Shown here one piece after another: positions 1-64,000 of a stretch of 64,000 nt of DNA; position 1 is the stretch's first letter; every line of letters starts with the position of its first letter. The translations under genes were made by a program, and so were the position numbers. The DNA is from Vitrella brassicaformis CCMP3155 (taxonomy: Eukaryota; Protista; Chromerida). The stretch lies in contig CDMY01000840.1 in assembly GCA_001179505.1 (NCBI GenBank), positions 124,001-188,000 on the forward strand, given 5' to 3'. The notes below the pieces were generated by a model. That model was given only the letters and a program-made list of their open reading frames with translations, was not told where the DNA came from and ran no database searches.

Positions 1-9
1 CGTACGTAC

Positions 10-340
10 CTATAAATTCCACTTTGCTGAAGAGCGTCCTCAGCGACAGGAACTGGCTCCTCACGTCGTCGATGCCTGACACCTTCATTATCGGGTCCTG
101 TCGACACCCCGCCACACACCACACACACAAAACTCACTCTTGACGTATCTCTTTTGCTTGTTCTGGGCGGTGCCTTGTGCGGCCAGTGAGGCCCCCTGCC
201 CCTGTGCCCACCTCGAACTGCGCGTCAGCGTCGTAGAGCGCCGCTATGACGAGGTCTGCTTCTCCAAAGGGGGCCGAGTAGACCGTTTCAAGTTGCTTCA
301 GCAACTTCCCCGTGTCCATCGTCACCGGATCTCCGTTCAT
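10..340 (-). CDS. SnoaL/NTF2-like domain protein, 5' part (runs off the left edge)
   Basis: Exon 340..212 (MNGDPV...LYDADAQFE) splices via a GT..AG intron (211..98) to exon 97..10 (DPIMKVSGIDDVRSQFLSLRTLFSKVEFI). This gives LYDxDAxFEDP..V.G.D.VR.QF, typical of SnoaL-like proteins. The next donor GTACGT is at 9. Confidence 0.6.
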
Positions 341-530
341 CGTGGCGTCCTCTCGAGAAAAAAAAGGTGAACAAAAGCTCGCCACATCTAAGCTCGCGGG
401 ACGTAGGGTCTTCGCTAAACACAGGTGAAAGGTGCTCTCGGAACGCCATGAGATGAAGGCGAGTGGAGCAATCATTCGACATTTGAGATAACACGGCGCC
501 GCCCTTCCCCGTTACCGGCATTCGACGTTC

Positions 531-1940
531 ATGATGCCAGAAGCCTTTGACTCGAGTCCCTTTGTCGAGGATGACTTCCTCGAGGCGCTGATGATAGCTG
601 GCGATGAACAGGTCAGAGATCAACACAGCACGGCACGACGAGGCGGCTGGAGAAACGTACGTGTGCATGTTTCTCTCTCTCCCTGTGCATCGCACCCATT
701 CACTCTGTCTGCTGGCTGGCAGATCAAAGTGCATGCGCAGAGGATCCATGACACCATCCTGCCATGTGCAAACAGGATGGTCCAAGGCGTCCAAGAGGTC
801 AGTCGACCAGCAACACAAAACAAGACAACAGGTGGTTAATGTGTTGGTTGCGACGATGCATGGCATGCAGATTCTCTCCTTCAATGGTGGTGGCAATGGC
901 GGCTGTCCGCCTCTGCCTCGTGTGGAGCAGGAGCTGCTCCGCTCGCGTGAGGTGAGCGACACGGTGGTCAAGACCATGGTCACGCTGGACGGCCTCGGCG
1001 GGGCGGAGCAGATCAGACAGGAACGAAGACACCTCATCAATCACTATCTAGAGGTAAGTGAAGCGGGCAGATGCATGTTGTCTGTCATGATTGACAGAAC
1101 ATCGAAGCTTCTGTCTGTCTGCTTCCATCCTTTATGTCAGCCCATCGGCAACCGTGCCGACCACGCCAAGAGCCTCCTCACAAGTCTCAAGAACCAGCTG
1201 CGAGACGCCGGCAACAATGGCAGCAGCAACAGGATGCAAAACAATGAGGTAGCAGCACCAGCTGCACCAGGTGCCTCACCGGCGGCCGCAGCAGCAGCAG
1301 CGAGTGGAGGTGTGCCGTGGCCGCCGAGCACCCCGCCGGCTGAGAGCGGCCTCTCCAAGATACATGGGGACATTGTGGGCATCTTGGAGAGGCTGGAGGT
1401 GGGCAGGGCAGCCGGAAACCGGTGGCTGTTAGTTAGTTGTGTGCGCTTGTACGAACGCGAATCTGTATGTCTGCAGAGGTCTCGTCCATCGGCCGACGGG
1501 TCGCCGCTTCAAGCAATACGTCCCAAGGTGTGTGAGAGAATGACTGCATGCGTCGATGCTCTCTCTGGTGGTTGCGGTCTCATTGTTTCTCTCCCGCGCG
1601 TCTGCAGCCCCCTGCCGAGGCGGTCAAGAGTCTGGAGGGTGTGTTGAGTGAGGTGCAGCGCACCGACCTCGGCCGGCGAGATGCCGCCACATTGGCGCTG
1701 GCCGCTCACGCATACGACACACTCATAATGGGCGCACAGACGGTAGGTGGGCAGGCGGCGACATGGAAATCTTGACCCACCTGCCTATGCCTTTGTGAGC
1801 GGTTTCACTGTGTCATTTGTGTCAGTGTTTGGTGGCGATATCCCAGCATCCACTGAGGGAGAACTACGAGAAGCTGAAGCTCATGTGTCTGGGGCAGCAG
1901 GTGGTCAAGAACTCTACGCTCGCACTCCTGCTGTAAGGAC

Positions 1941-1971
<31 letters not shown>

Positions 1972-2078
1972 GGGGGATGGATTGAGGGAAAGAACTGACT
2001 GACGGTCGTGTGTGTTGATGGTGTGTGTGGGTGTGCAGTGCGAAGATGGTAGAGTTCTTGCGGAAGCTGCTCATCTGA
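531..2078 (+). CDS. Multi-exon protein with a BAG-domain-like helical segment
   Basis: About 8 exons join in frame through GT-AG introns and end AKMVEFLRKLLI* (TGA 2076-2078). Exon 3, VSDTVVKTMVTLDGLGGAEQIRQERRHLINHYLE, resembles the BAG pattern L..LD.I....E..R..RK..V. Confidence 0.55.
1941..1972. repeat. (ACAG)n intronic microsatellite, representative of many (GT)n/(GA)n/(ACAG)n/(CCAT)n tracts in the introns
   Basis: Direct tandem repeat just after a GTAAGG donor. Confidence 0.9.
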
Positions 2079-2621
2079 TGGCTACGCTGAGTTGCCTTTG
2101 CTGTGCTGTGTGAGTCTGGACCGTGACAAGACAGACCATTTGACGCCAGGGTACATCCGTGAGTGAGCCCGTGTGCATCAATCACTTGTAGGGCATGCAC
2201 ACATACGTACACACACAGCACGACACGCTTCGTGACATGTCAGATGGACTCACTCATCGCCCGCCTCCCTCCCAGCCAGCCAAGCCACTCCGCCACAGAT
2301 GGACAGAGGATGTGTCGTTCGTTCTACACACGCTCACACACGTGTCAGAACGCTCCCATCCCATGCACCCACCCAGCCGCTCCCTCCCTCACTGTACACC
2401 AGCCACCCCCTCTCTCTGTACACATCACGCCGGCACACACACACACATACTCACACGCACAGATCAAGGCAGGCAGGCAAGAGAGAACGAGAACGACCAG
2501 GAAGGAGTGGAGTGAGTGCGTCGCTGCGATCGTTGAACGTGCGAGCCCTGGCGAAATTCCTCTCCTCACACGAGGTGAAGGCATGGATACCTCGACAGGC
2601 CAGGCCTTCCACCCGGCAATC

Positions 2622-3381
2622 ACAGTGCCTGAACCAACACACACGCACGGGTTCGGCGACCGACTCACCTGCAGTGCCTCCCCCGCCCGCCCACACGTAC
2701 CTCGAGGCACTTGACCGCCAGCTCGTAGATCTTGCGTATGTCACAGGTGGGGTTCCATTGTGCCTTGACCGCCCCCCCGCCCTCCGCCAGCAGGCCTTGC
2801 AGCTCACACGTGAGCGACTGCGGGTCTTCCGCTGGCGGCAGCGATATGTGCGGCACCGATACAGACGACAAGAGCTGCACACAGACAGACACAGGGGGTG
2901 TGAGAGGTCTCTCCCTGTCTGTCTGTCTATCTGCGTTACCGATGGGCTAGACGTGTGTGTGATGGAGATCGTAGGCGGCGAGTGGGGGTAATAGTCGGGG
3001 AACGTGGCGGCCAGGTAGAACTCGTGACCACCCAACGAACCTGCAGGCAGAGCAGAGAAAGACCGACACCAATCAGAAGGAGAGTCTGATGCATCTCACA
3101 ACATGCTCGCAGCGTCTTGCCTCCGCTCTCGACCCACCCATGCGAACAGAGATCTTGAGAGTGGCGCTCGAGTAGTCCTCCTTGACCTTCACCACCGCCC
3201 CTTCCACCGAGCTGCGCAGCTCCTCTAAATCCTTCTTGACCCGAATGTTCCTCACCCCCTCACCCCGCCGCACCTGTGTGGGTCGCCAGCGCTTGCCTGA
3301 GCAGCTGCCGCTGCCCTCTCGAGAGCCCGACCTCGACCGCTTCCTCTTGCAGACGCTGGCGGGGCGGTGGTTCTCCATCAT
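2622..3381 (-). CDS. Ubiquitin-conjugating-enzyme (UBC/E2)-fold protein, atypical
   Basis: Spliced product contains EFYLAATFPDYYPHSPPTI (E2 F.L...FP..YP..PP motif), LTCELQGLL and QWNPTCDIRKIYEL (W.P...I..I motif), with a basic KRKR N-terminus. The 3' end is uncertain. Confidence 0.5.
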
Positions 3382-3512
3382 GTCATCTCATGGACTGCTC
3401 ATCGAGTTAGCTCCTCGCGGGATATAGATGAGGAGCTAAACAGAGAAAGGTTTGCCTTCCCCCAGAATTTCACGGTCCAGAGTAAATCCATGTGAGTGTT
3501 TCCCGAAGGGAG

Positions 3513-4527
3513 ATGAGCGTGACAGCGGCGAGGAAGCCCCATCGCTGCCGCATCAGCTATCCCGTAGCCCAGGCGGATCTACTGCATCAGAAGGCACAGG
3601 CGATGGCAGAGTTCTCTCACCTCTCCAGGTAAGCTAGTGCGTCGCGAGGTCGCAGCAGGAAACCTCGAGTCTGCACCAGACATTCATGGCCTCTTGCACT
3701 GTCACATAACGGTTGGTCGGCTGTATGTGTGTGTGCAGAGAAGGTTTGTTGGAGCGTTATGACCACCGCTGCATGGCCAAGCGTACGCTGCGGTTCTGCC
3801 GGACTTTGGACTGGTGCCTCAGCCACCAGAGGAAGCTGGCCGCACAGACGGGGGAGATACAGACACTCAGCATCAACCTCGGCACCTGTGGGAAGGAGGA
3901 AGGTACCTGCGGATGTGATGTGTGTGCGTATAACGAACGGCTGCAGGCCGCTCCCTCTTTGTGTGGTGTTCAGATGATGTGTCGGGTGGTGATTGGCTGA
4001 CTGTGATGCCTGGTCGGTCGACCGGCAGCCCCTCGACGTATGCGCCGCTCTCGTCCCTTCCATCAGACCCGTCGCGCCAGGATATCGACGGGACACTAAT
4101 GAATAGGGAGAGGGAGAGGGAGAGCTCATTCATCCCCTCCAGCCCACCCACCGGACCAACCAAACCAGAGGTGACCACACAAGCGGGACAAGTCATCCGC
4201 TTGCGATGCTGCCGCTCGGTCTCATATCATCTCTGTCTGCAGGAGTCTCCCGAGACGCCTCATTTCGCCATATGCTCTGCTCCCGTATCCCCCACTGACT
4301 CGCCGCAGCCGCAGGCCAGCCCGCCGTCCCCGTTCTCCTCGCCCATTCCCACATCTTTGTCATCGTCGCGGCTGCTGCACCCGAACGCATCGCCGCCGAC
4401 GGTGCACCAGTTGCGGATGACCACGCCGGTAGCCATGGCGAGGAGGGTGGCGTTGTGTCCCGTGAGGAGGCGGGAGGAGTTGGGGGGAGGGGCGAGGTCG
4501 TCGTCGGTGCCTCCTGGGTGTGAATGA
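3513..4527 (+). CDS. Hypothetical protein (4 exons, Ser/Pro-rich C-terminus)
   Basis: ATG 3513 with three GT-AG introns (gtaagc..gtgcag, gtacct..ctgcag, gtgacc..ctgcag). Splicing keeps one frame through EGLLERYDHRCMAK..., RSLFVWCSDD... and ESPETPHF...PPGCE*. No domain recognised. Confidence 0.45.
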
Positions 4528-4773
4528 GGGCGGGATGGCCGAGTAGTACGGTGGATGGTGGTGAATGGTCTCCATGGATGGGATGGGTGGGAGGTGTGTG
4601 TGTGTGTGTATAGATGGATGGACAGTGTATTGATTGCATGACTGATCCAACACATACATATATACATACATACATGGATGGATGGACCTGGAGGCAAGTC
4701 TCCGCTCCGTTTCGCAAGCCGGACAACACAGACAGGCCAGCCCTGTCCCCATGCAGTGCGTGCATCAGATCGG

Positions 4774-7700
4774 TCAATAGACAAGGTTCCTGGCCATCGT
4801 GTCGGGCCTCGTGTCCTCTTCCTCGACCTAACACACACACACAACCAGAGAAGAAGACAATATACTAATGTGATGCCGTAAGTAGCTCACCTCCATCTGG
4901 GGTGAGGCATCGACTCCCGCAGCTCGCACACACTGCCTCTTCCTCTCTGCCTCACCCCCCTCCCCACTCGTCGGCCGCCCATTAGTGCCATTCCCCAACC
5001 TCGGCAGCTTGTCCGACCGTGCGAGCATGACCTTGATCACTCCCCCGTCAGGATGGGGCATCAGCAAAGGCAGCCGGGGCGGCGACGCGTCCAGCGAGTG
5101 CCGCTTGCGCGACAACGCACGACCACCGGGGGACGACGACAAAGCGGGGGAGGGAATCTTCGACGAATACGCAAAGGGGCCCTGATCAAAAGATGGAGAC
5201 ACACACATGGATGTAGAGAGACACGGAGGGAGAAGAGACACGGATGCTCACTTTGCTGGAGACACGGGATGCCACGGTCGGCAGCGCACGAAACCCCCTC
5301 ATCATCGAGTCGCGAGACCCTCTCTGCTCTGCCGGGCTGGGGGGCGGGAGGGGCTTTGGCGGGGGGGCCTCGTCGTGCACGAAAGGGGGCATCTGCTGCA
5401 TCGTGGGGGCGTAGATGCGGTAGGTGTCTGTGCCACGGATGTCCACCAGCGACTTGCTGGGGCCTCGCCGCCTCGCTCGCAAGGCAGCGTCCTCCTGCAT
5501 GACGATCGATCAAATACAATGGAACAAACAAACCGGCATCGCCATACTTACCTCTCTCATCTGAGCAACATACTTCTTCGCTGCCTCTCGTCTCAGCCTA
5601 ATGTCCTCCCCCTCCTCCCAGCGCGCCTCTTCGACAACGTAGTAGGCGCCCATCGTCCCCTGCCGGCCGGGTGGCGGACCGGGCAGCACCAAGAAGCCAC
5701 TCGGGAAGGCAGATAAGCGAGAAGGCTCGCTCGCCCTGTGATTCGTTCTGCGTGTGCCCCGTGGGACAGCTGTTGGCGCGGCTGAGTCGGGAGCGTGGGT
5801 GTGGGCGACGTAGGGTTCAGGAACATGTTGAACACGTAGCTGCGTGCCATTAGCACCAGCAGCAGGGAAGCCCTCATAGCAAGTGTCGGCGGCCCACGGT
5901 AGGGGAGGGGCAGGTGCCGGTGCCGGTGCCGGAACAGAGACGGGGGCGGGAGGAGCAAGAGGAGCGGGAGGGGTGCGCTTCTCTTCCTTGGAGGATGGCT
6001 TGGAAGACTTGGATGATGACGCTGGAGGCGTGTGTCGTGCCCCAATCCCAACACGGATGCCCGCCTTGTGCAGCGCCGCCGTCACCGTCTGCTCCGTCAC
6101 CGACCGGGCCATCTTCTCAACCACCTCCATGATCTCCGCCTCCATCTGCATCGGTAGCCACCCGATCGCCCCCTGGGAGGCCTGGTCTCGCGTCTCGGGG
6201 CGGTCGGGGTCTCCCACACTCAGCACACTCGCCGGCCGCTCGGAAGAACTTGCTGGCGGAGACGGCCCATGTGTGTCTGGTTGTTGCGGTAGCGCTAGTG
6301 GTGTCTCTGCGCGTTGATGGGGAGACGGTGGTTTCCCGTCTTCCTGTGTGGCCAGGGAGTGTCGCTGGTGGTCGGCTGCTGGTGACGCGGGAGAGCTTTG
6401 TACGGCCTCCTCAAAGTCATCCTCGTACGAGTCCTTTTGGATGGGAGAGGCGTCCATGAAAGGATGCTCCTGTTCGTGAGATGGAGCGTCGCTCAGCAAG
6501 AGCTGGATCCTGCGGACGGTCTCCTCTCGCTGCTGCTCGGGCTGCATCTCCAATGTCGCACGATGACCGTGATCGCGATCATGACGGCGAGCGGGGGCCT
6601 CGACAACAGTAGGCTGCTGCTGCTGCTGCTGCTCTCGTGTCTGTGTCTCCTCCTCTGCCGAATGCTCTGCCTCTGATACGTCTGCCATGTGTTGCTCTTC
6701 CTCAGATGACATCGCCGCGTGTTGTTGTTGCTGCTCCTCACGTTGAGGCTGATCAGCGAGCCGGCCATCCTCCTCCCTGACACTGCTTGCCTCTTCAGCA
6801 GATTTGTGAGACTCCTCAGCTGCCACTGCCGTGACGAGACCGATGTCGGCAGCCTCGGGGGGAGATATCTCGACCGCCTTTTCCATCTCGTGTATCGACG
6901 TCGCATCCGCTGACGAGCCAGAACTGTCCCTCTTCTGCTGGGCCGCCACGGCGACCTCCATCAGCTGCGGTGGGGGCTCCTCGCCCCGGTCGTCCACGAT
7001 GTCTTCGGATGAATAGCCCAGGGCCATCGTGTCTCCTCCCTTCAACACCGCCACATCCCTCTGATGCCGTCCTTCAGCGGTGGGCGGGGGCGTGAACCAG
7101 TCCTGCGGGGCCTGCAGCGCCTCGGCGAGCAGCTCCGACAGACACGCCTGGATGAGGTGTTCGATCTCTTCCTCGATGACGGCATCGCACATCCGCATGG
7201 CACACACCTCCACTGCGCCCATGACAGGGGACTCAGGACGGTAAGATCTGTCCACAGGCGAGCTGTGGGGCGCCACTCCTCCTGGTGGAACCTCGAGGTC
7301 GCCATCATGCGGCGTTTGGTTGGTGGGCGGCTGCAGGCCGGAGGCCTCCAGGGGGTCATGTGAGCAGAGAGTCACCGTGCCATCCCAGGGCGGGTGGTGT
7401 ACCTCAGCAGAAGCGACCTCCCTCTCCCTGTTTTCTGCATGGTCCTCGATATCTCTGATAAGAGAGAGAGACAGGAGAGGCAGGTGTAGTGTACTGGAGC
7501 GTCTTGCATACATGGCTGGTAACTCTTACGCCTGTGCCTGTGGCTGTGTCGCTGTTTCATCTCCAGATATGGCGGCCCCTGGGGGTCCACTTGGTGGTAC
7601 CTGATCAGCGTCAGCAGGCAGGTTCTCCTCGCTGCTCTCCTGGATGGTCATCAGCGGAGGTCCCTCGGGACTCTCCTCTTGCCACTCGGACTGCTCTGTG

Positions 7701-10700
7701 GCAGGGCCGGCCTCGTCCAGGTGCAGGATATTGACCCCGTGTGAGGGCTCTTCAGGCTGATGATGGTCTTCCTGTAAGCGGCAAGACACCGACCGACACA
7801 TCTTGTTGGAATACATACACTATACACGTGTCTATAGGTCGGTCACCTTCGTGGCCTCCTCAGCTTCAATTCTGTCCTCTTCTGAGTCGCGCCGCCTCGT
7901 CTTTGGCCGTGGAAACTCGCCCTCATGTCTCTCCGTCTCCTGCAGGGGGGCTGCGGCCTCTGTCTGCGTCACTGCCGGTGTGTGTGGAACAGGCGTTTGT
8001 GTCGAGAGACTCCAGTAGAGGTTCAGAAGATATGGGCGGGCGACCGCTGCATTGACGATCTCAGGATCGGACCACACCACCGACGGAGCGGAGGATAGAG
8101 GGGCGCTGCACGGCTTGGCGGGCGAATGCTGCCGCTGCTGGCGGTGTTGCTGTTGCTGGTGGTCAGGTTCCCCTTGCGGGGCGGGGGGCTCAATGACAGC
8201 CCGGACCGGCCCTGGCGCAGCTTGGGTCGGTTGTGTCACAGCTTTAACCTCGTCCATGTGGTCCACAGTCGTCTCTTCGACCTCCTCCATTGCTTTGCCG
8301 CTGACCACGAGCGCCACCTGTTGCTCCTGGTCTTGTTCCTCTCTCGGCTCGGCAGACTCAGTCATCTGCTCGATTGGTGCCGCTCTGTTTTCATGCTGCT
8401 CCTTCGCCGCAGCCTCCTCTAAGTCCCTGGCGACCGGCGCAGCCTCGGGTGGCTCTCCAGCCCAATCCGCTCCTGCTGTTGTGTCTTCCGCGTCAGCCGG
8501 TGTTTCCCCCACCGGCCCACGCGCGAGAAGCGGCTCGGGCTGCCGCTGCTCCGATTCCTTTGCATTGCCTTCAATCGCCGTGTCAGCTTCTGCCTGCTCC
8601 TCTACCGGGGCCTGAGGGGCTGCTGGGATGGCAGGGGGAGCTTCAAAGAGAGCCGGCTCATCAGGGGGTCTTGTTTCCCTCACTGCTGTCTCCTCTGCCT
8701 CATGTTGCTCTTGATCTTGCGGTGGCTGCGGCTGCGTCACTTCAGTGTCGACTGGAGGAACGCGAGCGGGTTGGTTCAGCTGCTCTTGACCCACGTCTGG
8801 GAGAGGGGGTGGCTGAGAGGTGTCGATCGGTTGTTTTCGTTGGGAGTCGGGTGGAGAGTGGAGGACACACTCGGCACTGGTCTTGCAGGTGGACCGCATC
8901 TCAGCCTCGGAGAGCGGGAACTCCTCCCCCGGAAGCACATGCGACCACAGAATCGCCATCGCCCTGACAGACAGACCCAGCAAACAGTCAAGCCTTCCCA
9001 TCAACCTCACCTGCTTGCTCCTTGATTTTCTCATTACCTACCTGGCTTTTGTCAGCAGCAACTGCGCCATGCTCCTGTGTGGGTTGTCCCACCTCACACC
9101 CTTCCTCCTTTCCCCACCATCAGGAGACCTCTCATTTGACCAGTAGCTGGTGGGTCTGGGCCAATCGGTCTCCTGCTCCCTCTCGGCCTCGATGAAGGAG
9201 GACAGCTGCTCGTCGATCACCGGGTAGGGGCCGCGCCATGTGCCCTCAGCCGACAGAATTGCAGGCCTGTGGAAGAGGGAGAGAAGGTGGTTTGCCATCG
9301 GGGGACGGATCGAGGACGGCGTTGAGAGGAAAGACATATGGGCTCTGTGGGAAAGGGGAGAGAGAGACACGTGATAAGCACTTGCTTGCGGCGCCCTTTG
9401 TGTGTGAGTGGCAGGATACGTACTTGAGGAAATCGGCGAGGTCGGTGAAAAATGCTTCGAGAGGGTGCTGCCACTGAGACTCGCCAAAGCCCCAGTGGTA
9501 GAAGTACACCCGGCCCCTGCTGTCCAGACGAGCGCTCCATGGGTAAGGCAAGTCCACCCTATCAACACATACATCACGACACAACCCATTGTGTCTGGCT
9601 GTCCTTTAAGACAGACCCATCTTCTTCCTTAAGTAATTTTTACATGAAAATGGGCTTCAAGATGCCCTTCAGTGTATCGTCTCCTTCCGACAACTTGCCC
9701 AGATGTGACAGGTAACCCTCAGGCCGCATCCACTTGGACACAGCGACGGAGCGATCCCCAAATGGCTCCCGGCTCCAAAAGCACTGTTCCTCGTCAAGAC
9801 GCCGAGGCACCAATAAAGTCCCCTCCTTGCCCAGCACATCCATCATGCCGACGCCTCTCCCGTCATCTAGCTCCTCCTCATATGTGACGGGCAGCCGCCC
9901 GGCCCTGCCCACCTCCTCCACCCCATGAGACAGGTCCAGCCGACCTCCATGCAAAAGAGGTGTCAGCCCCGCCCCCTTTATCGTCCCACCGAGAGGTACT
10001 TTCGCCTGCTCGACCGAACCAGAGGACGGCAGCCTGCCGAAGGACCGCTTCCCAGAGGGGAGTGGCTGCAGGGTTGAGCGTGGCGGCTGTGCGCTGCTGG
10101 AAACGGCGACATCTGCTTCGTCGGAGGATATGGGTGGCGGCATGGGCGGCTGCTGGAGGGACTGTGTGAGTCGGTGCGGGGGCCGGCGGGCCTTGGCATC
10201 CAGATGCTCGCGGTACACGGGGTCCAGAATCTCTGGAACAAAGCAGATCAGAGGAGGTCCCAGGATGCCCTGGTTGGGCTGATTGCAACTTACTCGACAA
10301 AAATGTCTGTCTGAAGTCAAAGTCATACTGCAGAACGTCGCGAGGGTTCTCCCACCTTAAGTCAGCACACAGACAGACAGCAAGGCGTCCGACTCACATT
10401 GAATGGAATGTCATGCTCACGTGCTCTCCTGTGTGGCGGGGTCATAATAGTATGTGAGTCCCTCCTCCGTCGTGTACGCCCGCCACTTCTGGATCTCACT
10501 CGACACACGCTGGTGGTGCACAAGCAGCTCCTCCTTGATCAGCGCCTCTCGCTGTGGCCTGCAGATGGCAAATAGAGGCGTCATGGATGAGAAGCGCAGT
10601 CGACGTGAGATGACTTTTTTACGATGCGTATGTGTTGCGGAAAGTGTCTCTGAGATAGGCGAATGTGTCATGGAGTGGGTGCTTCCACGCGCTCCGCCTC

Positions 10701-11167
10701 TCGGTCGGATGCCAATAGAAGACCCGGCCCTTCTTGTCGGCCTTGGCCACCCAAGGCGCTGGCAGGGGGCAGTCGAATGCCTCCTGCAGGAACGCGTAGA
10801 GTTGAGGCTCTTTGTCCACGTCCTGTTCATGCAGCGAATCAGCAATGAATCCCACATCTATCCAAGATGCACTATTCCCCTGCCTACTTGTTTGTTCGCC
10901 TACCACGCCCAAGTGCTTGGCATACCCCCTCTTGTCCTTGACAGCCGTCTTGGTGCTCCTCCTGTGTGGACTCGCCGCTCCACTGGCGGCGCTCACGGCG
11001 GTCATGACGCTCCCATGCGGCTGGTAGGCGGCGTACAGCGGCACGGCAGCCTGAGCTCCGAATGCCGGGTGCATCACTGGCATGGACAGCTGCCCATAGG
11101 GCATGGAGGCCTGGAGGGCGGCGGACGGGGGAGGGTAATATGCCATCGAGGGATGAGATGAATACAT
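4774..11167 (-). CDS. Large multi-WW-domain protein, CEP164-like N-terminal modules followed by a long acidic/Pro-rich low-complexity region
   Basis: WW1 LPAPWVAKADKKGRVFYWHPTERRSAWKHP, WW2 KWRAYTTEEGLTYYYDPATQESTWENP (spliced), WW3 LPYPWSARLDSRGRVYFYHWGFGESQWQHP, and a degenerate WW4 ending VRWDNP. The long exons 7832..9034 and 5510..7513 are on the same strand. The last exon ends MARNLVY* (TGA 4774-4776). Confidence 0.7.
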
Positions 11168-11533
11168 GGCCACCTTCGAAGAGAAAAGCGTGCACGGCCC
11201 CCATAGCCCCCCACCCAAATTTACCAGACGGCGAGCTGCTCTCAGATTCTCATGATCTCTCTCCATCCCGATCTCAGAACCTCTGTTGTCATTCGTGACG
11301 AGGCTCTCATTTCTGCTCACTTGGAGCTGAAGCGTCGACATGCAGGCATCTGACATTGAAACAGGCAGCACGGCATCATCATCCTGCCCCCTGTCGCCAG
11401 ACCTCCGCCCTGCGACCATGCCGCCACCACCGCCACAGAACAGCAAGTGCATCATACCGGCGGTGGGCCGCTCCTGCGGTGTGCACAGCAGCGACTGGCG
11501 GCAGGTGAGGAGGATAAGGGGCGGGAAAGTGGC

Positions 11534-13022
11534 ATGAATTCGTGTCGTTGTATCCATCAGGCGATAGCGAGTCAGTGGACACCCATCGCTGCCGACTGCC
11601 TGTCCAAAACACTGACGGACGAAGCCGGCCGCGACTCGTCTCACAGCTCCAACCGGCCCATCTGGATCCTCGACTGCGGCGCCGGCCAGGGCAAATCGTC
11701 CGGCGGTGTCATGACCGCTCTCCTCAAGGCCATCCGCGAGCAGGATCCCAAGCGGCCAGTGTGTGTGCTGCACCAAGATCAGGCGGGCAATGATTGGAGT
11801 GAGATGTTCAAGACAGTGCACGGTGGCTATTTGCAGCGGGACATCAATGCCCTGGCTTTCGCCTCGGGCACATTGATGGTGAGAGAGAGGGAGAGGGGGG
11901 GGGAATGCTTGTGCGCATCTGTCGCTGTATGCACGTGGTATGTGTCTGCAGAATGGTCGTCTCTTGCCGGACGAGAGTCTTCACCTGGCCATGGCATTTG
12001 ACAACATTCACTGGTACACATACACAGACAGCAGGCTTGATTGACATCTGTGTCAAGCTTGTGCTCTCCATTTGTGCAGGCTGGACAGATACCCACTGCC
12101 CCTGAGTGACGGGCTCGTCCACTCCTGCAGCAAGGACCCTGCAGCCGTCACCGCATGGGCAGAGGTACACACACACACACACACCTCCCCCGGTATACAT
12201 TGCTGCCTGCCTGCCTGCCTGCTTTCGTCGAATGGAGGTCAAGAAGCGTGAATGGGAGAGCTTCCTGTCTGCCCGCAGCGCTGAGCTCATCGACGGAGGG
12301 CATTTGTGCGTGTCCTGGCTGCAGCCGGAGGCGGGCGGGGGCGGGCTCTTCAGTGGCATATACAACGTCATGAACATCATGGCCACCAATGGATGGTAAC
12401 AACGAACGAGAAATCCACTCCTGCACGCACGATGCTCTCTTCTGTGTGCAGGGTGTCTCCCGAGACAGCAAGAAAGGCGTGTTTCCCCTTTATGTATCTG
12501 CCACTGAAGGCCGTGCTGGAGCCCTTTCGCCCCTTCCGATGCAGCAACCCCCCAATGGAGGAGCCGCTCGACACCAACGGCCCTTTGGCATTCCCGGCAT
12601 TCCAAAAGGTGCTGCCTCTGCAGCTGGAGGCCATCTGGACGGAGGACGATCGCTTCTTCCTCCATAGATATGAGAGGCGGATTGCCTCGGCCAGATGCGA
12701 CAAACATGAGGCCGCTGAGCTGTTCTTTGATGAGGTGGGTGAGAGTGCACGCACAAAGGCCCCACTGTCCACGGCATAAGTGTGTGTCTGTGGGTATGCG
12801 TGTATGCAGATTGTGTCATCGATCCGCGAGTGGAGTGAGGGCATGGTGACGTCGTTCATGCGGGAGGACTGCCGGATGGTGACCGACAGCGGCCCCAGCA
12901 ACGTGCCCATGATGGTGGAGGAGTTCTACGCCACCCTGAGACACGAGCTGGTGCGCGTCAATGACGGGCGGCCCAGGCCACTCGGCATCAAGACACACCT
13001 GCTGGTCATCAGGAAATTGTGA
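11534..13022 (+). CDS. SAM-dependent carboxyl methyltransferase, SABATH / Methyltransf_7 family
   Basis: Family motifs appear in order: ILDCGAGQGKSS (cf. IADLGCSSGPN), HQDQAGNDW (cf. NDLPGNDF), GTLM|NGRLLPDESLHL..FDNIHW (cf. GSFYGRLFP..SLH...LHW), and EWESFLSARSAELIDGG (cf. DF..FL..RA.EL..GG). Five GT-AG introns. Confidence 0.85.
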
Positions 13023-13257
13023 GTGGAGAGGGGACAGGGGTGCTGTCGATACGTTGTGTAGATTTGCATCAATCGGCTTTCCCCTTTGTGAATGCGCGGT
13101 TTGCTGAAGCCAGCCTGTGTGTATGTCGATGTGCGTGCCTGCTGTGCTGTGGCAGTTTTGAGCGAATGAGTGGTTTACGCGATGGGAAAACAGACAAATA
13201 AATAAGCGATCCGTGACAGTCAAAAAACCGTCGATTGGAGTGGCATCCATGTCTCAA

Positions 13258-16200
13258 TCAGTCCGCATCCTCATCATCCAAGAGCACATACAGCAGCTGT
13301 GCGCTCGGCACCGCCCCCTCCGTCACAAAGGAGCTGACTTCGTCGGTAGCGGCCTCGTAGTAGAACCGATACACCCCCCCGCACTGCGGCCACCACCCCT
13401 CGTCAGACAGCACCAGCCCCTGCCTATCCACATATGTCGGGGACAGCAGCAGCCGGGGCCCAGTCTCCTCCAGTTTCTGAGGCATGGGCGGCTCGTGGCA
13501 GCGACACAGCGACCCCATCTTCTTTTCATGCCTGTCCCCCTTCTCCCTGCTCTTCACCACGCCACCCTCCAGGCTCAGCTCCATACCCCCGTCACCCACC
13601 TCTCCAGGCTTGTTGCCCCTCACAAAGACGTCGAACACGGACTCGCGCCGGCTCCTCTTCCGTCTCTGGCCTTCACCCTCGGGGCCGCTCGATGACGAAT
13701 GGGCGTGGGATGATGCAGACGATCGTCTGTTGGGCGAGTCACTCGATGAGGCGGCAGTGGAGGGCGGCTCCTGGTGGTGGTGTGGAGCGAGGTCCGGCAA
13801 GGATGGCGACGGCGATAGAGAATCCTCATAGCGACAGCCTGACCCTGGTGCAGCTGTGCTGCTGCTGCTGCTGCTGCTTGCCCCAGAAGATGAAGCGGAG
13901 GAAGCGTGTCTCGTCTCTCTGTCGTTGAACCGGAAGAATGGATCACTCGCAAAGTCGCTGAAGGTGGCGCCGGCAAGTGGCCGATGGGCCTTGACCGATT
14001 CGATGCTCCGCACCATCGGCTGCACCGCAACGCTCTCCCTTTTCTTCCTCACGCTCTCGAAAGTGGGCGGCTGTCTGGGGGCGTCGGTGACATCGAGGTC
14101 GACCAGCCGCCTCCGGGGCGCCTGGTTGGTCACGATGGATTGCAGCGTTAGCTTGGTGGGTTTGGTGTATACTTCGGGGGGAATGTTGGAGAGCTTCGGC
14201 AGAGGCGTGATGAAGGTGTTGAGCGGCCTCAGCTGCCGCTTGCGAGGTGTGGGAGAGGCGGATGACAACTCACAGGCGTCTCCGTCCTGTGCCTGCTGGT
14301 CCTGGAGACCTGGATGCTGCACAATGGACAACATATGGCGACAGAAAGTCAGATGAATGCAATGGCATTGTGTGGCTTGCTCACCTCTCTGATAAGCAGC
14401 CTTCGAATGATGGCTGGGAGTTCCTGGTTGGCCGGCATGACCTTGTTGATGAAGGCATCGCGATAGCCGCGGTACATCCACCTCTGCTCCTGAACAGCGA
14501 ATCGACCGTCGAGACATGGCGCAAGGGTGGGCACAATACGCCCCGCTGACCTGTCTTCTCTTGAGTCCAATTGACAGGACAGTTCTCAGCTGTTCCACCA
14601 GCCTCCAAGCCTCCATGTCCACCTCGGCCCGCATCACCTGCCTCTCCGCCTCTCTCGCGCGTTCCTGATCCTCCTTCTCCCACTTCCTGACCTCCTCTTC
14701 GTCAACAGGGTCCACGATCGCGCCAAGCGACATCCTGGTCATGAGAGAGCGGGGAGACAATCCCTTGAAGTCCGGTGACGCCTCCCCTTTGTGGCTGCTG
14801 CGACGCCTCTCCCCTGGTCGACGAGCAAAGGATGGGTTTGGCACCCTCCAGTCGCCGCGCATGTGCTCCTGGAGGTCTTGCTCCAGTGCACGGATGGGGT
14901 CCGTTGCCTCGTCCTGCTGCTGCCTCTTCGTCTCTTCAATGCCAGCCCGCATCGAGGCTGCGTCTTTTGTCTTGCTTCGGCGGAAGGACGGCTTCACAGG
15001 CGCCACCTCTCGGATGGTCTTGCTGCCGGCAGCGATGATATCGAGATTGGCCGCACTGGCCCGCCGTTTTCTCGTCATCATGAACTCGCCGTCGCCGAGA
15101 CTCCTCCTCTGAGGGGAATCGTCCTTGGGCGCATGGGATGTGGTTGGCGCGTTGGAGGGTATCTGGCGGAGACGAGGCGGTGACGAGGCGGGCAGGGCGG
15201 CCAGGAAGTTGGTAAGGGATGGGGCCGTCGACACGGCTCTGCAGCCGATATGTGGAAGGCCGCCGTAGTGGTAGTGGAGGATGCAATAGAGCGGCGATGT
15301 TCGGCCGAAGAACTGCTCTGGGAGGGAGGGAAGGACTACTGGCGGGGCGTCTTTCTTGCTGCGAAGAAGGAAGCCGCTCACGCCGCACCGGTGATAAATG
15401 TGCTTGAGGAAGGGAGTCAGATGAGCCGACGAACACCACTGCACGAAGTATTTGAGATGCTCTCTGTCAAATGAGGATATGGCAACCGGATGCATCAGAG
15501 TGTGTGTCTCCTTCCCTCCTCTCACTTGATAGAGTACTCAGACATTGTCAGGTTCCATTGTTTGGCATCCTTGCCCGTGCCGCGTGTCACAAAGTGCTGC
15601 GCCCACACCCTCGACGACCGCCTCTTGGGCGGTGAGAGACGGCCCTGCCTACTATGCCGGCTCGATCCGCTCCCCACAGATGATCGCGCGCTGCCAGACT
15701 GGGAATCAGCCGCAGCCTCGCCCTCGGCATTTTCCTCTCCCTCTCTTTCCTCTTCTGAGATGGCGTCATTGCATGATGACCCTGGATCCTCTGAGAAGGT
15801 CACTTGTCTCTTGATTGTTAACGGCTTGCAGAGTTCCGGGGGGGAGGCTGAGGGAGGGGGGCTGGGGGACTTGTCTGCTGGTACCAGGAACTCCTTGACG
15901 TCATCGGCCTCTCCTTCTTCGCCCGACTCTGCCGTCAGCACGTCTCGTGGCGACAGGAGACAGTCGTATACCTCACACCGGTAGCCGCTCATGGCGCCGC
16001 CCCCCAGCAACCCGCGGCATATGGACTCCAGCCAGTAGGTGTACCGAGATCTCCCATGTCTGTCGGGCTGCAGCACGTCCGCATACACACGAAACAGGCT
16101 TTTGATGAGCACCCGCATCTCGTCGGCAACACTTGCCGCCTTTGCCAGCTCCCGAAGAGCAGTCAACCGATGGAATAGCGCGGGGTCGAAGCCAAAGTGC

Positions 16201-18516
16201 AGTCGTACAATCGCCTTTGAAAGGTTCAGCGCCGCAGCGATTATGGCACCAAAGCAGTGGAAGGTCAGGAAATCGGCCAGGAAGAAGGGTGAGTTGTCAC
16301 CGGAATCGCTCGGCGAAGTCTCGGCGGAACAGTACAGGCGACACGAGCACATGCCTTCTGTCGGCCGGTGGAACCCCAGCGAATGGTCCCGTTTGAGCAA
16401 CGCATCGCCCGGCTCCGATCCAATGTTGCCGTGGACAGGACACGAAAGGGCAATGGCCGAGGGACGGAGAAAGGGAGAGAGGAACGCAGCGGACGTCGAG
16501 GGGCGAGGGATACCCACCTGATGATCAGCCATGGCCCATGAGACGTATGCAACAATTGCGTGTAATGACGATGCGTGTTCTTTGGCGTTATTCACCTCGC
16601 AGACAGGCAGGCCGTTCCAGCAGACGGGTGAGCTCTCGGTGCCCTCGGCGGGGGGGATACCTGGCACACACACACACACGCACACACACATACACACACA
16701 CAGCGAGCCATGCACGAAAAGCGGTGGAAGACGGGCATCGTGCTCACCGATCACTGATGACACGGAGTAGAGCCTTTCCGCCTGCTCTATCTGGCTCAGG
16801 CAGTGGTTGTCCGCTGCGTATTTGAGGAGGAAGCTCCGCACCATCTCCGGATTGCCCACCCACGCATACGGATCCACCGTCCGCCTGGAAGCGCGACCAT
16901 AATGCACCTGGCCAAACATACAAGAGAAGAGAGACATTATACTTTGATGGCGGCTTACCACAGCCACAGGAAGGTCCAGGAACTTGTTTGCCTCAAAAAC
17001 AGGTTTGCGAGCCGGCTCTTCCCTCCGAAACCCAATCTCTCTCTCTGAGCCGCCGAGACCGGCGATAGACAGCTTCAGCTCAGGCTGTGACGAGGACTTC
17101 GGAGACGCACATTGCAGCCCGATGCTGCGCAGCCACTGCACAAACGGAAACCCAATCCAGTGTGCCGACAGACTTTGTCAATATGTGGCTTACGCACCTC
17201 TAGATAGGCGCTTGAAGGCTCCTCCCCCGCATAGAGCACCTGGTGTCTGGGCATCTTGGTGCCCTCACGCTTGAGAGTATACCCAGAGGAGGCGAAGTAC
17301 GCGCGGGTCGTGGGCGGCTCCTGGTTCTGCGGTTCGGCCTTAGAAGCATCGTTGTCAGCCGTCGCGTGATCGATCCGATGAATATGGCCGAAGACGAGGG
17401 CCTCTAATGTGCTGCCGACAGATCATGGACGGCAAGATGCAGATTCGAAGACGTGTCCGCAATGTCTCAATGTCACCTTATGGAGTCAATTGCGATCACA
17501 GGTATCCCAGATGTCTCGTCTTCCTCCCATGTGGGGCGACTGGTGTCTTTTGGGAAGGCACCCCTCTCCACTGCGGCCTCTTTGTAATAGGAGGCCACCA
17601 TCAGCATCAGCCAGTAAACCTGCCAAACATGATAAGCCGGTCAGAGGGACACGTCCAGCCGTGCTTTGCCCCTCTCCCTACCGCATTGAAAGGCTGCCGT
17701 ATGAGGGCCCGCAGTCGGTCCGTCCAAACCTTCAGCCGCTCCACATCGTTCTCGCTCGAACTACCCCCTCCCACACACTTCCTCAAGTCGTCATTGAAAG
17801 TCGGATTGTTTCCATTGGGATCGATCAGGCGGCGAAACGCTGACCGGAATGTAGCGTATGACCGGACGTCTTCCTGAAATAGTGGCTGAAGGTCGCTGGA
17901 GCCGCCGATGGCTGTCTCTTCCGTGGAGGCGGCAGCAGACGGCGAGTCTGCCTGGGCGAGCGTGGCCGGGTGGAGCTGGAGAGACGTCTGGGGAAGGCAC
18001 GGCTGAAATACGTAGTAGACACCTGTTTCAGAGTACACATATAGCATTTCCTCCTGTTGCAGAGTCTCCATTACCTTGGTGCGAGATGAATGTGACCTCA
18101 AGGCTCACGGCCGTCTTCCGATCATCCCTTGCGACATTGTCCCACCACACAACCAGAGGCACCACCACCTCCAAGTGACTGCACCCCCCGCCCTCTCCCT
18201 TCCACACGAAATTCCTCTTTTGCGCCATGCTTGCGAACTCCCGCACGGCGGAGCCGAGAGCGGCATTGCCTGGCTGCGAGCGCATGTTGATGAGCTCCTC
18301 GAATGAAGACAGAGTGGCGTCGAATCGGTATGCTGTCCTCTGCATAGATGCGAGTGGAGGGGGGGGTGGCGGCCGCAGTCTGAACGTCGCCAGGGAGCCT
18401 CCGTCTGCCAACATCTTGGCGGCAAGGTGTGACGGGAGGAAGTCTTCCGGAGAAACCTTCGCTCTTCGCTGCCGGGATTGCGCACGAGTGGTGTCGTCAA
18501 GCTGTTGGTTCCTCAT
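13258..18516 (-). CDS. Large hypothetical protein (multi-exon), no recognised domain
   Basis: Long minus-strand ORFs 13258..15525, 15522..17141, 17607..18101 and 18028..18615 contain embedded (GT)n introns. An exon ending EEPSSAYLE|gtgcgt splices to gtgcag|WLRSIG. The likely start is MRNQQL at 18516. It may be more than one gene. Confidence 0.5.
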
Positions 18517-19071
18517 GATGGCTGTGCCTGAAGAAAGCGCACACCCTTTACCGGGCCATCCTGAGAAGACTCCGCAGCCCCCTTTACCCCCCAAGACATT
18601 TCTCGCAGGAGACAAGCTCGCAGTCTTGCTTTCGCTCCAATATATATATCCCTTTCTCCGGCCACATCTCCTCTATTTCTTCGTCTTTTGGGCTGGTTCT
18701 TGGTTTGTCTGACGCGCCTCATCCCCCACCCCTCCCAACTTATTCCAGTTGAGCGCCGAATACACTTGTGTGGCCTCAATGGGCATTGCAAATACATCAA
18801 TGGAACGACGCCATGCAGGACCATGACCCAGGACGCCCCTGTGCCACAGACCAGGAAGCGGAGACACACTTGGTGGAGACGAGGATCACTGCGTGGTCAT
18901 TCTTCCTCTTTTGAAGAACACATGCACATGGACCACATGGAACACGTGCGCTGTGACTGAATGCAGCTGTGTTTTCAGACAAAACTGGAGCTTATGAGTA
19001 AGTCAGTCACTTCACACAACGTTACGAACACTTGACAGCTGTCCAGTGTATTCAGGTTCTTCGCGATCACC

Positions 19072-19399
19072 ATGCCGAGGCTGCTTCCCGACGGCACCTT
19101 TGAGTACACTGCCGAGGACTACGCTGGCCTCGCCGAGACCCTCGGTGTCAACTTGTTTGCACCGTTGTCTGATATCAAGAAGAACTCCCGCCGGCTCTCT
19201 CTGGTACGAGCGCATGCACCGCGATGAGGGAGCATTGGCAATGAGGAGTTGTGCGGTTGGGGGTGGGTTCAATGTGTGTGTGTATGTGCAGGAAAACCAT
19301 CCAGATAAGGGAGGCTCCCACGAGGCGATGTAGCAGCTTAACGAGGCTGCCGACGCCCTCGCGGAAGTGGCGGAGCGCCGCGAGCGCCAGTCCATCCAG
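19072..19399 (+). pseudogene. Truncated tandem duplicate of the downstream J-domain gene (exons 1-2 only, in-frame stop)
   Basis: Near-identical to 19502..19829, including intron 1, at an offset of 430 bp. It has TAG at 19331-19333 where the intact copy has CAG (HPDKGGSHEAM* vs HPDKGGSHETMQ), and lacks exons 3-4. Confidence 0.85.
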
Positions 19400-19501
19400 G
19401 TGGGTGCACACCGCCGTGACACATACAAGCCATACCAGCCGAGCATACGTTTGGCAGAGCAGGCCATTGCATTCTGCCAGCAAGAGCACTCTACGGTCAC
19501 C

Positions 19502-20495
19502 ATGCCGAGGCTGCTTCCCGACGGCACCTTTGAGTACACTGCCGAGGACTATGCCGGCTTCGCCGAGACCCTCGGCGTCAACCCATTTGCACCGCTAGCT
19601 GATATCAAGAAGAAGTACCGCCAGCTCTCCCTGGTACGAGCGCATGCACCGCGATGAGGGTGCATTGGCAATGAGGAGTTGTGCGGTTGGGGGTGGGTTC
19701 AATGCGCGTGTGCGCGCGTGTGTGTGTGTGTCCTGCAGAAGGGCCACCCAGATAAAGGAGGCTCGCACGAGACGATGCAGCAGCTTAACGAGGCTGCCGA
19801 CGGCCTCACGAAAGTGGCGGAGCACCGCGAGCGCGAGTTCATCAAAGTGGGTGCACACCGCCGTACACGTATACACACCAGCCATGCCAGCAAGAGCACA
19901 CGTGTTGGTCACACTGCAATGCATTCTGTGCAGGGTGCCAAGAAGATCTGGGGGTTCTCGCTGTGGCAGGGGCGCCTGCTGAAGAAGAAGGAACAGGAGC
20001 AACGGGAGCAATACAACCAGTACGAGGAGGTGAGCGCCGCGCCGCCCATAGCCTGCGCTCACATACACCCCCCCCACTGGCCCTTTCTGTCTCTCGCGTA
20101 TGCGCGTGTTGCGTGATTGATTCACTCAGATGATGGAGGCCCGAAGGGAGGCCCGAAGGGAGGCCCAAAGGGAGATCGACAGGAAGCTCGAGGAGCTCAA
20201 GAAGAAGAAGGAGGAGAGCGATAAGAAGAAGGAGGGGTGCGATAAGGGCACCAAGGAGAGCCAGGACGAGAGCGTGTGCGCTGCCAACACGACCGACTCG
20301 GCCTCCCCCAAATCCTCCCAAACCCATCCCACGGCCACCGCCAGCCGCACACACGACCAGGACAGCACGGACTCATTCACCACGCACAGCACACACCCTG
20401 CCTGCGCCGACGAGGACAGCATAGAGCTGCCGGCCGGCGTCGAGATAGCGGTGGGGCTGGTTGCCGAGCAGGGCCCTGCGGCGCACGGGCAGTAG
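19502..20495 (+). CDS. J-domain (DnaJ/Hsp40 type III) protein with charged coiled-coil C-terminus
   Basis: Four exons: MPRLLPDGTFEYTAEDYAGFAETLGVNPFAPLADIKKKYRQLSL|KGHPDKGGSHETMQQLNEAADGL..., with an intact HPD motif. The last exon is 20130..20495. Confidence 0.85.
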
Positions 20496-21557
20496 GAGAG
20501 GGGGGAGAGGGAATGAGTGGGGGCGAAGGAAGCTGCTCTGGTGCCAGCCGCTTCTCGATCCATCGCGAGATACAGGGGTGAGGGAGATAGAAGAAGAATA
20601 CGAGCATGAATGACAGATCGATCGCGAGACGGATGTGCGTCATCTCTCCTTTGTTTCTCCCCATTGTCTGTATCTATCTGCAGGCCTGAATCGGTGCCTA
20701 CATTTTATATCCGGTGGCTCCTTCTTTTCCCTTCGTCCTGCACCGATTTATTGCAAGGTGTGCGCCCAAGCCTCCGTTCTAGCTGACACCACACTAAGAT
20801 CAGCAGGTTTCGGCGCCTCCGAGATACTCCGAGAGGGCCGCCTCAGGCCCTCGGGTTGCCCATCTCGATAACTCATCCCACACAGGGTAGCACGCATGCA
20901 AATAGAGCGAGGCACGTGTGTGATGGATGGTTCGGCAGCACACGACAAGGCCGGCTTCCCGCCAATGATCTATGCGGGCCGGGCCACTCATCCGACCTTC
21001 TGGTCAGAACTCGTACAGCCAACACTCAAGTGAGCAGGAAGGCTGGCTGGCTGGCATGACACTCCTGCGCTCTTTGTGTTCAGGCGAGTCACCGCCCCCC
21101 CGTGTGTACAGACTGCATGCCATGGCGTGTGTCATGCACAGGATGGACGGATGGAAGGATGGATGGATGGATGGATAAATGGACACCTGTGTACAGAGGG
21201 TGGTGTGGCGTGGTGTGGTGGTGTCATCCATCGGCAATGAGAAAGCTGTGATTAAAGCCAAGAGCTGGCAGTCGATCTCGTCAAAGGAACCAGCTCCTTC
21301 AGTCAGTCATGTGTCCAGTTTCTCGGCGGCAAAACACCATGCATGTTTTTGAGTGGGAGAGAGGCACTCAGATGGTCAAGCAATGGAAAAGCTGCGGTTT
21401 TTTGCTCAGGAGCTGGTGAGTCTGGGCAGGAAGCTGGCTCCTGTACTCGTGCATACAGCTTTCGTGGACGTTTCCAGCTCTCCGAGGGATCGCTCTTCGG
21501 CTAAGCTCGCACGCGCCGCTGCGTGAAGCTTCAATTCGAGAGGCGTACAAGCAAGCG

Positions 21558-21825
21558 ATGAGTGAGGCGTCAGATGAGCCGCTGGTCCCCGACACTCAGT
21601 TTGACAAGTTTGATGTGGTGAAGAAAGACGAGCAGCGACTCCTGAAGAAGGCCTCGCGGGTGAGCGAAGGCGAAGACCATGAGGCTGCAGAGGAAGCCGT
21701 GGTTTTGGGGTTGGTGGTGCGGACCTACTGGGGCATCATGGAGGGGATGGATGAGGACGGTGAGTGAGTGAGTCCCACGCACACACAAGCACGGAGGCGT
21801 GGTGAGCCACAGACCCATTTGTGTG

Positions 21826-21859
<34 letters not shown>

Positions 21860-23656
21860 CTTGCAGACCCAGATGGCATGAACCCTCAGGAGGGAGAGGT
21901 GCAGGTGGCCTGGATGGACGGATCGGTGCAGAACGTCGATGCTGACAAACTAGTGCTCGGTAGCTGGGTGGCTGAGTGGGTGGAAGCAAACAAGAAACGA
22001 GGCAGACATCCTTCCCTCCCTCCCTCTTTCCCTCCCTCCCTCCATCAGTTGACCGTCTGTTCATCATGGGCGACATTGTGCAGTCCCAGCGCCCGACCGA
22101 CACGGCCACACCCCACATCATGGGCATGGTCATCGCCACACACCAAATCATCGACGTCAAGTAAGACACCCACACACACCCTCCCACACGTACAGGGCAG
22201 CATTCATCAGACCACGTAAAGTGCAACCATTCTCCTTTCACTCAGACTGGCGCCCACGACGCCGTCGAGTGCTTTGGAGCGTCGCGGTTCGTCTGATCGG
22301 GTGGTGCGCGAGGAGGAATGGCACCGCAACATACACATCTCCCACCTCGACGACCCGCCCTTCCCTGCACGCCCGCCGCGTGTGAGGCCCCTCCACCCAT
22401 TTGTCGAAGGTACACAGACCACAAGGCCAGCAGGCCAGCACATCCATTGTGGCATTGTCTATGGCTCTGTGAATGCATGTGTGTGAAGGGAGCGCTGTGT
22501 GTGGTTGTGGGTGGCTGGGTGTGGTGGAGAAGCGGGCCATCAGCTACAAGATCAGGCTGGACGCGGGAACCCTATACGAGCACCCCCACCGCGCCAAAGG
22601 GGTGTCGCCTGAGCTGCGGTCGGGCATTGTCAGCGAACAGTTCCCCCTCTACCCATCGCTGGTCAGCGAGCCAGCAATCACAGCCGCACAACCCACGCCG
22701 ACGCACACGCCTTGATCTGTGTCATCACTCGCTCACAGAGAGTCAAGATCTCTGGCGAGCTGATGCAGCGGCTCTCTCACATGCCGGGCAACGAGGGCTT
22801 GCCGTCAGCTGGACTCACACACGGCACTGTGGAGAGCTTTGACGTGAGGGACGTGCGCGTCAACTGGGTGGCCTGCGGATCGCTGGTACGCAGACAGACA
22901 GACAGACAAATGCACCGCACACAACACAGACAGAGGGAGGGAGGGGAGAGAGCTGAGCTGTGTGAACATGTGTGTTGTGTGTGTGGGCAGACCAATCGCC
23001 TTCGGCCTCCTCGGAGGTGCCCCACCCGGGCCATCCAGCCAACGCACTCCGGTACACCTGGCTCACATCACACCTGTACATATATCGACTCACGATTGTG
23101 TCTGTGCGTGTGTGTGTGTAGTGAACCTCCACCTGGGCGACCCCGTCTACCTGCGCATCGACATCCCACCACCAGCCGACGCATCAACATCAAGTGAGCC
23201 GCAACGTGGTCGGATGGATGTCCTCCCTCCTTTATATATCTCTCTCTGTGTCTGTGCGTCGACAGGCTCGTCAGTCGGTGTGTCCTCCTCCTCAGCCACC
23301 TCCTACCACTACCGGCTGGGTGTGGTGGGCGGCGTGCAGACGAGGGTGTCGGTATTGTGGCAGGACGGCAGTGTGCAGCGTGACATGGCGGGCAAGGAGC
23401 TCTGGCAGGTTCTGCCGCACATCCACACAAAGGCCATCATGCCGGGCATGGTACGTGAGAGCTTGGGGGGGGGGAGAAAGGAGGTGTGTGATGTGACTGT
23501 GGATGGTTGTGGGTGTGTCTGTCAGTATGCGTTGCTGCGCGACCCTGGCGCAACGGAGGAGCAGAAGAGAGAAGAAGACGAGCAGGAGTTCTTCCAGGTA
23601 GCCCAACGCTCACACGCATCCTTCCTTCCTTCGATCCATCCTTCTGCTCCATATTC

Positions 23657-23695
<39 letters not shown>

Positions 23696-26102
23696 TGTGT
23701 GCAGTGCTACGTCAACAACCCCGCCCAGCAGCTGCAGCAATCCTGGTGGCAAGACCTGAGCTCGGGCGGCGTCGTCCTCAGCGAGACAACCACCACCAAC
23801 ACGAACAACACCGCCAAGGTCACCGGCAGCACCAGCAGCCCATCACAGGATCTCCTGTCTTCGATCGGTCGTCGCTTGCAGTGTCTCTCACGGGGGCCCA
23901 GGAACAGCAGCAAGGACAAGGGGATGCGTCGCGGCCTGGTGCTGCGGATTGTCAGGGGGGAGGCCACGGTGGCCTGGCTGGAAGATGAAGAACAGGCCAT
24001 CGGTAAGAGACCGAGAGAGAGAGCGAAGACCAGATGGCTCAAGTGGTGAGGTGGTTTCTGTCTTGTGGGTCGTGCGTGCAGCGCGGACGAAGGAGGTGCG
24101 CGCTCTGCCGTGGAAGCAGTCGTTGGTGCAGCCCCCGGAGTCGAGCCCACCCACACAACCACAACCAGACAGTCAAGACGCCATCGATGCCTTGACAGGT
24201 AGCCCCGGTATATGTCCCTCATGTCTATGTATGTGCCCTCCCTTGTGTGATGCATGCGTGTGTTGCTGATGCAGCGGTCCCCTCTGCGCCGAGCCGCAGC
24301 ACCGGCACCCAGACGATGCTCTCAATCTCCGCTGCCTCCGAGACGCCCGCCACACCGCCCCCACCCCCAGGCCCATACACCAACCCCTTGGACGAGTCCC
24401 AGGGCAAACTTGAGATGGAGGCCTTCTATGAGGCGCACCACGGTAAGACAACGGACACCAACTGTGCTCATGTACGGTACGGTCGGCTGATCGGTCAGAT
24501 GGATGGTCGCAAGAGATGGTCCGCCAGGGTTTCCCCTCGGCGGATCCAACCCGGTCAGCTGTATGGTCGGCCTCCTGGAGGAGCGGCGGGCTGCGTGTGC
24601 TGCAGCACCTGCCCAGGTTGTGGAGGGGCGGGAGCGGGGGCAAGGCCAACCAGACGTCTGGCGGGGGATGGCGCATCGAGCAGGTGCGGGTGGACCAGCT
24701 GAGGCCGTGTGAGGCCTGGCAATACATCCCTGGCGACTACTGCATCCCCAGAACGGTAAGTCAGTCAGGAGGCATCCTTGCGTGGCGTATCTTCGTCGGA
24801 TGGATGGATGGATAGATGGGATGGCCGGTGTGTGGGTGTGGTGTGATGGTGTCCAGACGCTGCCGAGTGCCGACGACGACATATCGTCCCAGACGTTCCT
24901 GCTGATCGTGGCTGTGAGCGGCGGCGTGGTGCACTGCCGCGACTTCAGCGGGCAGTTCTTCACCTACTTCCCCAGCGAGCTCTGCAACACCGTCTCATTC
25001 ACCCGCGGAGAAGAGGAGGTACCTACCGATCACACACACACGCACACCCAACAAAGCCAGAGTTCATTGATTGCCTTGACTGTGTCAGGAGTCTGAGACC
25101 GACTCTGACGATGACGACTCTGACGAGTCGGACCATCACGGCGACGACCGCGACGACGAACAAGGCAAGGCATCGCATGGCTGGCAGATAGAGCACAGGA
25201 ATGACAGACACCCTGCTGATTAGGTTTGGCTGTGACTGGACTGCAGGTGGCGAGGATATTCCCTCGGGCAGCACCACGCCGGATGACACAGAAGGTACGT
25301 TTGTCAGATGGATAGACAGACAGGCAGACGGCCGGAGACCCTGCTGTTGCGCCTCTTGTTTGTCAGACTGGGAAGATGAGGAGTACATTGACGAGCAGGA
25401 GAACCGACACGTGTGGCGCGGATACGTAAGCAACCACCACACACACGAACGCGCCCACTGCACCGTTTCCGTCCCGCCGCCCCTTGCTGCCACGCACTTG
25501 TGCAGGCCCCGCCATGGGCGCCGCGCGGAAGGCGCCGACGGGAGGAGAGTGACGACTTCTCACTGGGCGACCCCTCATCCCCCGCCGCATCAGGATCGGC
25601 TCCGTCAGCACCAGCCTCAGCATCGGCCGCAGCCGCTCCGGCCTCCCAGGAGGACGACCACGATCCCTCGCCAAGACGGTCAATCGTCATGGCGGCCGCC
25701 CAGCAGGCAGCGGGTGGAGGGGGAGGGGGAGGGCACGGCAACCTCAACACACTGCGCCGGGCGGCTGATGGGAGGTATGTGAGGAGCCCACAGGCACACT
25801 CTCCTGGCAGGGGTCGGGTGAACCTTCTGCCGACCAGGCAAAGGAGAGGCCGTGGGGGTGGTGATGGTGACGACGGCTCGGGAGCCTTGGCCGGCGATGA
25901 ATGGCAGGCGTGCAACTCTGACGATGAAGAAGATGAGGAAGAGGACCTCGAGGGAGTGCCGTTGTTGGCTGCAGCGACATCAGCTTCTGCCTCTGCCTCT
26001 GCCTCTGCAGCAGCATCGGCAGCCGCAGACGGCCCGGGGCCTCCCGAGCGACGGGAGAGGGAGAGGGAAAGGGGAGATGGCGAAAAGACGGCTGACACGT
26101 GA
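21558..26102 (+). CDS. UBE2O/PHO2-like protein (N-terminal SH3-like conserved regions), no UBC domain found
   Basis: Exons encode EVQVAWMDG, DRLFIMGDIV...GMV, WLGVVE, GTVESFDVRDVRVNWVA, LHLGDPV, TRVSVLWQDGS, RGLVLRI..EATVAWL, EQVRVDQLRP.EAWQYIPGDY and IVAVSGGVVHCRDFSG. This series parallels the conserved blocks of UBE2O/PHO2. It ends in an acidic/Ala-rich tail (stop 26102). Confidence 0.7.
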
Positions 26103-26363
26103 TATGAGTGATATGAGTGGTGTGACGAGTCTTTCTTTTGCGCGTGTGCATGATCGATGCGATTCGGACTGACTGCAGGTGCTTTCTCGATGTGTGTGTG
26201 TGTGTGTGTGCATTGATATGGTCAAGGAAGTGAGTGTCTCGATGATATCTATCGGTTCCTTGTCCGTCCGTTCGTCCGTCACATCATCGAATCTACTCAC
26301 GCACGCACTCAAGTCTACTTACTCATCAGACAGCCGTACAGCCTCATCGATCTGGCCTGCCTG

Positions 26364-28492
26364 TCAGTCAGCAATGGTGTAGTAGAGGGACAGCGTAGCC
26401 GAGGGCAACACATGATGCTGTCCAGTCCACACACAAGACAACCAACACACACATGACATCTATTTTGTCCATGTGCCGCACCCCTCCCTCCCTCCCTCCC
26501 TCTGTCTGTTCCCCTCTTCTCCTTACTTACCATCGCATGGACCTGTGCGAGGGTCAGCTCACTGCCCAGGCTCTTGAGACCTCCCTCACCAGGAGCCATA
26601 GGCTCGTCCCTGCCAGCTGCCACCGGCAAAGCAGACGGCCACCGCACCCGCTGCACGCACAACAGACAGACACGACCAACCAACAGCACTCACTCATTCA
26701 TGACGATCAAACCACACACCTGTCTGTCTGAGTCTGGCGAGCAGAGGGCGACTGTTGGGGGCGACGTCCACAGGGGCACCTGCTGCTGGTCTGGCTGTCC
26801 CGACGGGCCCGCCTCCCTGATGGCCTTGGCCTTCCCCATCAGCTGGTGGGAGAGGTACCGCGACAGCTGAGCCACTGTGATGTGACCCGGTATCGACACC
26901 TCCTGCACACACACACACACACACAGTCAGGTCAGGAGTATCTATCTACATCATCAAATAGGTGGGGAAGGGGCGGCAGTTAGTTGTGCCTACCTCTTTG
27001 TCGAGCCGCGGCAGTGCCTTCAGATTCGGGTCGGGCAGCAGCTTGAATGTGAACTTGATGGGAGCCGCTGCTTGCTCCTCCCCCGGCCCGCCATCACCGC
27101 CAGCACCAACAGCAACACCGTTCTCTTGTTTCATCATCGCAGAAGCAGCAGCGCCTTCCTGCTGCTGCCCTGACGGCATCCCGCTGCCCACAGAAGCCGC
27201 CGCCGCCGCCGCCGCCGCGGTAGCCGGAGCAGGGGCAGGAGGAGCAGGGGCGACGGGCGGCCCGCCCATTGCCGAGGAGAGCGAAGGAGGGAAAGGGGGT
27301 GCGCGCACTCCAGGGGCTTGGGTGAGTGGTCTCACGCTCATTCTGGGTGCGAACGAGATCCACGGCGGCTGGCCCGGTCTGAGTGCGGACGACGGCCGTG
27401 AGGGGGGCATCATGTTGGGCCGCGTGAGCATCGGGATGAAGGCGGGGGGGCGTGTGATGACGTGCCGGGCGGGGGGAGCGGGAGGGTTGGACGGGGGGTA
27501 GGGGGTGAGACCTGAGTGGGGATCCGATGGGATGGACAGACAGACACAGATGGGTGCCACAGCCGGTGGGTGGGTGGGTGGCTGGCTGAGTGAGTGTGGT
27601 GGCCAGCCGACCTGGAACGCCTTTGGTGAGGTTGTTCTTCTTGTTGGACTGCTCCACCAGCTTCTCATGGTGCTCTTCATACGCCTGTGTGCCGTGCGCA
27701 CGAATCAGTCAATCACTCAAGGGACGAACCGCACCGGCCTCCCTCTCTCTGCCTGACTGTCCGTCCCCCCGCCACGCACCTCTACGTTAGGGAAGAGTCG
27801 CTTGACCATCTTGTCAAATGTCGGGTCTGACCTCAGCATCCGCCGACTGGATATGTGAACGCGACACGTCGGACACTCACGCTTGCTGCACACACACAAG
27901 GCAGGCATGGATAAACAGCACCCAGTCAGTCTTCAGGGGTAAGGTATTCATTCGCTAGTTCCGAGTGAGCTCACTCACTCACTCACTCACCCAATCCGGA
28001 GGCACTTTTCGATGCACGACGCACAGAACCGGTGAAGGCACACCTTGACCGTCGTCGTCTTGGTCAAAATGCCTGGGCAGGGCAGAAGAGAGAACAACCA
28101 GGCAGCGGTGCGACGTGCACATAGGCGTGAAGCGCACCGCCCCGCACCCACCGAGGCAGACGGGGCAGGTGAGGTCAACGTTGAGGTTGGATCCTGTAAG
28201 AGTGGTCATCCTGGAGAGATCGATGGCGACGCCGCTGTCCGAGTCAGGCGCCTCGGGGATCCGAGGACTCCTGTACATGTCATACAGCTCCAGATCTGCA
28301 CACACACACACGCACACACACACAAACCGGCCACATGCATCTCAGCTCACCTCGTTGCTCTCATGTGTGTGGTCTGATGCTTCCTTGTGCGCCACGCTGA
28401 CCTTCAGGTACGTTTGTGCTGAGGTACTCTTCCTTAGTCCTGCCATTGTAGAGGTCCTCCTCCTCCTCGCCGTCAACCATGTAGCCATCCAT
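26364..28492 (-). CDS. RING1: RING1/RNF2-like E3 ubiquitin ligase (PRC1 catalytic subunit type) with RAWUL-like C-terminus
   Basis: C3HC4 RING: LTCPVCL|GILTKTTTVKVCLHRFCASCIEKCLRIG|KRECPTCRVHISSRRMLRSDPTFDKMVKRLFP. The N-terminal ELYDMYRSPR motif is present. The C-terminus IKFTFKLLPDPNLKALPRLDKE|EVSIPGHITVAQLSRYL...TLSLYYTIAD* matches the RING1 RAWUL pattern. Confidence 0.85.
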
Positions 28493-28529
28493 CCCGGCTG
28501 CTCCTGCGATGACGCCAAACCAGAGATCC

Positions 28530-28597
28530 TTGACTGACAGCGGTTTCGTTGACTGACAGCGGGTTGGGGGGGGTTTCAGGGAGCTTGACTGACAGCG
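28530..28597. promoter_or_regulatory. Triplicated 13-bp element TTGACTGACAGCG in the RING1 / FtsH-like divergent intergenic region
   Basis: Exact copies at 28530-28542, 28549-28561 and 28585-28597, 38-105 bp upstream of the RING1 ATG. A regulatory role is inferred from position only. Confidence 0.5.
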
Positions 28598-28912
28598 ATT
28601 GCGAGCTCAAACTTCCCGCTAAGCTCGCCAAGCAGGGGACTTGCTGCCAGCATTAGAGTCCTCGCAGCTGCCTGCAAATCATATACCAAAGATCCCGCTC
28701 AGCAGTGACCCACACAACCTCTGATCTGCATCAGCAGCCTTCCCACTGCATCAACAAGACCCCTGCTGCGGCCGGTGTGCTTCGCCACATATGAGGAGAA
28801 GACCGCAGAAGGCTCAGTGAAGGCGGCTCTGCTTCACGAGCTCTACAGCAGCACACATCAGATCTGCTCATTGTCGAAGGCGGGCAACTCGGCGTCCCTC
28901 CTGCTTGCAACG

Positions 28913-31900
28913 ATGGCGCCATTTCGGAGCCTCCCCTTCCTCCTTTGCATCTTATGGCTGATCGTCAGCGGCGAGGCGGCGAGTCGATTCTCTTCCTCCG
29001 GTGCTCTTGGTTACATCGGCCCTCATGCCGTGAGGCCGCTGCAGCGGAGGCGGCACCCGTCGAGGGCGGTTTCGGGTTCGCATCTCCAGCTGCAGATGCG
29101 GGTGGACCCGGGGGGGCTGGCCAACGCTTGGAGAGGCCCGGTGCGAAGACTGTCGCTCGCCGGTATTGCCACTCTCGTGCTTGCCACATTCTGCATCAAC
29201 GTAAGCACGCCACGCCCTGGCAGGCAGGCAGGCAGGCAGGCAGAGTGCCCCTCGTGGCTTATCGGGTTGTTGTGTGTGTTGTGTTGTGTATGTGAATATG
29301 TATGTCAGGTGTCGTCTGTGTGGGCGGATGACGGCGTGAAGCCTTACTCTCAGTTCCTGGACATGGTGCAAAGCAAGAGGATCCAGCAGGTCTTCTTCAG
29401 CAGTGATGGAGAAACTCTCACTGCGGCAGACGGAGAAGGTCTGTGGCCATGCCATCCACGCATCAACACACACACACACACACACACCTGTCCTGTCCGC
29501 CTGGGTGGATCGGTACTTATGTGTGTGTGTGCAGGCAACAAATATTCGCTTGACGGCATCCCCAGCGACCCCAAATTTTTGGACATGGTCAAGAACAACA
29601 AGATCCAGCAGGTCTTCTTCAGCAGCGACGGGTCGAAGCTCACCGCCCTCGACTTCGACGGCAACGAATACGTCATCAAAACAGTCAGGGACAACAAAAT
29701 CAAAGCCGGGGTGAGTGGGTGCAGGCACGTCACACCACACCACACCACAGTGCTCATGTGTGTGCGAGAGATATGTGTGTGTGCTTGTTGGGCGGTGGGT
29801 GGTGTGTGGTGTGTGCAGTTCCCCGACTGGACTAAGGCGCTGGCAGGCTTCTTCCCATGGCTGCTGCTCGGCAGCGTGCTCTTCATCTCAGCTCAGGAGT
29901 CCAAGAAAGAGTCCCAGCAACAGGCGACTGCCACAGCCACAGCCACCAAGACAGCCAAGAAAGGTGAGGCTGAGAGCTACCCACACACCGCTCACCCATC
30001 TGTTTGCCTGTCTGCCTGTCTGCCTGTCTGCCTGTGTGCAGTGGTATCCTCAGGAGCCGGCAAGGAGGCCGAGAGCACGGTTTCCCAAGCCCAGATCAGG
30101 AAGGAGCTGCAGCAGGCGCTGGAGGTGTCGAAGCGCGACTCGGACGCCGAGCTGATCAAGAACCTGCAAATCATGGAAGGCGAGGCGCTGCAGATGAAGG
30201 AGCGGCTCGAGACTCAGGAGGAGGAGGCGAAGCTGAGGGAGGAGTCCTTCCGGAAAGAGCTGGAAGACCTCATCGTCAGTCCACAGACAGACAGACAGAC
30301 AGACAGAGCAGGGAGGGAGGGAGGGAGTGAGGGAGAGAGAGGGTCGCATTATCCGTCCATGTGTGTGTCGTGTGTGTGTGCAGGCGGCCAAGCAGAAGCG
30401 CGAGACCGAGTTGACCGAGTCGATCAGGAAGCTGCGTGCCGAGAGCTCCGAGCGTGAGCAGGACCTGCAGAAGCAGCTCGTGGCCCTCGAGGCAGCCAAG
30501 AAACAAAGCGAGGAGATACTCATGCAGCAGGTGCGGTGCANNNNNNNNNNNNNNNNNNNNNNNNNNNNNNNNNNNNNNNNNNNNNNNNNNNNNNNNNNNN
30601 NNNNNNNNNNNNNNNNNNNNNNNNNNNNNNNNNNNNNNNNNNNNNNNNNNNNNNNNNNNNNNNNNNNNNNNNNNNNNNNNNNNNNNNNNNNNNNNNNNNN
30701 NNNNNNNNNNNNNNNNNNNNNNNNNNNNNNNNNNNNNNNNNNNNNNNNNNNNNNNNNNNNNNNNNNNNNNNNNNNNNNNNNNNNNNNNNNNNNNNNNNNN
30801 NNNNNNNNNNNNNNNNNNNNNNNNNNNNNNNNNNNNNNNNCCCCCCCCCCCCCTGCCCTTAGTCACTCACACCCACACACCATTCCATTCTCCCCCCCAC
30901 CCCTCTCCCCCCCTTGCACACACACACACAGATCCGTGAGTTGGAAGAGGAGACCGTCGAGAAGGCCAGCACCTACCGCGAGCAGATCCAGACCAACTCG
31001 GCCACCAAGACCACCCGGGAGGCGCAGCTGGAGGAAGAGCTTCGGAGGGTGAGGACAGAGAGCGGCAAAGTGGAGGCTGACCTCCGGAAGCAGCTGCAGG
31101 CGGTGCAGGCGGCCAAGAAGGAGAGCGAGGACCAGATGAATGCGCGGCTCAAGGAGGTGGAGGAGGCCGCGGCCGCGAGGGAGGCGGCGCTGAGGACTGA
31201 GCTGCAGACGCTCACTGCTACGCGACAGAAAAGGGAAGACGAGCTCACTGAGACACTGAGGAAACTCAGGGCTAGCAGGTAACATACGCCTTCCCGACCG
31301 ACACACAGGCAGGCAGACAGACAGCACACCTCTTTCTCTGTCCCTTTACATTGCACAGTGCTGAGAGGGAGAAGCAGCTCTTGAAGCAGCTGCGGACACT
31401 CGAGGCCGAGAAGCGCCGCAGCGAGGCCGACCTCTCACAGGCCTTGATGGACCTGGAGGGCCAGCTCAAGGCCATGGAGGCCGCGGCACAGCAGTCGCAG
31501 AAGCAGAGGGACGAGGAGCAGGCGGTGCAGGCCGCTGCGCCGCGGTCGATGCGTGACGCCTTCCGGGAGAACATTCGGGAGACGATTGAGGCGCTGGAGA
31601 CCTCAAAGAAGGAGGGAGAAGTGCTCGAAAGTACGCAGGCAGGCCACCCACCCCATCAAACCGAGAGGCATCCGTGTGTTCTTCCTCTGTGTGTCGCTAT
31701 AGATTTGACGAGGAGTCTGCGTGAGCTTGAGGCGGCGAGCTCACAACGGGAGGCCAGCCTCAAGAAACAAATCCAAGACCTCATGAGTGAGGAGGGGAGA
31801 GCAATCACACCCACCCATCACATCACACGCGTCTCGTTTGTTCCCTGTGTGGGTCGCCTGCAGTCGACAAGCAGCAGAGGGAGGCCCAGCTGACCGAGTC

Positions 31901-32650
31901 CCTCCGCGAGCTCCGCACCTCCAGTGCGCAGCGAGAGCAGAAACTGGTGCAGGCCCTCAACGACCTCAAGGAGTCCACCACACAGTCCCGCGACGCCTTC
32001 AGCACCGATTTCAGGCAGCTCGAGGAGACCAGCGCCCAGCGAGAGTCCGAGCTGTGGAAGGCGCTTCAGTCTTTGGAGGCCGATAAGCAGAAGAAGGAAC
32101 AGGAGTACGGGAACGAGCTGCGTGAGGTGCGGCAGGCGGCGGCCGAGATGGAGAGGGAGCTGATGAACAAGATTCGGGAGCTGGAGACGGCTAAGAGGCA
32201 GAGCGAGGAGACCCTCACGAGCAAGCTCAGAGAGCTGCAAGGTACCTGTGGGCCGGGCCGGTGAATCTACGTTCGACATGCATGGCATGGCCTCACGTGT
32301 GTCTGGCTGGGGTGTGTCTGTGTGCAGAGACGAGTGCCAGGAGAGAAACCGAGCTGAGGAACAGGATTGCAGCCCTCGAGCAAGAGAAAGAGGTGCGTGT
32401 GCGTCAGTCAAAGTTTCCACACCCCAAGCCACATGACGCATTGCGCCCTCTCCCCTCTCCCTGTGTCACACGTCAGGCTCTGGAGGGCCAGCTGGCGTCG
32501 ACTCTCCAAACTCTGCAGGCGACCGGTTCACGGATCAGCATCGACATCCCTGCCTTTGCGGGGACCAACCCGGGCAGGGACCCCCTCTCACAAGTGCCTT
32601 CCCACATCGAGACCGCTGAGAGCCTACGGGCCAGGTTCCAGAGGAGGTGA
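28913..32650 (+). CDS. Predicted plastid-targeted membrane protein: duplicated FtsH N-terminal lumenal domain + TM + long 18-residue-repeat coiled coil
   Basis: Signal peptide MAPFRSLPFLLCILWLIVSGEAA, a Ser/Arg-rich transit-like region and a hydrophobic segment ending VWA. These are followed by YSQFLDMVQSKRIQQVFFSSDG...DGIPSDPKFLDMVKNNKIQQVFFSSDG (cf. plastid FtsH YSEFL..V....V..V.FS.DG), TM LAGFFPWLLLGSVLFI, then coiled-coil exons. Spans the gap 30541-30840. Confidence 0.7.
30541..30840. other. Assembly gap (300 N)
   Basis: Run of N. Confidence 1.
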
Positions 32651-33912
32651 CGACGTGACGACAGGAGTGCCTGTCAGTCAGTGTGTCGTGCCTGTTTTCC
32701 TTTCTTTCAACGGTTTAACTTTGACTCAACGCGCTGATGGCTGGCTTGGCCCTGTTCATGCGCGCATGGCCGGCCCTTCCTGATTACCCCCTCCCTCCCT
32801 CACTCCCCCCGTTTCAGTCGATATGAATTGGTGTAGTGAGGGCTGAGTGGGTCGGTATGTATGGATCGCAAAGCTTAGGAGGCCTGGAGACTGACTGACT
32901 TTGAGATGAGATATTGTCGTCGTTGCAAGGCAGTCCAGTTTTGCCCTGTCTGTCTCTCTACCCATCCATCCATCCATCCATTCCTCTATCTATCGCACGG
33001 ACCCTGCTGCTGGTTCTTCCTGCACTGATCGATGAGTGAGAGTGAGGGGCCGCTGGCTGCGCGTGAGGTGATTGATGCAGCTCAGCCACCTGAGAGAGAG
33101 AGAGAGAGAGAGAGAGAGGGGGAGGTGCAATGGCTGCAATGTCTTCGCGGCGAGTGAATTGATGTATGGATTATTGACTGCAATTTGTGTGTGTGTGTGT
33201 GTGTCTGTCAGGAGGGATCGTACTGTACAGCACTTACTGACTTCCTTCCCTGGCTGGCCGTCCTGCGTGCGTGCGTGCGTCTGTGAGTGCCCCCCGTCTG
33301 CCTGTCTCTCTCTGTCTGTCTCTACTCTGCCCTGACCTGTCTCCCTCCCTCTTCATTGCACACACACGTGCAGCAAAAACACGCACTCGCTCGGCTGGGC
33401 GACTCACATACACATCTGTCTATCGAGTCGATTTTTTCACCCGTCTGCACACGCATGACATGTGTGCCTGTCTGCCTGCTGAGGATGCTGGTGCTCGTCG
33501 TGTTGACACTATAGCGTGATGATGATGATGACGATTCAACTCTGATTCTCTTCCTTCTCTCCCTTCCCAAATCATCACCTCTGCCGCAGCTGTAGGCAAT
33601 GGTTGCAATGTCGTCACGGAGGGTTAAGTACTGCTGACTCATCCCGTGTTTGCAGTGACAACGAGCACTTCTTCATCCAAACACCCACCCACCCACCCAC
33701 CCACCCACACACACACGTGTCCACATTTGCAGACATGAATGTCCGCGGCCAGCACAGTACGCTATTTTACTCGAGAGGAGATCTATCGGCTCACCCGCAG
33801 ACAGTCCAGCAAATGGCACACACATGAAGATGTCAGGAAGACACACACACACATACACGCGCACACAGAAGATGACACGAAGGCAGGGAGGGGAAGGGAT
33901 AGAGAGGCTCAC

Positions 33913-34776
33913 TCACTCCACAGTGAGCATCTCTATCTCATCAGCTACGAACACCTCACTGCCCCCCAGCAGAGCCCTGGAACCAACCGACACCCCCATG
34001 TAATCCCCAGCAGCCGACACCGTCCCCCACCACATACTCGACCTGCAGTTGCGGATGTCTGTGGCAGGGCGGCCACTGTCCGGGCCAGCACGGCCCAACA
34101 TGAAACCCCCACCGACATACACCCTCGCATACACGCTTGAACCGCTAGGCACACTCCCTCCCTCCCTCCCCGCCACTTCCACATCCAGTTCCGGAGGGGT
34201 GAGTCTCATCTTGGTCGGATTGCTGTAGTGGCCGGCCAGTGAGAACCACCACATGTACGGGTGGTACTCGTGCGTGCCCGTCGGGTCGTCGGGCAGGCGG
34301 ATGCCGTCCCTGATGTAGACACCGAAGACGTACTGGGCATTGCGGATGACAATCACCAGTTCCGTCTTGTTCTCAACACGGTCCAGCATGTCACCATATG
34401 CAGTACCGTCCACAGAGGCCCTGAAGAACCATCGACTATTTGGTCTCTGGTTCTCAAGAAAAAGCGTGTACGTCACGTACCTGTAGAGCGTTGTGAGTGT
34501 CGTGTCGTTTGTTGCCTCGAGCAGGTGACGAAGGCCGTCGTACTCCGACTCAGACAGCGACGAGCCGGCGGGTGGACCCTCTTGCAGACGACGAACCTAC
34601 GCGCGCACACGTGTGAACAGACACAGACAGACAGACATCGAGAGTGAGAGGTTGGCGTGCGTGCGTGTGGGACATACCTGTGTTGTCTTTGTGAGCGATA
34701 CGAAGCCAGAGCTGCCCGCCACACAGAGGGCGAGTGTGACGGCCAGAGCCATCAGCATCATGCCACGAAGAGCCAT
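33913..34776 (-). CDS. Signal-peptide-bearing TLDc-domain protein
   Basis: MALRGMMLMALAVTLALCVAGSSG (signal peptide) |VRRLQEG...LTTLYR|ASVDGTAYGDMLDRV..KTELVIVIRNAQYVFGVYI...WWFSLAGHY...FVADEIEML. Three exons with TLDc hallmarks LYRAS.DG, FG.Y and F...EIE. Confidence 0.8.
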
Positions 34777-35074
34777 TGTACGGCTGAGGGAGCAGAGAGT
34801 CCTCGCAAGGAAGAGGGCACCGATCTCACCGAGTGGTTTGGTAGATCTCTGCTTAGAAGTGCCAGGCGGCGAGGCACGAGTCCGAAAAGGAAGATGCACT
34901 GACTTAATGAGTTAGGGCTAATGGTGCCGTTAATCGGAACACTGAAAGAAGGATGAGATTCGCATTCAATTCTAACTATCTCTTGGTTCGTGCTGCTGAT
35001 AGTCACAACCGATAACAGCAGCGCGTTTCGAATCTACCAATAGCATGCAGCAGTGTGGCTGCACTGTGAATCGA

Positions 35075-37528
35075 TCAGTATTGCCTGCCTCTTCCCCTGT
35101 CCATGCCCATGCCCATGCCCCTGTGCGGCTCTCCCCCTCTCCACCCATTGTTATACCGCCGATCGTCCTGCCACCCGCCGCCACCCCCACCTCTCCCCCT
35201 GCCCCAATCACCCCTCCCTCTATCACCCCCTCTGTCGCGGCCGCCACGCCACCCCCCGCGCCCTCGACCGCCTCGCCCCCGCTGGCCCTCGCCCCTCTCG
35301 CGCATCTCCTGCACCTGCAGATGCACAGGTGTGTGTTTGTGTGTGGGTGTCAGCGGCTTGCACTGTTGAGGTGCCCCTACCCTGTTCATGACGAGGTTGA
35401 GAGCGAGGCCCTGTTTGTTGGCGAGGTAGTCGTTGGCGGACCGCAGTGACTTGACGAAGGCGGTGCTGCCGGTGAGGACGGACAGGGGCACAGCGGAGAG
35501 GGGGGAGCTGTCGTCGGGGATCGAACCATCGTGCCAGCGACGGTGCAGCTGCTCACACAACACACACATGCGAGAGAGAAGGATGGAGAATGGCTAGCGT
35601 CTACTCTGTGTGTGTGTGTGTGTGTTGTCTGTCTTACCGTGCTCATCGACTGCATCAGGAGGTCAAACTGCGGCCCGTGACGGCCCTTGAAGAACTTGGC
35701 CACCAAGTAGCGCTCTGAATGAGTCAACCGACACATGCCGTGCGCATCGCAATGGCCTCATCCATCCAACAACCATTGCACCTGAGTTGACGATTCGCGA
35801 GCGGCGTGGCTTGACCAGGTACACCTCGCGGAAGCAGTGGCAGCACGCGTAGATCACACTCGCCTGCCAATGCAAGCAAACAGACAAAGAAACAACACCT
35901 GTGTGTGGCTGTGCTGTCTTCGGTGCATGTGACCCATTGCAATGCCCGCGCACCAACCGTCATGTCCGAGAAGCTGTCGAAGAGTTTGCAGACGAGGTGG
36001 CCGTCGGGGCGGAGAACCATGAACGACATCAGAATCTGACACACCACACATACGAGCACGCAATCGGTGAGGTGATCTGCCAATGTGATGTGTGCATGGG
36101 TCGCCGCCGCCACACCTCAGCGAGAACGATCCTGCTCGAGAACAACTCCTGGTAGTTTTCCAGGTGCTCCCCCGTCTCAGCGTCCTTACCTGACGCACAG
36201 AACACACCATCCATCCACCACTCCCTCTCCCCCTCTCTCTGGCCCCCCTCCCCTCCTTCACCCACCTACCGATTTTGAACCCGCCGTCGGCCACAGCCAG
36301 GTGCACCCCCTCGTCGAAGCGGGCATCGGTCTTGCCATAGATGCCCTTGAAGATCTGCTGCACGGCGTGTGTGAGGTTTGCAGGGGGGTAGACGTTGCCG
36401 GTGCTGTCCTCGCCCCACAGGGCCGTCCACCGAGGGTCGTCCAGCAGGTGCGGGTACCAGTCGCACTGACGCTCGCTGCTCGCATCCTAACACAGGCACA
36501 CCAAAGAGAGAGAGAGGGAGTGAGGGAGAGAGGGAGAGAGGCTGGCACGTGTTTTGGTGTGGTGTGTTGGTTGTCCCTCCCTCACTTTGAGTGTCATGCC
36601 CCATCCCTTCATCCGCAGCTGGAACTCCTTGGCCAGCTCAAACAGGAACTCAGACCAGCTACCGGGCCCGCCACATATGTCCGCGAAGTACACATCAGCA
36701 GCAGCAGCAGCGTCTGCCTGGTCGTCGCCTGATGATGCCGTAGTAGTAGTAGTAGTAGTAGTTGGTGCACCCTGGCCGCTCTCCAGCTTGCGGCGCTTTG
36801 TGTCTGGCCCTTCACCTGGATCGCCGACGGGCTCCGCACCCTCTGGCCGGCAGTCGAGGATGCCGCCAACGGCCTCGCACACCTGACAGAAGGCACACAG
36901 GGCGGGGGGATGGCCGTTGTGTGTGTGGCGTGGTGCGTGTGCGGTGGATGGTCACCTCCTGCAGCTTGTCGCCGGCTCGGTTCCGGAATTTCTCCGAGCC
37001 ATGGCGGTCCTGCAGACACACACACAACAGACGACAGACAGACAGGCGGCAGATGCTGCGCAGCTCCCGCTGAGTGTGAGTCTGTATCACCACGCACCTG
37101 TGGGAAGATTTCCTCCCTCGCACGGCTGTAGAGTTTGCCCTGTTCGGCGTCGAAAACCTCATCCATTCGCGACTTCTGCTGCCACAGCTTGTCGACCAGG
37201 TCGGAGTTGACCCACGCCGTGTGGCGCATGCGGTCAGGCCGCTGCACCCTGCACACGCACACAGCCCATCACATCTCACATCAACCACAGCATCACACAC
37301 ACACACGTTGTGGCGCCTTTCTGCTGTGCCTGCATGCCTGTCGAACGGTGCGAGGTCGTCCATCGACCACTCCTGAAGTGGCTGGTCATCTGCAGACGGC
37401 AGCAGACACACACATGCATCTTGTGCGTCCCATCGCCCTGTCGAGTGCATTGGGTGCATTCCACCTATTTTGATGGGAAAACATTCCGTGATCTCGCGGA
37501 TCTCATCTGAACTCTCTGCTCCAGCCAT
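35075..37528 (-). CDS. CMTR1: Cap-specific mRNA 2'-O-methyltransferase 1 (FtsJ/RrmJ fold) with RGG tail
   Basis: AREEIFPQ, FRNRAGDKLQE, YFADICGGPGSWSE, GWGMTL, VADGGF, ENYQE, GHLVCKLFD, VKPRRSRIVNSERYLV: the K-D-K-E tetrad is complete. About 12 exons. Confidence 0.9.
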
Positions 37529-37699
37529 TTTCGGCCCTTCCCTGCGAGCTCAGCATCGTTGGCATTTGCGAGCTTAGAACGGGCGAAACCAAGGGTGCTG
37601 GATCTCTGGATGTAGTCTGGATGCGTGTGGATGCGTTTCCTCGGCGAACCACACATCACCAGTCTGACATCTCTGACTCTCTTGATCATCATCGCGACA

Positions 37700-39348
37700 A
37701 TGGATTCAACGCATGAATCACCGGCCGCCTCGCCCTCGTCAGGCTCCCTCCGCAGGCCCTCCCACTCCCACCGAGGCGACAAGGTCATCTTCTGCTGCCC
37801 CGAGTTCGACGAACTGGCCAGGGAGCTGTGCGCCATGGACAAGCAGTTCCTGCAGGGGAAGATCACTTGGGGGGTGAGCGATGGGATGACAGGAGGGATG
37901 GCACCATGCCAATGGGTGAGGTGCGTTGTGTTGTGTGTGGTTGTCATGTCAGTCGTTCGAGGACGGTTTTCCAAACATCAATATCCACGACTGGGCGAAC
38001 CATCTGCGTGGCAAGCACGTGGTTTTCCTCGCCTCGTTCATGCTGGAGCACAGCGAGACAGCCATATTCGACCAGGTATGCAGTGCAGTGCACGCGCGTG
38101 TGGCACTTTTTCATCTGCCTGTGTTTATGCAGTTGTCAGTGATGTATTCGATTCCCAAGTATCTGACCAAGTCGCTGACCATCCTCCTGCCGTACTTCCC
38201 AACAGGTCAGACGCGTACACACGCCCCACACGCACGAGTGCATCGTCCGTCACGTGTGTCTGTCTGTCAGGCACAATGGAGAGGTGGGAGGGCATGTGTG
38301 TGTGTGTGTGGCTGGGCAATGCCCTGCGGATATATCGATGCTCTCTCTCTCTTTCTTCTGTCTGTCTGTCTGTGTGTGTGTGTGTGTAGGATAGAGCAGG
38401 AGGGTCAGATTGCGACGGCCAAGACGCTCGCACAGATCCTCTCAGCCACGCCCGAGTGCCATGGAACAGGTAGCAGATAGACACAGCAGGGATGCACGCA
38501 CCCGGTGTGTGTGTTCAGGGCCTGCTCAGATCGTCATGTTTGACATCCACGCCCTGCAGGAGCGCTTCTACTTCTCCGACAACATCATCCCAGTGCTCCT
38601 CACAGGTGATGATTAGACCCAACACCACAACAAACACCCACTATCTGTCAACTCCTTTGTCGCGTATGTATGCAGCCATCCCCCTGTTCCTCGACGCCAT
38701 TCGACACGAAAAAGGTAAAATGGAAATGCACCCTCAAAGACGCCTCGGGCACACAACACATCTCGCTGTCTGGCTGTCTATCCTGAGAGCAGATGTGGCC
38801 ATAGCCTTCCCGGACGAGGGCGCGCGCAAGCGGTTCGGCCGCATGTTTGACGGCAAGTACCCTTTGATAGTGTGCAGCAAGGTGCGGCAGGGCGACAAGG
38901 GGCGGGTGGTGCGGATCGCTGAGGGGGAGGCCAGGGGCATGAAGGTCTTCATCGTTGACGACCTTGTCAAGACGGGCGGGACGCTGCTCCAGTGCAAGAA
39001 GGCCCTTCTCGAGGCGGGGGCCGCGTCAGTGAGTGCATTCGTCACACACGGGGTGTTCCCACAGGTACGTCACGTCAGACACTCACTCAGCCACAACACC
39101 CACACCACATCACACCTCGGTCTCTTGTGTCACAGGAGTCATGGAAGCGCTTTGTGCCGTCGAGTGAAGGGGGCGACGAGGGTGAGGGTCATGCCGATCA
39201 GGGCTTCAAGGTCTTCTACGTCACCAACAGCTGCCCCCAGATGGCCCGCATCCTCTCATCGAAACGGCCCTTCCGTGTGCTGTCCCTGGCGCCTGCACTG
39301 TACGATTTCCTGAGATCCGAGGAGAGCACCAAGCACTTCGGCGGTTGA
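37700..39348 (+). CDS. PRS: Ribose-phosphate pyrophosphokinase, class II (plant PRS3/PRS4 type)
   Basis: [87 protein letters not shown] and FVTHGVFP are class II PRS signatures. Confidence 0.93.
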
Positions 39349-40226
39349 TCTGATCTGACGTGCAGACGGGATTTACTCGTGTGGTGTGGTTGCTGGGACA
39401 ATGGGTGGGGAAAGAGGGTGGTTTGTGTGGTGTGCATATAATATATTTGGTGGACGGGAGGGAGGGAGACTAGGGAGGGGAGGGGGGAAGTACGGCAGGG
39501 GGGCTGGGCTGGGCTGTGTAGATAGATAGCAAATCCATAAATATTGTTATCGGCATAGCTAGGCGAGTAGGGAGAGAGTGTTAGACAGACCATGGAAGAA
39601 TGAGATGAGTGTGTGTGGTTTTCTTTTTGGTATTCACTGATTGCAATGGACGATTTGAGGACTGACTTGACGCGCTGAATTCTTTCTTTTTGCCATATAA
39701 AGCATGGTGGATCGGCGCCTACACACACTCTGACAGTGACACAGTCACACTCATACACAAACGCACATACATACAAAAATATCGTCTGTCTGTCTGTTCC
39801 GCCCCTGAGCCATCTCGGCTACAATCGCATCACACACACCTGCACAGCACAGAAGCACACACGGCCTGCTGTCAATTCGCCCAAGTGACATACGAGAAGC
39901 ACCACTGAATATGTACACTCACTCACCCACTCGACAGCAGCAACAAATAGCCTCACCTCTTCCCCAACCCTCCCAGCGGCATACAATACAATACACTGCA
40001 CTACACACCACATCAGGTTAGGTACACGCGAAAATTTCCTTCCATCCCCCCTCCCCCCTTACTCGATTCGCACGGGCACGCCAATCAACAAACACACACC
40101 GCATTTCGTGAAAGCCAGCCAGCCAGCCAGCCAGCCAGCCAAGCAAACAACCAGCATGGAAAGACTTATTTGCCTTCCTTTGTCCACGCATCCCCTCCTC
40201 TGCCCTGCCCTGCCTTCCGCCCCCTT

Positions 40227-40917
40227 TCACGCCCCATCCCCCTCGTAGATCTCCAAGCCACCGTCGTCCCCCTCTGTCACTTGTTCGTCAGGTGCCTCGG
40301 TCACTTCTTCGGATGAGCCGTCAGGCGGCTTGGTTGCGGACGTCCAAGGGGGCTGGTCGGCGGCGCTGCTGGTCGGATGCTCCTCCCGCCAGCTGCGCCG
40401 CCAGTCTCTGTCGTCGTCGGGGAACAGAGGGGGGAAAGAGCCGCTCTTCGACACTGCATCGGGTGAGAAAGGCAGTGAGTGACGGATGGCAATGTACGTG
40501 TCTAGCGGCCACTGTGTGTCTGTGTGTAGAGTTGACTAACTAACCGCATCTATGGGTCTTCATATCGCATGTGCAGGTGATGGGGCAGCCACCCGCACAG
40601 TTTCTGCCGCAAACGCCCCTCTCGTCCCGCGCTCTCTCCTCATCACAGTACTCGCACTCCATCTCAGACAGGCACTTCTCCCTCACCACGCACACCGACA
40701 TTGGCATCAGTGAAGTCTTGCAGACGACCGTGCCGGCCTCGCACCCACAGGCGGCCTCGGACGGGACGCAGCCTTCGTAGGTCGCGTTCCTTGCTTGCTG
40801 TGGGAGAAAAAGGCCTGGAGGAGCGCGCCTTCTCTCCTGTGCGATGGAGGTGGGGGGCATGACCACGATAACCATGATGACGAGGGTCGCTGCAACAGCC
40901 CAAAAGACGTCCAACAT
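40227..40917 (-). CDS. Small secreted cysteine-rich protein with acidic Pro/Thr tail
   Basis: MLDVFWAVAATLVIMVIVVMPPTSIA (signal peptide), a 13-Cys region CVPSEAACGCEAGTVVC...CGRNCAGGCPITCTCDMKTHRC, one intron, and exon 2 VSKSGSFPP...YEGDGA*. Confidence 0.7.
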
Positions 40918-40977
40918 CTCAAAAAGGGCCCTATTTGGTACACAACGGCGACTGTAAATTCTTTCTGCGGAATCCCA

Positions 40978-42240
40978 ATGAGGGCCGCTGCGGCGCTTAC
41001 GGCCTGCTTCTTCTGTGTGGCGCTGGCCACAGCACAATCGCAGCCGAAGGGCAGCTGCCGAGAGGAGTCGGAGACCGCGTGTCAGTGCGAATCGGGCATC
41101 CTTTGTTCAGGCGTGAGCAGTGCCAGCTACTGCGCCAGTGACGCTGACCACAGCTGCGTCGCAGGCACGTGCTCCGTCTGCCCAGGTACTACGGCCGGCT
41201 GGCAAAAGAAGCTCATCTGCCGAACTGTGTTGTGTTGCCTCGTCCTTGTGTGTGGGTTGCAGTGTCTGCCAGTGCCCGCCTTCTCCCGCCCATCGACACC
41301 AACGCCGACAAAGAGCTGCTCGATTTTGATCCGACGGGCACTGAGGAGCCGCCACTAGTGGACGTGGTGACGCCTGACGCAATCGTGACAGAGCTGTGTG
41401 CAGAGCCGCCGTGCTCAGGACCGGGCCTGAGGTCGGCAGAGGAGGAGACGAAGAGAAGAGAAGGGGCCACGATGGGAGAGGAGGAGGAGGTGCCGGCGCA
41501 GGAGGAGCCGGACGCACCCCGGGCGTATTCGTGCGTGCCGGAGGGGGGCACCTGCCGGCACATGTCCGACTGCTGCAACCTCTCGTGCCACTTCTCACTC
41601 ACCCACGCACCCGGCAGCACGGCAGGGCTCAGATGCAGTGAGTGAGCACGAGGGCCGGAGGCAGAGGGGAGCAAGAGAGGCCATGGGCACACACATACAC
41701 AGACGGATGTTTTGCTGGGGCAATAAGTATGACATATGCCTTTGTCTGTGGTCAGTTGCGAAGGACGCCCGAGAAGCAATTACGCTGCCTCGTGCTGAAT
41801 TGCCCGATCTCCCCGACGGCGGACACGGCGGGCTGCCTGGAATTGGCTACTGGGAGAGGGGGCGCGGGCATGTGCTCCGCCGCCTGTTCAACGACGGTGT
41901 GTCAAGGCGCAGCCAGAAGAAAGTGGCGGGCAACTGTGAGCTGCCCCCCCAAGGCGACTGCAGGATGATTTCTGGCCTGGCCCCCGACTACCCGGCCGTT
42001 CCCGAGCCCGAGTGCCCTCTCGCCGTGGGATGCATCCGCCAGTACTGCTGCAAATACCGTGAGCAACGCAATACGGCCTGGGGGGGGTATTTGGTGAAAG
42101 CGAAACACTCACCATGTGTCTGTGGGGGTGTGGCAGAGACTGATGCAAGCGGGGAGTTTCGACTGATAGGCAAACGTGCCACGATGAAGGCGCCCGAGCC
42201 CCCTGCCGCACGAGTGACGGTTCACATCGCAAAGCCATGA
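40978..42240 (+). CDS. Secreted cysteine-rich protein with several Cys modules, including a knottin-like motif
   Basis: MRAAAALTACFFCVALATA (signal peptide), CREESETACQCESGILC...CSVCPG|, an acidic linker, CVPEGGTCRHMSDCCNLSC...LRC|, and CELPPQGDC...ECPLAVGCIRQYCCKY|. Joined by GT-AG introns; the 3' end is approximate. Confidence 0.65.
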
Positions 42241-42885
42241 CGATTGCAACAACAATGAGGCCATTTGGGTGGTGTCTTTTTCGCGGTGGGGTGTGGGAGG
42301 GAAACTATTTGGCTGATGATGTTGCTGATCCACCTGAACACCTGTGTGGGTGTGTGTGGCCTTGACGCAGTTCATGCTGTCAGTGCAGGCACGAGAGAGG
42401 GAGGGAGGGGCACAGTGTCCGCTGCGTGAGGCTTTTGGTGGTCTGTCTGGGTGTGTGGCTTACAGTGGGAGAGAGAGCGACAGAGAGAGGGAGCTGGCTA
42501 TTGCCACTTTTGCATCGATCGCACGGAGATGGACAAATGTGTGGATCATATATGGTATACAGCTAGCCGTTTCGGCATCCCACCCCATCCCTGGCTGCTT
42601 CGTCGCATGTTGCATGTGTGTGGTGTGTGGTGTTGCTGGGTACTGTGGCCGTGATATGTGTGCTTGTGCATATTACGCCTAGTCTATCTGATGCTGCCGT
42701 TGTGTTTCTGCGTGTAGAGGCCTTAGCCGTGCTTGCGTGAGTGTCTGTCACTGCCGATGGGGCTTGGGGAAGGCGCACAAGGCGCGGCCTCAAACATTTA
42801 CGACGGCGTAAACGGAATGCCTTAGCGCCAGTACCTTCCCAACCATGGATTAAGCCTCGGTTCTTCTCTGTAACTGACGTGAGCG

Positions 42886-45800
42886 ATGTCGCAGCCCCCG
42901 CAGCGTCCGCTCGCCCCCCGCCCTGTCGCCACGACACCTCACGGGATGGCGGGCGGTGCTGGCGATGGCGCATCGGCGCAGAGGCCGCCTTCTGCGTACC
43001 CTCAGCTGACGCCGACTAGTGGTGAGCGAAAGCGACGGGGGAGGGGGCAGAGGAAGGGTGAAAACGGCCAGATCTGACGGTGCATTCGTCGTTTTGCGTT
43101 GTGGATGGTCAGGTTATGGACACCCTGGTGCGAACCTGCCCGCTGGGTTCGTCGCTGGTCGCCCTGCGGCTGCCAACCTGCAGCCATACCGTACGCACGA
43201 AAAAAGGAAGGCGCGGCGCTCTGCACAACACGGGAAAACATCTTTCCCTGTTTGTTGTGGTGTTGTGTTGCTGTGTGCAGGTCGTGCATATCCTCAGTCG
43301 CAAGATCTGTCGGGCATGGCGCCGCACAGTGCTCAGAACCTCACGATGCCCGCTCCCCCTCGCACGCCACAGCCCACCAAGACGGGCCCGCCGCCCCCAC
43401 AGCTCACCGCCACGGGCTCCCACTCGACGCTCCCGCGCAACCCCGTGCCCAACATGATCCAGTACACCAACACCGCAGCCACCGCACAGAGGCCCCTATA
43501 CCTCCCCGACGCACACGCATCCTACGACCCCAAACCCAAGCAGAGGCCCTTCCACCCCCAACAGCAGCAGCATCAGCAGCAGCGCGTGGGGTTCTTCCAG
43601 GCGCCGTGGCTGGCCATGAAGAGGGGCCTGGGGTTAGGCGGCGGGCCGGGCACACAGGGGCAGGGCGAGACCACCCCAGTGCCCTTCATGCTGCCGTGGG
43701 TCGGGGGCGGGGGCGGCCATCCGGTGCGGCCGCCACAGCACCAGTACCAGCAGCTGATGCATCAGAACCAGCAGGTGACCGGCCGTGGGACGCTCCCGGC
43801 CATGATGCCGCAGCAACTGCAGAAGAAACAAGGGGGCGGAGGGATAGCGATGCCGGGCACCATGGGCATGGGAGTAGGTGGTGGGATGGGTATGGGTATG
43901 GGTGGTGGGATTGGGCCGGCGCGGAGCTACTTGCCGCCCCCTACGCACCCCCAGGGCCCGCCGGTGATGGTCAGGGACCAGCACCACGTGCTGCCGGCCG
44001 CGGGGGTCATCTACAGCAACCCGGCCCCCAACACCGTCGGCGCCATCATTCGTGAGGAGGGAAGCGAGCAGGACGACACCAACATGACCAACGGCGGCCT
44101 CGTCACGCCCCTGAGCAACCTCGTCGCCCACCAACAGCAGCAGCAGCAGCAGCAGGACGGGGGCAGCATCGACACCACGGGCGTCCCCAGCAAGCCGCCC
44201 CAGGGCGGCGCGCGCATCCCCCGCGACCACAGCACCATCCGGCATGAGATAGAGGCCTTCCAGATCAACCAGGACAGCCACACACAGGCGGTCCTCAAGA
44301 GCGAGGCCACGCGCGACATTCGCATCAAGAAGAAACAGCACCAGAAGGGCAAGACGCGCTCGGCGGGCATCTCACCTGAGCTGCAGGAGCACATGGGCAA
44401 GGTGATGCGGGGCGAGAAGGGGGCCAAGCCCGGTGTGGGTGTGGGTGTGGGTGAGGGAGAGGAGGGCATAGAGGAGGAGGAGGGGGACAAACAGGGTGGG
44501 GGGAAGGGTAGCCTTAGCTCGGGTGTGGGTGTGTTGTTGCCGGAGCGGCCCACCCAGCCGCCCCCGCCCCTCTACGAGGAGGGGGAGGAGGACAACGACG
44601 ACGAGGACGAAGAGGACGATTACGAGGAGGACCAGAAAGACAACCGCCAATACAGACCCCCAATCGGTGAGTGAGGCACACAGAGAGAGGGGGGGGGAGA
44701 CCATCCATCCATCCATCCATGTGTCTGTGTGTGTGTGCGTGTGTGTGTGTGTGCTCAGGTCCGATGAAGGTGCCGTGTCTGCCCTTCCAGCGTGAGTTCG
44801 GGGCCAACCTCCGCGTGCCGGGGATGGGGGCGTCGTCCTCCTCGTCGTCGTCGCGTGGCCGTGGGTGGCGCAACCAGCCGCCCCTACCCAACATGGACCA
44901 GGTCGGTCTCAGTGGCACTGAGGGAGGGAGGGGAGAGGGGGAACATTGTGTATGGTGGTGTGTGGTGTGTGTGTGGTGTGTGGCTGGTCAGATGCGTTCC
45001 GAGAGCGAGTACTATCGCCAGCAGTTGTCGGAGAGGTCATGCNNNNNNNNNNNNNNNNNNNNNNNNNNNNNNNNNNNNNNNNNNNNNNNNNNNNNNNNNN
45101 NNNNNNNNNNNNNNNNNNNNNNNNNNNNNNNNNNNNNNNNNNNNNNNNNNNNNNNNNNNNNNNNNNNNNNNNNNNNNNNNNNNNNNNNNNNNNNNNNNNN
45201 NNNNNNNNNNNNNNNNNNNNNNNNNNNNNNNNNNNNNNNNNNNNNNNNNNNNNNNNNNNNNNNNNNNNNNNNNNNNNNNNNNNNNNNNNNNNNNNNNNNN
45301 NNNNNNNNNNNNNNNNNNNNNNNNNNNNNNNNNNNNNNNNNNCACCCACACCCACAGCCAACACACCACACCACAACCCCCCTCTGTCTCCCCCTCTCTC
45401 CCTCTCGTGTGCAGTGACCAGCAGGTGGCCATGCTGCAGGCCCAGCTCAAGCAGCTCAAGGCCCGACGTGGCCGTGGGGAGCATGACCTGGGCGACGAGC
45501 CGGCCCTGGAGACCAACCTCAACACGGACCTCGAGAAGGCCACTGAACAGCTCAACCAGTTCAGAGAGGAGTGCTTCAAGAAAGACCGGGTAGGTCAAAT
45601 CGTCGTAGAGAGGGAGAGAGAGAGACGGAGGGATGTGTGGTCTCTCTCTGTCTCTGTGTGTGTTTCTGTGTGATGAAAGGCCCTCGAGAAGAGCCGCCGC
45701 GACATCGATGAGCAGAGCAAGGTTGGGGGCATCCATCTATCCATCCATCCATCCATGTGTGTGTGTGTTTGCAGCGTTTGAAGCAGTTGGAGCTCCGCAA

Positions 45801-47450
45801 CGACCAGCTGATCCGCGAGAAACGATCACTCAAAGTACACACACACACACACACACACACAACACACCTACGCCTCCCTGCCCTCTTCATCTATCTGTGT
45901 GTGTTGTGTGTTGTGTGTGTGTGTATGTGTGTGTGTGTCAGACTGAGGCCGAGGAGGGCATGAAGGAGCACATGCTGGCAGAGTTCAAGGACAAGGGTGC
46001 GCAGATCCACCCCACCACACGAACACATACATGGACACACCACACACCTACGAGCTGCACCTCTCTCTCTACCCCTCTCTCTCTCTCCCCCCTGTGTGTG
46101 TGTGCGTGTGTGTCAGAGGATGCCTGGGCCGCCAAGGAGCGCCGTCTGCGCCACGAGATAGAAGAAGCCAAGAACCAGCACAAGACACTCACTCAACAGC
46201 TACACGAGAAAAGGTACCAAACCTTCCTCACCCACCCCCCATCCCCCCTCCCTCCCAACAAACCCCTCCCCTCTCTCCTACGTCATGGCTCAGCCTAGAG
46301 ACCGAGTATTTTCGTCGTGAGGTGGCGAAGCAGCAGCAGCTGCTGTCGACTGCCGGGCCCGAGGAGGAGCCCCCCAGCGACACGCCATACTTCGCCACAC
46401 CACTCGGCGACCCTCCCAGAGGCGGACGGCTTATGGCGGCTGCAGCGGCAGCTGCTGCCGCCGGTGGTGGTGGTGGCAGGGGTGTGGTGGGTATGGGCCA
46501 TATGGCTGGGCGGTTTGGCGAGTTGGAGCGGGGCATGATGCGCCTGCGGGAATGTCTGGAGTACACTAAGGTCCACCCCCCCCCCTCCCCAACACACACA
46601 CAACACACACACACATCAATCCTTCCATCCAACAGGAGCGTGAGGCTAGTGCAGTGCAGCTGGTCAAGGAGCAGGGCGGTGAGGGCGGTGAGGGCGGTGA
46701 GGGTGGTGAAGGTGAGGAGGGCGATAACGAGGAGGAGGACATTAGCGAGAAGGAGAGGGAGCTGCAGGAGGCGCTGAAGAAGTCCCAGCACGAGATGGCC
46801 GTGTGCCTCGCTGCACTCGCTTCCACCAAAGGTCAGACACACACACACACACAGAGAAAGAGAGAGAGACGGGAGGAAGGAAGGCGACACGAGAGAGACA
46901 CAGGCGACTGTGTGTGTGGCTGTCTGTCTGCCTGTGTGTTTGTTGCACTGACTGCAGAGGAGTGTGAGAGTCTGACTCTGATCGACCCTGCCCTGCTGAT
47001 CCAGCTGCAGAGCAGCATCGAACACACCATCGAGGAATTCACCAATACTGTGGTACATACGCCGGCCGCCCCACACACACACACCCTCCCTCCCTCCATC
47101 CGGATGCCTTGGCATGGTCCATGCAGACGCACGAGAACGTCTTGTCGATGGTGGAGGGTTTCGTAGCCAGCCTCAAGGACGTCCTCGCAAAGTCGCGCGC
47201 GGCCATGCAGGGCGGCGGCAGGGGCGGAGCACAGCTGGGCCAGACGGACAACGAGCAAGACCAAGACCTAGACGATGAGGAGCAGCCGAGTATGAGAGAC
47301 GCACACGGAGCAGAGGGGGATGTATGTGCTGTGTGTGTGTGTGTGTGTCTGTGTTGTGTTGTGTGTTTAGGTGCGGCCCCGGCGCCCCCTGCGGACAGCT
47401 CCCCCCAGCCGCCCGTGCCGCGGGGCAGCAACACACACAACCTATCGTAG
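42886..47450 (+). CDS. Hypothetical protein: Pro/Gln/Gly-rich N-terminus, coiled-coil C-terminal half
   Basis: MSQPPQRP...TSG|GYGHPG...QPY|RAYPQ splices in frame into the long ORF to 44674. Coiled-coil exons follow (DLEKATEQLNQFREEC, RLKQLELRNDQLIREK, ERELQEALKKSQHE). Spans the gap 45043-45342. Confidence 0.6.
45043..45342. other. Assembly gap (300 N)
   Basis: Run of N. Confidence 1.
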
Positions 47451-48748
47451 CTATCTATCGACAGACACCCATACACACCACATGACATCACATCTACATG
47501 GATGGTTGGAGGCTGGGGCAGGGGTAGGGGTAGCAATACCAACCATGCTATCTATGAATGATATGCTATTTCGCTTCTTCCAACCAAATGGGCACCTGCC
47601 GCTGGGTGGGGGCATGTAGAAGGAGGGAGGGGCCCAGGGGATAGCGAGAGAGAGAGGGGGGGAGCGGGGGAATGGGGCGGCCGTTTTGACCTTTTCTTAA
47701 GATTTCAATCGGTAGCCATGCGGGCGGGGACGCTCTCGACTCAGATACGATACGATGGAATATGGAATGCGCATCAACCAACCACTGACAGGTGTCGATA
47801 TGGATCGATTCAGGGTACTAATCTACACCACATGTGCAGGCATATGCAGCCACTGTGAGTCCGGCACTACACCCCATCAGTCAGTCCATCACACACACAA
47901 CACAACACACACCGCCACACCGATAGACATGGCCATGTCTTTCACACGCACGGCGGCAATGAAAGCGCCGCGCCCGCCGCAAGGCACCTCTCTCTCGCAC
48001 ATTTGCCCCCTTCTGCCAGGGTCTGTGTACGGAGCCCCTGCACCGAGCGATCACCGTCCAGTGCTGAGGCTTCGTACAGAGAGGCACGTGGAATGCCACA
48101 AATGAGACACGTATGTATGGGGGATGGATGGCTGGATGGCTGGCAGGTATATAGTGTCGGCCATTCTCTCTCTCGTCTGTGTCCTTCGGGTGTCCTCCGC
48201 CCCCCACCCACACACGAAGTCTGCGGGACGGAACGAACCGACACACAAGACGGCGTGTGCTGGCGGGGGAGGACACACCCACCAGACACAGGCAAACAGA
48301 CAAACGAACTGCTCTGCTCCTGTAGCTACCATACCATGGAGCACTCATGTGACACTACACTGACTGGCGACTTTGATGAGTGTCGCACCCGCCCTCCCTG
48401 GCACAAGCGTCAAAATATCAGAATGTCCGTGTGTATGTGGTCATATGTGCGATGGGAGGAAGGGACAGATGAGAGGGTGGGGGGCGCGGGCGCTCATGCA
48501 CACCACACACGCATCACTGCGGGCAGGCAGGCAGCGAGGCGAGCAAAGGCGAGAGGGAGAGGCAGAGAGGCAGAGACAGAGGGGGAGAGAGCGACACACA
48601 CACACACGCACAGAAAACTGCCGCAGTGCCCTTAGCCAACCATCAAACACAGCCAAGGCAAGGCAGCCTGGCAGACGGACGCCCTCCCACACCGACCGAA
48701 CCAAAAATGCCACCCACCGAGGTCAGGTCAGCCGGCTATATCGTCATG

Positions 48749-50071
48749 TCATGAGAGGCGTGGCCTTCGTGAGGTGGAAGCGGCTCGCGCATGGCCGTGG
48801 ATGGAAGGGTGCGGCATCATGGGACCCTCCGCCATGCTCTTGCGAAAAGACAACCCCGACAGCCGACCGATGGCAGCCAACTTGAGCAACATCTGAACGT
48901 TTGTCAAGCAAAACAACACAACAGAGAACACACAGAGGGATCCTCCCACGCATGCCATATGTGTGTGCGTCCTTTGTGTCACGTCACCCGCCCCGCCCCA
49001 CGCACCAACCTCTCCGAGTGAGCTATGCGGCACCGCGTCCCTCACGTCCGTCTTGTATGGTGTGGACGACGTCTCGCCCTTCGCCTCCGCCCCGGTGTCG
49101 CCTCCCGATGCTGCTGATGCTGCTGCTGCTGTTGCTGTCGATGCAGTCCTAAAGCCACCCCCAAACGGCGGCATACCGAAGAAGCCGCCCGGGTTGAAAC
49201 CGCCCATGGCGCCCTGGCCGCCCTTGTTGCCGTCACTGCTGCCTCCTCCCTGACCCCCCATCTGGCTGACGGAGGGACCGAGGTCCTCCTCGGCCACCTG
49301 CTGCTCCTGCTTGCCGTCAGGCCGGTGGAACGTGGTCGTCGTCCGCTTCACGAGACGGCCGTTCTTCTCGAAGATCTGCTGCATCGTCACTGCACGCGGC
49401 GTGTTGGGACCGAAGTTGTTCATGAAGCCCGAGCCGTTCATCGGCGGCTGATATGACGCCCCACTGCCACTGCCTCCGCTGCCACCACCACCAGGGGCGC
49501 CACCGCCTCTCGTCTGCGCGGCGTGCTGCATACTCGCCATGCGCATGAGGTTCTCGAGGTCCTTCTCGCTCAGAGTGGCGAAGTTGCTCGACTTCAGGAC
49601 CTGCTCCAGACCCATGCCGCCAAACATGCTCCGGAAGAGATCCTCAGGATTGACGTCGTGATGGTGGACACCCCCCGGCCGCCCGCCAGCAAAACCGCCG
49701 GGAAAACCGCCGAAGGGCGAGCCGTAGCCGCCTGATGACGGCCCACCGGAGTAGCCGTAGCCATTGGTGGCGTCGTAGTTGGCGCGTGACGCCTTGTCCG
49801 AGAGCGTCGAGTAGGCGTCGGAGATCTCCCTGAAGTTCTTCTCGGCCTCGGCGCGGTTGTCGGGGTTCCGGTCGGGATGCCACTTGAGTGCCAGCTTCCG
49901 GTAGGCCTTCTTGATGTCGTTCTCGGACGCACTGCGGGGCACCCCGAGGACGTCGTAGAAGTCGCGCCGGGAGGTGGCGAACACGCGGTGTGAGCAGGGA
50001 GGCGCCACGAGGGGGACGGCCGTCTTGAGGCCGTTGAGCATGGTGGTCTTGGAAGCAAGCATCGTGAGCAT
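48749..50071 (-). CDS. DnaJ/Hsp40 protein (J-domain + G/F-rich region, DNAJB6-like) with putative mitochondrial presequence
   Basis: [36 protein letters not shown] (basic, no acidic residues), then [50 protein letters not shown], a G/F region, and [11 protein letters not shown]. Confidence 0.88.
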
Positions 50072-50547
50072 CTGCTCTCCCTCACCCGAAGGGAAGGGCA
50101 GACGGGGAACCAAACGAGGCTACTCGGACCTCAACAAAATCAGCACAGCAGAAGCTGCTGGTGCAACAACCGACGCCCGCGCCGCTCTCACTCTGCCCAC
50201 GCCCTGCCCAGGGGAGCGTTTCACGGGGAGGTTTGGGTAGCGCGCCAGAGAACGCGAGGCAAAATTCTCTTCGCTCTTCGCTCGTCGTGTCGTGAGAACC
50301 CCTAAGAGAAGAGTCTTGACCTGCCAACGTGTTCGCCTTGTCTTCACCTGACATCTCTACTACCAATCCGGCAACCGGCTATCTACCCCTCCCTCCGCCA
50401 TCCGCCATTGCTGACCAGCCCTTGCTGATCTTGCACTCCTGCGCGTGCCTGAGAGCCCACCCGGCGCCGTCCGCCATGCCCCCGTGCCGCAGCTATCGGT
50501 CACTTGTGTGAGCCGCTAACGTCCGCTTAGTGAGATTGAGGGAGAGA

Positions 50548-53834
<3,287 letters not shown>

Positions 53835-55271
53835 TCGGCATGGCTGTCTGTCTGCCTGTGTGTGTGCATGTGGTGGGGTGGGGTGTGGTGGGGTGTGGGT
53901 GTCTCTTTATCTCTTCCTGCCTGTCCAGCCGTCATGGATCGGCTTGGTACGGTACTGCGGCCAATTGGCAACTGATTTCGCATTTGTAGTGCTATGCGCG
54001 TGGATGATGGCATGGCGGGAGCAAGAGAAAAGAGGCAGGGGAATCGCGTGTATGGTTGTCTGTCTGATTGATCGGCTGGTCGTGTGGTGTCCCTGAGAGA
54101 GGGAAAGAGCGACGTCGGTGGGGGTGTACTGTACAGTCAGTTATACGGTATAAGGTCACGTACGTCACGCGCTTGTATTGAAATCTTTTCGCCTCATTGG
54201 GAGCGAGCAATGTGGCTGGGTAAGCGGGGACGGTACCAGGGGCAGAGAGGCAGACAATGACCGAGGGAGTGGGTGGGTGGGGGGGTGGGTGGGTAAGACA
54301 GCAACAGAGAGAGAGAGGAGAGGGGGAAATACAAAGACACATATGTATGTATGCCTCTATGGTATGTCTGTATGCGCGTGTCGTGTGTACGGGGCAGAAG
54401 GTGCTGCGACCAGACCAGACATGTACCTACCTATACCCAGATATACCTATACCCAATTACTACCCTTCCCCCCGCCTGTCGACTCTCTCCTGCTCGCGTC
54501 CTGCCTTACTTGGCTGGTGCCCTAGTCGGACGTTCTATGGGTATCTATCTGTCTGTATGTGTGTGCGTGTCGAAACCCGGGTACGGCCTCTGCTTCCATC
54601 CGTATTTGTCATTGGCTGCTGACTGCGTGTGTGGGGTGGTGCGTGCGGGTGAGTGGCGCGCCTCCTATGCTGAAACGGCAAGCGAGCGGGCGAGCCAGCC
54701 AGCCAGCCAGGCAGCCAGAGACAAACAACCGACAAAGGGGGAAGGACTTCAGTACAGGGGCCTCTCGTGGCGTGTCGTGTCGTCATGTGTCGTCGTGCTA
54801 TGGTAACGCTTTTCAACGCTTTTCGTTTTTGTCTGCCATGCCTGTCTGCCCGTCCGTCTGTCTCTCTGTCTGTCTCTGTTGTGTACGTGTGTGGGCGCGT
54901 CGGTCGGTCGGTCGGTCGGTCGCTGCCTTTTTTGCATTTTGTTTCGGCGATGCTTGTTTTTCAGGCAGGCTTTGTTTGCTCTTCTTCGTTCCTCTCTATC
55001 GCTCGCTCTCTATTTCCTTTTGCCTCTTTTCGTTCCCCTGCTGGATGGATGGCTACGGCTGGCTGCTCGTTGAACGTTGGTCTGAATCATGGTCGTGATG
55101 TCTGTCTGTCGTGGGGAAACAATGCATTCATTCATCGGTGATGTGATGTGGTGTGTTCCATGTGTGTGCGTTGCGTGGTGTGCCGCTTGTCGGGGCAAAG
55201 CGTCTTTATGCATAAAGACAAACTGCGCTCTGTCTTGTGTGGCGTGTGGTGTACAGTAAGTGATACTTGGG

Positions 55272-55571
55272 NNNNNNNNNNNNNNNNNNNNNNNNNNNNN
55301 NNNNNNNNNNNNNNNNNNNNNNNNNNNNNNNNNNNNNNNNNNNNNNNNNNNNNNNNNNNNNNNNNNNNNNNNNNNNNNNNNNNNNNNNNNNNNNNNNNNN
55401 NNNNNNNNNNNNNNNNNNNNNNNNNNNNNNNNNNNNNNNNNNNNNNNNNNNNNNNNNNNNNNNNNNNNNNNNNNNNNNNNNNNNNNNNNNNNNNNNNNNN
55501 NNNNNNNNNNNNNNNNNNNNNNNNNNNNNNNNNNNNNNNNNNNNNNNNNNNNNNNNNNNNNNNNNNNNNNN
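55272..55571. other. Assembly gap (300 N)
   Basis: Run of N. Confidence 1.
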
Positions 55572-56812
55572 GGGAGTGGGGTGGGGGAGAGAGAGGCGAC
55601 ACGCGCACACTCTTCCTGCACACACGTACTTACACTTACTTGTACACAGGTAAATGTATGTATGTATGTCTGTGTATCTGATGCTCAACTCGACACTGCC
55701 TGCCTGCCTGCCTGCAGGTCAGCCGTGCGTGCAGGAGCCCCTCTCTCCCTTTCTCCCTCTCTCCCTTTCTCCCTCTCTCCTTTTCTCTGTCTCGTGCTTG
55801 TGTGTAGTCGCCACTCTACACTCCAGCTCACTCATGTACACATACATACACATATGGCGTGGAAGGTCATGTAGGTATGTGATGTGTTCACATACATGCA
55901 ACACGTGCTTCTGCATAGGCAGGCAGGCAGGCATACAACCATCCATCCATCCATCCATTCACACAGGCCGCTACTCTTCTGAGCAATCTAGCGGGCGGTG
56001 CAGTGCTGCAGTGCACCACCACTTTCCCGATCGACGGAAGGCCTCATGCAGCGGCCTGGATCCGTGAATTTTTTGTGCCGTGACATGCATGATACACATA
56101 CAGTGGATCAGGAAGGGGGAAGGGGAGACGTCTTGTACCAGTATCCTACCGGGCCCTGCAAGCAGTTTCGTGAGCCCATTTGGGCTTCAGTGTACTCAAG
56201 TGGTGACCCTGCATGAGCAAATGACGTTGGAATGACCATGGCTGGCTGGCTGACTGGCTGACTGGCTGACTTGCTTTGCCTTGCCCGGTGCCCCTTCTCG
56301 CCCCTGGTTCACGTGTGCATCTGATCGGCACCGGGAATCATCCGATCCATCACGTCCTGGTGCCGTGCCGATCCGTTGTGTGAATCAGGGAGAAAGGAAG
56401 GGAAGGCAAGAAGACAGCTGCGTGACGATGCACTGCTCACTTCCTCACTGATGGCCGTCAGCCTCACTCACTCCGTCACTCTCACGCTGTGCTGCTCTGC
56501 CCTGCCCCCTCCGCCCACCCACACGAACACGCACACACACACAGATGGATCCATTTTTGGGGACAATGTGTTGTGTAAACTGGCTGACGGTGCCGCGCTC
56601 TTTCCTTACAAAGGCTGGTCGTGTGTGAGCAAAGGCCGGAGTGACCTAACAAGCAGACAGAAGTACGGACACAGAGACAGACAGACATCACACCTATGTC
56701 AATCGATTTTCCTACTGCATGGATGGATGGTGACTGTCTGTCGTCTCCTGTCCTTCCGCTGTGTGTGTTTCTGTCTGTCTGTCTGTCTGCACACAGCTCG
56801 CTTGCCATATGT

Positions 56813-56946
56813 ATGTCCACATGTCCATGTCCATGTACAAATACAAATACAAATACAAATACAAATACGTATACACACACCTACCTCCCCTCGCCCTCGC
56901 CCTCGCCCTCGCCTGTTGCCTGTCGCCTGTCGCCTGTCGCCTCGCC
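56813..56946. repeat. Compound microsatellite (ATGTCC)n-(TACAAA)5-(CTCGCC)n-(CCTGTCG)n
   Basis: Four adjacent short tandem arrays are directly visible in intergenic DNA. Confidence 0.85.
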
Positions 56947-58195
56947 TGTATGGTTACTGTGTCCGTGTGTGTGTGTGTCCATACCGACTCTCTGGCTACG
57001 GGTGTGCTCTTGTGCGTGCGTGTGTGTGTGGTGGGGTGGACGTGCGTTGCCTTTAGTGTCTATGCATGATGCGCCGATGGTTGTGTTTGTCTAATCGTGT
57101 CGTGTTGTGGTGTGAGTGGGTTGGATGGATGAAAGGGGGATCGATCGACTGGCCGGCGTGTGAGTGTGTGAGAAGTGGGCATATCGTATGCATGCATACA
57201 TGCATTCATGCCTCTTGGTTGGCTGTTTATGCTCTGACTGACTTCTGTCGATCGACAAATCTTTCTGACCGACCTCCTGTTCGCTGAGGCTATCTACCTA
57301 TCTCTCGCCTCTACCAAGGAAAACCCCTCCCACCGCCCCGACAACCAACAACTTAGGCAAACAGGCCCTTGATGAAGGCCGCCGCCTGCTGCCCCGCCTC
57401 ACATGCATATGCATAACCCATCCGCGATCCCCTCACCACCCCCCTCGCCATCTCTACAAAACAGCACCCATCCTCCTCGTCACGCCCCTCCCAACTAATC
57501 AACCACGAGTTCCCCTGCCTCTGCCAGTAGGCCACCTCCCACTTAGTCAGCTTGCTCACATAGAAGCCGTCCTCGCCCCCACCCCACAGCGAGGACTGAG
57601 GCAGCCAGCCAGCCAGCTAGCCAACAACGTATCCACACGCACATACATGTATAGGGGCCGAGGGGGTTGGTTGGTGTTGCTGATTTCGTGTTTTGAGTCA
57701 GGACTGAATAAGGGTAAGTGGCTGGTTTTTACATTCGACCAAATACATACATCCATTCAACGAACGTACAGATGATAGATGACTTGCATGCCCATGAATG
57801 AGCAATATTGTCTGTGTCGGTGTCCGCACGTGTCACGCACACGACCCACTTACTCGCTCATTGAGACCCACACCTCACACGCACACAAGATATCCATGAG
57901 TGCCTATCTAGCTATCATTCTGCCGAAACGCCGTCGACGCATCAGAGGTGGCGGGCGGTTCATCGTCTTCTCGGTCGCGTGCACGGCCACAGTCGTCACC
58001 GGGGCTGCAAAATGGAATTGTCCGCCTTGCTGGCCTGCTTGTTGATGCGTCGGATTGGGAAGAGTTGGGGCATGCAGCACATAGGAGGGCGGCGGGCCGC
58101 AGAGCAGCTGGCGCTGCAAAACACACTCCAGGCAGCTCTGTATCCTCGTGTGCCGCGACGGTCTCAGTCAATAGCCTGGACGCCTGCACGCCTCC

Positions 58196-58468
58196 TCAAT
58201 TGCCCGACCACCGGTTGTGAAACCTGCATACAGACAGGGCCAACCGATATATGTACGATGCACACGGCAGACACAGCCATACCAGCCATCTCCGCATCTC
58301 CCCTCCTCCCGCCCCCCTCGCTTACTTCTTCTTGAAGGTCGGGGCCGTGTATTTCCGCCTGTACTTGGCGTGCTGGGGCGACTTGCGCCTCAGCCACTCC
58401 ACACCCGTCATCCACTTGCGGTAGCGGTCGGAAAACAGAAGCTGCTGTTGCCACATCGCACCAGCCAT
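58196..58468 (-). CDS. Small basic protein (56 aa, 2 exons)
   Basis: Exon 1 58468..58326 ends AA|gtaagc; exon 2 58223..58196 follows tatgcag|. Product: MAGAMWQQQLLFSDRYRKWMTGVEWLRRKSPQHAKYRRKYTAPTFKKKFHNRWSGN*. Codon usage is GC3-rich, like neighbouring genes. Confidence 0.55.
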
Positions 58469-58701
58469 GAGGGAAGGAAAGAACGGGGACGGGATCTGGG
58501 CTGCAGATGCCGCGGACGAGGGAGGCGAGAGGGCGGCGCGGGGAGGGATGCATCGCGTCAATGATAATGGGGAGAAAAGAAGGGTGCGCCTGCACAGGGG
58601 ATACAGCGGCTCTAGCATGGCTACTTCAAAAGGCTCAGCGCACACCCGACAAAAATCGCGAGCTGGACGTTGCGAGCTGGGCTTGCAGAGAAGGCAGCAG
58701 A

Positions 58702-61065
58702 ATGGCGCCTGCAGCCCTTCTCCTCTTCGCTATACCCCTTTCCACTGCATACAGATCAGAACACGCATCGAGATCTCTCATTTCGAGGTCTGCATTCCTT
58801 CCCTCTTTCAGCCTATCTGCAGCTGGCCACTCACGCAATGCCGCCCGGCCGCATCGTCTTGGCGCAGCGCCATCAGGCGGCCCCTCTACAGTAACAGCGG
58901 TGCTTGACGAAGTCAAGCCCAAGGAGCCCAAGGAGCCTGAGCCTGAGTTCGAGGTGGCCGAGGCGGCAGGCAAGAGGATGCCCGAAGTGCTGCAGGTGAG
59001 TGATGAGTGAGTGAGTCCAGCGGAAAGTTTACTTTGTCGTCATCTTCTCCTTGTCGTCCTTTTGGCTTGATGGATGTTGCAGGAGGAGAAGCCTGCGACG
59101 ATAGAGCTGAGGCGGGTCAAGACTGCTGACCCGACCGTATTCACGCCCGACACAACCGGTGAGAAATGCACCCACCCACCAGAGCCCTCCCTCCATCTTG
59201 ATGCATTGTCATGCCTGCCCACGCCACGTACAGAGAGCATGCGCGGCAAGCTCTACGCAGCCTCGGCCATAGGCGGCAGTGCAGGCCTTCTCGCTGGCTC
59301 TATTGCAGGCGGCGAGCAAGCCCCCGTGCTTGCCCTGGTGTTCGCGGCTGTGGCAACCATTGAGGCGACACGCAACACGGGTGCGGGAGGAAAGTTGCGG
59401 GAGGCTGGCGGGGCAGTTGTCAGCGCCATCGATGCGGTGAGGCAGCAGGTGACCAGCAGGGGGTATGACGAGGGCCTCCTCGGCGCCGGCAAGTCGTTCT
59501 TTTTGTGGCTGGATGAGTATTTGAAGAAGAACGATATCGACACCAGCTTCACCAAACAACTCATCAAACGTACGGCCTGCAGAATGGGAATCAATGTATG
59601 TCATTCATCGACGAGCGTGTATTGTATGTTCCTTGCTCGTTGCGTGATGCACATCATCAGGGCAGGGCGAGCTCCTCAACGATTACCTGTTCTCTCCCAC
59701 ACACAAGGCCTTCACGGCAATTTCCGAGGCCGCTGTGGCACGTGTCGGCCCGACAGACCCAGCACGCTACTACCGCAGCTCTTTCCCGCCATTCTATGAG
59801 CGAGTGACCGTGTTGCGGACCATGGGTGATGGGGTGCACTTTCTCGAGCAGCCGCTGCTCATCGGCGGCGTCAGCTTTGGGCTGAGGTCTGTCGTCATCG
59901 AACTGAATTGTAAAGATACATACACGTGTGTGTGAGAGCAGTGGAGGGAGGCACTCATGGGGTGTTGTTTGATGGCTGTGTGTCGTGTGTGTGTGTTGTG
60001 CAGCGTCGAGAGACCTGATGGTGATCAATCCCGTGGCCCCGACGCGGGAGCTGATCAAGCTGGTCAACAGCTTGAGGGGCACGGTCAAAGCGATAGTGGT
60101 GCCCAACACGTCGCCAGAGCACCAGCCCTATGTGCAGGAGTTCCTCGACAGATGCCCTGGCGCAAAGGTAATGAACAAACTCACCAGTGCTGCACCACTG
60201 CGGGCACGTGACGTACTGCGTGTGTGGTGGTCATCAGGTGTATGCGTCGAGGCTGCCGCGTGACGACAGTTACCGTGTGGATGAGCTGCTGTCAGAGGAG
60301 GCACCACCGATGTGGAAAGGCGTCATCGAGCAGGCCGTGTTGGACGGCAGTGCAAGCTTCAGGGAGGTGGTTTTCTTCCACAAGCCATCCAAGTAGGATT
60401 GGGGTAGCAATGGATGCATCCATCGATGCCATCGACGTCTCCGATCGATGTGTGTACGTTGTGGATTGCAATGGTGATGGTATGTATGGTCGCCAGGTCG
60501 TTGATCGTGACAGATTTCTGCGCCATGGTTGACGACGCCTACATCGCTGAACAAAACTACGTCGACAGCGTCGTCACCGAAAACACCGCCATGATACTTG
60601 GTAACCCAGCCACCCCAGCCACACCAACCAACACATCCCACTGGCGCACACACAGAGGCACACGTCTCTCTCCTCTCTCTGTGTGCCTTTCTGCTGAAAG
60701 GTCTGTACAACCAGACGGGCCTTCTGGTCGACCGAGTGCTGACCAGCTACCCCCTCCGCAACAAAGGATTCATCCAGAGGCTCCTCTCATGGCCATTCGC
60801 GCGCATCGTCCCAGCTCATGGCGTCGCGCCCATCAAGGGCGACGCATCCTATGTCAGATCGCTGCTGCAGCAGTGCGGCGCTGTTGACGGCGGCGACAGG
60901 CGGCCGTCCGGTGTGTCGTCGTCCATCAATGTGGATGTGGAGCCGCTGAAGGACGCCGTACAGAGGTCCATATTTGGGAAGGAGGAGGGCCGGAAGACAG
61001 AGAAGGACAAGAATGTGACGAAGGCAGGGAAGAAGGAAGAGCCGGTCGTCAAGGCGGCCAAGTGA
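58702..61065 (+). CDS. Predicted plastid-targeted DUF4336-family protein (metallo-beta-lactamase-like fold) with an N-terminal membrane segment
   Basis: Signal/transit-like MAPAALLLFAIPLSTAYRS...SAFL. FLEQ..., LMVINPVAPTRE, VKAIVVPNTSPEHQPYV...PGAK|VY, EVVFFHKPSK|SLIVTD and WPFARIVPAHGVAPI match the cyanobacterial/plant DUF4336 pattern. Confidence 0.78.
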
Positions 61066-62343
61066 CGATGATTGGGGGGGTGAAAGATCATTTTCGGAGT
61101 GACTACGTGTGTGTGTGAGAGTTTTTTGCCCAATGGTGATGGCAGGGCTCGGCGAAAGGGTCGTGTGATCGATTGCATTGCGTGCGTGTCTCTTTGTCTC
61201 TGCCTGTGCTGTGCTGTGCTGTGCTGACCTGTGCTCTCCATGCCATGCCATGGATGGCTTCTTGACGTGTGCTTACACACCGGTGCGTCTTTCTGCGTAC
61301 ATGCATGTACTGCCTTTATCCACTCGTCTCGTCTCATCTGCCTGCCTGTGTGTGAGGGATTCTGCACCTTACTACCTTTTGGCGAGAGGGATTCTGACCA
61401 TCAATCACCACTGAGAGATGCGAGAGGGGGGGCCATAGTGACAGACATGTCATGGATGATCGCTGTGCATGTGCCATATGACGATACGATCGATGAGACT
61501 CTCGGCGTTGTCGTCTTTTTGGTAACACAACACACTTTCTGATTCGGCCAAACTGACTGATTGACGTGACCGACACTGTACAGGCCAACGTGTGAAGGGA
61601 ACAGACACACAGGTACATGCATTGCATATCTGTCTGTCTGTCTCCCTCATAGACGGTCATGCCATGCAGACGAGACGAGCCCACGACCCAACCCCATACG
61701 ACGCGCACGACACGAGTACATGGGCATGACATGGGTCCAGTCCACAATGAATGCAGTGATTGATTGATTGATACATGAATCAAGGTATGTATTGCCGGCC
61801 GGGCTCGGCTCGAGGGACCTTTCTCCCCTCTAGGTTGATTACCTTACCGACCGGCCCCAATGAATTATCTATCAGCAAGCAAGCTGGCACATCCATCCAT
61901 CAACCTTTCCAGCCAACAGAGTGAATGGCCATCCATCCATCCATCCATCTATCTGCAAAACACCATTAACTAAAACATGTCTCCCTGTTTGACTGCCTGC
62001 CTGCCGGAGTCCAGCTGTTATGATAAATGCATGGATCCACCCGATCCACGAACGTACACATAGATATGCATGCATTAGCTACACCTTGCCACGCTAGCTA
62101 CGGCGCACGCGGGCGCCACTTACCACCCACCCCCACCCCACCTGCTTGCTCTACTCTACTTCCTTCCTTATTAACACCCATCCACCCACCCGTCGAACGA
62201 ACCACCAAGCAACCAAACAGACAATGAATACACTGACTACATGGCATGCACATGATGTGATTGATGCATACCGAACACTTGCTTGCAAAAGACCAGACCC
62301 CGCCCACACGACTCACCCTAGGGCCCAAGCGCCCCCCACTACA

Positions 62344-62981
62344 CTACCCCCTTCGCCGCTTGATGCCTGTGTGTCGCTGCCCGTCCATCGACCGCTTGAA
62401 GCCGCCGTCCTGTGTCCGCTTCTTCTTGCGTGACACTGATGCGGCAGCGGAGGGGCCGCGACACGCTCGGACCGGTCGAGGGCTGCAATACCAGCACTGA
62501 GGTACAGATGCAGCCAGCCCCACATCGGACGGGGGATGGATGGATGGATGTGGAGTGATGCTTCCTCACCTACCTTGAGGATGTTCTCGCATCGGGCTAT
62601 CTGCTCAGCGATGCTTGCTCTCGCCATCCGTGTGAGCGCAATCAGAGAAAGGGCCGGCCCACTGCAACACAGACACACACACACACACACACAAACACAT
62701 TGCCCGGCGTGGGCCATTCATTAGTCACGACTGCGTCCTCCATCTGGGTCACATACCTCTGCTCATCGCCGCCGCCCGATGACACGTGTGTGTCGGTGTC
62801 GACGAGCATTTCATGAGTGAGGTGCAGCCGGCTCGAAGCGTCAGGCTTGATGTAGATGTATGCCGTGTGCCGCTCGCCCGACCCGAGCATCGTCATGGGG
62901 CAGCGACGGGCCAGCTCGCCACACAAACCAAAACTGGACACCAGATCTGACCGATGAACACAGACACCACACCCACATACA

Positions 62982-63015
<34 letters not shown>

Positions 63016-64000
63016 GCCGCGGCGTGTGCACCGCACTTAATTACTCGGTCGGTATGACACGTAGACGATGGCGGTCTGTGCGCTGTTGAATAGCTACACA
63101 AAGCAGCGGATCATCCACTGGGGCATTGCCAGGTCGAAGCTCACAACGTGGGAGACCGGCTCGAGCGACGTCAGCTCAGTGGCATCGCGATTCATGAAGG
63201 CCACGCGCGCAGCAGCGGGCACACCAGTGGTGGTCGGCGTGGCGTCTCCAGAGGACTCCTGAGAAGACAATAGATGGAATAGCAGGGGGGGAATCACTGG
63301 TAGTCACTGCGTACCAGGTGTCGCTTCGCCTTGTGGAGGATGCCCAGCAGGTGTCTGGTCGCAAGCATGTAGCTGTTGGTGTCGACCTCAACGCCGACTG
63401 TGTGCACACACAACACACGCACACAAACAAGGGGTCACAGATCAATCTCCCTTGGATGGCATCCATGTGTGTGCCGTGCCGTGCCGTGCCGTCTCACTCC
63501 TTCACTCCTTCATTCACTCACTCACTCACTCGATGCCGCGATTCTGAAGTGGCTGGCTGCAACGATGTTCGGGATGCCGCGCCCAGAGCCGATGTCCAGC
63601 AGCACAGAGTCCTTCAGGATAAGCATAGCAACCAACACACAAGCAACCATGTATCGTCAGTCACGCCACACCATTGCCACTGCCCTGCCCTGCCCTGCCC
63701 TGCGACGCTCACCTCGCCCATCTGGAACTCCGTTCTGAGGATCTTGAGCAGGCGGAGCAGACTGCCCTCACTGTTCTCGCCATACATCCCTGAATCAACA
63801 TGGATGGCACAACAAAATTGCAATGAGTGAGTTAGCCACAAGCAATTGCATGATGCTGGTCTGCGGGGGCTGATACCTTACCTTCGTCAGACGTCATGAT
63901 TCTGGACGCTTCCCCACAGAAGAGCTCCTTGTGATCATACAAGGGGGCATCCGGACCGCAATGCAGACTTGGGCCCACACACCCAGCCGCCGGCATCTTG
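62344..64000 (-). CDS. DOT1-like SAM-dependent methyltransferase (5' end at or beyond the window edge)
   Basis: Spliced G|GMYGENSEGSLLRLLKIL...MGE|DSVLLDIGSGRGIPNIVAA...GVEVD...VAFMNRDAT..L..VSHVVSFD. The YGE + DxGSGxG + GxE + D pattern is that of DOT1-type methyltransferases. The basic tail RKKKR...KRRRG* is NLS-like. Confidence 0.65.

Follow-up and report, generated by a model that had tools for sequence, protein, structure and literature searches.

A putative chimeric gene of Vitrella brassicaformis that joins the membrane anchor of a plastid FtsH to a long repeat-built helix

Introduction

Chromerids are the photosynthetic organisms most closely related to apicomplexan parasites. In a 64,000-nucleotide stretch of the genome of the chromerid Vitrella brassicaformis CCMP3155 (the window, on contig C840), one locus opens like a gene for the membrane protease FtsH and then runs on into a long helical tail. 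The locus therefore raises the question of whether this is a single real gene that has parted from the FtsH enzyme, or a protease gene, or two genes, misread because of an assembly gap that falls in its middle; and, if it is a real gene, what its product might do.

Results

Gene model

The locus, at 152.9 to 156.7 kb of C840, could be modeled cleanly as 12 exons and 812 codons with a closed frame (Table 1); each of the 11 introns is bounded by GT-AG and of typical size. GC content over the whole model was 0.81 at third (GC3) and 0.41 at second codon positions, with GC3 ranging from 0.67 to 0.88 among the exons and from 0.67 to 0.83 in exons 1 to 4. The exon joins are those inferred from the sequence.

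Table 1. Positions of the modeled exons and their parts, in window coordinates
Feature	Position	Strand	Remarks
Whole model	28913-32650	+	
Exon 1	28913..29200	+	Start codon; ends in phase 0 on an Asn codon, as does C477 exon 1
Signal-peptide-like stretch (exon 1)	28913-28984	+	Hydropathy peak, residues 1-24
Arg/Ser/Gly-rich transit-like stretch (exon 1)	28985-29143	+	
Membrane helix 1 (exon 1)	from ~29150, extends into exon 2	+	Hydropathy peak, residues 77-100
Exon 2	29309..29438	+	Lumenal unit A: helix and first two strands of FtsH N-domain; ends in phase 1
DNA copy 1 of repeated core (exon 2)	29358..29409	+	Local alignment
Exon 3	29535..29710	+	Third strand of unit A, inserted unit B, short stretch matching FtsH helix 2
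Inserted unit B (exon 3)	~29567-29686	+	
DNA copy 2 of repeated core (exon 3)	29580..29631	+	Local alignment
Exon 4	29819..29963	+	Membrane helix 2 and basic linker; last FtsH-derived exon; ends in phase 1
Membrane helix 2 (exon 4)	29837-29896	+	Hydropathy peak, residues 205-223
Exon 5	30042..30274	+	Helical tail starts; repeat array from ~30089; GC3 0.87
Exon 6	30384..30530	+	36-residue repeats; ends in phase 0 directly before gap
Assembly gap (intron 6)	30541..30840	.	300 N; GT donor after exon 6, AG acceptor before exon 7
Exon 7	30932..31278	+	36-residue repeats; paralogous matches on C486 and C283
Exon 8	31359..31630	+	Repeats, including sole proline of rod (residue 550)
Exon 9	31703..31786	+	Repeat
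Exon 10	31864..32241	+	Three and a half repeats; 42% identity to C283 paralogue, E 2.4e-13
Exon 11	32328..32392	+	Repeat
Exon 12	32477..32650	+	Final repeat residues, 51-residue nonrepeat tail, TGA stop (32648-32650)

The first four exons derive from FtsH

Exons 1 to 4 match, exon by exon and with the same intron phases, exons 1 to 4 of a complete Vitrella FtsH gene on contig C477. BLASTP of the individual exons gave E values of 5e-4, 8e-14, 9e-6, and 2e-12, respectively, the match in exon 1 lying in its signal-peptide region, and the joined N-terminus matched that of the C477 FtsH with an E value of 5.5e-32. Exon 2 is 130 nt long and ends in phase 1 in both genes, with 49% identity, and exon 4 is 60% identical over the 25 residues of the core of the second membrane helix (TM2). 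The exon lengths are 288, 130, 176, and 145 nt, versus 321, 130, 98, and 142 nt in C477, and the intron positions agree, with intron 4 displaced by one codon. The agreement in E values (5e-4 to 8e-14), in the length of exon 2, and in phases bears out the FtsH origin put forward in the original prediction, which had been made from the sequence alone. Homology to FtsH ends just past membrane helix 2, at the phase-1 intron 4; there the C477 gene continues into its AAA (99.6 bits, Pfam) and M41 domains, whereas the gene described here does not.

In the FtsH-derived part, pN is well below pS, which fits purifying selection; the pN/pS values against the FtsH paralogues (0.35 to 0.68) are similar to that of FtsH against FtsH (0.49). 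Since pN remains below pS with synonymous sites saturated, this part appears not to be drifting neutrally.

Hydropathy and composition support the bipartite-type leader that had been proposed, in that residues 1 to 24 are hydrophobic and signal-peptide-like, and residues 25 to 77 form an Arg-, Ser-, and Gly-rich stretch nearly free of acidic residues. Many complex-plastid leaders have an aromatic +1 residue at the signal-peptide cleavage site; the predicted cleavage region here has none, and the same is true of the bona fide Vitrella FtsH paralogues. A single transmembrane segment had been expected, but hydropathy points to two, at residues ~80 to 98 before the lumenal part and 205 to 224 after it, as in FtsH, with basic residues adjoining the stromal ends of both.

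The lumenal domain contains an internal duplication

Against a gathering cutoff of 25.5 bits, the Pfam profile for the FtsH lumenal domain (FtsH_ext, PF06480) scored 18.8 bits in exon 2 (E = 0.0019, profile positions 30 to 63) and 15.2 bits in exon 3 (E = 0.026, positions 33 to 76); over exons 2 and 3 together, with intron 2 read through, it scored 30.5 bits in two stretches, and over exons 1 to 5 read through it scored 27.1 bits. An FtsH_ext match above the cutoff, the check suggested with the original prediction, was thus obtained. For comparison, a complete algal FtsH scored 28 bits, and exon 2 of the FtsH genes on C477 and C393 scored 15.8 and 19.1 bits; the single-exon scores of the chimeric gene lie within the range of exon 2 from genuine FtsH genes. 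In C477 and C393, the unduplicated exon 3 has no FtsH_ext match by Pfam, unlike exon 3 here.

Exon 3 contains an insert: it is 176 nt long versus 98 nt in C477, and the additional 78 nt, or 26 codons, are a second copy of the FtsH lumenal helix-plus-three-strand unit. The resulting units A and B, 40 residues each, are 57% identical. Two tandem FtsH_ext-like copies had been described from the sequence; two units are indeed present, but the second copy is partial, being a 26-codon insert within exon 3. The similarity noted at the DNA level was upheld as well, the repeated cores in exons 2 and 3 being ~87% identical with a local alignment score of 67 versus a shuffle maximum of 25. For the 18-codon core, the two copies give a pN of 0.09 and a pS of 0.73. 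Synonymous sites between the copies are saturated (pS ~0.75); the likeness of the two DNA stretches is therefore owed to conserved residues and codon bias, and a recent duplication of the unit is ruled out.

An AlphaFold2 model of exon 3 (58 residues, single sequence) showed a helix-strand-strand-strand order with a pLDDT of 74. In a fold search of 350,542 PDB chains with this model, FtsH N-domains of Escherichia coli and Thermotoga ranked 2, 3, 4, 8, and 11, as weak matches with E values of 0.4 to 0.8. The duplication rendered the small FtsH N-domain alignment ambiguous, and the alignment was left out of the folding.

The top Foldseek match of the same model was a propeller-lectin fragment (E = 0.32), and a full HMMER search matched only WD40-type repeat proteins with a short strand-turn-strand motif (best E value 2e-10, over 12 stretches), as would be expected if the units were WD40-like or β-propeller blades rather than an FtsH N-domain. 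We find this hardly credible: the units number just two, a helix precedes each, and both lie between membrane helices; they are collinear and homologous with real FtsH N-termini of Vitrella and of a metagenomic alga, and the strand-turn-strand motif also occurs in genuine FtsH proteins. The WD40-type matches were dismissed as convergent, sharing the strand-turn motif only.

The tail is a 36-residue-repeat helix

The tail comprises ~565 residues with ~14 copies of a 36-residue helical repeat. Self-BLASTP of the tail gave no match; ungapped offset scoring exposed the 36/72-residue repeat. Between residues 255 and 760 there are six glycines and only the one proline listed in Table 1, and AlphaFold2 modeled exon 7 as one helix (residues 2 to 114, pLDDT 96). 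Periodicity power was 0.17 at 3.5 residues versus 1.04 to 1.14 at 3.6, and the strongest peak, 1.74, was at 4.5 residues; 4.5 and 3.6 are both harmonics of the 36-residue repeat. Within the repeat, the spacing is 3-4-3-4-4, that is, 18 residues per 5 turns, which predicts near-straight helices. Of the coiled coil of ~600 residues originally proposed, the near-continuous helix stands, at ~565 residues, on the exon 7 model and the single proline. The tail thus has the long uninterrupted helix of a classical heptad coiled coil but not its 3.5-residue hydrophobic periodicity, the hydrophobic pattern following 3.6 residues instead.

Pfam found no significant family in the scanned tail exons. A profile of the repeat searched against the 72.7-Mb genome matched at C840, C486, and C283 only. 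The Vitrella proteins encoded on C486 and C283 have the same 36-residue repeat, at 34 to 43% identity, and signal-peptide-like starts, but one has only a leader besides the repeats and the other a DUF4336 domain, and neither has membrane helices or FtsH-derived sequence.

Catalytic domains and the assembly gap

No match to AAA (PF00004) or M41 (PF01434) was found by Pfam in eight of the twelve exons at E values up to 10, exons 9, 11, and 12 being left out. In the whole 64-kb window, tblastn with the AAA pieces of the C393 and C477 genes gave nothing below an E value of 0.2, and with the M41 pieces the best match was of 16 residues (E = 0.007), elsewhere in the window and on the minus strand. 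A genome-wide M41 search gave matches on C477, C434, C393, C498, and C366 only, and none on C840. The earlier observation that Walker A/B and HExxH motifs are missing is therefore extended to both domains, in eight exons by Pfam and in the window by tblastn. On these comparisons, descent from FtsH with loss of both catalytic domains is well supported.

The gap in intron 6 has an estimated size only, and assemblies may collapse tandem repeats, so that it might hide further exons, either additional 36-residue repeats, which would leave the nature of the protein unchanged, or AAA and M41 exons, in which case the protein would be an actual protease. The sequenced part of intron 6, however, is already 101 nt long, a usual size beside the 72 to 109 nt of the other introns, and the right edge of the gap is a poly-C tract, just as the other two gaps in the window adjoin C- or G-rich low-complexity sequence. 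Both flanks are in phase 0, and the repeat spacing (335-407-479, or 72 residues on either side) carries its register unbroken over the gap, so that hidden exons would have to keep the phase and add a whole number of 72-residue super-repeats; catalytic exons would moreover need >1.3 kb in the middle of the rod, and the genome-wide M41 search puts none on this contig. We therefore consider hidden exons highly improbable, and the concern, voiced with the original prediction, that the gap conceals AAA/M41 exons is not borne out.

It is also possible, and in our view very unlikely, that the model itself is an artifact, either a decaying 5′ fragment of a duplicated FtsH gene that happens to sit upstream of a separate coiled-coil gene, or two genes linked by a misjoined scaffold at the gap. 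Word-index protein searches (with the read-through frame of 560 codons, residues 179 to 380; with exons 4 and 5; and with exons 8 and 9) gave no match, whether RNA-derived, annotated, or the locus's own protein; the gap falls within the model; and introns 1 to 4 all have lengths divisible by three and lack stop codons, so that the open frame may look better than it is. Against such an artifact, only 78 nt separate exons 4 and 5, and the frame is kept with or without splicing: intron 4 is stop-free, and the 5′ and coiled-coil parts, which had been allowed to be separate genes, thus share one open frame across the exon 4/5 border even unspliced. The 11 of 11 GT-AG introns, the GC3 of exons 1 to 4, the low pN at saturated synonymous sites, and the phase and 72-residue spacing maintained over the gap all argue in the same direction. 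Finally, the coil genes on C486 and C283 have signal-peptide-like leaders of their own, whereas here only the FtsH-derived exons provide one.

Discussion

Our results suggest that the locus is probably a genuine chimera, created by exon shuffling, that encodes a noncatalytic membrane-anchored scaffold with an FtsH anchor. Exons 1 to 4 of a plastid (thylakoid-type) FtsH gene, which encode the signal peptide, the transit-like region, membrane helix 1, the lumenal N-domain, and membrane helix 2, would have been fused through a phase-1 intron with exons from a lineage-specific family of 36-residue-repeat helical proteins, and the lumenal domain would later have gained its 26-codon internal copy of the helix-plus-three-strand unit. 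The product would be expected to enter the plastid and insert as an FtsH-like hairpin, with the enlarged domain in the lumen and the ~565-residue near-continuous helix on the stromal side, in place of the FtsH catalytic domains. As the ATPase and protease are replaced by this helix, the protein probably acts as a noncatalytic membrane-anchored scaffold. Much like plant MFP1, it would probably pair through its stromal rod, either with another copy of itself or with the soluble C486 and C283 paralogues. Here, the architecture of the protein serves as the guide to its partner, location, and function. The purifying selection on the lumenal part, together with the retention of the duplication, suggests that this part is more than a passive anchor.

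An overlapping possibility, which we regard as unlikely, is that the protein is a noncatalytic subunit or regulator of FtsH complexes, its N-module coassembling with or capping thylakoid FtsH hexamers or their lumenal partners. The protein would then serve as a decoy or spacer, or would tie the protease to a stromal network of coiled coils. The AAA and protease rings, which the chimeric protein lacks, are what mainly holds FtsH hexamers together, and the lumenal domain, made larger by the 26-residue insert, may no longer pack into a normal N-domain ring. The N-module is nevertheless constrained about as strongly as genuine FtsH lumenal domains, the duplicated unit is conserved in each of its copies, and the TM2 core has 60% identity to that of C477. 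In addition, solved structures show, by their entry titles, the isolated E. coli N-domain as a hexamer (4v0b) and in contact with HflK/C (7wi3), and a preprint (doi 10.64898/2026.04.22.720153) argues for a part of the N-domains in complex formation. More specifically, the protein might represent a new class of plastid protein, a catalytically empty FtsH-derived subunit docked into or beside thylakoid FtsH rings through its conserved, enlarged lumenal N-domain and its membrane hairpin, with an 80-nm-scale stromal rod that takes part in a three-member, lineage-specific network of helical-repeat proteins; we think this distinctly unlikely, but, if true, such a subunit would position the photosystem II repair protease or its substrates in the chromerid plastid.

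On the preferred reading, that of a membrane-anchored scaffold, the FtsH N-module (leader, two-helix hairpin, and lumenal domain) can persist under selection without the enzyme, and this survival argues that the poorly understood lumenal domain has an independent role, for example in oligomerization, partner binding, or membrane placement. The gene would also be a clear, datable case of intron-phase-compatible exon shuffling in a chromerid, and together with its two soluble paralogues it would delimit a small group of rods built from 36-residue repeats, which may organize the plastid interior. If the protein binds FtsH, it would be a natural tool for studying protease positioning in photosystem repair.

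The layout of an FtsH N-terminal anchor followed by a repeat rod appears to be found nowhere else in the databases searched. A full HMMER search with exons 2 to 4 against 1.84 billion representative proteins gave no relative with an FtsH-anchor-plus-coil layout, nor the locus's own protein; the best ESM Atlas score, 0.81, was at chance level; a metagenome scan with exon 3 gave one relative, a full-length algal FtsH (680 residues) of the usual kind; and no paper found in the literature reports an FtsH anchor fused to a repeat coil, a Plasmodium paper in which both Vitrella and FtsH are named having proved irrelevant. A PDB sequence search with the read-through query was set aside, having matched only its intron-encoded low-complexity part.

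Among known systems, the closest is the plastid (thylakoid-type) FtsH encoded on C477 (~140.1 to 142.9 kb), which shares the leader, both membrane helices, and FtsH_ext; the chimeric protein differs from it by the absence of the AAA+ and M41 zinc protease domains, the 26-residue lumenal duplication, and the 36-residue-repeat C-terminus. FtsHi proteins are proteolytically inactive FtsH homologues in the import motor of the plant chloroplast envelope. They resemble the predicted product as FtsH-derived plastid membrane proteins that have lost protease activity, but FtsHi proteins retain the AAA+ domain and a degenerate M41 domain, and the chimeric protein has neither; with AAA+ absent, it does not belong to the FtsHi type, in which AAA+ is kept and the protease motif is lost. 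The periplasmic N-domain of E. coli FtsH (4v0b and 2muy; 7wi3 with HflK/C) is a weak fold match (TM score 0.46 to 0.48, probability 0.69 to 0.93), and the Vitrella domain would amount to one and a half copies of that fold. In overall design, the likeness is to MFP1, a thylakoid-anchored protein with a stromal coiled coil, which, when supplied with a foreign thylakoid anchor, still arrived at the thylakoid membrane (PMC10801857). MFP1 works as a positional scaffold and combines a plastid leader with a thylakoid anchor at the N-terminus and a long stromal coiled coil at the C-terminus; the Vitrella sequence has features that would fit such a design. The anchor of MFP1 is one Tat-inserted helix, and a lumenal domain is absent, whereas the chimeric protein would form a two-helix FtsH hairpin with a folded, constrained lumenal domain; the likeness is therefore one of function rather than of a homology family, the location and topology of the Vitrella protein being those expected from its FtsH ancestry.

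Results

The fusion gene, which joins an FtsH N-terminal module to a tail of helical repeats, was modelled from the three forward frames of the window (28913-32700), with GT and AG ends fixing the splice sites. Such ends are present in 11 of 11 introns, 10 of which measure 72-109 nt, and the frame closes at 2439 nt (812 codons plus TGA). GC3 is 0.81 versus a GC2 of 0.41 overall (GC3 0.67-0.88 exon by exon), which is the coding signature expected in a GC-rich genome (window GC, 59%); we regard an artefact of the gene model as improbable. Introns 1-4 (108, 96, 108, and 78 nt) have lengths divisible by three and no in-frame stop codon, so that a 560-codon open frame (28775-30457, +) passes through all four; this may reflect chance in GT/CA-rich introns or tolerance of intron retention. 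Just upstream of the gene, open frames at 27979-28323 (-) show RING-finger-like Cys/His spacing.

Exons of the fusion gene (28913-32650), their matches in the genuine FtsH gene C477, and assembly gaps (window positions)
Feature	Position	Strand	Model or location	Match in C477
Exon 1	28913-29200	+	GT/AG-based model	exon 1, signal peptide (E 5e-4)
Exon 2	29309-29438	+	GT/AG-based model	exon 2, first lumenal exon (E 8e-14)
Exon 3	29535-29710	+	GT/AG-based model	exon 3, second lumenal exon (E 9e-6)
Exon 4	29819-29963	+	GT/AG-based model	exon 4, second membrane helix (E 2e-12)
Exon 5	30042-30274	+	GT/AG-based model	
Exon 6	30384-30530	+	GT/AG-based model	
Exon 7	30932-31278	+	GT/AG-based model	
Exon 8	31359-31630	+	GT/AG-based model	
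Exon 9	31703-31786	+	GT/AG-based model	
Exon 10	31864-32241	+	GT/AG-based model	
Exon 11	32328-32392	+	GT/AG-based model	
Exon 12	32477-32650	+	GT/AG-based model	
Gap, 300 N	30541-30840		inside intron 6	
Gap, 300 N	45043-45342			
Gap, 300 N	55272-55571			

The three gaps, each exactly 300 N, adjoin C- or G-rich low-complexity DNA (assembly, 72.7 Mb in 1064 contigs) and suggest breaks at hard-to-sequence tracts, not large missing pieces. The gap in intron 6 has a 13-C run at its right edge, and the sequenced part of the intron (101 nt) is already of usual intron size. Exon 6 ends with a complete codon followed by GT, exon 7 starts with a complete codon after AG, and the best tail-repeat copies begin at residues 335, 407, and 479, 72 residues apart whether or not the exon 6/7 join (373/374) lies between them. 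An exon hidden there could preserve this register only with phase 0/0 and a whole number of super-repeats. It is very unlikely that the gap contains catalytic exons, and hidden exons or other explanations receive only the small probability left by the other readings.

The absence of AAA+ and protease domains, as originally noted, held in the searches of the locus. Pfam gave no AAA or M41 match at E values up to 10 in the eight exons scanned (exons 9, 11, and 12 not among them), AAA and M41 pieces of C477 and of C393, a second genuine FtsH gene, found nothing credible in the 64-kb window (tblastn), and a genome-wide M41 search matched five contigs but not C840, the contig on which the window lies (124001-188000). 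At least five FtsH-type genes are present in the genome (C393, 50.5-53.1 kb, -; C477, 140.1-142.9 kb, +; M41 matches on C434, C498, and C366).

Derivation from FtsH was borne out exon by exon. A six-frame genome search with exons 2-3 returned C393 (E 4.9e-14) and C477, which both run on into AAA and M41. The joined N-termini align at E 5.5e-32 (fusion residues 10-224, C477 residues 9-209). Exons 1-4 measure 288/130/176/145 nt versus 321/130/98/142 nt in C477, with equal phases; introns 1-3 lie at codon-identical positions, and intron 4 is one codon apart. Two intron positions of C393 differ from those common to the fusion gene and C477 (one shifted 7 nt, one absent), and the lumenal domains of C393 and C477 are 65-67% identical. 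Similarity to C477 stops a few residues past the second membrane helix; the next exon starts the AAA module in C477 and the helical tail in the fusion gene. Phase-1 intron 4 is thus the point of the break, the hallmark of exon shuffling. In small samples, pN/pS is 0.35-0.68 between the fusion gene and FtsH paralogues and 0.49 between FtsH genes, which argues against a decaying pseudogene.

Pfam and structure prediction were run on single exons or read-through stretches, and the joined protein was used only for local statistics. FtsH_ext, the Pfam family of the FtsH extracytoplasmic N-domain, matched exon 2 (E 0.0019, profile 30-63) and exon 3 (E 0.026, profile 33-76); exons 2-3, read through in-frame intron 2, gave 30.5 bits in two stretches, above the curated 25.5, and exons 1-5 gave 27.1. 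Scores this low are usual in this lineage, since control FtsH proteins score in the same range: 28.0 bits for L030, a complete algal FtsH (FtsH_ext, AAA, lid, M41), and 15.8 and 19.1 for exon 2 of the two genuine Vitrella genes, exon 3 of which gave no FtsH_ext match. L030 (metagenome contig Ga0115101_1364077, 289-2331, +) is intron-free and encodes a 680-residue plastid protein; an Ala-Phe junction, which we take to be typical of red-lineage complex plastids, closes its leader.

Hydropathy places three hydrophobic stretches at residues 1-24, 77-100, and 205-223, and none past residue 250. The first appears signal-peptide-like, and residues 25-77 are rich in arginine (about ten), with a single acidic residue. 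The single transmembrane helix originally described is present at 205-223, but a second precedes the lumenal part at 77-100. Both carry basic residues at their stromal ends, the stromal side being taken from FtsH topology.

The lumenal part does contain two similar units, as proposed, but the extra copy is a 26-codon block within exon 3, which is 78 nt longer than exon 3 of C477; a four-way alignment gathers the extra residues into one block. The two 40-residue units share 57% identity with each other and 38-57% with the helix-plus-three-strand portion of true FtsH lumenal domains. Their claimed DNA-level similarity was reproduced (29358-29409 and 29580-29631, ~87% identity; score 67 versus a shuffle maximum of 25). 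Between units, pS is saturated (~0.75) and pN is 0.09 in an 18-codon core, so this is an old duplication whose units have both been conserved. Intron 2 interrupts the first unit, with no counterpart in the second; we infer either loss of this intron or copying from spliced sequence. AlphaFold2 folded exon 3 alone as helix-strand-strand-strand (pLDDT 74), and among 350,542 PDB chains FtsH periplasmic N-domains (2muy, 7wi3, 4v0b, 9a2p, 4m8a) ranked 2, 3, 4, 8, and 11, at weak E values of 0.4-0.8.

In the plastid FtsH lumenal domain, the strand-turn-strand motif (29375-29430, 29597-29655) closely resembles a WD40 blade motif and pulls multi-stretch WD40 matches (proteins P0001, P0002, P0006, and P0010; E down to 2e-10, full HMMER), a trap for automated annotation. 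The ten full-HMMER matches of exons 2-4 were WD40-type repeat proteins or low-complexity matches; no protein with the fusion layout was found in this library, which lacks the gene's own product. Word-index protein searches with pieces of the gene gave no match, ESM Atlas and PDB sequence searches nothing informative, and a metagenome scan one relative, an ordinary FtsH. No paper in the literature collection searched describes this layout. The layout is unique within the collections searched, outside which Chromera and other close relatives lie.

In residues ~263-761 a 36-residue repeat occurs about 14 times, grouped into 72-residue super-repeats, with one proline and six glycines in 500 residues and no Pfam family in the tail exons scanned. 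Of the ~600-residue coiled coil originally proposed, a long helix is predicted (exon 7, one helix by AlphaFold2, pLDDT 96), but hydrophobic periodicity peaks at 3.6 and other harmonics of 36, strongest at 4.5, and not at the heptad period of 3.5. The spacing is 3-4-3-4-4, or 18 residues per five turns, and the rod would therefore be near-straight and lack the supercoil of a classical heptad coil. A profile built from seven repeats found three loci only in the 72.7-Mb genome: the fusion gene, C486, and C283. C486 (~56.4-60.4 kb, -) has a signal-peptide-like start and then repeats, with no other head; C283 (~110-114.5 kb, -) has, in one open frame, a signal-peptide-like start, DUF4336 (E 3.7e-26), and repeats. 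Thus one kind of rod follows three distinct heads, each of which begins with a leader that fits import into a complex plastid.

Discussion

The exon model, FtsH_ext score, homology to C477, and lack of a catalytic match confirm the overall observation. The gene is chimeric, intact, and constrained, combining the targeting and membrane module of FtsH, without its enzymes, with a lineage-specific helical repeat; sequence comparison supports both FtsH origin and loss of catalysis. Were the topology FtsH-like, as the basic residues would fit, the enlarged domain would lie in the lumen and a helix of ~565 residues in the stroma. The protein may then anchor the rod, which could pair with itself or with the two soluble paralogues (C486, C283). 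That the lumenal domain is conserved suggests an additional role, perhaps in binding FtsH rings or a partner in the lumen, much as in E. coli the N-domain contacts HflK/C (PDB entries 4v0b, 7wi3; PMC13097134). We consider a regulator associated with FtsH unlikely and judge an anchored scaffold reasonably probable. Two known kinds would be joined here, an FtsH-derived noncatalytic protein and a membrane-anchored plastid coiled coil. In function, the proposed anchored rod comes closest to MFP1 of plants, a stromal coiled coil anchored to the thylakoid, which holds partner proteins in position; the MFP1 tail still reached the thylakoid membrane when its anchor was replaced by a foreign thylakoid one (PMC10801857).
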